Assembly (NCBI GenBank): GCA_951406725.2
Contig: OX597816.1
Span: 102,920,001 to 102,984,000 of the forward strand
From: Octopus vulgaris
Taxonomy: Eukaryota
Length of the DNA: 64,000 bases
Direction of reading: 5' to 3'
A model generated the notes under the pieces. It ran no database searches, had not been told where the DNA came from, and saw only the letters and a program-made list of their open reading frames with translations. Positions 1 to 64,000 of this stretch are shown in pieces; the stretch's first letter is position 1, and each line of letters begins with the position of its first letter. The position numbers and the translations under genes were made by a program.

Positions 1-148
1 TACTTTGTATGAGTTTTCAATTTGTATCATGTCTCGTACACTTTATGATAGTTATATTCAAAACATCTTGACTCTAGGTAGTGATTTAAGAACACTGATA
101 CTAATATTTATTTATTTATTATTTATTTATCTATTATTTATTTATTTA

Positions 149-795
149 ACGAAGTGTTAGCGCTAAGCAGTGTTTAGGCATGAGCAGAATTTAAGTTTGT
201 TGAAATACATTTGTGACCTATTTCAACTGCTAAAAGGCAAATACACTGCAGTTACCATGGAAAATATATCTCTCTTATGGTAAAAAGGTGTGAAAATACC
301 CGGTTCGTTCAGTGTCGCCATCGTTAGGAATCCCAGACATCGATGTTTCAAGCTTCTTAGCTCTTGTCGATGAGATGTACCTAAGAGAGGCAACTCTGAA
401 CGAAATTATAAAGCCATAGCTTTATGCATGATTCGCATTTCAACTAACCTAAAGTCTGCTCATGCCTAAACACTAATGAGCGCTTACACTTCGTTATTTG
501 TCCTCGATCAGGCGATCTACTAGCGCAAATAGGTCAACGTATTGACTGAATCATACATAAAGCTATAAGCTCGTTCAGAGTTGCCTCTCTTAGGTACACT
601 CATCGACAAGAGCCAAGAAGCTTGAAACATCGATGTCTAGGAATCCTAATAGATGGTGACACTAAACGAACAGAGTGTTTTCACACCTTTTTAACATAAG
701 AGAAATATATTCTCTACGTTAACTGCAGTGCAATTTGCCTTTTAGCAGTTGAAATATGCCACAAACGTGTTTCAACTAACCTAAATCCTGCTCAT
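149..795. mobile_element. Fold-back / MITE-like element with nested inverted repeats
   Basis: 149-207 is the imperfect reverse complement of 437-494, with TA on both outer sides (147-148, 495-496). Separately, 180-434 is the imperfect reverse complement of 548-795. (TTTA)n lies on both flanks. Confidence 0.75.
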
Positions 796-913
796 TTGTT
801 TATTTATTTATTGAGTCTAAGCTTTTCAATTTTCTTAAACTTCTGTTTACAATATTGGAACAAAAGTTCATAACTGGGATGGTTAGTCTATTTACACTTA
901 CCTTATTTCTAAT

Positions 914-1120
914 ATTGGTTTCAAATTTTGACACAACGCCAGCAATTTCGGGGGAGGAGATAAGTCGATTGCATCGATTTCAGTGTTCAACAAGGTACTT
1001 ATTTTATCGATCCCGAAAGGATGAAAAGTTAAGTCGACTTCAGTGGAACTTAAAGACGGTCAAAATGCCGCTAAGCATTTTCTCCTGCGTGCTAACGATT
1101 CTGCCAACTCACCGCCTTAC
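914..1120 (-). mobile_element. tRNA-derived SINE, family S1
   Basis: Reverse complement matches the GGCGGYGAGYTGGCAGAATCGTTAGCACG head and CTTTCATCCTTTCGGG-TCGATAAAATAAGTACC body of the copies at 1151, 29339, 34561 and 35041. Confidence 0.85.
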
Positions 1121-1150
1121 CTTAATTCTGATACTGAATTGAGATTTATG

Positions 1151-1365
1151 AGGCGGCGATCTGGCAGAACCGTTGCCGCGCCCAGTAAAATGTTTGGTGG
1201 CATTTTGTCTACCTTTACGTTCTGCATTCAAATGCTGCCGAGGTCAACTTTGCCTTTCAACCTTTCAGGGTTGACAAAATAAGTACTAGCCGAACACTAG
1301 GGTCGATGTAACCGACTTAATCCCTCCCCGAAATTGCTGGCCTTGTGCCAAAATTTGAAATCAAT
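1151..1365 (+). mobile_element. tRNA-derived SINE, family S1
   Basis: A-box-like TGGCAGAACCG, B-box-like ATTCAAATGC and the shared S1 body. Divergently oriented relative to 914-1120. ATACTGAATT occurs at 1131 and about 1364 (possible TSD). Confidence 0.85.
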
Positions 1366-1369
1366 ACTG

Positions 1370-2498
1370 AATTCTAATATCAGTACATTCTTTGTACTTT
1401 TTTCCCTAAGTTCTTTTTCATTGTAATCATGGTTTTAATTGCATCTTCAGTAACTTTTTTAAAGGGAACAAGCCTGAGTAGAATTGTACGTGGGATAACG
1501 AGCCTCACTGAAGGATTGTTCTTTTTGTAGACATATTGTAGGTCCTTGTTTGTTCTGCATTCATGGGTTTGTTTTCCACTGTCACATGATGTACCTTGAT
1601 AGTATTGGAACTTCTATATTTATATGGAGTGGCTTCAATTTCTGAGTGAAAATAGTCTTCACGATTTCTTTTTCAATTTTATTTCGATACTCTCAACATT
1701 TTATGTAAGGTATTGTTTCAGAAAGTCTCACTCTATTTTGATGAGGTCTGGTCACTCTGGACTGTACCAACGATACTAAACAGATTAAATCATTCAATGT
1801 GCTGATATTTGAATTGTCTGTTTCCATGGATAGAATTTATTGCAGTACCTATCTTGGTACTGCTTGTTCGTGTATACCTTTCACTGGAGTTTCCATTGAT
1901 CCATGTTCATCGATTTCGTTATATTCACCTCTGTTATGTTTGTTGATTTTGTTAGGCTGTCTTCAAAGTTAGCTGTGGTTGATCTGTTATGCTGTATGAT
2001 TTTATTCTGTTTATTGGTAAGTACGGGATCAAGAGTGCATTTTTGTTCTAACTTGGTGTTCAGTTGGATGCTTCCATAGGAAGTTCTGTGATTTTCATCA
2101 TAATTTTAGTTTTTAGTTCTTTTTACATTTAATCTCTTTTTGTCTTCCTTTTTCTTATTTTTGTATGTGATACTTTTGTTGTATCTCGAGGGCTCGGCCT
2201 TTTCAGTTGATTTTGATTCTTCTGTTCTAGAGGCTTATGTGATTTGTTGTAATATTTTCATTGGTTTGTAGAGGCAAAACCATTCTGTGTGCTCTCAGGT
2301 ATTTGGTATACTTTCAGAGTGTATTCTTTCTATGAGCCGTTCTGTTTTATGTTCTGATTTTTTATAGTTTATGTTTTTTCCGTATATTTTGCATACCATT
2401 AGAATTTTCTTTTTCTAAAGTTTTGGATTCGTTTTCTCGACCTCTACAACATTTTCTTCTTTTTATCCTCCTCCTTCTCCTCCTCCTCCTCCTCCTCC

Positions 2499-2534
<36 letters not shown>

Positions 2535-4140
2535 CCATCATCACCGCGACCACCACCACCACCAATTACTTTTTCTTCTTCTTAGAGTAACTTTGGCCCA
2601 TTTGTGGAATCCCATACTCCTGATTTATCCCGGTTTAACTTACGCACAATATTTTCGTTATCCATTTGGTCATTGTTCTATGGGTCATGTAGAATAAGTT
2701 CTAAAAACAGGGAATTATTTATAATTTGTCATTGATTATTTATATCACTCTTCAAAGCTCTGATTAGGCTTGGAATTGTTGTTGCAACTATAATGTGAGG
2801 GGAGAGCATAAGTTTCATCGCCGAACCCGCAGAGAAAGCCTTGAGATATCTTTGAAAAGAGGAGGCATATCGTGGCTTGTTTCTGTTTGGGTGCAAGCTG
2901 GGACTTTATCGATTCCGTCTGCCTCAACTGCTCAAAGGGTTCTGTTGTTGGAAAACCCTAAATGCTTCGCAAAGCCAGCAAGAGATGTATTTTTATATAG
3001 AACATTTCGTTCGTCGTTTCATTAATATCGTCGATTCGTATATATTTGTATATATGTTTGTATATTAAAGCGTAAACAGTTCATTGGTCAGTGGTCTGGA
3101 AGTACATCGTGTGTTTGTGTATGGAACTCAAAATTTTTTTCTATCTTGTACCATAGTTCATTGACTGCTGTTACTGTAGACACGTGAATTAAAATCATTT
3201 AACCAGGAGTCGGAGACATTCAGTTGTTTAAGTGACGCCTTTGTTATAAAAGTAATAGGTAAAAATACTCTGTAAGTTGTATTATTGGACTGAAATTGTC
3301 GAGTGTAGAATTTCCGCTCTCCCAATTAGAGCTACATTTTATATTTATACCAATGTACCAACTAGTATCTCTGATTTTATCTTTTAACACAGAATTTTTC
3401 TTTATTGCCATTTCAAAATCATTGAGCTTTAACAAATTTTCGAGTTCTTTCCAGGAATGCCTCGTTTATGAAAATCGAGATATCTGTCAAAATGCATATT
3501 CTTTTTTTGTTTTCTACCTTTGTTTGCAATATATCATAGCTAGTGTATATATCAAGGAGAACTACTTCAACACTAATCTACTGTTATAGGTTAGTTATTC
3601 TATAATGAAGATTAACTATATGAAGCTAACCATCATATAGCTTTTCTATATCAAGGCTAAACTTGATATTGCATCGTAATCATGTCATTGATATACCATT
3701 TATCTTCAAGTTTGATGCCTGTATGTTTTTAATGGATATAATTATTTATCCAGTTATTTCTATGAATATATTATTATCGATTTTTTTTTAGCATTGGGTA
3801 GCTGATAATGATTTGCTCAATTGTTTCCTGATGTTCAATGACAAATCTGGTGTTGACATTAAGGCGTTTGTTTTATTACGTCATTGTCGTAATTGTTTTG
3901 AGGTTGGGCATAAACTTTGTACAGATAAGCCTACACATTCATTTTATGAGGTCTGCGTTTTTGAACTATTCATGACTTTTACATTGGTTAACTTTCTTTC
4001 TAAGCAGTCTTCATTGGATAATGACTAGGGAAAGATTTTTTTTTATTTCCAAACCCTCATATTTAGAGAGTTTTTCCATTTTTAATGGAAATACAGTATC
4101 AGAGTATCATCTGTTGTGTTTGATAATTCAAAAGGAGTCA
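1370..4140 (-). pseudogene. Heavily decayed L1/Tx1-like LINE ORF2 (RT plus C-terminal zinc-binding region), interrupted at about 2460-3070
   Basis: Minus-strand peptide remnants occur in the expected RT order: RP..MNV (about 3950), SNLKINGI (about 3710), SP(L)IYTLAM (about 3550), degenerate F(A)D-DISIFI (about 3480), and LQ*KVY resembling the zf-RVT LxWK motif (about 1880). Many stops and frameshifts. Confidence 0.5.
2466..2582. repeat. Compound triplet microsatellite (CCT)n(CAT)n(CAC)n...(TTC)n
   Basis: Directly visible. May be the tail of an unidentified minus-strand insertion at about 2583-3060. Confidence 0.9.
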
Positions 4141-4297
4141 TGTAGTTTCTCCTAATGACCGCTCGATTGATTTACTGTCTCTGTGGTGTAGCACATCTTC
4201 GAATATAGCCCTTTGTAGTTTACTGAGTCTTTGTCTTTGGCACATTTTTTCTAATTCCGTTACCCCTTAATGTATTCTTTCCTAAGGCTAAGCAACC

Positions 4298-4419
4298 ATA
4301 GTTTCTCTTCAACTCCGTGGTTGTAACTGCATGCCAAATTAGTCATACAGAAGTTTGCATCATCACTTCAATGCTAATAAACAATACCCTCGGCTATGAA
4401 CCAAGTACATTCTGGTGAT

Positions 4420-4461
<42 letters not shown>
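4298..4461 (+). mobile_element. 3' end of an unidentified retroposon with (CTA)n tail
   Basis: About 120 bp highly similar to 36867-36986. Both copies end in ...GTACATTCTGGTGA followed by (CTA)n. Confidence 0.7.
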
Positions 4462-4463
<2 letters not shown>

Positions 4464-4820
4464 TCCTTATTCAACTGTATGCCCAATACAGCATAAATCA
4501 GAACAATTGAAATAAGTTTAGATATTACAAAGTGTCAAGCAGCTGAAATGAGAGTGTCAACATATTCTTGCTGTGGACAGACGGTGTGAGTCTTCTGATG
4601 GACTATTTCACGATTTGTTGATCACTTCTCAGAGAAGTCGCACTCGGTTTCCTTTCTCAATCAATAGCATAGATCAGCTGCTATATAGAAAAAAATGATA
4701 CATCGAGATAACATCATCGTAGATGGCTTAATTTGCATATTTTGCTTTTGAAGGCACATCATTAATTGAACAATCCCACTTTTCTGAATAACACACCGTA
4801 AGTTACCCTTATTGTTGTTG

Positions 4821-6420
<1,600 letters not shown>

Positions 6421-6421
6421 A

Positions 6422-6498
<77 letters not shown>

Positions 6499-6511
6499 CA
6501 TCATCATCATC

Positions 6512-8447
6512 TTTCAATTCTGTTTCCGTTTCTTACCGAGTGTCTTCCTGACACCTAGGGCAGAGAAACACGCTGTATACATTGGTAGGCAATTAAAATG
6601 AACATACCAAATTGACCATTTACAAAGTCATGTGATAGAGAAAAATGAGAAGAAAGACAGGGGGGAAAAAATAAGAAATAAAAAAGTAAACTGAAAATAT
6701 AGGGGGCTAAAGAGAAATAAAATTCACAGCGACAATGCTCTTTTCAGTACGTGTGATGTAACAGCTAAGACAAACTTTTGCACTTCCTGTATGGATGGTA
6801 AGCCAGGGATTATTCTTAAATAATTTTCAGTTCCTTTTTTTTGGTCATTCCAAGTGCTCCTACAATTGCTGGTATTGTAACTGTCTTCAGATACCACACC
6901 TTTTCTGACCCTTTATATTTTCTGAGCTTATCAAATACTTTTGCCGAGATATTATGGTCACAAGGTATGCTCATGTCAATTAATAAACAAACTTTATTGT
7001 TTTGGTCTATCACAACAATATCTGGTTTGTTTGCTTTTATGGTCCGATCTGTACATACTAGGAAATTCCAAAGAATAGTTACATTTTCTTCCTCAGTTAC
7101 AGCCTCAGGGTGGTACTTGTACTATATGTTAGCACTTTTGATTTTATAATGCCGACACATTATGTAGATATTGACCAACTCTGTCATGTCTTCATTTGTA
7201 CTCTACAGTGCTAAAATCTTACATCCAGAGATTAGTTGGTCCACTGTTTCTATCCCATCGTTGTAGTATCGGCACTTTGAGTCTACACCATTTTTCATCA
7301 TATTGGCTTAATAGTTCCAGGTCAATAAGCTCTGATCTTTAGCAGCCAAGATAAATCATCCACTCTCTGTCTTTAACTCTGAGCTCCGTAGCCACTGATG
7401 GATGTACTTCTGGTCTACATCAGCTTGTTTGCTACGGGCCACATATTTGCAATGCAAAGGTTTTTGTTTCCCCCTATCAGCCAATTGTTCAAACGCATTT
7501 TGCTTTGCTATTGATTTCACCTTCTTTGCAACTACAGTTGCTGCACCTCTATCATGCTGTTAAACCTGGATATTATACATAAAATCAGTTGAACATATTT
7601 TGCTCACCTTCATAACAGAATGTAGCTTCTTACAATTTTCATAGATTTCAACGGGTTTAGCATCCAGTCGTTAGATGTTTCAAAATATATTGCCAATCCA
7701 ATTGAGGTGGTTTTGAAGAATATTTCAAGTTGGATCATGCCTCGATCTCCTTGAGCTCTGGGTACGTATAGACGATCTGCATCTTATTGCAAGTCAGCAG
7801 CTTACGGATTTTCCTATCAGTCTTTCTTATTTTGCTCATATCCCTGTTCAACTCATTGAAACTGTAAATAACAACCGGAACTGCTAAAAAATTTATAGCT
7901 AATACCTTGTCACGTGCATTTAATTCGGATTTTAGAACTGCTCGAACTCTCCTGTAACACTCCGTCCTGATCTTCTCTTTCATACTTGCATGCTGAATGC
8001 CAGAGCCTTCATTTGTGCCGAGGTATTTGGAAGTTTGTTCCTGTTCGAGTTCTCTTATGACAGTCACAACATCCAATTCCACTGAATGTAAAGTCTTCAG
8101 CTTCTCTTTGTGGAAAGTGGCCTTGACACATTTATCAAGACCAAATTCCACCCCGATGTCATCACTGAATGTTTTCACAGTACGTAGAAGTCCTTCAAGT
8201 TCATTATCGTCTTTGTCATAGAGTTTTAAGTGATCCATATAAAAGAGATTACTTATTTTCATGTCGCCAATTTTATATCCATACCCTATTCTATTAAGTT
8301 CATTTGTAAGGGGTATTAGGGCTATGCAGAAAATTAAAGGTGAAAGTGAGTTATTGCAAGTCACCTTGGAGAATGCCGCAGTTGATATTAATATTTTTCT
8401 AATCAGTACTCCATTAGAGTGGTATTGTTGGAGATTCGTATTCCACA
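6512..8447 (-). mobile_element. R4/Dong-clade RLE retrotransposon, 5'-truncated, subfamily A2
   Basis: ORF 7735-8541 carries SLSPLIFCIAL and LFYMDHLKLY (RT). 6816-7100 carries KPD...LIDMSIP...KY (RLE). Clearly homologous to 43435-45362. (TAA)n on both sides. Confidence 0.95.
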
Positions 8448-8450
8448 TTA

Positions 8451-8535
<85 letters not shown>

Positions 8536-8563
8536 CATCATTATTATTATTATTATTATTATT

Positions 8564-8960
8564 GAGTGAGAGAGCGGTGCATGACACTGGGATAAAATAT
8601 ATGAAGGCCAGTATACCCGTCATGACTACCCGTCTGATAAGAGTACACCAGGCGCATGCATCACAACCATATGTGCGTGGCATGGTGATCACATATCAGG
8701 ATTAACAGCGCGTGGCCTTGCTGATGGGGCCCAGTTAGAATTTTCTTCAGGTTGAGTAGCCCATCTCGCTCAAATGGTCCCTGAATAAGGGTTGTTTAAA
8801 GATGTTGCACGAAACACCCATCCAAACCCCATGGAATTCCTTTCAACACATGATTATGATGCACCCCCACTACATCTACTCGTGATCAGAGATGCACATA
8901 TAGTTAGCTACTAAGGGACATACTCAACTGATAAGACACTGGTTGGTACTACATCAGGGC

Positions 8961-8962
<2 letters not shown>
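8564..8962 (-). mobile_element. Non-coding ~400 bp element embedded in (TAA)n (candidate non-autonomous retroposon)
   Basis: Complex, relatively GC-rich sequence bounded precisely by (TTA)n on both sides. No RT or RLE peptide and no clear tRNA head. Strand is assumed from the neighbouring elements. Confidence 0.55.
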
Positions 8963-9042
<80 letters not shown>

Positions 9043-9063
9043 GTTATTATTATTATTATTATT

Positions 9064-9653
9064 CAGTAATTTTATTTTTATAGCGTGCTTTCACTTCACT
9101 ACCGAGCGCAGCTCTGTGTGCCTTGGGTATGTACTGTGATTTGTTGTGATGCTCTGATGGTTATTGTATGGAAAGTGTTCTGCGTAGGATGTGTGCAGTG
9201 CCTAGTAGTGCAATTTTCTGTATGTTATATGTGTTTGTAAGTCCTGGTGTTTTTGTTATGTATTTGTCTGAATAATTTTTTTATCATGCCTAATGCACCT
9301 ATTATGATAGGAATTGTTTCTGTTTTCAGATTCCACATTCTAGTTACCTCTATTTCCAGGTCTTTGTATTTTGAGAGTTTCTCCATTTCTTTTAGAGACA
9401 CGTTGTCATCAGCCGGTATTGATACATCAATTAGAAAGCATTTTTTTCTTCATGGTCTCTGACAACTATATCTGGTCTGTTGGCCTTAATTTCTCTATCT
9501 GTGTGTATCGGCATATCCCAGAGTATGGTTGCTTTCTCGTTTTCTGTTACCTTTTCTGGTGTGTGCCTATACCTTTTTTTCTGTTGTTATTCCATAATGT
9601 TGGCATAGCTTCCAATGTATGTAGGTTCCAACTCTGTCATGTCTGTGAATATA
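9064..9653 (-). mobile_element. R4/Dong-clade RLE retrotransposon 3' fragment, subfamily C
   Basis: EYIHRHDRVG, RPDIVVRD, LIDVSIP, KLSKYKDLEIEVTRMW. Near-identical to 63547-63989. (TAA)n tail at 8963-9063. Confidence 0.95.
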
Positions 9654-9685
9654 TTCTTCTTCTTCTTCTTCTTCTTCTTCTTCTT

Positions 9686-9800
<115 letters not shown>

Positions 9801-9815
9801 TTATTATTATTATTA

Positions 9816-10542
9816 CTTTTTTTCTTCTTCTTTCAAATTTGCTTCCATTTCTTGCCGAGTGTCTTCCCGACTCCTAGGGCAAAGAAACTCATAGTATACA
9901 TTGGTAGGCCATTAAACCAAACTCAGTAGTTCGTTCATTTTTTTTTTTTTAAGTTAAATTAAAATACATGAGCAGCAACAGTTCTCACATCGACAATGCT
10001 CTTCTCAATACGTGTGATGTACCAGTTAAGACAATCTTTTGCACTTCTTGCAGGGATGGTAAGCCAGGGATCATTCTCATATAATTTTCGGTTCCCTTCT
10101 TGATCATTCCTAGTGCTCCTACGATCACTGGTATTGTAACCGCCTTGAGATGCCACATTTTCTCAATTTCAATGAGTAGGTCTTTATATTTTCTGAGCTT
10201 GTCAAACTCTTTCGCTGAGATATTATGATCACAGGGGATGCTCATGTCGATCAATAAGCAAACTTTATTGTTTTGGTCTTTCACAACAATATCTGGTTTA
10301 TTGGCCTTGATGGTTCGGTCTGTATGTACTGGAAAGTCCCACAGAATGGTTACATTTTCTCCTTCAGTTACAGCCTCAGGGTGGTGATTATACCACTTGT
10401 CGGCAGTTTTGATATTGTAATGCCGACTTATTAGCCAGTGGAGATATTGGCCAACTCTGTCATGTCTTAATTTATACTCCACTGGTGCTAAGACTTTACA
10501 TCCAGAGATTAGGTGGTCCACTGTTTCAATCATGTCGTTGCA
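9816..10542 (-). mobile_element. R4/Dong-clade RLE retrotransposon 3' fragment, subfamily A1 (young)
   Basis: ORF 9985-10533 differs by one residue from the C-terminal 182 aa of ORF 43637-45187 and the 3' UTR is shared. Bounded by (TTA)n/(TTC)n at 9654-9815 and (TTA)(TTG)n at 10543-10600. Confidence 0.97.
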
Positions 10543-10793
10543 TTATTATTATTATTATTGTTGTTGTTGCTGTTGTTGTTGTTGTTGTTGTTATTATTAC
10601 TATCTTGTTTCCCATGGGTACTAATGTCCATTTTCCCTATCATAGGTTTATCTGCCCCAATATTAGACCATTTTCAATAGTCAATATACACGGTGAAAAC
10701 TTAGAATTATATTTACAAAAATGTTCACTCGTCAACGTTTCTTAACTTACACAGAATACAGATATACGCAGATGTTTACACATGATGATGACA

Positions 10794-10825
<32 letters not shown>

Positions 10826-11225
10826 GCGTTTCCTCAAATCTCAAGGATTTTTGCAGAATACAAGTTGGTCTTTTTCTTCAGCTCCACATTACGCTATTCA
10901 CTTTCCCTATTTCAATATATATCTGTCTGAACGTCGTGCTGAGTGCACCAGTTACCACAGAAATAATATTCATCAATATGTTCCACAAGCTATTTCAAAA
11001 CCCAAATAGAAGCACTCATGGTAATATGCGTTCTTGACTGGTAATATGCTATACGGTTTCACCATTTTGTCCACAAATTCAGCACTTGTCACTTTCTGAC
11101 TTGTCTATTCTGTATTTGCTGTAATTCGTTCTTAGTGCTTGCCCTTGGGCAGTACAGATTAGAACCTCCGTTTCGGTTTTAAATCACTTTTAGTCATCCG
11201 TAGCCATCTGCATTAAAAGCTTTCC
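10826..11225 (-). mobile_element. Decayed R4/Dong-like RLE fragment, subfamily D, with (CAT)n tail
   Basis: Minus strand reads WLRMTKSDLKP(E)TEVLICTAQGQALRTNY...KC*ICGQNGETV*HITS, matching the L..ETE..I.AAQDQ.L.T.NY and CCHC knuckle of the 41-45 kb element. Followed by (CAT)n at 10782-10825. Confidence 0.75.
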
Positions 11226-12105
11226 CGCTTATTTCTTTTCAGAATACTTTCAGCGCTTTATTATTCAGTCACCGGAAGTCACATTTTTTTATGTCCACAG
11301 AATTGATACTATTTTATTGTTTATAACATACACAAATTTATATATACGTGAGTTGGTATGCTCTAATTTGCATAATAATGTAAACGTTGGCAACTTGCAT
11401 TAATTACACACTCTTCATTGCGACACGAGCTTTGTAAGTTACTGAGAATAAATAGGAAAAACTTTGGCTTCGAATACACAGCTGAAAACACTCTAGGTCA
11501 TAGAAGGTCAACTAAATTTAGCGTTGAAACAATTTCATACTTTAACTGCGGCCATTTTATTGCAGGCGATTTTAATATATGGCAAAAGTGCACATATTTT
11601 GATGATATCAGTTTGTTTTTAACTGTGTGTTTTTCACATTTAAAATTTTTACATTTAATACGTTAATGTTCTTTGACTTCTCTCTTTCCATTTGTTCTCC
11701 TTGTAAGACCGTTCAAAATTAATATCAGTTTTATAGGTTTTTGTTTACAGTTATTTTTTTTTACAATTTGTTCACAGTTATATGTTTTACAATTCACAAT
11801 GACCGACTGAATATACGCTTACATTTGGTTAAAGGACTAAAATGTATATATATATATATTAAATCTGTGATGTTATTTTTAAAAGTTTTCATACCGGTAA
11901 ATAACGGGTAGTCTATAGTGGTATTCATGTACTAAAATGATATAATGCCTGACAATACGCCCGCACGTACAGTAACACGCACACACATACACGCACACAC
12001 GTACGTGTATATGTTTATCTGTGTAGATAAGAGTAAGATGTGCACGTATGTGTTGTGTATTTGTAATAAGTGTATGTGTATTGGTAAAGGTGTATCTATG
12101 TAAGT

Positions 12106-12153
<48 letters not shown>

Positions 12154-12154
12154 T

Positions 12155-12191
<37 letters not shown>

Positions 12192-12485
12192 ATTTGTGAG
12201 TGTGTGGGAAGAGAGAGAGAGAGTGAGAGAGAGCGAGACAGTAATGTAAAAAAAGCAACAAAATTCAGAGCCCAAACTAGAAAACTACGATATTAATATG
12301 CAACGAAAAATATACTTATTCAAATAAAGCTTAAATAATATTTGTTACCAAACCCTTAGAACCAACGAATTTACCCTTTGTTGTAAATTCAAAAAATCCG
12401 AATTATGTATAAAATGGATTAATTCAACTCCAATTGTTCTTCCCAGCAAATTACAATTTCACCTATTCCTAATGAAACTGAAAAA

Positions 12486-12884
12486 TCTTTATATATAAAA
12501 GTGAAGTTGTGTGTCTGTCTCCTACGATTTAGATTCCTAACTACTCCCACATTTTGCGGTGCAGTTTAACCAAAACCGGGTATCTTATAGTCGTGATTCA
12601 TATCGAGCCCTTCTGGGTATTAGCGCGCGTCTACGATGAGTCTACGATTTTAAAAAAAAATCACCATCATTTTTTTCCATTTTAATGCATTTTTTTCGCT
12701 ATTATATAAGGAAAGTAACTCTCTAAAAATGTCTACGATGAGTCAACGATTTAAAAAAAAATTACCATCATATTTTTTCCATTTTTAATGCAATTTTTTT
12801 GCTACTTTTTGGCTATAACTCTCTAAAAATGCTTATATAGTTATTTCCCTTACAAACCCGAGCAACGCCGGGCGATACTGCTAG
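12486..12884 (+). mobile_element. Non-autonomous Helitron
   Basis: Starts TC after A, ends with hairpin CCCGAGCAACGCCGGG then CTAG before T, with no TSD (canonical Helitron termini). Second copy at 32067-32463. Confidence 0.9.
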
Positions 12885-13600
12885 TAATAATTAAAAATAG
12901 AGAGATGCTTCTAGTTTAAAATCTATATAGAATTATTTAGGAATAAAGACGAACTATAATGAAAAAATTTCAAATCAACCCACAAACAAATGGAAGTGGA
13001 AATAAAAATGAAAGCCCAATACTCATAATATGTGGTTACTTTTAACTTTGGGATGCGACAAGGAAATGATATGTTGCCCGAAATTGGGAAATGTGATAAT
13101 TGGGTCAGTAATAATGGAACCGATTCGAAAGAAGAATATTATATCGATAACTTATTCTTGAAGAAAGACAAAATTCATAAACATTATCCACAAGCGATAT
13201 ACATGTACAAAAATATCATCAGACTTATTAACATCAAAAATACGATGACAACAACATTAATTTCAGGATATTTGGACAACGTAGTAACTTCATTAGAGGG
13301 ATCCATTGCCTCTCTTCTTCAAGGCAGAATATCTTGCAGAATGGTGGACATACACAAAAGAACTGGAATTATAACCCCACAAAAAATCCAGACAGAACCT
13401 GCCACTTTCTAGACCTAAGAACAAATTAAATTACTGCATAGAAATTGTTAACAAATACAGGAGCATCAACAAAAAGTCAAACCTAAAAAGATACTTATTT
13501 TTAGACCTAGTCATAAGAATTCATGACATTAAGGGGTAAACACCGAGTGTGTGAAACTGGAGATAATCATATATTTCGTTAAGAATTGTTCAATGCAATA

Positions 13601-14023
13601 CTCTTTACTCTTTTACTCTTTTACTTGTTTCAGTCATTTGACTGCGGACATGCTGGAGCACCAGCTTTAGTCGAGCAAATCGACCCCAGGACTTATTCTT
13701 TGTAAGCCTAGTACTTATTCTATCGGTCTCTTTTGCCAAACCGCTAAGTTACGGGGACGCAAACACACCAGCATCGGTTGTCAAGCGATGTTGGGGGGAC
13801 AAATACAGACACACAAACACACACAAACACACACACACGCACATATATACATACATATATACGACGGGCTTCTTTCAGTTTCCGTCTACCAAATCCACTC
13901 ACAAGGCTTTGGTCGGCCCGAGGCTATAGCAGAAGACACTTGCCCAAGTGTCACGCAGTGGGACTGAACCCGGAACCATGTGGCTAGTAAGCAAGCTACT
14001 TACCACACAGCCACTCCTGCGCC
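13601..14023 (-). mobile_element. tRNA-derived CORE-like SINE, family S2, full length
   Basis: A box TGGCTGTGTGG, B box GGTTCAGTCCC, CORE-like CACTTGGGCAAGTG, internal (TG)n, and 3' tail CAGTCAAATGACTGAAAC then (AGTAAAAG)n. Multiple copies in the window. Confidence 0.92.
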
Positions 14024-14029
14024 TATGAT

Positions 14030-15120
14030 AGATTGAATTCCTCACAAAAGGTTTAAAGTTCTCTTCAAGCTCACAATAAAACACGGGATGATATCTTTCA
14101 CCTCTGTTAGAAATTACGCTAAGAGAAGAATTATTTGAGAAAAAAATACGACGACGAATTAATTGTACGAACCAAAAGTAATTAGAATTCAATAAAAGAT
14201 AAGAACAAACCATAAGGCCAACTTTTGATTTTATGTTCAACTTCTCATATTGCCAGATCCAAATCTACCAAGAATTAAAAGAAATGGAAATTTACCATGA
14301 ATTTAAAAACAATGACAATGACATCATAATTTAAGAAGCAGCTAAGCGAAGCGCTTTTATCATTATCGATAATGTATATTATGCAAACTCCACATTATTC
14401 CAACCACATGACACTACTGCTATGAAAAAAAAAATAATTATCAAAATCTTGAAGATACTAAGAGCCTGTATTCATCCACATTGAAAAGTTTTAACTAAAA
14501 AGAATGTGATTATTTAAAGAACTTTGAATGCAAAGCCAGTAATCTATACGGGATCGACAAAATTTACAAGTATATAACGATATACGACGACTGTAAGGAA
14601 TCAACTTCCATGAGTATAAACATGCTGCATCCCAACGATGTTAAATTAAGACCAATAATGGCGGGCCCAGATTATGAAACAGAGTTAGAAACTTAGTAGA
14701 CTTGAAAGCCATTGTGAAACTCCTATTAAGTCTTATTAGAAATGACTCGTTAAGCCACTACCCGCAAAGTTTAACAAAAACACTAGCATTGTGTCTTTTT
14801 ATGTTGTAAACCTCTATAGTACTATCGTGCACGACTATGGACTGAAAAGCAGAGGATTCTGGTTGTTTAAAAACTTCTCTAAAAATTCCAGCCCAAACTG
14901 AAAAAGATGACTTACTGGGGGATAAAATTTATCATACAAAATATTTTTTTCAACTTAAGCTTATTTTACAAAACCTCTGAATATGCACGAAAAACGTATG
15001 CTCATTAAAAATACAAATCACGATTGAATAGGCTATAACAACATGTTTAACAGATATTTCACGATTGCAGATCATATTCTCACACGAGAATACATAGAAA
15101 ACCATATACAACAACAAATA
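14030..15120 (+). pseudogene. Penelope-like element (PLE) reverse transcriptase remnant
   Basis: FLTKGLKF (about 14040), NLYGIDKIYK and KLRPIMAGP (14540-14670), and IVSFYVVNLYSTIVH (14790-14835), matching PLE RT motifs YGLPKIHK, LRPI and SFDV..LYT.IP. Confidence 0.8.
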
Positions 15121-15616
15121 AACTATCGTATTTCTGTATTTTTTGTTATTCTCAGAACTTCTTTAGATTATTACTTGAAGCGTTCACTGGATTAACACAG
15201 GCTTGATTTTGATGTATTTCTTATCCATACCGTCACGTGACTCAATATGACAGCATAACGTCCAATTGTCATCCATGCTACATGACACATTCACTAGCTT
15301 AATAAATCTTTAACTTTTGATGCAACAGCCATTCATATTGTCATAGGATTCTCTGGTCGCATGATCTGGTTCAGCCAACCAAAGTTCACGCTAACTGATA
15401 GCAATATGTGTTACAATCTCTCCATAAAGAAGGAGCAATATTCAAACTTAAATTAGAGAGTTGAGACAAACACGGGCATGGGTATTACGCAAGGTGATTC
15501 CAACTCACACAATTTCTAAGTAGCATGAACTTGTGAAATCGGCTAAACAATTCTGAATGAATCTTTCTAGAGATACAGAGCGCATTTTCAATATTTCTTT
15601 TATAAATATAGATATA

Positions 15617-15849
15617 TAGGGTTGGTCACAAGTCACCCGATAGTGAATCAAAATTTCATAAATACTATTTGTAATTCTGTATTAAATCGAATGGGAAAAT
15701 GTATCGCTCAAGATGGACTTCAGTATGAACAATTTTCATGATATTTCATATTTAGATGCTTTTATCAAATCCATTCAGTTGTTAAACATAAATAAATCTT
15801 GGAATTAAATGGTTTTGATATCTTGTCAGATGACTTTTGGCCAACCCTG
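15617..15849. mobile_element. Tc1/mariner-type MITE
   Basis: TIRs (c/t)AGGGTTGGTCACAAGTCACCCGA and TCAGATGACTTTTGGCCAACCCTG, with TA on both sides. Confidence 0.85.
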
Positions 15850-16129
15850 TAAATATATATATATATTTCAACACGTAGATACATATATAGATACATATAT
15901 GTAGATATTGTGATTGAACGAATTACTACGTCTTTTTATTATTATTATATTTATGTATATTTAAGTGAATAGAAAGCTGGGGGGAGGGGGGAGTTAAAGA
16001 TATGTTGAAAATATTTGTTTAAAATATTTCTATTTATGTTGCAGATTAATAACATCCTGTGATATATCCTTCTGTGGGGACCTATTTATCAATCTATCTA
16101 CTGCTCAATCTCTCGCTTTCTCTGTATGC

Positions 16130-16164
<35 letters not shown>

Positions 16165-16350
16165 TTTTCTCCTTCTCTCACACCTCTCTGAATGTCTGTC
16201 TGTTTAACAACCAATCTATCTGTATAAATTTACCTCCGGCGTACTATCTGTTCGTATGATTCTTTATCTATTGTTTTTCGAGTTCTTCGCAAATTTTCTA
16301 GTTTCCATTCAGTTACGTTATTATTGTATTTAACAACAGGCACTCATTAA

Positions 16351-16550
16351 AGATGGTGCTTTCGAAGGATCGCTGGAAGTAGGACTTACCTTGCGGTATT
16401 CATTGCGGCTGTTCATGTTCCGAGTTCAAGTTCAGCCGAGGTCAACTTTGCCTTTCATTCCTCCAAGCTCCATAAAATACCTGTTATATACTTGGGTCAA
16501 AGTTGTCAACTGGAAGACTGACTTCAAAATTGCTGACTTCCATAAATAAG
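16351..16550 (+). mobile_element. Degenerate S1 SINE
   Basis: GAGTTCAAGTTCAGCCGAGGTCAACTTTGCCTTTCATTCC matches the S1 body. Confidence 0.7.
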
Positions 16551-16600
16551 AAACTATTACATGCACGTTGCGCGCATACACACACACGCACAAGCACATA

Positions 16601-16641
<41 letters not shown>

Positions 16642-17024
16642 ACAATATAATATAATATGATATTACGTGTGTGTATATATATATATACCCTTGTGGGTAG
16701 TAAAGAAATATATATATATATATATGTATAACTGACAAAAATAGTATTAATTCTCTAGGTCGTTCAATTTTTCTCCGTCGATCAATGTGCGGGCTGAGTA
16801 AACCAATCAATAAAGAACCCATATTGACTGGTGGAAACAGCTGTAAGTCAAATTTACTACTAAAAGTATGTAATGATCATTATTTATGTCTTGTCCCAAA
16901 CATATACACACACATACATACATACATGCAAACATACATACATACATACATACATACATACATACAAACATACATACATACATACATACATACATACATA
17001 CATACTTACGTACATATATGCTTT

Positions 17025-17181
17025 TGTCACTGTGCATTTAGATGCACAGCCTTTGTCATATGTGATTATATATAAATATACACAGACATAGACGCGTGCA
17101 CACATATATGTTTATACTTAAGCTCAGATGTAATTATATATATAAACACACACACACACATATATATGTATATATGTGTGA

Positions 17182-17215
<34 letters not shown>

Positions 17216-17308
17216 TTGTGTTTGTGCGCGTGTGTGTGTATGCTTATATATATATACATATAAGCATGTATGTATACATATATACATATATATACACATA
17301 TATGCATA

Positions 17309-17352
<44 letters not shown>

Positions 17353-17456
17353 TATCTGAGCGTATGCATATACATATGTGTGCACGCGTTTGTGTCTGTG
17401 TATATTTATATATAATCACACATAAGAAAGGCTGTGCATCTAGATGCACAGTGACA
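17025..17456. repeat. Imperfect inverted duplication around a (TA)/(TG) microsatellite core
   Basis: 17025-17142 is the imperfect reverse complement of 17341-17456. Confidence 0.85.
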
Positions 17457-18544
17457 CACGACAATACACACAAACATACACACGCGCACACACACATGCA
17501 CATAATGGACTATTAAAAATGTATTTTACGTAGTACAAATATTATCTGACGTAAGACTCAATGCGTGTTAGACGTGAATGCCTGCAGGGACATAATTGTT
17601 TTGAAATCAAATTTAATGGTAGAGATTATAATAGAAAGTTATTGCTAAGGTGTATGTAGGTATAACTGAGTTGGGACAATCCTTAACACATTTATATTTT
17701 TAATGGATTAAGCTCAAATTGTTAGAGGAACATTAAACTATTGGGGATGACGTTTGCACAGGTTCGGACAATAAAACATAATTGATGTTAGTTTGGAAAA
17801 GTAATAATATATATATATAAACGAGTTCGTTCTAGTTCAGAGGTCAGATTTCTATTAATCGAAATATACTTGCTTGATGGTAGTGGTGGTGGGGATAATA
17901 GATGTACAGCCAAGTTGTAAAAATAAGTATAAATGGAGATACAAGCAAACCACGCATAAGAATATTAATACGAATTTATACCGACGCATGTCCCCTACGT
18001 AGGTTACATTTTCTAATCTTGATACTATGTTGATTGAGATCCCAACTGAAAGGATGGAAATATTATATCAAGTGGGAAGAACTTAGAGTATGCAAATTAC
18101 TAGCTTCAGTTCTCTGAGGCTGATGGATTTGCTGTGCATATAAAAAGATTGGTTACCCATTCTTCTGGGATTGGATATGTGGCGTAGACACCGCGTATGC
18201 GATGTAATTAATGCTTTTAAGTGTTCGGAAGTCGATTAATTTTTGTTCAGTCTCAGGTGAAATAATCAAATTTTCCCTGGTTCAATGTCTACTCCTTTTA
18301 TATCTTACATATATATGCATACACGCATGTATATATATATATACATACATACATACATGTATGTATGTATGTATGTATGTATGTATGTATGTATGTATGT
18401 ATGTATGTATGTATGTATGTATGTATGTGTGTGTGTGAGTGTGTGTGTGTATGTGTGTGTGTGTGTGTGCGTTAAATAAAATGCGACAACAAAACCAAGG
18501 CTATGTGGAATTTATAAAGAGGACATTTATAAAGAGAAAGTTAG

Positions 18545-18590
18545 TTTTACAGTTGTTTCTGGGATATCAGGGATATTGCTTCATCAAAGA
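18545..18590 (-). ncRNA. Degenerate minimal hammerhead ribozyme motif (PLE-type)
   Basis: Minus strand UCU-UUGAUGA-...-GAAA-CAACUG-UA-AAA. Core order is right, but C3, stem I and stem II are mutated. Confidence 0.4.
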
Positions 18591-18752
18591 CAATATAAGA
18601 CAGTTAACTAATATAAGGAGTTATTTTGGAAAATGATGGATGTAGGAAGTATAAAGGGAAATAAAAGAATAAAAATAAAAATAAAAATATATGGAGGATG
18701 TTAGCACTTACATAGCCTTACCTGCCATCTTGGATCTTCCAGATACCAATAC

Positions 18753-18820
<68 letters not shown>

Positions 18821-18868
18821 CATATATATATATATATACATATATATATATGTATATATACATATATA

Positions 18869-18958
<90 letters not shown>

Positions 18959-19038
18959 CATATATATATATATATATATACACATATATATATATATATA
19001 TAGATACATATATGTGTGTGTATATATATATATATTTA

Positions 19039-19142
19039 TTGGCCTGCTCGCTTAGCCAGCGGGGTGATGTCATCTGAAGGCTAAAACGCATTGTGACCAG
19101 CGATGTGTAGCAGCCTCTGATAACCTGGTCGGTTACGGTGAT
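19039..19142 (+). mobile_element. 3' fragment of SINE family S3
   Basis: Matches 49337-49450 (TTGGCCTGCTCGCTTAGCC...CCTGGTCGGTYACGGTGAT). Confidence 0.85.
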
Positions 19143-19164
19143 ATATATATATGCTTAGATACGT

Positions 19165-20767
19165 AGGTATTTAGGTAGGTTTCGGTCACATTGACCCAGG
19201 CCATAACTAACTTAATAGCACCACCTAGAAATAGCATTTAGTAATGTATTTTTGTAGAGTTATTTTTAGGCACCATTGCCCATTCGATTAAAGAGTTGTT
19301 TGCACCAGTATATATGGGTGTAGGTGGTTTATCTGGAATTTTTTTGAGATATTCATTCGGGAACTTTTTGAAGGTTATGAAATCTTTTCCCTCCTTTTTA
19401 TGTTTTGGAATGATGTTAAAAAGAGCAAGTCTAGTTGAGGAGAAGTAATTGTGTCTTTATGTTGTGATTTCTGTAAAGGACGAATTACTGTAAAGGACGA
19501 ATAGCACAGGGACCAGGCCTTGGGTGGATTTTAAAGTGATACCGATATCATTCGGGCAATACTGTCGGAACAATTTCCACATCATACAAATAATAAAGCG
19601 CATTCGGCCGCGCTGGAAAAGAATACAGTTTGAGATTCGCGAGTCGATCCCGTAATTAAGACCAGACATGCCATCAATTTTTTTTGTAATTGATCTCTGG
19701 AGTGCTTCAAGCTTTTAGATATCCTGGCTCGTGTAGGGAGACCATAGCGGATCATAGAGACCATAGCATTAAAGGGGGGGAGGCGAAGGTAGAACAATGA
19801 AGGATAATGGTTTGAGCATATCTAGACTGGAAAGTCCTGAGCATCCAGGAGCACGCCCTGAGGGTCATACCGATTTTCTTGTTTATGTGGACACTTCAAC
19901 TTAAGTTATCGTCGACAGTCACACCGAGGTCCCTAACGGTATTTGATGCCGTGAGGTATTCACCTGAAGGAAGAATATATGGTTGTTAAGTGCAGCCTCT
20001 TTACCAAAGTGGATTAACTTAAACTTGTTCTCGTTCAGTTGCATGTTATGTTTCTGCGTCCATTGGATAATAGCAACTAGATCCGATTGAAGATTTGTCC
20101 GGTCTCCCATCCTGTTGATAACCTTCAGAAGCTTAGTGTCATCCCCGAAAATTTTTATGTTACTGTATTTAATGACCCTGATGATGTCATTTATGTCGAT
20201 AAGGAATAGGAGTGGGCCTGACACAGTGCCTTGTGGGGCACCACTGATGACTTTTGCTGTGCTTGATCGAACACCATTGATCACCATATGCTGTGTTCTG
20301 TTCACCAGAAAAAATTTAAACCACTTTAGAAGCTCCCCTTGTACTCCAATGCTGGAGAGTTTTTTTAACAAGATGTTGTGGTCAACCTTGTCAAAGGCCT
20401 TGCTGAAGTCAAGATATATGACATCTGCATTGGATCCTTTACCCAAGGCCTTTAGGATATCGTCGAAATGATGCAAGAGCTGTGTAAGTTAGTCCCTGCC
20501 ATTGCGGAAACCATGCTGGTTGGGAACCAGCAGGTTGTTGCTTTCCAGGAAGTGTGTCACTCTAGATCGCACCACTCTCTCAAATAGTTTGAAGAGATGA
20601 GAATTAAGGGAGATAGGTCGGTAATTCACTGCTTGGAACTTGCTGCCCGTTTTGAAGACTGGAACGATCGACTGAGAAGGGAAACCATCAGGAATATAGC
20701 CAGCGTCTATAGAATGGCTAGGGGGAATGCGAGGTGGTGATGGCATTCCTTTAGGACTTTAGCGAGG
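19165..20767 (-). pseudogene. CR1-group LINE, 5'-truncated ORF2 (RT) plus 3' UTR
   Basis: NYRPISL, QHGFR, DVIYLDFSKAFDKVDH, SGAPQGTVSGPLLFLI, IFGDDTKL and C-terminal IPDKP...NNSL. Stops and frameshifts present. Confidence 0.92.
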
Positions 20768-21339
20768 TGTATGTATGTATGTATGTATGTATGTATGTAT
20801 GTATGTATGTATGTATGTATGTATGTATGTATGTGCGCGAGTGTGTGAGTGAGTGTGTGTGTGTATATATATATAAATACATATATAGTGTATACATTAG
20901 GTTGTAAGAAATATATTGTATAACATATATCATTTAAACTTCTATGCGCCATCGCCAGCTTTATCACCCTTGCAATGGTCATTTGTTAAGATTGGGTTTT
21001 GATTAAGTAGTGACGTCCATATTATTGCTCTCTTTCGAGTTTCTTGCGGTGATGTAGGTTCATCTGGGAGCATGGACAAGAGGAGATTGTTTCTTAAAAT
21101 TATCTATATGTATGTAGAGCATATTTCTATACGTATACACCACAGGAACACACATACACACATACATTAATGTATGTATACGTATGCAGTTATACATATA
21201 AATTGTGTATAGATGTATGTGTCTACTGTATATATAAAGGAATGTATATATATATATATAGATATATATATGTGTGTGTATGTATGTGTGTGTGTGCGTG
21301 TGTGTGTGGTGTGTGTGTGGTGTGTGCGTGTATGTTACA

Positions 21340-21759
21340 TATATATAGAAAATTCTAGAAGCGCTAGTACCTAATTTCCGCATTGAGTGTTATACAAATG
21401 CCAGAACTGGCCATCATTGTATTGTACCAAAGGTACCATCCACTCCATCTAAATTCAGGACCAGGTACTGCAATAGTCTAGGGCCGAAAGGCCCACAGCT
21501 CGTCAATGCCCTGCCATAAAAATTAACAAATCTGCACAAGGTGGAAATAAATGTCATCAAAAAGGAACTAGATATCCTCCTCTCCACAAAACCTGATGAA
21601 CCAACAACCAGGCATGAGGTACAGAAGAGGGCAGCGGAATCAAACTCCCCTGTATATCAAATGGGCCAGCACTTAGGACAAAGGCACATGCAGGAAATCA
21701 GAAAGACCACGGTGGTGCTCCAGCATGACCGCAGTCAATTGGCTGAAACGAGTAAAAGA

Positions 21760-21760
<1 letters not shown>
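21340..21760 (+). mobile_element. CR1-group LINE 3' end (ORF2 C-terminus plus tail)
   Basis: KILEALVPN...RTRYCNSL...GPQL.NALP...KKELD..L...PDEP...RAAESNS, followed by tail GGTGGTGCTCCAGCATGACCGCAGTCAATTGGCTGAAACGAGTAAAAGAG. Confidence 0.85.
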
Positions 21761-21823
<63 letters not shown>

Positions 21824-21996
21824 GTGTTTTTCTATATGTATATATTATGTAGGAGTGTGCATATATACATACAAATATGCCTACATATACACATACATAT
21901 ATATATACAAATATAGATATATGTATGTATATATGTATAGAAATACATACATATATATATAGAAATATATATATGTATATATGTATATATGTATAT

Positions 21997-22037
<41 letters not shown>

Positions 22038-22160
22038 CATTCACACACACATATATGCATGTATATCTATCTATTTATCTATATATGTATTTACAGTCAT
22101 ACATAAATACAAAAGCACAAAATCACACCCTATATATATATGTGTGTATATATATATATA

Positions 22161-22209
<49 letters not shown>

Positions 22210-22678
22210 ATCTGTGTGTGTACGTTTATATGTACATAAAACATAATTTTGCATAGTATGACTACATTAAAATCATCATAATTTACTAATGTTTCTCACC
22301 GTTGTTTACCTATAATATAGGATGAATAATCTGTATTTTAAATGCATGTTTCATAAAACTGAAAATTGCACGTCTCTATTTATCGTAATTATTTGCTATC
22401 TGAATATTTTCTGATTATTCAGGGAAAGAAGTAAAAAAAAAAAGAAGAATTGTAAATAGAAACACAAAGCTGTGTATTTAGAAATAAATTTTGCGACTTC
22501 AAAAATATTCATTAATCCAAATGAGTTGAATGCCTTTTATCTAATTGTATATAGAAATGTTTACAAACATGCATGCAAGCGTAAAATATATGCACACATA
22601 TATTCATACACAACACACAGAAACACACACATAGACACACACAGCATATATATACACGACTATATGTAACTGTGTGTG

Positions 22679-22733
<55 letters not shown>

Positions 22734-22891
22734 AAATTATACATATGCATAGATGGATTTGCATATATGCACGTATATCCATAGTGTATATACACACACA
22801 TATATGTAAAATGAATAAACATATGCATGGATATATGCATATATCTGTTAATTATATAAATATCTATAATGCGTGTGCATATTATATATAT

Positions 22892-23007
<116 letters not shown>

Positions 23008-23293
23008 CTAGATAAATAGATAGATAGACAGACAGATATACATATATATATATATACATACATATATATACATATATGTATGCAAATATATATATATATA
23101 TATATATGTATATGTATATATATGTGTGTGAGTATATGCGTGCGTTAGGGGGGATGTGAACATATATATCGACGGATAGCAAACGCTAGCCTAAACTGTG
23201 CCGGGGCTTTACTCATCATCTGTTTATATATTTTATATAATTTCTCCATTATATATATATAATTATATGTGTATGTACATGTATTTATATATA

Positions 23294-23352
<59 letters not shown>

Positions 23353-24124
23353 GTATATATTTATTTATATATATATACACACACACTCATATACTTATCA
23401 CCCATAATGTGGAATGAAACTCAGAGATCATTTTCAACTTACATTTCACAAAAGAAACTCAATCACTCATAAAAACACATACATGTGCAAGTTGTACTTA
23501 TGAATTGAAAAACAATTTCTTTGCTGAAAAGGTAACTCCCACAGAAATACAACTTACATTCTGTCCACAATTTCGATATGATTGGTCCTGATCATGATCT
23601 TCCTTATTCCCTGGTCACCATTCTTCCGAAAGGTCCGTATTTGAAACAGCAATATCATAGTAGTAATTTTTTATATTTCCTGTTTTTTTTTTCTTTTTCG
23701 CAAAATTTTTTTATGTAGGAATACGTTATGCAATTGGTCTGCTTCCTAAAACCGTAGGATGTGATTTTAACGAGATTAGGCTGCTACATCTAGCAGACCC
23801 AGTAGAGGTTCATCCGTTAGTTAAAGTTCATGAAACATACTTACATACATAAATAAATACATACATACATGCATACACACACACACACACAGACACATAT
23901 TAATATATGCATATATAAATATGTATATATGCATATATATATGTATGTATGTATATATATATATATACATGTGCATATATATATATAGACATATATGTGT
24001 GTATATATATATATTATTAATATTAATATAATTATAAATTTAGTAATAAATAAGTTAACATTTTTAACGTCCTAAAGTCGATGAACCAACTATTGTGCTC
24101 CTCCATTTTCTTTTTTTCTATATA

Positions 24125-24175
<51 letters not shown>

Positions 24176-24631
24176 GCGTGTGTGTGTATGTATATGTGTG
24201 TGTATATGCACATATATATACATATACAAATACAGACAAGCACCTACATACGAATATAAGGATATATATATATAAATATATATACATATATATATATATA
24301 CATATATATATATCATATATATATATATCATTTATATATACATATATATCATATATATATATAGCATATATATATATATATATATATTGTATAAATATAT
24401 ACATATATATATGTATATGTATATGTATGTCAGGGATAGTTATTGCCCATGATGTATTATCACGCAAGATGTGCAGTGTGCAGTATGAACTGGTGAATTA
24501 GTATTATATTTGTGCATGTGGATGCATATCTGCATATGCACATAAAAGACTGTCACGTCTACTGCGTTATAGTAATACATACAAATAGACATCTGTCTAT
24601 CTATCCATCAATATATTAATATATATGTATG

Positions 24632-24699
<68 letters not shown>

Positions 24700-24769
24700 T
24701 ATATATGGGTATGTATGTAAATATATTTAGCACACACACGCGCACAAATACACATATACATATATATAA

Positions 24770-24825
<56 letters not shown>

Positions 24826-24871
24826 AAACAAGTCAAAAATAGAAAATGCTAAGATAATTTTATAGTGAATC

Positions 24872-24915
24872 TTTCAGTACCGGTTTCGGTCATTTTGAGA
24901 CCTTTTCAACTGTAA
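24872..24915 (-). ncRNA. Minimal type I hammerhead ribozyme, U3-A8 variant
   Basis: Minus strand: UUACAG | UUGAAAA | GGUC-UCAAAAU-GACC | GAAA | CCGG | UA | CUGAAA. Stem I CAG/CUG, perfect 4-bp stem II, palindromic stem III ACCGGU, GUA cleavage triplet. Confidence 0.75.
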
Positions 24916-25415
24916 CGATTAAATAATTAAATTTAGAAAAATTAGAAGAAAAGGTTTTTTTAAAAGAATATTTCTATAGTAGTGTTCAGATATAAGTAGT
25001 ATTCTGCCTTTCTCTGACTCCCTTGTATATATATATGCATATCTAGATATATATGCATATATAATATGTGTGTGTGAGAATGTGTTGTGTGTGTACGTGT
25101 GCTTGTGTGTGTTTGTAAGGAATGAAATATCCAGGCGCATAAACATGTGCATACACGCCCACAAACATACATAATATATTGCAGTAATATATTGCATACA
25201 TAATATATCGCATAATAGGTATAAATAATATACACAATTGGCCATTTATAGAAATATTTATAATTAGTATGCAAGGCAATTTTGAAATATATATATACCA
25301 ACACACACACACATACACACATACACACACACATATATACATATATATATATATGTACATATATATACATATATATGTTTATGTATAAATATATACACAT
25401 ATATATATGTATATG

Positions 25416-25517
<102 letters not shown>

Positions 25518-25699
25518 CATACATAAATACATACATCCATGCACATTAGGTTAGAGAAATATATATGTGAAATCAGAGGACAAAACTCAGGGTAGCAAAA
25601 TAATGACTTGAGCAAAATAATATTGATACGTTCATATATCTTTATATACAACCCCACCATTTACTGATGTTTATATGAATATATGAATGCTATTATATA

Positions 25700-25740
25700 T
25701 AGTGTCTTATTACTTAACACACTCATCGGTTCGATTTCCA

Positions 25741-25783
<43 letters not shown>

Positions 25784-25910
25784 AAAACACACTTAATATG
25801 AATAAATTCATGTGTATATATATACACATGAACGTATTCATATTAAGTGTGTCTGCGATACGAAATCTCAGTTCAACTAAACTACATATACAGATACGAA
25901 CATATTCATC

Positions 25911-25958
<48 letters not shown>

Positions 25959-25999
25959 TGGAAATCGAACCGATGAGTGTGTTAAGTAATAAGGCACTA
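25700..25999. repeat. Nested palindrome
   Basis: 25701-25744 is the reverse complement of 25955-25998 (one mismatch), extended inward by (TA)n. Inner hairpin 25787-25852 is centred on (TA)n. Confidence 0.92.
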
Positions 26000-26028
26000 A
26001 AAAAGAATGACTCTCCCCAGACACAATA

Positions 26029-26060
<32 letters not shown>

Positions 26061-26169
26061 TTATATATATATGTGTGTGTGTGTAAAGCTAAGATCCAAG
26101 GATGAATGAGTGTATATGTATGTATATGCATGTACATATACATATACATATATATATATATTTGTGTGC

Positions 26170-26205
<36 letters not shown>

Positions 26206-26434
26206 GTGCATATATATATTCCAGTCCCTTTACTTATTTTACTTCTCCTTCGACTTAGACACTCTCACTGATATATATATATATGTATGTATGTTTGTAT
26301 GTATGTATGTATATATATATGTATATATATATGTATATACATATATATATATGCATATACAGATATATATATATTTTATATGTATGTATATATGCATATA
26401 TCTGTATATATCAAAGTATAAGTGTCACTTCGCA

Positions 26435-26473
<39 letters not shown>

Positions 26474-27239
26474 TTCTCTCTGCCTCTATCTATCTATCTA
26501 TCTATCTATTTATCTACCTATCTGTCTATATCTATATATGTTATAATAAAGAACTAGCTTTATGATCGTAACTCTTCTTATTTGACACTTCCAGAATATT
26601 ATTTTAAGTTAGACAAGTCTTGTTACTCTAATCGCTGTTGGCACATAAGAGCCGCATTCTACAATGGGAAATCCTGAAAGTAACCAACCAAAAAATGATC
26701 GCTTGACTACTGGATTTGCAGCTAACTCCAAACTTCCTGAACTTGTCTGGCTTAATACTTAGGAGAGATTCTTGAGCAGTGATTTGTGAAAGGATATCAG
26801 AAAATGGTAGATGCATGTGAGATAAAGACCAAAGATGAGAGCAATGATTATCTTCAACAAAATGCTAAAGCAGAATAGTTACAGAATGAGTAGAGAGTTA
26901 CAGCTGCATCAAGCTTGGTGAAGTGGTTGCATGGAGTCGGACGAAAAATCATACCGTGCTACAGTGTGGGTGAAAAGAACCCGGATATTCTGTACTAGCA
27001 TCAATGGTGCTCGTCACAGCTGGAAGGAGCAATATTTTGGGAAGGTGACGAAATCTTTGTGATCTCCAGCCGACAGCTGACAAAGGGAGCGCCCAATTAT
27101 TGAAGCTGATTATAATACGCATACACACACATATACACATATACACATACATACACACAAACACAAAAGCACACGCTCACATATAAGTATATATTAACTC
27201 TGTGTATGAATAAGAACACACACACATATATACATACAC

Positions 27240-27302
<63 letters not shown>

Positions 27303-27461
27303 CATATGCATATATACTCATGTATATACACACACATACATATATTCTTTTACTTGTTTCAGTCATCAGTCTGCAGCCATGGCGTTTGCATTTGCATATA
27401 TACACATATACATACATATATACATGGATAAATACATATATATATACTCACATACACACAG

Positions 27462-27516
<55 letters not shown>

Positions 27517-28219
27517 AAATAAAATGAGTGACGGAGTGTATTTAGCGTATATATATATATATACAAGTGTTAAATGAAAGACGGAAGATGGAATATACGA
27601 GAATTTTTATTAATCACGACATAGGTGCATATGCATGCATATACATTTTTATGCTCACATACATACACACACAAATTCGTGAGTGCACGTATGTTCACCT
27701 ACTGCGGATTATGTTACAACCCATTCCGCTTTCTTGTGCATTAGATATTTATACTACTATACCTTGAATACTGCATCGACTGAGATCCCATTCGAAGAAT
27801 CACTAGTATACCCTTGTACTTATGAACTTAAGTTTACAAATTCAGTCGATCAAAGGATATGTTGTCGATTTGGCGCAGTGGTTCGCACTGTTGTAAAGAA
27901 TATAGCTAAAATAACATTCGAATTCTGCGGGTGATGTTTTACTTCACCCATTTTCTATATCTGATATATATATAAATAGTGTTATGTCTGGATTCCTGAG
28001 AAGACTGAGATTCCTGTTCATAGGTCACTTAGAGTGTCATTGCTCATACTTAACTCGACTAATTTAGTCGGTAAGAAAGAGTGGTGGCGCTTTGGTGTAG
28101 CATTTAGCACAACTTTACGGCTGAAATCTGATGGGACATTCCAATTCCGCAGGGTATGTTATAACATTTCTCTCTTCAGTAATATATACACATTTATGCT
28201 ATTTTCTATTTGTGAGCGT

Positions 28220-28304
<85 letters not shown>

Positions 28305-28797
28305 TACATACATACACACGCACACTGCAATACGAACAATAATCTTTGGATGGAAGTTATAAATGTTTTAATGCATCGCTACGCCCGTTTCCACAAATCA
28401 CATGTCTCTCAATATCACAGTCCGTATTCCTGGGATGATATATATGTATATATATATATATATATATAACATTTCTAGAAATGGCAACGAGAACAGAAGC
28501 TTTAAAACATAAATCAACAAAATGGAAAACGGAGTTCAACATGCAAGCATAATACTTCTATAAATCTTTATATATTTATGTTCACGCCGTATACATGTAT
28601 AGCTGCGTGTACGAGTGTGTGTAATTTGAAATGCTATCGTACTGAATCTTTTGCCATATTTGGTTTTTGTACATCCCACACTCCAGTAAGAACCCTTGTC
28701 CACTCAATGATAATGTGGCGAGACGCATCTCAGTTTCAGCTAGAGAGTGAGAGAGATAGAGAGAGAGAGAGAAAGAAGGAGGGGAATACACACACAC

Positions 28798-28850
<53 letters not shown>

Positions 28851-29155
28851 TGTACATTTTATACAATAATATTTAACACATTCGTGCTCACTTGGACGTG
28901 GGAAGATATTTCTATCCGCGAGGAAATTCTCCCTATAGGTACGGGATGATTTTATCCTAAGGCTTCTTCCGCAGCGCAAGATCTTTTCACGTTCAACGAA
29001 CGCGTAAGAATCGATCGTTCACACATGTATTTCATTCAATGCTGTTTTGGTCATCTCTACCTTATTAATTCTACTCGATCAGTCTTTTGTACATCAGGAA
29101 ATGTATATTTGTAGTTATATACATACATACATACATACATACACATATGGATATA

Positions 29156-29198
<43 letters not shown>

Positions 29199-29338
29199 AG
29201 TACGCATATACATAAAATTATTCATGAGCGCATATATATATGATCGCTAATATTACACAACCACCCACGCACACGCGCTCGCACGCGCACACACGCATAC
29301 GCGTATGTATATATGTGTGTGTATATATATATATATAT

Positions 29339-29560
29339 GGCGGCGAGCTGGCAGAATCGTTAGCACGCCGGGCGAAATGCGTAGCCGTATTTCGTCTGCT
29401 GTTACGTTCTGAGTTCAAATTCCGCCAAGGTCGACTTTGCCTTTCATCCTTTCGGGGTCGATAAATTAAGTACCAGTAACGCACTGGGGTCGATATAATC
29501 GACTTTGTCTGTCCTTGTTTGTCCTCCCTGTGTTTAGCCCCTTGTGGGTAGTAAAGAAAT
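29339..29560 (+). mobile_element. S1 SINE, well preserved, with alternative 3' tail
   Basis: GGCGGCGAGCTGGCAGAATCG head, GAGTTCAAATTCC B box and S1 body. Ends CCCCTTGTGGGTAGTAAAGAAAT, which is also seen isolated at 16688-16709. Confidence 0.92.
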
Positions 29561-29561
29561 G

Positions 29562-29605
<44 letters not shown>

Positions 29606-29999
29606 GACAGACAGAGAAAGAGAGAGAGAGTGAGAGAGAGAGAGAGGGAGGGAGAATCATGTAACGCAAAGGAGCAGTGCACGGAACCAAAATTTTCGAT
29701 TCGAGTGAAATATAATAAACTACTGCAATTCGACTGGTTAGTTTGAATTGGCATTAAATTGTGTAAGTTCCAATAATGAAGTCAGATTAAATATTGATAT
29801 TTTAAGATAATTTACTACGTAAGATTCAGATAATATATAACAGGAAATGTATAGTGGGAATGCAACAAAATATATAATAGGAAATGCATCAAAATATTTT
29901 GAAATGTTTTAACTGAAAAAGCTCTTATCCTATATATTACGCAGATCTGAGAAGCACGTACAAAATGACTTCATTTATTTCGTTTGACTTCATTATTAC

Positions 30000-30135
30000 A
30001 ACATGTAGCACCTTGGGCAAGTGTACTCAACTTCCCATTGTGTGACATCTTGAAGAAGTATCCTTAACAATACCCTCAGGCCGGGTAATGCCTTGTGAGT
30101 GGATGTGGTAGGCGGAAACTGAAGGAAGCCTGCCA
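30000..30135 (+). mobile_element. Partial S2 SINE (CORE region)
   Basis: CACCTTGGGCAAGTG ... GCCTTGTGAGTGGATGTGGTAGGCGGAAACTGAAGGAAGCC. Confidence 0.75.
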
Positions 30136-30213
30136 TATATTCATATATATATATATATATATATACACATACATATATACATACACATAAACTTACACAC
30201 ACACATATATATA

Positions 30214-30273
<60 letters not shown>

Positions 30274-30300
30274 CCATCCATATATACATACGTATATGTA

Positions 30301-30772
30301 TTAGGTTGGCAACTAAGTTTTCGCCGTTTTTTTAAAATTAAAATTCTTTAAAAGATTTAATAAGAAATAACAACTAATCAATCAACAATGTATTCACCCT
30401 TGTTGTTTACAACTTCTTCTCACGTTCAACAAGATTTTCAATACCTCGTTGGTCGAAATCACCCGATTTCGACTCAAAAAATTGATCCAACCAAGCTCTC
30501 AATTCTGCATCGGTATTGAACGAAACTCCGCGCATAGCATTTGAAAGAGATCGAAAGAGGTGGAAATCCTTTGGTGCCAAATAAGGAGAGTACGACAAGA
30601 GTATGGCAGCACTTCCTAGCCTTGCGTTTGAATGGCTTCCTTGGTAATATTGGCGATATGAGGGCAGGCATTGTCGTGCAGCAGAAGAACTCCATGCTGC
30701 CGATTAGGTCTTTTCTCTTGAATAGACATGTTGAGTCGTTCCACCTGTTGAACATAGAGTTCCGACTTGACC

Positions 30773-30775
<3 letters not shown>
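30301..30775 (-). mobile_element. Mariner (DD34D) transposon 3' half with TIR
   Basis: LLHDNACPH and YSPYLAPKDFHLFRSL (YSPDLAPxD motif). TIR TTAGGTTGGCAACTAAGT abuts TA at 30299-30300. Confidence 0.92.
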
Positions 30776-30808
<33 letters not shown>

Positions 30809-31057
30809 GGCTGATACCTCTTTAAAAATAAATTAATAAATGTTAACACGAAAAGCTACAAAGTATAAAAGCACTTATCTTTAATCTCAACCGAATATCA
30901 ATAATCCAGCTTGACTGAAATTGTAGAAACTCGACCATTACCCTATGTAAAGATAATATCTGGTGGGACAACGTGTTTTCAGAGCAATTGTAGATTTGTA
31001 CATAACAAGGTAAATACATATATCAGAATTACTGAAAGTTTTTTTTTAAAGTAAATG

Positions 31058-31170
31058 CGCAGGCGTGATTCTCTAGTTAAAAGGCTTGTTTCTTAACCAT
31101 GTGACCTTGGGTTCAGTCTCATTGCGCAGCACCTTAGGCTAATGCTTTCTGTTATAGCCCCAGCCGACCA
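31058..31170 (+). mobile_element. 5' fragment of S2 SINE
   Basis: GCGCAGGCGTG head, GGGTTCAGTCTC B box, CACCTTAGGC..ATGCTTTCTGTTATAGCC. Confidence 0.7.
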
Positions 31171-31552
31171 CTTTTGTACATACATCTGTAACAATACAAT
31201 TACCAACTCTAAATCTCTATAGCAAATAGCCCCAAACTTTAACTGCACGTCCGTATAATACACACAAACACTTTTCACAGTATCTTTCAACGCTCTATAT
31301 CAACTCATCTGGTCACTCTATTAATAATTTCTTTTTAACTGAATATTTTCACACACATTTCGGAGAATCACATTTCAGGAAACACAAATAGCTTTGCAGG
31401 ATTTTCTCTCTCGTAACATCGCCTTCCCTAGATATAAATTAACATTTCTCCTTTTCCTAATCTCTATTCACTTCTATTCCATGTATGTGCATATATGCTG
31501 TGTAGTATTGATGCTTTCCTGATTTACTTTTGCATGTGTATGAATGTGTATG

Positions 31553-31617
<65 letters not shown>

Positions 31618-31737
31618 ATGTATCTCTCTTGGTGTGTATTCACAGATATACGAAACTGAATGAAGAATGCTTTTCTGAGAAAATATGTTTTCCCGTGTAC
31701 GTATGAATGGATACAGATATGCATTTACGCATAATCA

Positions 31738-31945
31738 CAAAGGGGTGCTGAAAAGTTCCTGGCTTTAAGGAAGGCCTGGCTGGAGGCCCAAATTGCCGAG
31801 TTCTTTTAAAAGGCTTAGAAAAACTGAAGGACTGCTGTAATAAGTGTGTGAATCTGAGAGGGGAATATGCTGAATAAAATCATAATTAACTGATTGTCCT
31901 GTATTTTTCTTTACCCAAAGCCAAAGACTTTTCAACACCACCTCA
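31738..31945 (+). mobile_element. Mariner-derived MITE
   Basis: TIRs GGGGTGCTGAAAAGTTCCTGGCTTT and AAAGCCAAAGACTTTTCAACACCACC. Interior encodes a mariner C-terminus, GLEKLKDCCNKCVNLRGEYAE*. Confidence 0.85.
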
Positions 31946-32066
31946 TATATATCTATGCCATTGGGTCGGCATATACACTACATACTGGAAGATGGCATTT
32001 ACGTATATATAAGGATAATAAAATGAAAGTTTATTTTATTATACTTTCATTAGCTCGACCGGCACA

Positions 32067-32463
32067 TCTTTATATATAAAAGAGAGGTTGTGTGCTGTCT
32101 GTCTCCTACGATTTAGATTCCTAACTACTCCCACATTTTGCGGTGCAGTTTAACCAAAACCGGGTATCTTATAGTCGTGATTCATATCGAGCCCTTCTGG
32201 GTATTAGCACGCGTCTACGATGAGTCTACGATTAAAAAAAAAATTACCATCAATTTTTCCCATTTTTAATGCATTTTTGGCATATATAAGGGAAGTAACT
32301 CTCTAAAAATTTATTATTAAATCTCAGAACGTAAAAAGCTACAGTAACACCCCCCCCCTTTGTGGTTAGCCATATTGAGATGGCTATTATACTTTACATC
32401 TCTAAAAATGCTTATATAGTTATTTCCCTTACAAACCCGAGCAACGCCGGGCGATACTGCTAG
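32067..32463 (+). mobile_element. Non-autonomous Helitron (second copy)
   Basis: A|TC start, same hairpin and CTAG|T end. Both ends are near-identical to 12486-12884. Confidence 0.9.
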
Positions 32464-33343
32464 TTACATATAACCAACTCTTATAGGTACCGATTACGTT
32501 AACCCTTCGTTCAACACTCGATTTTTTATTCTCGGTCTGGTTTGTGAGCTTATTGTCGGTATCTATGATACGTCATTTTTTGACGTCTTTTTAACTATTT
32601 TATACATACGACCATAAAAGCTATACAAGCTATTTTATAGATACAAACATTTAGTGTTCCTGGGTCAAGAATTTAGCTTCCCACAAAACGACGATGCTCA
32701 AGTCTTCAATATGCCTCACACGCAGCTCATGTTAGAGCGGTAAATGGAATTTTGAAATAAACTCTTCGATCTTGTCGAAATCATCCGAAAACTTCGAGTC
32801 GTTTCAATACTGCTGAGTGTAAATAGAATGTGGTGCTGTGTATGTGTGTGTGTGTGCCTGCGCACGCGCGCCTACGTATGTGTCTGTGTATCTGTCAGTG
32901 GACTGTCAACATTTGATATAATATATTCATTCTACCCAATGCATGATGGGTAATGCTTATATTACATAAATCATATTTCAATGTATTCTATAACTCTTAC
33001 ATTATGATATACCGGAATCCTCTATGTATATCAACTACTTTAGTTTAGGAGATTTTGCAGTTACGGAAATTCTAAAGTATGTCCACTAATTTCGGGATAC
33101 AATCAATATTTTTGTCCTAACGGAAACTCGAACAATTTTTAAGAGTTTAATTTACGTTTACTTCTTACCCAAACGATGGAATGTCGGGGTTTTTAAGCTA
33201 AGACCTAATTATAGTTAACAATTTGAAAAGTAATAATCACGATACATACATAAGCGTGTGCATACTTTTTGAGTCATAAAGGCTACCTATCTATCCCTTT
33301 TTATTTATTTATCTCTCTACATGTATGTAGGTATGTGTGTAAG

Positions 33344-33450
<107 letters not shown>

Positions 33451-33460
33451 GCATATATAT

Positions 33461-33847
33461 ACTCTTTTACTCTTTTATTGCGGCCATGCTGGAGCACCGC
33501 CTTTAGTCGAGCAAATCGATTCCGGGACTTATTCTTTGTAAGCCCAGTACTTATTCTATCGGTCTCTTTTGCCGAACCGCTAAGTGACGGGGACATAAGC
33601 ACACCAGCATCGGTTGTCAAGCAATGCTAGGGGGACAAACACAGACACAGAAATATACACACACATACATATATATATACATATATCCGACAGGCTTCTT
33701 TCAGTTTCCGTCTACCAAATCCACTCACAAGGCATTGGTCGGCCCGAGGCTATAGCAGAAGACACTTGCCCAAGATGCCACGCAGTGGGACTGAACCCGG
33801 AACCATGTGGTTGGTAAGCAAGCTACTTACCACATATCCACTCCTGC

Positions 33848-33848
<1 letters not shown>
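33461..33848 (-). mobile_element. S2 SINE, near full length
   Basis: Highly similar to 13601-14023. The tail hairpin segment is deleted. Confidence 0.92.
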
Positions 33849-33901
<53 letters not shown>

Positions 33902-34003
33902 ATAAAAATGGTGAGACAGCAAAAGAATGAAAGAGACCTCGATATTATGTAAATAAAGGAATTTATCTGTAAATGTAATATGTGAAAATTATTTGGTAGC
34001 CAT

Positions 34004-34064
34004 GATAAAACTCCGAGTTTCGGATGCCGGGGTAGAAATCCATGCCGCTATCTCTTCAGTTATC
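34004..34064 (-). ncRNA. Minimal type I hammerhead ribozyme motif
   Basis: Minus strand: GAUAA | CUGAAGA | G...C (imperfect 31-nt stem-loop II) | GAAA | CUCGGAG | UU | UUAUC. Perfect 5-bp stem I, stem III ACU/AGU, GUU triplet. Confidence 0.7.
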
Positions 34065-34407
34065 CGGCCATCGGAAAAAAAGCTATGAAAAATGACCGTT
34101 ATACAAAGAGAAATTACTGTGTGATTGCCCGTTATTAAGACAAAAGAGCTATTTGAATGACCGCTAAGGAGTAAATATTCAAATGAATATTTATATAGAT
34201 ATTTTTATTGTTATTATTATCAGCGGTAAATTTAAAGAATTGATAACAACAAAAATATAGGTCGTATATTTTTCTAGATGGTGGTTACAATAGAGGGCAC
34301 ACGAGACACCTACCTGCTAGAAAGAGGAGTTAAATCCTCAAGTAAACCACCGAATTACACTAAAATATACATACATACATACATACATACATACATACAT
34401 ACATACA

Positions 34408-34440
<33 letters not shown>

Positions 34441-34560
34441 TATACATTATTATACTTAAGTAGTCTAGCAATGATTTCTTTTCCCAGGATTTTCTGTTGG
34501 TAAGTTGGAAACGTTCTTTCAAATTCATTAAGTATTCTCAGATAATATTTTGTACAGATA

Positions 34561-34765
34561 AGGCAGTGAGCTGGCAGAATCGTTTGCACGCTTTCTAAAT
34601 GCTTGGTGGCATTTTTACGTTATGAGTTCAAATTCCACCGAAGTTCGCTTTGCCTTTCTTCCTTTCGGGGTCGATAAAATAAGTACCAGTTGAGTACTTG
34701 GATCGACGTAATCGGCTCATTCCCTCCCCCGTAATTGCAGTCCTTGTGCTAAAATGTGAAATGAA
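34561..34765 (+). mobile_element. S1 SINE
   Basis: Head, B box and body as in other S1 copies. Flanked by TTTTGTAYAGAT direct repeats. Confidence 0.9.
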
Positions 34766-34791
34766 TTTTTTGTATAGATGTAAGACTACGA

Positions 34792-35008
34792 ACATTATTA
34801 CATTATTTACAATTGATTGATATTTGTCCTTTTCTTGTTAGTTGTTGACACAACGTTTCCGTTGATATACCCTCCAGCCTTCATCAGGTGTCTTGGGGAA
34901 ATTTCGAACCTGCGTTCTCATTCCTAAGGTATTTTTCGATGTTGTTATTATTAACAACAAACAAGATGAGGACAAATATCCGTCAATTGTAAATAATGTA
35001 AATAATGT
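34792..35008. mobile_element. Short palindromic PLE-derived element carrying a hammerhead motif
   Basis: 34792-34846 is the imperfect reverse complement of 34953-35008. The interior holds the hammerhead motif at 34847-34892. Confidence 0.7.
34847..34892 (-). ncRNA. Minimal type I hammerhead ribozyme motif (stem II decayed)
   Basis: Minus strand: GACAC | CUGAUGA | AGGCUG...CAACG | GAAA | CG | UU | GUGUC. Perfect 5-bp stem I and palindromic ACGU stem III. Confidence 0.65.
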
Positions 35009-35040
35009 ACATAATTCCACATCTCTTAAATATAAAACTG

Positions 35041-35258
35041 TAAGACAACTAGCTGACAGAATCAGTGCCGCGCCTGAAAAAATGCTTAGCGGCATTTCTT
35101 CCGAGTTTACGTTCCGAGTTCAAATGCTGCAAAGGTTGACTCTGTCTTTCATCATTTCGAGGTCGATAAAATAACTACCAGCTGAGTACTGGGGTCGATG
35201 TAATCGACTCATCCCCTCCAGCGAAATTGTTAGCCTTGTGCCCAAATTCGAAACCTAT
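35041..35258 (+). mobile_element. S1 SINE
   Basis: GAGTTCAAATGC B box, S1 body and 3' end GAAATTGTTAGCCTTGTGCCCAAATTCGAAAC. Confidence 0.88.
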
Positions 35259-35639
35259 ATTTTGTACAGATGTAACACTAATCTTTCCCTCTGCAAATAA
35301 CTGCCATTAACTGATGAAATATATCATAATATCCTACTGAACTGCCCTTTGAGATGAGTAACCCTTCCCAAGTGCCGGTCTCTCATTACAATAGAGCCAC
35401 CAGAACAAAGTGGAAATCAAAATCACATTTGTTGACGACGTAGCTGTGTAACAAAGATGAGTAGTCTTGAACATTTGAGAACTAGTATTTGTTTAGTTAG
35501 TAATGAAATAACATAGAGAAAAAAAGACACTTCAGGAATCAATGACATTTTCAAACGCACTCACTCTATCAGAGCTGTATTTTTTTTTTATTAAAATACG
35601 TCTGTATTTCTATTAAACTGCGAAAAAAAAATTACTTTC

Positions 35640-36150
35640 CTAATTGAATCTGACTTGATTTTCTGTATAAAGGAGACAGATCGTGGAGTTATCGAGTTAC
35701 AGTGTCATTTGAAAGTGCTATCTGAACCATTACTTTTGCTGCTGCCTGCTCGCACAGAATTTCCATGCAGACATCTTTAATACAGCCTTTCACTAGCAAT
35801 TCGCTGACTGTAAGTCTTTTTAACCTTAGCAGCTCCGAAGTGTTACTTTATAAGAAACCTACAAAGCACAAATATTTGTGTGTGACACTTCAAAGAGATG
35901 TCTTTGACGGCCTTTTAAATCAATATGCTTTCTTTCAAAGAACTCTTTCGACTTTGAACTAATTTCTTTATGTTTTGTAGTTAAATGCCGTTTGAGGTTT
36001 GTCGGTTTCATTGAGTCACTACACAACATATCTCTAAAAATTACACACATAACGATTTGTGCACTACCCCAGCATTTGTGGTAACAAAGCCAAATTGAAT
36101 GTAAGAGCAAATCACATTTCAGAGTGCAGTTTGTACGAATTCTTTTTTAC
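35640..36150 (-). pseudogene. hAT (Charlie/Buster-like) transposase N-terminal remnant
   Basis: CVI...L.SDSMKPTNLKRHLTTKH...K.KEFFERK...AL..SYKV.LR matches the BED-finger MKPSKLKRHL.TKH signature of Charlie/Buster transposases. Confidence 0.85.
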
Positions 36151-36284
36151 CTGTGAGCCTTCGATTTAATTTATATTGTCATCATCATGATTTGTAATTG
36201 CTGATGTGTTCAGCAACCGATCTTACAAAATATTTCTATTGAGTCTCAGTTACAAATCTACAAATTAGAGATAAAAATAATATG

Positions 36285-36640
36285 CATGTGTGGTTTAGAA
36301 GCTCGCTTTGCAACTATGCAGTTACAGGTTCAGTTCCACTGCGCGGAATATTGGGCAAGAATTTTCACAGCATCGTGTTGACCAATAGCTTTTGAATGAT
36401 TTTCATAGACGGGAACTGTAGAAGGTCGTCGTATGCGCGTGCGCAACTTTGTGATCATTTTTCCTCCACTTCGCTTGACATATTAGCGTTGGTTTGTAAA
36501 TTAGAGGTGCGGCAATAGAAACCGATAGGGTAAGCACCAAACTTAAAAACATATCTACTGAAGTCGATTTGTTCTTGTAAACTCTTCAAGGCGATGCTCC
36601 AGCGTTGCCGCATTCCAAGAACTGAAACAACTATAAGATT
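36285..36640 (+). mobile_element. Old S2 SINE
   Basis: GGTTCAGTTCC B box, TTGGGCAAG core and tail GGCGATGCTCCAGCGTTGCCGCA...ACTGAAACAA. Confidence 0.8.
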
Positions 36641-36866
36641 AAAGATGTAAGAACTCCCGAGTGTAATTATATTTTATGATATGAGGGTGAACTATAGAAT
36701 ACATGCTTTGATTGAGAAACAGCGGAGAGAGGGGATAGTGATTAATAATGTTAGAATAAGACGATAATATAAAATTGAATTACGAATACGATACTTTGAA
36801 ATAATGATAGTCTTTATAATCTGAGATCCGTAAATTAAACGAAGATACCAAAAGACAAACGTACAG

Positions 36867-36999
36867 ATAGTTTCTCTTCAACTCCGTGATGGTAACTGCA
36901 TATCAAATTAATCATACAGAAGTTTGCGTCATCACTTCAATGCTAATAAGCAATACCCTCGGCTATGAAGCAAGTACATTCTGGTGACTACTACTACTA

Positions 37000-37070
<71 letters not shown>
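36867..37070 (+). mobile_element. Second copy of the (CTA)n-tailed retroposon 3' end
   Basis: Matches 4298-4418. Tail is (CTA)n(CTG)n(CTA)n. Confidence 0.7.
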
Positions 37071-38188
37071 GCCGCCGTCACCACCAGCGCCGCCGTCGCT
37101 ACCAAAAATATTACTATTACTAATACATATGTTGAACGTTACTGGTTAAAAGATGTAGAGCGGCTGTAATTGCAATATTCGATTCTGAATAAAGGAACTG
37201 TAATTATCATTTAACTCACTGTTTCCCTCCTTACGAATACAATATCTATTGTAATTACTATTAAAGCATAATAGCTGTGAAGCCCTTCTCCACACGCACA
37301 ATTAAAAGCCTGTTATGATGACCGTCACTTTGTACTTGTATTTAAACTGTCCAACAATTTATATTAGACTTCATTTATATTTAGACTAAAGCAGTTATAC
37401 TTGCTAAAACTGAAAGGATTGTGATGACAGTTATTTCGAGCCCATAAAATACCTTCAAGTGGTTTTGACTATGCCGGGCTTTTTCTCTGTTTGTATTCAA
37501 TAGTTTTAAAGCGAGAGTCAATGTACGAAATCCAAACTCTCTCTTTAGACTTGGAGGTTTGACAATAGTAACTCAGCTAGCAAAGACATATGTGCTGACC
37601 AGCAAGCCGTAGGCTTTACATGGAGTGGCTTTCACCTAGGTTGCCGGAAAAGTGTCAACGAGGGCACCAAATCGCTCGATAGACTCCATTTCATGATTGC
37701 AGTTGTGATTGTCTTCCCTAGTATTTTCCTGTTTCAAGATACCATAACATAATGAAGGTTTGACTGCTGAGTTTCTACCATAAAATATTAATTTGCCATA
37801 ACTGGAGCTCTGATCGCTATCACTATTCTGGGTCAGAATAGAACTGGGAGTAATAACGGCTAAGAGGCGGTTCCGCACTCCTCAAAACCCTAGAAAACTT
37901 GAATCAGGGCCCCACTACCTGCAGTTTAAAGTCATATCCAGGATAGAAGAACAATATCGGAAGACCAATTAAGAAATGTTATGTAGCCAGCAACTGATGG
38001 TTTGCGTGCCGAAACTTTTACTTTTATTACAACTTGAGTTGCCTTGCTCTGTAACATGTACTCTGAGAGTTGTTTTTCCGCGTCCATTGCAAACACCATC
38101 TATATGCGTGTGTGCCTGTGTGTGTTTGATGAGCATGCATGCATGAATGAATGTGCACCAAACATAATGAATATATATATATATATAT

Positions 38189-38344
38189 AAATGGGTAAGG
38201 CCGGTTTATGGGATTACTTTAGTTTTTCCGTCCATATTTTTAAGAGGTCAGGGGCCAACATGTTTTTGGGATCTGTCGATACGCCATAAAGCTAAACCCT
38301 TTATGGTGGGAAATCTAAACTAATCCCACAATCCGGCCTTCCCC

Positions 38345-38348
<4 letters not shown>
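38189..38348. mobile_element. MITE with ~47-bp TIRs inside (TA)n
   Basis: 38189-38236 is the imperfect reverse complement of 38302-38348, with (TA)n on both sides. Confidence 0.8.
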
Positions 38349-38387
<39 letters not shown>

Positions 38388-39086
38388 CATCTGCACTCTC
38401 TCACACATACATATTACTCTGGATGGTGTTCTAAGGTAATCACGCATACAATACGTCCCCCATCTCCACTTCGCTATTGAATCCAATCGAAAGACAGAAC
38501 CAATACAGTATGACAGCGGCGGCATCGCTGTCACAGGGAATTTGAGAACAATAAGGTACATTTGAGACACCTCAGAGTTTACTCCCGTAGTAACCCTTCC
38601 TATTGTTGAACGGGTGGCAACTGAAAACAATGAGTGCTCGAAATCAGAGTTCCGCTCTCTCCTCGGCGAACTGCCTTCTCAAAATGTTTCATTAGCTTTT
38701 CTCTTAACAGACTTGCTGCAAGACAAGAACATTATTTGTCTATAGCAATGACTGACGAGCGTTAGGGTGTATTTACGCAATGGTTGGTCAGCACACCACG
38801 TTTCATTACTTAACCGCTTCTCCGACATCCACTAAAGTTTTACCTGGGCTATGAGGTAGTCATTTTTCGAGTTTAGGTACTTGAGGAGGCACTGTTGTTG
38901 GTAGAAAAGATCTACATTGGCAGAGACTGTCTTATTCACTTGGCTCCATTTCCCATTCTTTATTAAGTAAGATAGCCTGCAGCTACAACTAAAGCAGAGA
39001 ATAGCAAGCATAAATCGGCATGTAGCATGTACTGACTAAAAGCACTACCACACTACTGCATTACTGCACTATAAACTTCACACACA

Positions 39087-39126
<40 letters not shown>

Positions 39127-39683
39127 GTTTCAGCACACCCACACTATATCACTTAACAACACAAGTAATTATAGCTAAAAATATTTCTGATAAAAATAAA
39201 ATCACTCAATTGTTTTTTTGTTTTCCTCAAATTGAACATTAAAGCGGATTTGGCCTTTTTACGATTCAATATTTAAATTAATATTTTTTGCGCATTTGCC
39301 AGTTTTATACTGTAAAAACGTCTACAAGTATTGTAAACCGCCAATAAATCTATTACGAATGATATAGTTTGTAGCATTTGTTGATTTTATATCATACATC
39401 TGTTGGACAGCTATTGTTCAGCTATACGTGGAAGTACGTTTTTAACGCATCGTGCCCTTGTCCTCTGCATTTCCGTTGGCAGAATATAAACCAGAAGTTA
39501 TTTTTGTTCGAAGATACCGGTTTCTAAATGTTGTGTCTAATGTGCAGATCTTTTGCCGATATACACCGGCGAAAGATGTAAACGCTCAAATGCACAAAGA
39601 AACAAACCAACACATATCCATGTACATCGACTGCACATATGTATACATACACACAAACACACGTATATATATATATATATACA

Positions 39684-39740
<57 letters not shown>

Positions 39741-39917
39741 GTGCATGTGTGTTATGTGTGAATGTGTTAAACGGAATGACATAAAGAAATAAACCATTTT
39801 ATTTACATCAAAATAGATATACATATTCTAATATAATTTATCCATGTTTCAGCGGGAAGTGTTTATAAGCTTTATAAACATATCGACATATCGTACTCAT
39901 CAGCAAGTGATGGCTAG

Positions 39918-39975
<58 letters not shown>

Positions 39976-39989
39976 TTATATATGCATAC

Positions 39990-40020
<31 letters not shown>

Positions 40021-40419
40021 TACACATATATGTATGTATGTGTGTATGTATGTGTGTATGTGTGTGTCTGTGTGTTTTTATTAGGTATTGCTTATTCACT
40101 CGTTGAAAGGTGGTAAAACTTACTCTGATGGTGGGATTTTATACCTTAATTTGAGTGAAAAATTGTTGGTAATATTGATTTGGCTGGGATCCTAATTTTC
40201 GCCCTCACCGGTTCACTCAGTTAATTGCATAAGCCATTAATGGGGAAAACTGACTTAATTCAGCATTATCAATGTGTGTATGTGTGTGTGTGTGCATATC
40301 TATGTATGTATGTATGTATGTATGTATGTATGTATGTATGTATGTATATAAGGGACGAGAAGCGAAAGGGCCAAGTAAATAAATAACTAAGCAAATGTAC
40401 AAAAGAACACATGACTGTT

Positions 40420-41165
40420 ACGGGTGTAAGGTTTTAGCACCAGCAGAGTGCAAATCAAGACTTGACAGAGCTGGCCAATATATACATTGGATATGACGGC
40501 ATTATAAAATCAAAACGGTTGACAAATGGTACAAGCACCACCCTCAGGCTGTAGCTGAGGTAGAAAATATAGCCATCCTTTGGGACTTACCAGTATGTAC
40601 AGACCGGACCATCAAAGCAAATAAACCAGATATTGTTGTGAAAGAGCAAAACAATAAAGTCTGTTTATTGATTGACATGAGTATACCCAGTGACCATTAC
40701 ATCTCGGCAGAAGAATTTGATAAGCTTAGAAAATATAAAGATTTGCTAATCGAAAAAAAGTGGCATCACCAAGACGGTTACAATACCAGTAGGAGCACTT
40801 GGATTGATAAAAAAAAAGGAACTGAAAATTATTTGAGGATGATTACTAGCTAGCTAATCATCCATGCAGGAAATTCAAAAGATTGTCTTAACTGGTACGT
40901 CACACGTACTGAGAAGAGCATTGTCGCTGTGAATTTTCTCCCCACCATTATTTTCGTTGTTTACTTTTTTATTTTGTATTTTTCCTTTATGCTACTGTCT
41001 TTCTTCCCCTTTTTCTCTATCACATGACTATGTAAATGAACAATCTGGTGTGCTTATTTTAATGGCCTACCAAAGTATACAGGGCATTTCTCTGCCCCCA
41101 GGTGTCAGGAACACACTCGGCAAGACATAAAAATAAAACTGAAAAAAGATGATAATGAAAATATT
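40420..41165 (+). mobile_element. R4/Dong-clade RLE 3' fragment, subfamily A2 (older)
   Basis: GCKVLAP...GQYIHW, KPDIVVKEQNNKVCLLIDMSIP, KYKDL. 3' UTR similar to 6512-6720. (TAA)n tail at 41171-41254. Confidence 0.92.
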
Positions 41166-41168
41166 AAA

Positions 41169-41254
<86 letters not shown>

Positions 41255-44200
41255 GGCTATAATGGTACGATTATAATTGTAACGGCAATGATGGCCGTCT
41301 CCCCACGAGCCAACCAAAGCAAAAAAATGATAACATTATCGTAGCACCAAAATGTTTTGGGAAACTAAAAGGAAAACTAAATCAGTATACCAAATCGCTT
41401 GTCCTATGGTTAATCTGGAAGCGCGTCCCCCAGGGAAGAGCCAGTCTGGGATCGAAAAGTCATCAACTGGCACAAACTCTTCTCCGAATACGGACATGGA
41501 TGGTCACTTGAACGGGAAATCCCCCAATTCGAGCCCTCCAAGTTCACCACCACAACCACCACAGAAAGAAAAATGTAAGCGGAACAAATGGATCCGAGAA
41601 GAGTATAAAGAAGTAATATACGCTTATTACTATGCATTAGGTAGGCCATCTCAAGAGAGACACACCGCAAACTCTTACAGTATATGGAGAACACGGAATC
41701 AAGACAGTAGGCCCTATTTGGACGAGAACAAATTAGCAAATGTGAGGAGGGATATCCTTAGAAATAACAGACTCACAGACAGTGAAACAAGCGCGATCAA
41801 GCACGCAACGGAAAATGACATAAATATAAGACACAAAGGAAATGAAGAATCAGATGAACAGTATAGCCCGCCACGAGGCTTAATTGAAAGACTGCCATCT
41901 GACCAAAGTACGCAAAGGCCTGAAGATACAAGAAATTCTATTGTACCTGTTAAAGATAGCCAGGAAAACGAAAAAACAACAGTAACTGAAGATCTCGCAT
42001 TTGCTGAAGAACACAGAGAGTCTATGGCAGAAATGAGGCAGAAAATCCTGAATACACTTGAAGTTGTAAGACATACAAGTATGAATGATAGAGAACCACT
42101 TCATAAACTCTCAAATACAAACCAAAATAAAAAACAAATCCAAATTGGCAACTATGTAACAAATGAAATAATACGAGAATTAAAACCTGATTTTACTGAG
42201 TTAAATGAAATTATTTACGCTTCTGCTAGAGCAATTGAAACCAGCTGTATGCCCCCGAAAAAACAAAGAAAACCAAACCTGGGAAGAAATCAAACCTGGA
42301 GAAGTAAAATTGAAAAAAAAAAAGAGATTGAATTTATGAAATATCAATATTAAATGAACTAATATGTGGAAATGATGTAAGATCCAGAACAGGAAGAAAG
42401 ATGAAGAGAAAATTTGGATCCTCACCAAGAGAAGAACTGATATCAATAAAAGAAACGCTGAAACAAAAAGTCCAAGCAAAAGCCCAAAGAATACGAATAT
42501 TTGAGAAGAGAAACAAGTTTTACAAGCAAAATAAGCTGTTCACATCCAATGCCAAAAAATTCTACAGAGAAATAGGGAAGGAGAAAGTAACAAATGAAAT
42601 AATACGAGAATTAAAACCTGATTTTACTGAGTTAAATGAAATTATTTACGCTTCTGCTAGGGCAATTGAAACCAGCTGTATGCCCCCGAAAAAACAAAGA
42701 AAACCAAACCTGGGAAGAAATCAAACCTGGAGAAGTAAAATTGAAAAAAAAAAAAGAGATTGAAGAAGTTCAAAACTTTTGGAAAAGGATTTGGAGTGAC
42801 AAGAAGACGTACAACATAAATGCAGACTGGATTATACAAACTGAAGGATCCTACCAAAATTTACAACAACAAGCATGGGAAGACATCACAATAGCAGACC
42901 TAAGAAAGGCACTCACGAAGGCCCATAATTGGAAATCCCCCGGTAAAGATAGTGTGCCGAATTTCTGGCTCTCATCGCCCCCATGCGCACACGGTAAGCT
43001 AGTTCAGTTGCTCAATGGAATTATGAGAGACCCAAAGAAAACACCTGAATGGTTAGCAAGTGGCATTACTTACCTACTCCCAAAGAATAACGAAACCAAT
43101 CTTCCAAAAAACTATCGGCCTATAACCTGTCTATCCACCACGTATAAAATCCTAACATCTATCCTGGCGGAGAAAACATGCATTCATGGAGAAGAACGAT
43201 ATTTTCCCCATTGAACAAAAAGGGTGCCGCCGAGGCTCTTACGGATGCAAAGATCAACTGCTAATCAATCGTATGATCCTTGAGAACTGTCACAACAAGC
43301 GCAGAAATCTCAGCACCGCATGGATTGACTATAAAAAGGCTTTCGACAGTATACCGCATCCATGGATCTTGAGATCGCTGGACATCTTCAAAATTTCCCC
43401 TGTGATTTCAAACTTCCTGAAGCACAATATGTCGTTGTGGAATACGAATCTCCAATTATACCACTCTAATGGAGTACTTGCCTCAGAAAATATAAACATC
43501 AACTGTGGAATTTTTCAAGGTGACTCACTTTCACCTTTAATATTCTGCATAGCCCTAATACCCCCTTACAAGTGAATTAAACAGAACAGGGTATGGGTAT
43601 AAAATTGCCAATAAAAAAATAAGCCATCTATTTTATATGGATGACTTAAAACTTTATGGTAAAGACAATAATGAACTTGAAGGCCTATTGCGCACTGTGA
43701 AAGCATTCAGTGATGACATCGGGATGGAGTTTGGGCTTGAGAAGTGTGCCAAGGCCACTTTCCAGAAAGGGAAAGTGAAGACCACAAATTCAGTCGTGTT
43801 AGATGTTGACACAGTCATAAGAGAGCTTGAGCAAGAACAAATATACAAATATTTAGGGATAAATGAATGCTCTGGTATTCAGCATGCAAGCATGAAAGAG
43901 AAGAACAGGAAGGAATGTTATAGGAGAGTTCGTGCAGTCCTGAAATCTGAACTAAATGCACGTAACAAGGTGTTAGCTATAAATTCCTTAGCAGTTCCAG
44001 TTGTTACTTATAGCTACGATGTGTTGAACTGGAATATGAGTGAAGTAAAGAATATAGATAGGAAAATACGCAAGCTGCTGAGTTGTAATAGGATGCACCA
44101 CCCAAAGGCAGACGTAGATCGCCTTTACCTTCCCAGAGCCCAAGGAGATCGAGGCCTGATCCAATTTGAACTAGCTTACAAAACAACCACAATTGGACTG

Positions 44201-45361
44201 GCCAAATATCTCGAAATATCGAATGACTGGATGCTAAAGCTCATGGAAAATCACGAGAGACGAAAGAAGCTTCATTCCATCATAAAGGAAAGCAAAAAAT
44301 TTGCTATTGATCTCGTGCAGGATACCCAAACAGAACAACCCGAGGGAAGTACGGCAATTATTGTTGCAAAGAAGGTGAAAATAATGGCAACGAAAAAAGC
44401 GCACGAGCAATTGGCTGATAGGTGGGAGAAGAAACCTCTGCACGGCAAATATGTGACCCGCAGCAAACAAGCTGATGTTGACCAGAAGCAAACCCATCAG
44501 TGGCTACGGAGCTCAGGGCTAAAAGCAGAGAGCGAAGGTTTCATCCTGGCTGCTCAAGATCAAAGTCTATTAACCCGGAACTACCAGGCCAATGTGATGA
44601 AAAATGGAGCAGACCCAAAATGCCGATTCTGCAACGACATGATTGAAACAGTGGACCACCTAATCTCTGGATGTAAAGTCTTAGCTCCAGTGGAGTATAA
44701 ATTAAGACATGACAGAGTTGGCCAATATCTACACTGGCTAATAAGTCGGCATTACAATATCAAAACTGCCGACAAGTGGTATAATCACCACCCTGAGGCT
44801 GTAACTGAAGGAGAAAATGTAACCATTCTGTGGGACTTTCCAGTACATACAGACCGATCCATCAAGGCCAATAAACCAGATATTGTTGTGAAAGACCAAA
44901 ACAATAAAGTTTGCTTATTGATCGACATGAGCATCCCCTGTGATCATAATATCTCAGCGAAAGAGTTTGACAAGCTCAGAAAATATAAAGACCTACTCAT
45001 TGAAATTGAGAAAATGTGGCATCTCAAGGCGGTTACAATACCTGTGATCGTAGGAGCACTAGGAATGATCAAGAAGGGAACCGAAAATTATATGAGAATG
45101 ATCCCTGGCTTACCATCCCTGCAAGAAGTGCAAAAGATTGTCTTAACTGGTACATCACACGTATTGAGAAGAGCATTGTCGATGTGAGAACTGTTGCTGC
45201 TCATGTATTTTAATTTAACTTAAAAAAAAAATTTTTTTTAAATGAACGAACTATTGAGTTTGGTTTAATGGCCTACCAATGTATACTATGAGTTTCTTTG
45301 CCCTAGGAGTCGGGAAGACACTCGGCAAGAAATGGAAGCAAATTTGAAAGAAGAAAAAAAA

Positions 45362-45362
<1 letters not shown>
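41255..45362 (+). mobile_element. Near full-length R4/Dong-clade RLE non-LTR retrotransposon, subfamily A1
   Basis: Single long ORF architecture between (TAA)n tracts 41171-41254 and 45363-45398. Dong elements are known (TAA)n-specific members of the R4 clade. Confidence 0.95.
41352..45187 (+). pseudogene. Frameshifted RT-RLE polyprotein: N-terminal myb-like region, RT, CCHC knuckle, PD-(D/E)xK endonuclease
   Basis: WIREEYKEVIYAYY...IW...ENKLANVRR (N-terminus); WKSPGKD, NYRPITCL, EQKG, WIDYKKAFDSIPH, GIFQGDSLSP, YMDD (43634-43645); CRFC-x7-H-x4-C, RHD, KPD...LIDMSIP...K..KY. Frame breaks near 42320-42350, 42750, 43180 and 43565. The last 516 codons are open. Confidence 0.95.
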
Positions 45363-45401
<39 letters not shown>

Positions 45402-46094
45402 TGATGATCATGAGGAGGAGGAGGAGGTGGTGGTGGAGGAGGATTATAATAATGATGATAATAATAATAATAATAATATTTTAAAAAGGATTGACGTAAC
45501 AGTCAAAACGAAGAGCGCGATTCGATTGTAAGATATTTTATTTCAGCAGTACGTCTGTCTTTGTCAAGTTGAAAATAAGAAATAATAAAAATTCAAAATT
45601 ACAGAAATTTAAACGTAAAGTATTAATGAGAGAAACCAGCGTCCACGCGTTGATGGAATGACATCGTCAGTTTTTAAGTTACAATTTTATAACAGGCGAA
45701 AAGAAAAAGACAGAAAAAAAACAGAAAAAAAGACATAAAAAAGAAGACGACAGTAAAAAGGAAAGAAAAAGAGAGAAAGAAGAATATTTAATCAAACAGT
45801 TTTGTATAAATTTGATGATATTCTCCTGTCATCTAATTCATTCCTCCAGGGCGTGTTAATAACCCGCAAACATATTTCTCCTCATACATTCCGAGAAGTG
45901 AAAGTGAAGCAGATTCAGAATATTTTGTGAGAATATGCACTTTCAAGTTTTCTTCAAAATTGCATCCGCTTGAAACGAAATGATCAGCAAGTTCTGTCGA
46001 ACTACTGTTGTTGTGCCTGACGTCGAATATGTGCCCTTTAAACCTTTTGTTTAATTGTTCTGTAGTACAACCAACATAAATTAATTTGTTTTTC

Positions 46095-47165
46095 GTGCAT
46101 CAAGACATGAAAGCTAAAGTTAATTTTGGTTACAGACTCTCTGAATCTTTTGCTGTGGAAAATGGAGTAAAGCAAGGAGACCTTGATGCACTCACCCTCT
46201 TTGCAATATATCTTGCTGTTGTGTTGTCACATGCTTTCCAAGACTCTGAGGAGGGTATATACATAAAATATCGAACAACAGGGAATGTTATTAATCTGAC
46301 CAAACTGAAATTCAAAACGAGAGTTTTTACTTCATTCATTAGGGAACTTTTGTATGCTGACGATTGCGATCTTGTCAGTCATTCTGGTTGGCAATCTCTT
46401 GTATCTGCATTTGACTCGCCTTGTAATGATTTTGGCTTGACCATCAACTTGAAAAAAAAAAACAGTTGTAACGCATCAACCTGCGTGTGGTGCTGTTTGT
46501 AACCCCGCTAAAATTTTTGTTGAGGGAAAGTTACTTGAAGTTGTCGATTCCTTCGTCTACCTTGGAAGGTCTGTTCAAAATGATGGTAATCTTGATACAG
46601 AAATATAGCTGCGAATTCAAAGGGCAGCAAAAGCATTTGGTGGCTTGGAGTCACGTGTTTGGTGCCAGTGCCATATAAATAAGAATACAAAGGTGGCTCT
46701 TTATAAATCATTTGTCTTAACATCCCTGTTGTATTCCTGTGAAACTTGGACTTGTTATGAAAGGCATTTTAAATTGTTTGAACAATTCCACTAAAAATGT
46801 CTTCATCGCATTAAAAAAATTAAATGGATTTCTTTTACTCCAAACACAGATGTCCCTGCATCTGCAGGCATCACTTCAATGAAAGCTATGATTTTTTGAG
46901 GAACCATTTGAGATGGTATGACCATATTGTTCGAATGGCAGATGACGCATACGAAACAGCTCTTTTATGGTGAGCTTGCAGAGGGAAAATGCTATCGGCG
47001 TAAACCTAAAAGAAAGGTTTAAGGACGGCATAAGGGATACTATGAAGTCCCTGGGAATGGTTCCAGAAGATATAGAAACTCTTTGTTCGGATCGAGTTGG
47101 GTGGCGAACAAAGGTGTGGAGTGGAGTGAAATCATTTGAAGAGGCCAGGATAGCACAAGCTTAAC
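46095..47165 (+). pseudogene. RTE-clade (BovB-like) LINE RT remnant
   Basis: GVKQGD...TLFAIY, GIYIKYRT.G, ELLYADDC, FGLTINLKK, F.YLG, LLYSCETW, KQLFYGEL..GK and DRVGWR. Confidence 0.9.
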
Positions 47166-47199
47166 TAACATACTTGGATATGAAGATCTGAATATGCAA

Positions 47200-47875
47200 C
47201 TTCCAGCATATGGAACAAGAAAGGAGACGTAGTTGTGTTTCTCGAGGAGTGGGAGATTGCCACAAAATGCCTAGCAAGCAAAAAAGACTGTGCAGTTATT
47301 GGGTTTTAGGATGCAATCGAAAATGTCGATTATGTTGCATTTCTCTCGAAGACATCACACATGATCAGCAGCTGTTCAAAATGTTCATCAAAGTATTACC
47401 TTTCAATGCGACTCGACGAAGTCGTTAAAACAATATACAACGCCATCCAACAAAAAAAAACTGTCCAGGGACAGATATAGAGAATACTCGACGTCTTGAA
47501 TGCATAAACAAACACCAACACAAAGAATATTGGTGGAATATTCCCATGGTGGACATAGTTTTTTTGAACAAACAAGAAAAAGAATGTACCATCATAGAGT
47601 TCGGCTGCTCAATCTATGTGAATATCTCTTCGAAAATGAAAGGAAAGAGGATAATTACGGATCACGGTTTAGAAACTTTGGTCTCTAAACCCACATTATA
47701 AATTCACATTTATACGAAAAATAATTGGTGCACATGGTTTTGCTAGCAGATGTCTTTGTGACAATCTAGAAAAGCTAGGGATTTCAGAAAAAATAAACAC
47801 TTAACGCTTTCCTTACAAATATAATATAAACGGAACAGTGAAAATATGTAAGACTTTTCTCAAGTTCAACACGTT
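47200..47875 (+). mobile_element. Decayed RLE retrotransposon C-terminus (further subfamily E)
   Basis: KCRLC...EDITH..SSC, MRLD (RHD position), EYWWNIP, IEFGC, KEDNYG and IIGAHG, in RLE order with frameshifts. Confidence 0.7.
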
Positions 47876-48959
47876 ACATTGCTATCTACATTCCAATGAT
47901 GGAGATCTGTATCATTGTTAGCTCTTTTCTTACAAAGGAGAATTCAAATAACTAAATATACAAGAGAACACACGTACACACATATACACACGTACACACA
48001 CATGCACGTATGCACACATACATATACATTCACATACACACACATTTATAAATAGAAGGGAGGTTATATTTTTTGGACGGAAATTTCTACAAAATAGAGC
48101 TACTAAACAAAAATATATGCAAAGAAACAAAAAATAATAAACAAAAGGATTTAAAGATATGGTCAAGAGGAAACCCTATTTTTATATCGTATTTTATTTT
48201 ATTTTAATATTTTTGCGTGTCTTTTTTCTCTGTTTCAACTCTTTTAATAGAATATTACACGCACACACATACACACTTTTCTCCACACTCACAAGACCCA
48301 TAGTTTCTTTTTAAAGAAGACAAACTAAATATCTGATCTCGGATATACATTCTGTATGTATATTATTCAAATGTATAAAATACCAAAAGAATTCGAAGAA
48401 AAAATTCTTTAATACGGCATTGGAATTTAGAAATACATGGATGTACATGGGGTCCTCAGCATTGGTTAACCGTTATGTTATATCATTCAAAATCTTGAAT
48501 GTGTGTGCGTATGAGTGTGTGTGTTTGTATGTGTGTGTCTGTGTTTGTGTGTGTGTGTTTGTATGTGTGTGTCTGTGTTTGTGTGTGTGTGTGTGTGTTC
48601 TCTTCTAGACTTAGTACAGAGAGACACATGCAAACACACACATGTTTAAATATGTGTGTGAGCGTGTGCATGTGTGTGTAAAGTTTTTTAATCCGGGGAG
48701 GAGGACTATTAAAATCGATAAATATCCACAAATTTTTCCTGTGGTTGTCTTCAGTAATTAAAACAATATTGTTAATTCACTGATATTGTCTTTTTTCTCT
48801 CTGCATAATTATTCCTAATTAACTTTTTAATGCACATTGCATTTAATATGATAAATTAACTTGATTCCATATCTCTTTCTCTCACTCTCACACTCACTTT
48901 TCTTTCTTTTTGTTTCTCTCAATTATTTTCTACCACCATCTCCCCCCTCTCTCTCTCCA

Positions 48960-49068
<109 letters not shown>

Positions 49069-49090
49069 TTCTATCTTTCTATCTATCTAT

Positions 49091-49128
<38 letters not shown>

Positions 49129-49151
49129 GGTGCATATATATGTGTGTATGT

Positions 49152-49459
49152 GGAGGCGCAATGGCCCAGTGGTTAGGGCAGCGGATTCGCAGTTATAGGA
49201 TCGCGTTTCGATTCCCAGACCGGGTGTTCTGAGTGTTTATTAAGCGAAAATACCTAAAGCTCCACGAGGCTCTGGCAGGGGGGGGGCGATCCCTGCTGTA
49301 CTCTTTCGCCACAACTTTCTCTCACTCTTTCTTCTGTTGGCCTGCTCGCTTAGCCAACAGGGTGGCGTCATTTGAAGGCTAAAACAATGCGAAGCGCATT
49401 GTGACCAGCGATATGTAACAACATCTGATAGCCTGGTCGGTCACGGTGATCACGGTGAT
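49152..49459 (+). mobile_element. tRNA-derived SINE, family S3, full length
   Basis: A box TGGCCCAGTGG, B box GTTTCGATTCC, body shared with 19039-19142, tail (CACGGTGAT)2. Confidence 0.88.
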
Positions 49460-49479
49460 ATGTGTGTATATGTATGTGG

Positions 49480-50300
49480 TTGCGGCTGCAGAGTCACCGG
49501 TTCAGCAGATTTGACAGTGTCGCCAGAGTCTGCAGACTCGGTAGAGGCGGAAAGCTGTGGTGTATTTGGTATGGATGGAATGTGAGATGTGGAGTCGATG
49601 GTTGGGTGGAAAGTGTTGATAAAAGGGAATGAAGATACTGAGTTGTTCATGCAAGAGGATCATTTCGGCCACATGGAGAATGATGGGAGTTCATAGCTGG
49701 AAATTGAAGCTAAGGCCGAGGAAGTCCAGGAAACCATTTTTCGAGGACGACCAAAGTAGTAGGAAATGAAACTGAAAAGAAGGGGCATGGTTGGTATTAT
49801 AGATCGGGGAAAAGAGGGAAGCCATCAAGAGTGCGGGAATGCGGTCAACAAATTTTGAAATCATTTCGGAGGGGCAATTGCAGACGGAAATAATGAGGAG
49901 TTGATAGTTTTGCGGATTTGCTGGAAGAAATAAGTAGAGAGGAGGAGATCTACACAACTAGGTTAGTGGCAGTAGAGATAAAATGAAGATGATAAATCGA
50001 CAACTAAGAACAGAAGTAGAGGATAGGATGCAATTAAAAGTAGAGTTGGGAAACTGCCGGAGCATCTCATTCTTCAGCGTACAACAAGACCACGACTCAA
50101 CCCTTTCGATCAGTTAGATGACGATGCTGAGAGATCTGACTGGATGATGTTAAGACGTTATGAGAACTTCCAGAAGCGAAATCAAAGCGGTCGACTGTGT
50201 GGTGGCGAACGTTGACAGATAATTCTAGGGTGCTGAGTTGCTCAGGAACAGGCCTCAAATAACATAGATGGCCAATGGACCAGACTTGTAAACCATCGTG
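49480..50300 (-). pseudogene. Penelope-like element RT remnant
   Basis: IISVCNCPSEMISKFVDRI..L.ASL.S.I.NTNHA matches PLE RPIVSAC.CPTE.IS.Y.D...P...DT.H. FINTFHPTI matches the N..HP.I.FT motif after the catalytic site. Confidence 0.8.
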
Positions 50301-50417
50301 GTTGTACATATATGTGTCTGCGCGCGATTTTGCGTGTTTACATGTGTATATGTATGTTTGTTCAGTTCGCTTCATCACCAAAAACAGTACCGAAAGGAGA
50401 CCCTAAAACGCTGAAAG

Positions 50418-50467
50418 TCGGTGCTCCAACATGGTCTCAGCCTCTGGCTGAAACCAGTAAAGGAAAG
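50418..50467 (+). mobile_element. Isolated CR1-type LINE/SINE 3' tail
   Basis: GTCGGTGCTCCAACATGGTCTCAGCCTCTGGCTGAAACCAGTAAAG has the same layout as 21711-21760. Confidence 0.7.
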
Positions 50468-50899
50468 AATATTTATGCGTACATACAAACGTTGTATATG
50501 CAAATGTGCACAGACACACACACACACACATACACACACACACACACAAACACACACACACGCACACACACTCACACACACACACACACTCACACACCCA
50601 CACAAAATTACATACATATATTATTTAAAGTAATTAATTGTCTGTCTTGACTTCCTTCCGTTTGACCATCTGTTTTAGATTAACGACATTGTATTATTTT
50701 CGCTCTGAACGAGTACTGCCTTCATATTGTCTCTTTCTTTCTGCCTGTTTCATTATTTCTCCTTAATTCCTCTATCTTATGTTTCTCATTTCAATTATCC
50801 ATTAGTTTTCAGTCAATTCCATTCTAAAAGAAGACATGATCATCTTTTCACTTTTATTATTACAAGCACGCACACACATACACACTCCCGCTTTCTCGC

Positions 50900-50945
<46 letters not shown>

Positions 50946-51270
50946 CACGCACGCACAAACACATATACACACAAGTATGTAATTCTCAAAACAAGCCCTT
51001 ATAAATAAATTGCACCTTTCATTTCAGATCCATTTCTATTTTTTTCTCAACGAGGTTCGTTAATATTTTGTTTCTTTTGAACTTAGATGTTATTGTTTTC
51101 TGTAGCTAAATGTATGGAATCATTTACATGTATGCTCCGACGCCAACCATACAGTAACAGAAGGTTCAAGAATCACCAATGCATTCACACGGTACAACTT
51201 GCAGTTTGCAATCAATGCATTCCGATAGGTAAAATATACATTAAATATCCGCTAGCTTATTTCATTACAA

Positions 51271-51301
<31 letters not shown>

Positions 51302-51328
51302 AATATACATAGATACATATATACATAT

Positions 51329-51391
<63 letters not shown>

Positions 51392-51438
51392 TATATATAT
51401 ATATGCATATATATATGTAGATATATATATATGTATGT

Positions 51439-51504
<66 letters not shown>

Positions 51505-52041
51505 CATGGTTTGCAATGTATAACATTTCTGTCTTTTATATACATACATACATATTTATTTTCATTGTCAACATTCAGATTATTCAAGAGCTCTTCACAT
51601 CAATATCGTACAATAATAACTAAGGTAAAATATTGCGTCTTTACATTTCATTACAAAAAAACAAAAAAAGATATTAGAAATTTCGTTTTACTTTTGCTTT
51701 ATTTCTGTTTTTTTTTTTCTTTTTATTTTATGCATGTGCACAATGGAATTTAACGTTATTTCTCTTCAAACCTTTCATTTACTTTCCCGTGGAATACACA
51801 ATCCATTCGCAGAGTGCATTTGTGGAAATCGCTGGCAAATCTATGATATTATTACAATTCACTTTCTTATTATTATCCCTATTATTTATATTCATCTAAA
51901 CATATGGTATCCAAATTTCATTGATCAATTTCCTTTTCTTTCTTTTAAATATATATTTTTTTTTTCACTTCAAGCGATAAACCCGTAGAATGACAAACAA
52001 TTTTTACTTTACTATAGAATTCTTTTCATATTTCAGTTAAC

Positions 52042-52109
52042 CATCATTATCATTATCATAATCATCATCATTATCATCATCATCATCATCGTCGTCGTCG
52101 TCATCATTG

Positions 52110-52161
<52 letters not shown>

Positions 52162-52208
52162 CATCGTTGTCGTCGTCATCACCATCATCATCTTCATTGT
52201 CGTGATCG

Positions 52209-52260
<52 letters not shown>

Positions 52261-52274
52261 TATTATTATTATTG

Positions 52275-52341
<67 letters not shown>
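52042..52341. repeat. Compound (CAT)n/(CGT)n/(TAT)n triplet microsatellite
   Basis: Directly visible. No Dong 3' UTR is recognisable next to it. Confidence 0.95.
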
Positions 52342-52342
<1 letters not shown>

Positions 52343-54389
52343 TCCTGTGAAGTTCATTCTAAATAGTAACACTTTCTTTTCAGTTTCATTAATTTCTTCT
52401 TTCATTCTCAACATAGACACCGCCCACCCACCATAAATGATAATTTTCTTTCTATGAAACACTTTCAATCTTTCCATTAAGTAATGTGACGTGTGTATCT
52501 ATGTCAGTGTGTGTAGGTGTGTAAATGCATCGGAGACATTTCTATCAATGCATACATACATACATACATACATACATACATACATACATGCATACGTGCA
52601 TACATACATACATACATACATACATACATACATACATACATACATACATACATACATACATACATACATACATGTATACATACATACAAAATGGCTTTTC
52701 TATCATTTATTGTCAGTTTCTCCTTTCTTTCTGCCTATCCCTTTCTCCTTGTTTCCCACAGTATATGTGTTTACTCTTTCTCTTTTCTCTCCTCTTTCTC
52801 CCTATGTGTATATGTTTGTATGTGTGGGAGAGAAAGAGAGAGAGAAAAAGAGAGAGGGAGAGAAAGAGAGAGAGAGAGAGAAAAAGAGAGAGGGAGAGAA
52901 AGAGAGAGAGAGACGGTGTGATTTTGCACGCTTGTGTTTCTTGAGTGTACGTACCTAGCGACTTAAGCAGAAAATACTAGATCATGTGGTTCTCACTGCA
53001 CTGTTCACTGTGCCTAGGAAGGAGGTGTGATGGAAAGCCTATTATCATAATTCTCAATCGAGGATGTTCTCGCACTAAACATCTGAAAGAGCCACGAACT
53101 AACGAGGAAGCCTCTGAATCGGCTCCTTTGTTGGCTCGTGTCGGCGAGAAACAGTAGCTAATTATCCGTCAAATCACTAAGCCTACCGTCACAAAAATAG
53201 AAGGATACATTAAATGATGTGGTCTCTGGTATACGGAAAGATAGAATATCATGGCTAAAAGGCTTTCATAAATCTTCTGAAGTTGGAATAAACATCCAAA
53301 TTGTCTTAAAAACTAAAGAACATCGTTTGCAATGCATAACATTTCTCTTCGGGTTTTTTTTTTCTTATATACATAAATATTTTCGTCATCAATACTGTGC
53401 AATCATAGCTAAGGTAAATATTGCGGCTTTACATTTCATTACAATAAAAAAAAATCATTTTACCGTTGGAACGTAACGTTACTTCTACTCAAACCCGAAT
53501 GTCTTTAAAACTGAAGGACATGCCATAAAATATAATCCCAAATCAGTCCCTAAAAAGTAAAAGTTGATAACGGCTGGAACGCATATCGTATGCCAGCTCA
53601 ATCATGACCATCTTCTGGCTAAACGACAATGATGACAAACAACAACTACAGTATGTTGTAGATATTCGCATTTCATTATAATTCGATATTTTGTAACGGA
53701 TATGTGGTTTTTGGGATGGCTGACAAATTCGCGCAACGTGCTTGCATTCATTTTGCGTGACGTTTGGTCAATCTGCTAACGTGACTCTCGAAATTCTTCA
53801 TCAGGCTTTCGATAAACTATCTTTAAGTCGAAAGTAAATGTTTGAGCGGTATGCGCATTTCAAGTTCGTTCACAAATTGATTCTAGATGATCAGTATTCA
53901 TAAAGACTGCTAACAAAACAACTGCAAATGTGGGGGTAAAATCGTAAAGTCATCCTGGAAGGACTGTCGCTGAACAATCAATTGTTATTATCACATGATT
54001 AATTTCAGTTACGGTGCCTATGAGGAAAGCCACTAATAGTGTATTTAGCCAGCAAACTGAACAAAAATGCATTACTTGAGACGGGTACAGTGTTAGTAAC
54101 GATCTCAACAAATACACACCTTAAGCATGTATGCAGAACGCTACTACTGAGCTTATATATATAACAAAATTAAAACAAATTGATGCACTGTTTTAATATT
54201 ATTGACTGTTATGAACATCTAAACTTGTCAACATCGAAATTTTTGAATATGTTTTTCTAATTCATAATTCTAAATTTTTACCATTGATAAACAAAAAATA
54301 TTGTTGAAACTAGTTTGGTATATATGTAAATAAATATATCTTAAACAATTACAAGTTCTTCAAACTTAGGTACATTTTCACAACTAGTT

Positions 54390-54434
<45 letters not shown>

Positions 54435-54439
<5 letters not shown>

Positions 54440-54702
54440 GTCATCCCAAAAGTTCTGTCCAATTTTACCTTTTTTAAAATTGAATGAAATTTAATTGTAT
54501 TTTAGAATGTCTATTTGAATTTAAAATTATTTTTATGCACTTGTGTACATTTAAACTAATTAAATATTATTTTACAGAGTACTAGAATTAAAATGTCTTT
54601 GATTAAAACCCTTTCTAACATGGAAGTATCCAAGATATTTAAGGCTCATAATGCTTTATGAGTACAAAAATGGAAACTCTGCAGCCGAGGCGACTTGAAA
54701 CA
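54435..54702 (+). mobile_element. Mariner 5' end with TIR
   Basis: TA|TCAGGTCATCCC TIR-like start (similar at about 63407) and N-terminal peptide MEVSK..LRLIMLYEYKNGNSAAEAT*NI. Confidence 0.8.
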
Positions 54703-54739
54703 TACATACATGCATACACACATATAGTGTGTATGCATA

Positions 54740-54810
<71 letters not shown>

Positions 54811-54837
54811 ATATATATATATATATATATATATGAA

Positions 54838-55909
54838 TTAATAAATAAAATATATGCATACATACATACATATATGTACGTACCTACATCTACATGTATA
54901 TATACATGCATATAGAAATATATATATGTGAGTACAGGACACCACAAATAGACGTAGAACTCAACGAGAAACGAAGACGCAAAAACAAACATGGAAACGG
55001 ACTTTTTAACAACGAAAAAACAGAGTACAAGACAAACAATACAAGGAACATTCCCCTTCATCAGCTGTCCCTAGTTCGACTCCATGTGTGTTTCGAAGGT
55101 AAGGACAGAACACGACTCGTCGAACTAGCCCCTCCTGCGAAAGAATTAAATAAAATTCCTTTGCAGAGGGGTAAAAACAAGGAAAGAAAAAAATGTGACA
55201 AAAACAGGACGTAAAAACAAATAAAAAACAAATACAAAATAGAAATACAAATACAAAAAAGACAGTACAAGTAAAGAATAAAAACAGGACAAGGAAACAA
55301 ACATTGAGGGCCTTTTTTTAGCCTAGACGATGGAAAAATTCAATAGCGCAGGAAAAAAGCATGTTCACTTGTAGGAGGCCGCCAGCGAAAGGAAGTGGTC
55401 GACTCGGCTGTGTGAGAGATGAGGAGGAGTGAGAGAGAGAGAGAGATATTGAGGAAAGGAAACCAGAAAGGGTGAAAAATAAGGAGGAGGAGGAAGACAG
55501 ACAGGAAGGAAGGGAAGATCAAGCAAAGGGTTACAGAGTTTCGCGTCATAATTATATATAAAAACTTACTTGGAGAACAGAAAATAAACGAAACGACGCG
55601 AGGGCGCTCAGTCATGCAATACATTAATAAATAAAATATATGCTTACATGCATCTGTTCTCCAAGTAAGTTTTTATATATAATTATGACGCGAAACTCTG
55701 TAACCCTTTGCTTGACCGTTTCTCGTTGAGGTCTACGTCTATTTGTGGTGTCCTGTACTCACATATATATATTTATATATGCATGTATATATACATGTAG
55801 ATGTAGGTACGTACATATGTGTATGTATGTATGCATATATTTTATTTAATAATTTATTGCATGACTGAGCGCCCTCGCGTCGTTTCGTTTCTTTTCTGTT
55901 CTCCAAGTA

Positions 55910-55915
<6 letters not shown>
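54838..55915. mobile_element. Probable PLE terminal-repeat remnant with partial-tandem plus inverted arrangement
   Basis: 54838-54973 is inverted at 55717-55848, 55519-55582 is inverted at 55653-55715, and 55556-55621 is inverted at about 55855-55918. The start of the first block recurs directly at 55624-55643. Confidence 0.65.
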
Positions 55916-56006
<91 letters not shown>

Positions 56007-56034
56007 ATATAGATAATATATACGTGTGTATGTA

Positions 56035-56097
<63 letters not shown>

Positions 56098-56098
56098 A

Positions 56099-56130
<32 letters not shown>

Positions 56131-56157
56131 TGTGTGTGTGAGTATGTATCTAGGTAT

Positions 56158-57030
56158 AGTATGTGATCAGGTTAAATTTGACAGTTTGCATAAAAGGAAT
56201 AGAAAACACAATATCCCATCAAAAAAAGACAGGTATTTTAAAACATCGAAAAATATCGACTAGATTATGACTGGGAGATAACAGCTTTTACCACGTCCTG
56301 AAACGGCTCTGGAATCTGGTACATGCGTTCCTCATTCTGTTCCTGGAAACATCTTCAAAGACCGCCTTGATCTTGGCTATCAGCTCGGCCTCGATATTTG
56401 AGGCAGAGACATTGGTGTCTACTCAACGACGCCTTACACATAGCAATCCAACTGGGGGAATTAGGAGGCCAGAGATTGGGACTGGTAAAATCATGGAAAT
56501 TTTCCGACACCCACTTCGGACTCTTTCCAGAGGTAAGGCAAGGAGCCGAATCCTGCCACAACACATATGATCTTCCAATAGCAGCTCTATCCAGCCAGGG
56601 ATTGACCACAGACTCCAGTAATTTCACATAGTTGTCTGAACTGAGCCCAAGGCACTTTTCAAACGTGTAAGGATGAATTGCAACGTGCAGCTTCTGTCAG
56701 ATGCCTACTGTGTCCTTTCCTGCTGGCTACGGCATGGTAGTCTCCGTTGCAGCTGCATGTCACATGTCACATCTTACAGCTTTTACAGTGTTCACAGAGC
56801 ATTGAACAGCAGTAATGGTCTCGGCATTTTGATACTCGATGTGAATAATCATGGTACAGGTAACTCTTCCAATATTCAGATGGCTTCCAAAACTCCGTGT
56901 CAGCTAACTTATTCCCAACTACAAATTTAATCTTCAAGCTCTCTAACATCATTGACTGTTCACCAATACATCAAGGTGTACCTGAAAGAAAGGAGACATA
57001 AAATATCGTCAAATTTAGGCGAAGACCTTG
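56158..57030 (-). mobile_element. Tc1/mariner superfamily (maT/DD37D-like) deleted transposon
   Basis: WQDSAPCLTS...WPPNSP transposase motifs (56355-56627). Degenerate TIRs contain TAAATTTGAC at both ends. Confidence 0.8.
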
Positions 57031-57215
57031 AGTGTGTGCGTGTTTGTGTGTGTGTGCATGTGTGTGTGTGTGTGTGTTTATGCACACATATCGATTAAAT
57101 GGGTAGTATAGTCTCTGTCTCTTACTCGCTGCCTCTCTTACACGCATACACACACACGGACATACACACATTCATTCATACACACATACACAAAGCCTAT
57201 CCAAACTTCGTTAGG

Positions 57216-57296
<81 letters not shown>

Positions 57297-57752
57297 AATG
57301 CCTTAATATCTATATATGTTTGTGTATATATATATATATATTTATGTATATATATGTGTATATATATACATATTTAAATCTATCTATCTATCTATATATA
57401 TATATACATACAAATATATATACATATGTGTGTGTGTGTATCTAGTTCTATGGGTGTGTGAGCGCTCGTTTGCTTGTGTGAGCATTTTTGCGTATGTGTG
57501 CGTGTGTGTGTGTGTTTGCAAAAAAATTAAATAAAATTATATATGCATGCATGTGCAAAATGCTTGTCAGAATAGCTTTAATAAAATGTCCCGCCATTGC
57601 ATGAGTGATCAAAAGGATCTTTGAAGACCTGGGACCTCACACAATTCTCAAAACGTTTTCCTAGCTATTCTTTTTCAACATTTACCTCCCGACTCACTTC
57701 TAAATTCATCTACCTCTGTCTTTATATACACATATATTCATACATAAAAGTG

Positions 57753-57837
<85 letters not shown>

Positions 57838-58260
57838 GCCTGTCTGTCTATCTAACTAGCTGCCTATCTAACTATTTTTCATGCGACAAAGATTAAATCG
57901 CATTTCAATGTCTTTTTAAAGACTGTGCATATACATACATACGTACATACATACATACATACATACATACATACATACGTACGTACGTACATACATACAT
58001 ACATGCATACGTACCTCAACATATTAGCATGCATATAATTATGTATACATATATATGTGTTTGTGTGTGTGTACATATATGCCTGTATGTGTTTATGTAT
58101 GTATATTTCATATATGCTTGTATATATGTGTGCTTCTATGTGTATATATTACATATATTTAGCTTTATATATACATGTAAATTATATAAATACCTAAATA
58201 TGAATATGTGTATATAAATATATAAATATATATGAATAAATGAATAAATACATACATGCA

Positions 58261-58298
<38 letters not shown>

Positions 58299-59192
58299 TA
58301 TAGATTTTCTCATATATATATATAAAGATGTATACCGTATACATTGATATTAAAATTTGTTCAGAACTGCTTATTCGTTTTTTCATCCGTAATTGTTGCC
58401 ATAGAAATATATACGCTTGTGGTGCGAAAGGTTGTGGCGGTAATATGTCTTTTTCTTTGTATATCTATATTATAAGATGCACAAGTGCAAGCTACAAAAT
58501 TTAATATTTGACAAAGTACTTTTCAAATCGTCAATTAATATATATCATGAAAAGATTTGCGGTATTATTTCTTATGAAGTTTAGTTTTCATATACATACA
58601 TACATACATACATACATACATACATACATACATACATACATACATACATACATACATACATACATTCATACATACATACACAGACATGTATGTATATATG
58701 CGTGTTTGAATGAATGTCTATATATATATATGTGTGTGTGTATGTGTGTATGTGCTTGTGTGCGCGCGTGTGTATGACTGTGTATGTGTATGCGTGTATA
58801 TGTATATATATTTATATATACACACATGCTCATATATATACATACAAATATATATATATACATATACATATATATATATATGCATAAATGCATTCATACG
58901 TATACTTGTTTAGATGTGTGTCCGTATATACGCGTATGTGTATAAATATGTATTTGTATGTGCATACGTGTGTACGCTTTTGAAGTATTTCTTTTGAAAT
59001 GGTCTAAGAAGCACTAGCAATGATGAATGTCAAGTTTTCTTGATATCACTTGGACAGTGGCTTTTGTTTGTCGTTAAATACATAGAAATGCGCGCGTACG
59101 TCTGCGTCTTCACGGTCTTATTGATCCGCACATATATACGTACATACAAACATGCATACACATATTCATGCACACACACACACACACAACAC

Positions 59193-59264
<72 letters not shown>

Positions 59265-60741
59265 CTGAAAAATTACTTGGCTCACAATGATTGTTTGGAT
59301 GTGTTTTCTAAGAAAGCATTGCGTTACATAACGCAGTGCACCGAGAGTTATGGTTATGAATAAGAATCTGCACTCAGGTTATAAAATCTGTTGTCTTAAC
59401 GTTGTTGACTGTGTTTCCTCATCCACTGGATCATTAAACCAGCATTTCACAACTGTTCCCTGTCCATACTTCAACGGCGATTCATAAGTAACTTGATCTC
59501 TTGTTGCTTGGGACAGTGTGAAGGATTCATTTGACATACTAGTAAAAGAAGCCAAATCTTACTCAAACCACATTATATCAAATCAATGTGTTCTCAGCCA
59601 CTGGCTTTTTTTTTTTTAAACCAGCCATTCTGAACTGTTCCTAAGCTATAGTTCCGCAACGGTGCATATGAGTCAATATATATATTTCCCCCCTCGCCAA
59701 CGAAGAAGTCTTCTTAACAGTCACGTAACCGATGAGAAATATTTGCCAAATCTCCCTCAACTCTTGTTATTTCATTGTGAATTCTCTCACTTATCGGATC
59801 ATTAGAGCTGCCATGCTTAAAGTCTTACACAAAGCGAACACAATGGACAGTATAGGTCTTACATACATATAACTAACGGCATGGTCATGCTGGAAAACCT
59901 CTCATCATAAGGTGACTCAGCCAAGTTTGACTCGGGTGAAACAACAACATTTGTTCTTAGTGTCAATACAAATTACCATGTCTGTTGTTTTTAGCCTATT
60001 TTAGTTTTGATTAAGACGTATGACCGAAGGCGCTCCAGTCGTAGTCATTCTGTTAAATGTGTATGTAGAGTGCGTTCAAGTCTTGAGAGAAAACTGACAA
60101 TTGTATCAATGATAGTCCGAGAGACCACGTGGAGTTTCCTTCGTTGGTTTACTGTTACATTTTGTTATTATATAATGTAAATACTCTACTTAACAGGATT
60201 GAAACATTACTCTATATCGTCTTTATTTACCAGAAATTTCGATTGGCTAATATTATTCGAATCAGCTACCTCACTTTTAGATTTTAAACTCATCCCAGGA
60301 AACAAGAATAGCTGCATGGTTATTCTTAGCGAACCCAAGTTTTCCAACTCACTTTATTACATATGTGAACGTCTACCATATGAGAATTTAGCGGAACATT
60401 ACCTCGAGTTACATCGTCTCAACTTTATTGCACATATATTACATGTATGTGTAGTTTTAAGTGCATGAGAAATGTAACTTATCCTGGAGAGGAAGTGTAT
60501 CTACCACAGGTAACATTCCCAGCTGATCTGGTGATACTTTTCCTACCGAGAGGAAGATGAGCTGAAGCAATGTAAAACAAAATATTCTTCCCAAAAACAC
60601 AATGGAGTCACTCTGTTGTGGATTTGAAGCCAATAGCAATCAGCTAATCGTCTAATATCATATCCACTCGATAGGCTTGCTTCTAAAATGTTGCATGGTC
60701 CTCAGGTAAATGTTTATTATTTGCTTCTTGTTCTAATAGAC

Positions 60742-61060
60742 GCGCGTGTGGCTGTGTGGTTAGAAGCTTGCTTCCCAACCACATAGTTCCCAACCACCTA
60801 GTGCCTTCTATTATAGCCTCGGGTCGACCAAAACCTTGTGAGTGGATTTGGTAGACGTAAATTGAAAGAAGTCCGTATATATATATATATATATATATGT
60901 TTGTGTGTCTGTGTTTGTCCCATTACCAGCACTTGAGAACCGATATTGGTGTGTTTACGTCCCCGTAACATAGCGGTTCGGCAAAATAGACCGATAGAAT
61001 AAGTACTAGGCTTACAAAGAATAAGTCCTAGGGTTAATTTGTTTGATTGGAGGCGGACCT
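60742..61060 (+). mobile_element. S2 SINE (B box/CORE part deleted)
   Basis: TGGCTGTGTGG A box. Body and 3' region match 13601-14023. Confidence 0.85.
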
Positions 61061-61244
61061 CCAATGACAAGATCATTAATAGAATTTTTGAAAGACTCTT
61101 AAAATGCCTTTCACACAATGCAGTGAGAATGAATTTGAGTAACTTTTAACATAATTTATTTTAAGGTATGGATGAATTAAGTTTAGTTGTAACCTCCCCA
61201 TTCTTATAAACATCAAGTAGCTGTTTAACACCCTTTGTGATTGT

Positions 61245-61368
61245 GAGTGCACCAAACCACACGTGTGCGTATGCTTACATTTTCGCTGATGCTAGTATGA
61301 GCGAGTGCACCAAACCACACGTGTGCGTATGCTTACATTTTCGCTGATGCTAGTATGAGCGAGTGCAC
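61245..61368. repeat. Perfect 58-bp tandem duplication
   Basis: 61245-61302 equals 61303-61360, followed by a third GAGTGCAC at 61361-61368. Confidence 0.95.
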
Positions 61369-61744
61369 TCGCGCCATGCAGCTTGCGTGAGGGTGTTTAT
61401 ACATCAATATTTGTTAACGGTTATTTTTAATACTTTTCTCGCTGTATTGCGTATTCGTTTCTCTTTCTGTCAGCTGTGATTTTATTTTTGATCTTCTAGA
61501 TAAATGAAGATATTTCCTTTTTGTTACTTTTCTTTCTACCAAAGGAGAAGATATATTGCGGAACTATCATTTTAACAAGTTGTGTCTATTTATCACGCCG
61601 GATTTCCAGAACCAGTTGTTAAGTGTCCCACCCGTAAGGGATCGATGCTAGATGTGTCGAAACAATTGTCGTGATTAATAGTAAATTCTCGTATATTCCA
61701 TTTTCCGCCTTTCATTTACCATATGTGTGTGTGTTTGCAACCCC

Positions 61745-61941
61745 CCCCCCCCTCCACACACACACCATCGTTTAACAACTGATGTTGGTGTGTTTACATC
61801 TCCGTAAGCTAGCGATTCGGCAAAAGAGACCGATGAAATAAGTACTAGGCTTACAAAGAATAAGTCTTGGTGTCGATTTGTTTGATGAAAGGCGGGGTTC
61901 AAGCATGGCCGCAGTCAAATGACTGAAACAAGTAAAAGAGT
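61745..61941 (+). mobile_element. 3' half of S2 SINE
   Basis: Ends CATGGCCGCAGTCAAATGACTGAAACAAGTAAAAGAG. Confidence 0.88.
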
Positions 61942-62829
61942 AATATTCTTTATACAAAATGGTGTAGTATTTTGCTAACCCTGATTGAGAAGACTTATGA
62001 CTAAAGGTATCTTGTTGGAAATCTTTCAGTCTTATTTTCAGGAGTATTGCATACTGGATCATATTATTCAAAGTATCATTCCATTTTTAGACAGAGAGAG
62101 AATTGGCGGCTATTTTTAACAGATCTGTCATTGTTTTGAGGTGTTTATATATTGTATATCCAGCGGTGGCTTCGGTACTATACTCAAAGTCATTGGCCGT
62201 TGAAGGTAGTAGAGGGTGTTACAGAGTCATGTGCCCACTAATGGACGGCGAGCCTTAGAAGAAGCAACCTAGTAGAAATAGCAGCAAAATCTTCCACAAA
62301 TCATATTTTATCGTTTTAAAAAATGATGGACATATATGATAATATAGTCTTATATAAACTATGCCTGAAATAAAAAAAAAAAGATATATGCCTAAATAAA
62401 GATGGAGTTGTCATGTCAGGGCTCTGTCCCTCATAGGTTTTGTTCGAACACTAAGAACCGGTTATTAAACCTCCTCCTCCCCTCCTCCCCTCCTCCTCCT
62501 CCTCCTCCTCATCATCCTTATCATCATCATCATCAACAACAACAGCTTAGCGTAGATAATTACATTGATTGAGTAGCTGATAATGAGCCGTGTGAGGTCG
62601 ACCATCAAAATTACTGCTCTGTGTCAGTAGTCAAATACGTTCACTGTCAATTGACTAGGCGTATTTAACCATAAATACATACTGTTTGTTAGAAACAGTA
62701 CACATTTTCCAAGAACTCCCATATTTTCCAGTGAACTGATATAATTAGTGTTTCTTTAAAAACAAATGCACGCCAGTTAACTCATTGTAAAACTTAGCAG
62801 CTATATTTGATTGCTATAATTAGGATATA

Positions 62830-63213
62830 TTCTTTTAGTTGTTTCAGTGATCTGGCTGCAGCCATGCTGGAGCACCGCCTTTAGTCGAACTAATCGACCC
62901 CAGGACTTATTCTTTGTAAGCCTAGTACTCATTCTATCGGCCTCTCTTTGCCGAACCGCTAAGTTACGGGGACGTAAACACACCAACATCGGTTGTCCAG
63001 TGATGGTGGGGTGACAAACACAGGCACACAAACATATAAACATATACACATATATGTATATACATATATACAACGGGCTTCTTTCAGTTTCCGTCTACCA
63101 AATCCACTCACAAGGCTTTGGTCGGCCCGAGGCTATAGTAGAAGACAGTGGGACTGACCCCGGAGCAATGTGGCTGGGGAGCGAGCATCTTACCACACAG
63201 CCTTCAGTGCGCC
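62830..63213 (-). mobile_element. S2 SINE
   Basis: Highly similar to 13601-14023, with the CORE segment deleted. Confidence 0.9.
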
Positions 63214-63370
63214 TGTAAAAAAGCTGCGACCACGACGATGTGTGTATAAATCTTCAAGATTGGAGGGTACAATAAACTATCGTACAAAATACAGGACACA
63301 TAAATATACTCATAGATTGTCACTAGTAATTGACTATGTCCATTCCGAATGGTATAGTGGTACAGAATAT

Positions 63371-63410
<40 letters not shown>

Positions 63411-63546
63411 TCATCCCATAAATAATGCGCGTTTTTTATGCTTCTTTTATTTTTCAAAATTAAAGTTCTTTTGTAATCTAAGATATTCTCTCCTTTGTTT
63501 CTGGGAGAACACGATAACAATAATAATAATAATAATAATAATGATA

Positions 63547-63989
63547 ACACACAGATAGAGAAATTAAGGCCAACAGACCAGATATAGTTGTCAGAGATCA
63601 TGAAGAAAAAAAATGCTTTCTAATTGATGTATCAATACCGGCAGATGACAATGCGTCTCTAAAAGAAATGGAGAAACTCTCAAAATACAAAGACCTGGAA
63701 ATAGAGGTAACTAGAATGTGGAATCTGAAAACAGAAACAATTCCTATCATAGTAGGTGCATTAGGCATGATAAAAAAATATTCAGACAAATACATAACAA
63801 AAACACCAGGACTTACAAACACATATAACATACAGAAAATTGCACTACTAGGCACTGCACACATCCTACGCAGAACACTTTCCATACAATAACCATCAGA
63901 GCATCACAACAAATCACAGCACATACCCAAGGCACACAGAGCTGCGCTCGGTAGTGAAGTGAAAGCACGCTATAAAAATAAAATTACTG
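63547..63989 (+). mobile_element. R4/Dong-clade RLE 3' fragment, subfamily C (young)
   Basis: RPDIVVRD...LIDVSIP...KLSKYKDLEIEVTRMW...HILRRTLSIQ*. (TAA)n on both sides. Near-identical to 9064-9505. Confidence 0.95.
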
Positions 63990-64000
63990 AATAATAATAA

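What the first reader, a model, noticed from the sequence alone, without database searches (positions are those of the whole stretch)
45293..45332. 3'-UTR RNA structure conserved by covariation across three divergent Dong subfamilies
Seen: about 30-45 nt upstream of the (TAA)n tail, every intact Dong 3' UTR folds by eye into the same architecture although the sequences differ: outer helix, 1-nt 5' bulge, 4-bp helix, asymmetric internal loop YNAG/UY, 5-bp helix, 5-6 nt loop. A1 (45293-45332 and its copy near 9846-9886): UUUCU-u-UGCC-cuag-GAGUC-gggaa-GACAC-uc-GGCA-AGAAA. A2 (about 6528-6569, minus): GUUUCU-c-UGCC-cuag-GUGUC-aggaa-GACAC-uc-GGUA-AGAAAC. C (63920-63956 and near 9100-9135): CAC-a-UACC-caag-GCACA-cagagc-UGCGC-uc-GGUA-GUG. 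B (about 5009-5045, minus): UUG-u-CUCU-ugag-GUGUC-cgagu-GAGAC-uu-GGAG-c-CAA. Helix sequences change compensatorily while the internal loop stays. Known: R2 RT recognises its own 3'-UTR structure for target-primed reverse transcription. Inference: this is the template-recognition signal of these microsatellite-targeting R4/Dong RTs. I do not know of a published description of it, but cannot exclude one.
Basis: partly seen in the sequence, partly recalled or inferred. Interest (0 to 1): 0.75.

Follow-up and report, generated by a model that had tools for sequence, protein, structure and literature searches.

The report
Conserved RNA tag ending Dong retrotransposons
Microsatellite-targeting jumping genes from this genome and from many unrelated samples end in the same small RNA hairpin shape despite very different sequences, and this hairpin is likely the tag by which their enzyme picks the RNA to copy into the genome.

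Summary
Real, and wider than reported. The hairpin lies in the 3' UTR of a Dong-type retrotransposon (RT, CCHC knuckle, restriction-like endonuclease) inserted in (TAA)n. The refined fold is a basal helix, a 3x1 internal loop (YNA/H), a 6-bp helix and a pentaloop with a G at position 3.

A geometry-only search finds it in 20 of 31 tail-complete families from this genome and unrelated metagenome records (shuffles 1.2), with the loop G in 20 of 20. In a 26-row alignment five pairs covary beyond a tree-aware null. It sits 24-72 nt before the tail, whatever its distance from the stop codon.

A 558-nt non-coding passenger inserted in (TAA)n carries a look-alike without sequence homology; this is suggestive only.

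Function is inferred by analogy with the UnaL2 stem-loop and the R2 3'-UTR core. No binding or retrotransposition test exists. I found no description in Rfam, in 10 paper searches, or among the earlier findings listed by four look-ups.

The parts
45295..45331 (+). Conserved 3'-UTR hairpin of the A1 element (model columns 1-37)
   Evidence: model hit 35 bits (A1 is in the training set)
45299..45302 (+). Basal helix P2, 5' arm (pairs with 45324-45327); extends outward as 45293-45297 with 45328-45332
   Evidence: pair 6-32 covaries; pairs 7-31 and 8-30 are near-invariant C-G
45303..45305 (+). 3-nt side of the 3x1 internal loop (YNA; opposite single nucleotide 45323)
   Evidence: A at third position in 24 of 26 rows and 17 of 20 geometry-only hits
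45306..45322 (+). 6-bp helix P3 (45306-45311 with 45317-45322; A.A mismatch at 45308/45320) closed by pentaloop 45312-45316 with invariant G 45314
   Evidence: four P3 pairs significant; G in 20 of 20 geometry-only hits
41255..45362 (+). Near full-length A1 Dong-type element; ORF broken by frameshifts and an internal duplication (42156-42332 like 42587-42764); stop codon 45185-45187; starts directly after a (TAA)n run
   Evidence: uninterrupted relatives L011-L013 with stop-to-stop frames of 1235-1258 aa
45363..45399 (+). (TAA)n tail / target repeat
9849..9885 (-). Same hairpin, second A1 copy (5'-truncated)
   Evidence: 35 bits
6530..6566 (-). Hairpin of A2 element, perfect 6-bp P3
   Evidence: 32.2 bits; in training
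41089..41126 (+).
   Evidence: 12.1 bits, E 0.83
63920..63957 (+). Hairpin of family C (6-nt loop with G at position 3; A.C mismatch in P3)
   Evidence: 12.6 bits, E 0.61, held out
9096..9133 (-). Hairpin of family C, second copy
   Evidence: 14.1 bits, E 0.23, held out
5009..5045 (-). Hairpin of family B (UGA/U loop); this copy is mutated in P3 and in the loop
8562..8962 (-). Element D: internally deleted copy of a 558-nt non-coding repeat inserted in (TAA)n; candidate Dong-dependent passenger
8606..8653 (-). Look-alike hairpin in D: 13-bp basal helix, UUA/U loop, 6-bp helix with one bulged A, GGGUA loop
   Evidence: not found by the covariance model

Best explanation
This is an RNA hairpin of about 30 nt, conserved in shape in the 3' UTR of Dong-type retrotransposons, and it likely serves as the tag that the element's own protein binds to select its template and hold the RNA 3' end for target-primed reverse transcription at (TAA)n repeats. 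Shown: position, geometry (basal helix, 3x1 loop, 6 bp, pentaloop), covariation of five pairs, invariant loop G, near-invariant internal-loop A, sense-strand bias. Inferred: the protein reads the loop G and the bend at the internal loop, 6 bp apart, more than the helix sequence; the '-1'/NTE-1 region ahead of the RT is a likely contact; the unpaired spacer of about 40 nt would carry the UAA-repeat end to the active site, where it would pair with the nicked target; non-coding RNAs such as D would be copied in trans by carrying the same shape.
For: 1. Sequence-only pattern (no pairing asked): 27 of 85 UTR regions from other samples hit. 95 of 100 inner-helix cells pair, against 64.8 +/- 4.0 with arms permuted (0 of 2000 reach it). 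Reverse strand 0 of 85, upstream coding 0 of 85, shuffles 0.125.
2. Geometry-only search (no base asked): 20 of 31 tail-complete families, shuffles 1.2, reverse strand 4. Loop G 20 of 20, loop A 17 of 20. Loop size 5 gives 20, sizes 3, 4, 6, 7, 8 at most 4.
3. MAFFT aligns 26 rows without gaps. 86.9% of 260 cells pair against 62.1% shuffled and at most 41.2% with slid partners. Five pairs exceed a tree-aware null at E 0.010-0.013 over all column pairs, each with about 4-5 double changes on separate branches. The same five stay at E <= 0.03 over the 10 tested pairs in 20-row and 17-row subsets.
4. G.U 24 against A.C 8 favours the sense RNA strand.
5. Distance to the tail is 24-72 nt (median 40, 21 rows read). 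Distance from the stop codon runs from overlapping to about 165 nt.
6. Families outside the training set are found: L039 (E 0.0009), H at L008 (E 0.006), L042 (E 0.035).
7. The protein aligns with R2 proteins from ahead of the RT, in what I read as the '-1' region. In R2Bm that region binds a 3'-UTR core of about 40 nt that suffices for priming (PMC10499050, passages).
8. D: 35 of 37 complete 3' ends are followed by TAA and 21 of 28 complete 5' ends preceded by it, and 24 of 37 carry the look-alike. A control SINE-like family gives 17 of 61, 1 of 36 and 0 of 61.
Against: No binding, probing or retrotransposition data. 11 of 31 families miss the strict geometry. Some are near misses (C has a 6-nt loop; several are single decayed copies). 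The 21-locus group 2 gave no consensus for this hairpin in RNAalifold (14 loci aligned), and octopus families F/G fit only by eye with a bulge. The youngest family, A1, carries a fixed mismatch in P3, and its minimum-energy fold differs from the model. Pairs 7-31, 8-30, 12-28, 13-27 and 5-33 are not significant. Over all column pairs only 1 of the 5 pairs keeps E < 0.05 in each stricter subset. The pattern, geometry and row choice were devised after looking at these same sequences, and families with indels were left out of the alignment. Folding energy does not tell the strands apart (13 of 26). D is not found by the model at E <= 5, and 56 of 1000 shuffles of its end match the relaxed descriptor.
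Confidence: 0.75

Rival explanations
1. The hairpin is real but serves RNA handling by host factors (3'-end formation, protection from exonucleases, export or translation) and not template choice by the element's protein.
For: Conserved shape and loop bases fit any protein-binding site. No poly(A) tail is seen, so the RNA needs some end protection. In a few families the hairpin overlaps the stop codon.
Against: Its place is tied to the tail, not to the stop codon. A non-coding passenger has a look-alike. Rfam gives no cis-regulatory match at these places. In the L2 and R2 systems comparable elements serve template recognition (PMC1636434, PMC10499050; passages).
Confidence: 0.15
2. The hairpin is part of a larger or catalytic RNA structure (for example a self-cleaving or 3'-processing element with tertiary contacts), of which only the core was seen.
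For: The invariant loop G and internal-loop A could form tertiary contacts. Outer pairs 3-35 and 1-37 rank 6th and 7th in covariation. AI notes on this genome report a hammerhead-like fold in HERO 3' UTRs (not checked).
Against: No Rfam ribozyme match. No other conserved columns appear in the 37-column alignment. Flanks differ in length and sequence between families.
Confidence: 0.05
3. Shared descent plus selection of examples: the covariation is produced by my choice of rows, and the fold is not under selection.
For: Geometry and rows were chosen after inspection. Single-sequence z-scores are weak. The null is my own implementation on 26 rows.
Against: The pairing test on a sequence-only pattern, the base test on a geometry-only pattern, slid-partner controls, stricter subsets and held-out families all agree.
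Confidence: 0.05

Closest known systems
3' stem-loop of eel UnaL2 and its SINEs (L2 clade; PMC1636434, passages read)
   Same: A hairpin near the 3' repeat, with a pentaloop (GGAUA) in which one G is the proposed recognition site, and an internal-loop hinge needed for retrotransposition; shared with non-autonomous partners.
   Different: L2 is an APE-type element (recalled); these carry a restriction-like endonuclease. Here the invariant G is at loop position 3, not 2. The hinge is a 3x1 loop 6 bp below the loop. Helix sequence turns over while the geometry holds. D shares no detectable sequence with its presumed driver.
R2 3'-UTR core ('R2 tag': P1, J1/2, P2) bound by NTE-1 (PMC10499050, passages read)
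   Same: A related RLE protein (the closest solved structures are R2 proteins); a small element of about 40 nt in the 3' UTR with a few conserved unpaired bases.
   Different: The R2Bm core is two stems joined by a single-stranded junction, drawn from distant parts of a 248-nt UTR, and R2 UTR sequences are reported as too divergent for easy identification. Here it is one contiguous hairpin, alignable without gaps across families whose proteins differ by half or more.
Dong elements (R4 clade): Dong of Bombyx mori, DongAg, DongBg; 'Dong-R4' of Octopus
   Same: TAA-microsatellite targeting (PMC3812793, passages); single ORF with RT, knuckle and RLE. Dong-R4 is listed with 5 recently active families in Octopus vulgaris (PMC13282606, passages).
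   Different: In the passages read only the 5' HDV-like ribozyme of Dong is described (PMC3774820); no 3' structure is.
Ferritin-type iron-responsive element (recalled)
   Same: Asymmetric 3x1 loop below a short helix; family C has a six-base loop beginning CAG.
   Different: Upper helix 6 bp, not 5; the loop is a pentaloop in nearly all families; Rfam gave no IRE hit over a C copy at E <= 10.

Membership tests
Dong (R4 clade) non-LTR retrotransposon | Single long ORF with reverse transcriptase | tested here: met
   stop-to-stop frames of 1235-1258 aa in L011-L013; RVT_1 E 7.6e-07, 0.1 bit under the curated cut-off on the window's partial frame; closest solved chains are R2 proteins
Dong (R4 clade) non-LTR retrotransposon | C-terminal CCHC knuckle and PD-(D/E)xK restriction-like endonuclease | tested here: met
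   read directly in the translation: CRFC...H...C, then KPDIV...D; motif definitions recalled; the R2 alignments span this region
Dong (R4 clade) non-LTR retrotransposon | Insertion into (TAA)n microsatellites | tested here: met
   62 of 199 segments between TAA runs end in the A-type 3' end, all 62 coding; the window copy is bounded by TAA runs on both sides
Dong (R4 clade) non-LTR retrotransposon | Phylogenetic grouping with named Dong/R4 reference proteins | not testable with these tools
   none of the 120 homologs listed is named Dong or R4; the tree has no named references
Dong (R4 clade) non-LTR retrotransposon | 5' HDV-like ribozyme | tested here: inconclusive
   Rfam scan of the L011 5' region gave no ribozyme family among 8 weak hits; no dedicated descriptor was run
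3' template-recognition stem-loop of stringent LINEs (UnaL2/R2 type) | Conserved structure near the 3' end of the element RNA | tested here: met
3' template-recognition stem-loop of stringent LINEs (UnaL2/R2 type) | Shared with non-autonomous partners | tested here: inconclusive
   D carries a look-alike and is TAA-targeted, but the model misses it and 56 of 1000 shuffles match
3' template-recognition stem-loop of stringent LINEs (UnaL2/R2 type) | Required for protein binding and retrotransposition | not testable with these tools
   needs bench assays
Any Rfam family (including R2 element, ribozymes, IRE) | Match to a curated covariance model | tested here: not met
   no hit at the hairpin in 8 loci at E <= 1 or in window 8500-9950 at E <= 10, apart from a weak opposite-strand microRNA hit overlapping D; none at gathering score for D

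The most novel reading that the evidence does not exclude
Dong-type retrotransposons across animals share one portable tag of about 30 nt, read by shape (a 3x1 hinge and a loop G six base pairs apart) and not by helix sequence. One protein could then copy RNAs of distant families, and an unrelated non-coding RNA (D) became a microsatellite-targeting passenger by evolving the same shape independently.
Probability: 0.3. Interest if true: 0.78.

Novelty: new variant of a known kind. Interest (0 to 1): 0.58.

Why it matters
Template choice is understood structurally for R2 and functionally for L2, but I found nothing on it for the Dong/R4 group. A contiguous, gap-free hairpin of about 30 nt with two near-invariant unpaired bases gives a ready list of mutants and a minimal tag to test. 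The protein comes from a family that is young and abundant here (150 of 150 scored matches identical). If the tag works in trans, it explains how passengers such as D reach (TAA)n arrays, offers a marker for annotating Dong 3' ends and their partners, and suggests a compact handle for RNA-templated insertion into microsatellites.

Tried and rejected
Single-sequence folding: weak z-scores, not used as support. Folding energy by strand: no difference. The energies my script gave for structures forced to hold a mismatch pair are unreliable and were ignored.

The 1-nt bulge as a general feature is rejected.

Viral contigs: 299 pattern matches, none a relative. Rfam: nothing at the hairpin. tRNA head for D: none in 23 stretches. 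Homology of D to Dong UTRs or metagenome loci: none at E <= 0.01. Group 2 consensus fold: does not recover the hairpin.

Sequencing runs: no RNA holder listed. Contigs of 4 of 20 runs laid on the A1 end showed no listed difference inside the hairpin, and add nothing on expression or covariation.

Papers: 10 searches listed no paper whose title or abstract start describes a Dong/R4 3' structure. Searches were swamped by unrelated papers. The original Dong paper is not held. Kojima and Fujiwara 2004, the Rex6 paper and Repbase reports were not seen, and no supplements were opened, so a prior description there cannot be excluded.

No genome-wide search with the model was run, because 37 positions carry too little information for 2.8 Gb. 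No protein structure was predicted.

Full report
**Setting.** The window lies in a 2.8-Gb genome. It is probably an octopus: I infer this from the repeat content, from the literature on Dong-R4 in Octopus (PMC13282606, passages) and from unchecked AI notes. The finding sits in the 3' UTR of an element running 41255-45362, bounded by (TAA)n on both sides. Its ORF is broken here, but relatives L011-L013 have stop-to-stop frames of 1235-1258 aa with RT, CCHC knuckle and a PD..D endonuclease motif. The closest solved chains are R2 proteins. The family (A1) is young: 150 of 150 scored matches to its last 98 residues are identical. TAA targeting is the mark of Dong elements (PMC3812793, passages). 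No named Dong/R4 reference was available, so the label rests on anatomy and target, not on a tree.

**Checking the observation.** Folded alone, the copies are unremarkable (z -0.19 to -2.34), and three of its four upper helices contain a mismatch. In about 700 kb of this genome (window plus 70 loci chosen mostly around A1 copies), B's mismatch proves private to the window copy (7 of 9 copies pair). A1's A.A (70 of 71) and C's A.C (21 of 24) are fixed. A, B and C are 45-55% identical in the C-terminal protein and fall on separate branches, interleaved with elements from other samples.

**Independent sequences.** A profile of the C-terminus fetched 80 metagenome loci (the best of 333) and 6 from genome contigs. 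Two complementary tests follow. First, a pattern of bases only, asking no pairing, hit 27 of 85 UTR regions. In its 20 distinct matches 95 of 100 inner-helix cells pair, against 64.8 +/- 4.0 when arms are permuted (0 of 2000). Reverse strands and upstream coding DNA gave 0 of 85 each, and shuffles 0.125. Second, a pattern of pairing only, asking no particular base, hit 20 of 31 families with a complete tail (174 of 221 regions reach a tail). Shuffles gave 1.2 and reverse strands 4. All 20 have G at loop position 3, 17 of 20 have A at the third base of the internal loop, and only a loop of five works. Both patterns were devised after I had looked at these sequences; what each leaves free is what it tests.

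**Covariation.** I took 26 rows, one per family or subfamily, anchored by a base profile without the inner helix columns. Three rows come from the A group. Six low-scoring rows (B, E, E2, L065, L111, L109) were included partly because they fit by eye. Families with indels (C, L042, L093, L103) and those without a recognisable match were left out. MAFFT aligned the rows without gaps, and RNAalifold predicted the 6-bp helix unaided. With the full structure 86.9% of 260 cells pair, against 62.1% shuffled and 21-41% with slid partners. In my R-scape-like test (G-test with average-product correction; null by reassigning substitutions on a protein tree; 300 null alignments) the five top column pairs are 6-32, 16-24, 14-26, 15-25 and 17-23, at E 0.010-0.013 over all pairs. 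Each has about 4-5 double changes on separate branches, against at most 1 for slid partners. Dropping the six low-scoring rows, or also all rows from this genome, leaves the same five at E <= 0.03 over the ten tested pairs, but only one per subset under 0.05 over all pairs. Pairs 7-31 and 8-30 hardly vary, and 5-33, 12-28 and 13-27 are not significant. G.U outnumbers A.C 24 to 8, which points to the sense RNA.

**The refined element.** It has a basal helix with a near-invariant CC/GG top, a 3x1 loop YNA opposite one base, six pairs starting with G-C, G.U or A-U, and a pentaloop with G in the middle. Where the single base is U it can pair with the A, leaving a 2-nt bulge. One internal mismatch in the upper helix is tolerated. 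A covariance model built from the 26 rows ranks the seven Dong ends of the window first and finds families outside its training set: L039, H and L042 at E 0.0009-0.035, and L114 and L060 weakly. The hairpin ends 24-72 nt before the tail (median 40 in 21 rows), while its distance from the stop codon runs from overlap to about 165 nt.

**Limits.** Eleven of 31 families miss the strict geometry. Group 2 (21 metagenome loci) shows by eye a 6-bp helix and a UUGUU loop at the same place, and some members score weakly with the model, which had one of them in training. Its consensus fold does not recover the hairpin (14 loci).

**A passenger.** Window 8562-8962 is an internally deleted copy of a 558-nt repeat, D. 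It has a fixed 5' end, no frame over 59 codons, no tRNA head and no Rfam match at gathering score. Of its complete 3' ends 35 of 37 are followed by TAA, and 21 of 28 complete 5' ends are preceded by it. A SINE-like control family gives 17 of 61 and 1 of 36. About 55 nt before its tail D folds into a 13-bp helix, a UUA/U loop, six pairs with one bulged A and a GGGUA loop. Its common polymorphisms keep the pairs (G.U/G-C 18/15; C-G/U.G 18/12, of 35 copies). The relaxed descriptor hits 24 of 37 D ends and 0 of 61 control ends. Against this, the model misses D, 56 of 1000 shuffles match the descriptor, and D has no detectable homology to any Dong UTR held. I put the chance that this hairpin is the functional equivalent at about one half.

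**How it likely works.** In R2Bm a core of about 40 nt in the 3' UTR wraps the NTE-1 helix and suffices for priming (PMC10499050, passages). In eel UnaL2 a pentaloop G is the proposed recognition site and an internal-loop hinge is required (PMC1636434, passages). The A1 protein aligns with R2 proteins from just ahead of the RT, which I read as the same '-1' region. A hairpin whose helix sequence is free, but whose hinge A and loop G are held six pairs apart, and whose place is set by the 3' end, is what such a binding tag would look like. Binding, the contact surface, pairing of a UAA end with the target and use in trans are all inferred.

**Novelty and verdict.** The kind of element is known; this instance appears undescribed. 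Rfam has no match. Ten paper searches listed none on it. Passages read in PMC3774820, PMC5678591, PMC9115989, PMC13282606, PMC13580325, PMC13708176, PMC4758252, PMC10294476 and PMC3812793 mention no Dong 3' structure; none was read whole. Several primary papers and all supplements were unseen. Four look-ups of earlier findings showed none on it (searches listed 8 of 187 and 8 of 69; two searches were empty). Verdict: a real, conserved structure (about 0.95), likely the template tag (0.75); a new variant of a known kind; interest 0.58.

Noticed in passing
window 4809-10560: Five TAA-bounded elements of four Dong lineages plus D are nested head to tail on the minus strand (A1, C, D, A2, B), each in the tail of a neighbour.
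   Followed up: partly
L140:3795-4352; window 8562-8962: D has a fixed 5' end with no tRNA or Rfam match; some copies keep the first ~30 nt and lose the next 100-160 nt. Its origin and promoter are unexplained.
   Followed up: partly
L011 about 7650-7745 (minus); window 41255: The 5' end of long A1 copies gave no ribozyme hit in Rfam, although Bombyx Dong has an HDV-like ribozyme; best weak hit was snoR113 (E 0.016, far below gathering).
   Followed up: partly
L027, L028, L136, L020, L150, L154 (families F/G); L055; L114: In elements with very short UTRs the stop codon appears to lie inside the hairpin, in F/G as the UGA of the internal loop (by eye).
   Followed up: no
L067-L110, group 2 (21 loci): One branch nested among motif-bearing elements has a divergent end: a UUGUU-loop hairpin plus a second conserved block nearer the tail.
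   Followed up: partly
L039:1991-2026 and L065:1190-1226: Sister elements differ by a clean compensatory change in the upper helix; L039 has a four-base loop.
   Followed up: no
window 42156-42332 and 42587-42764: Internal duplication (178 nt aligned at 98.9%) inside the A1 copy.
   Followed up: no
L120:6072-6109, L142:1241-1277, L008:129-165, L130 about 3540-3600: Further octopus Dong-like families with variant hairpins; L130 does not fit the geometry.
   Followed up: partly
L111-L116: Six loci with these retrotransposons lie in bacterial metagenome-assembled genomes, likely host contamination.
   Followed up: no
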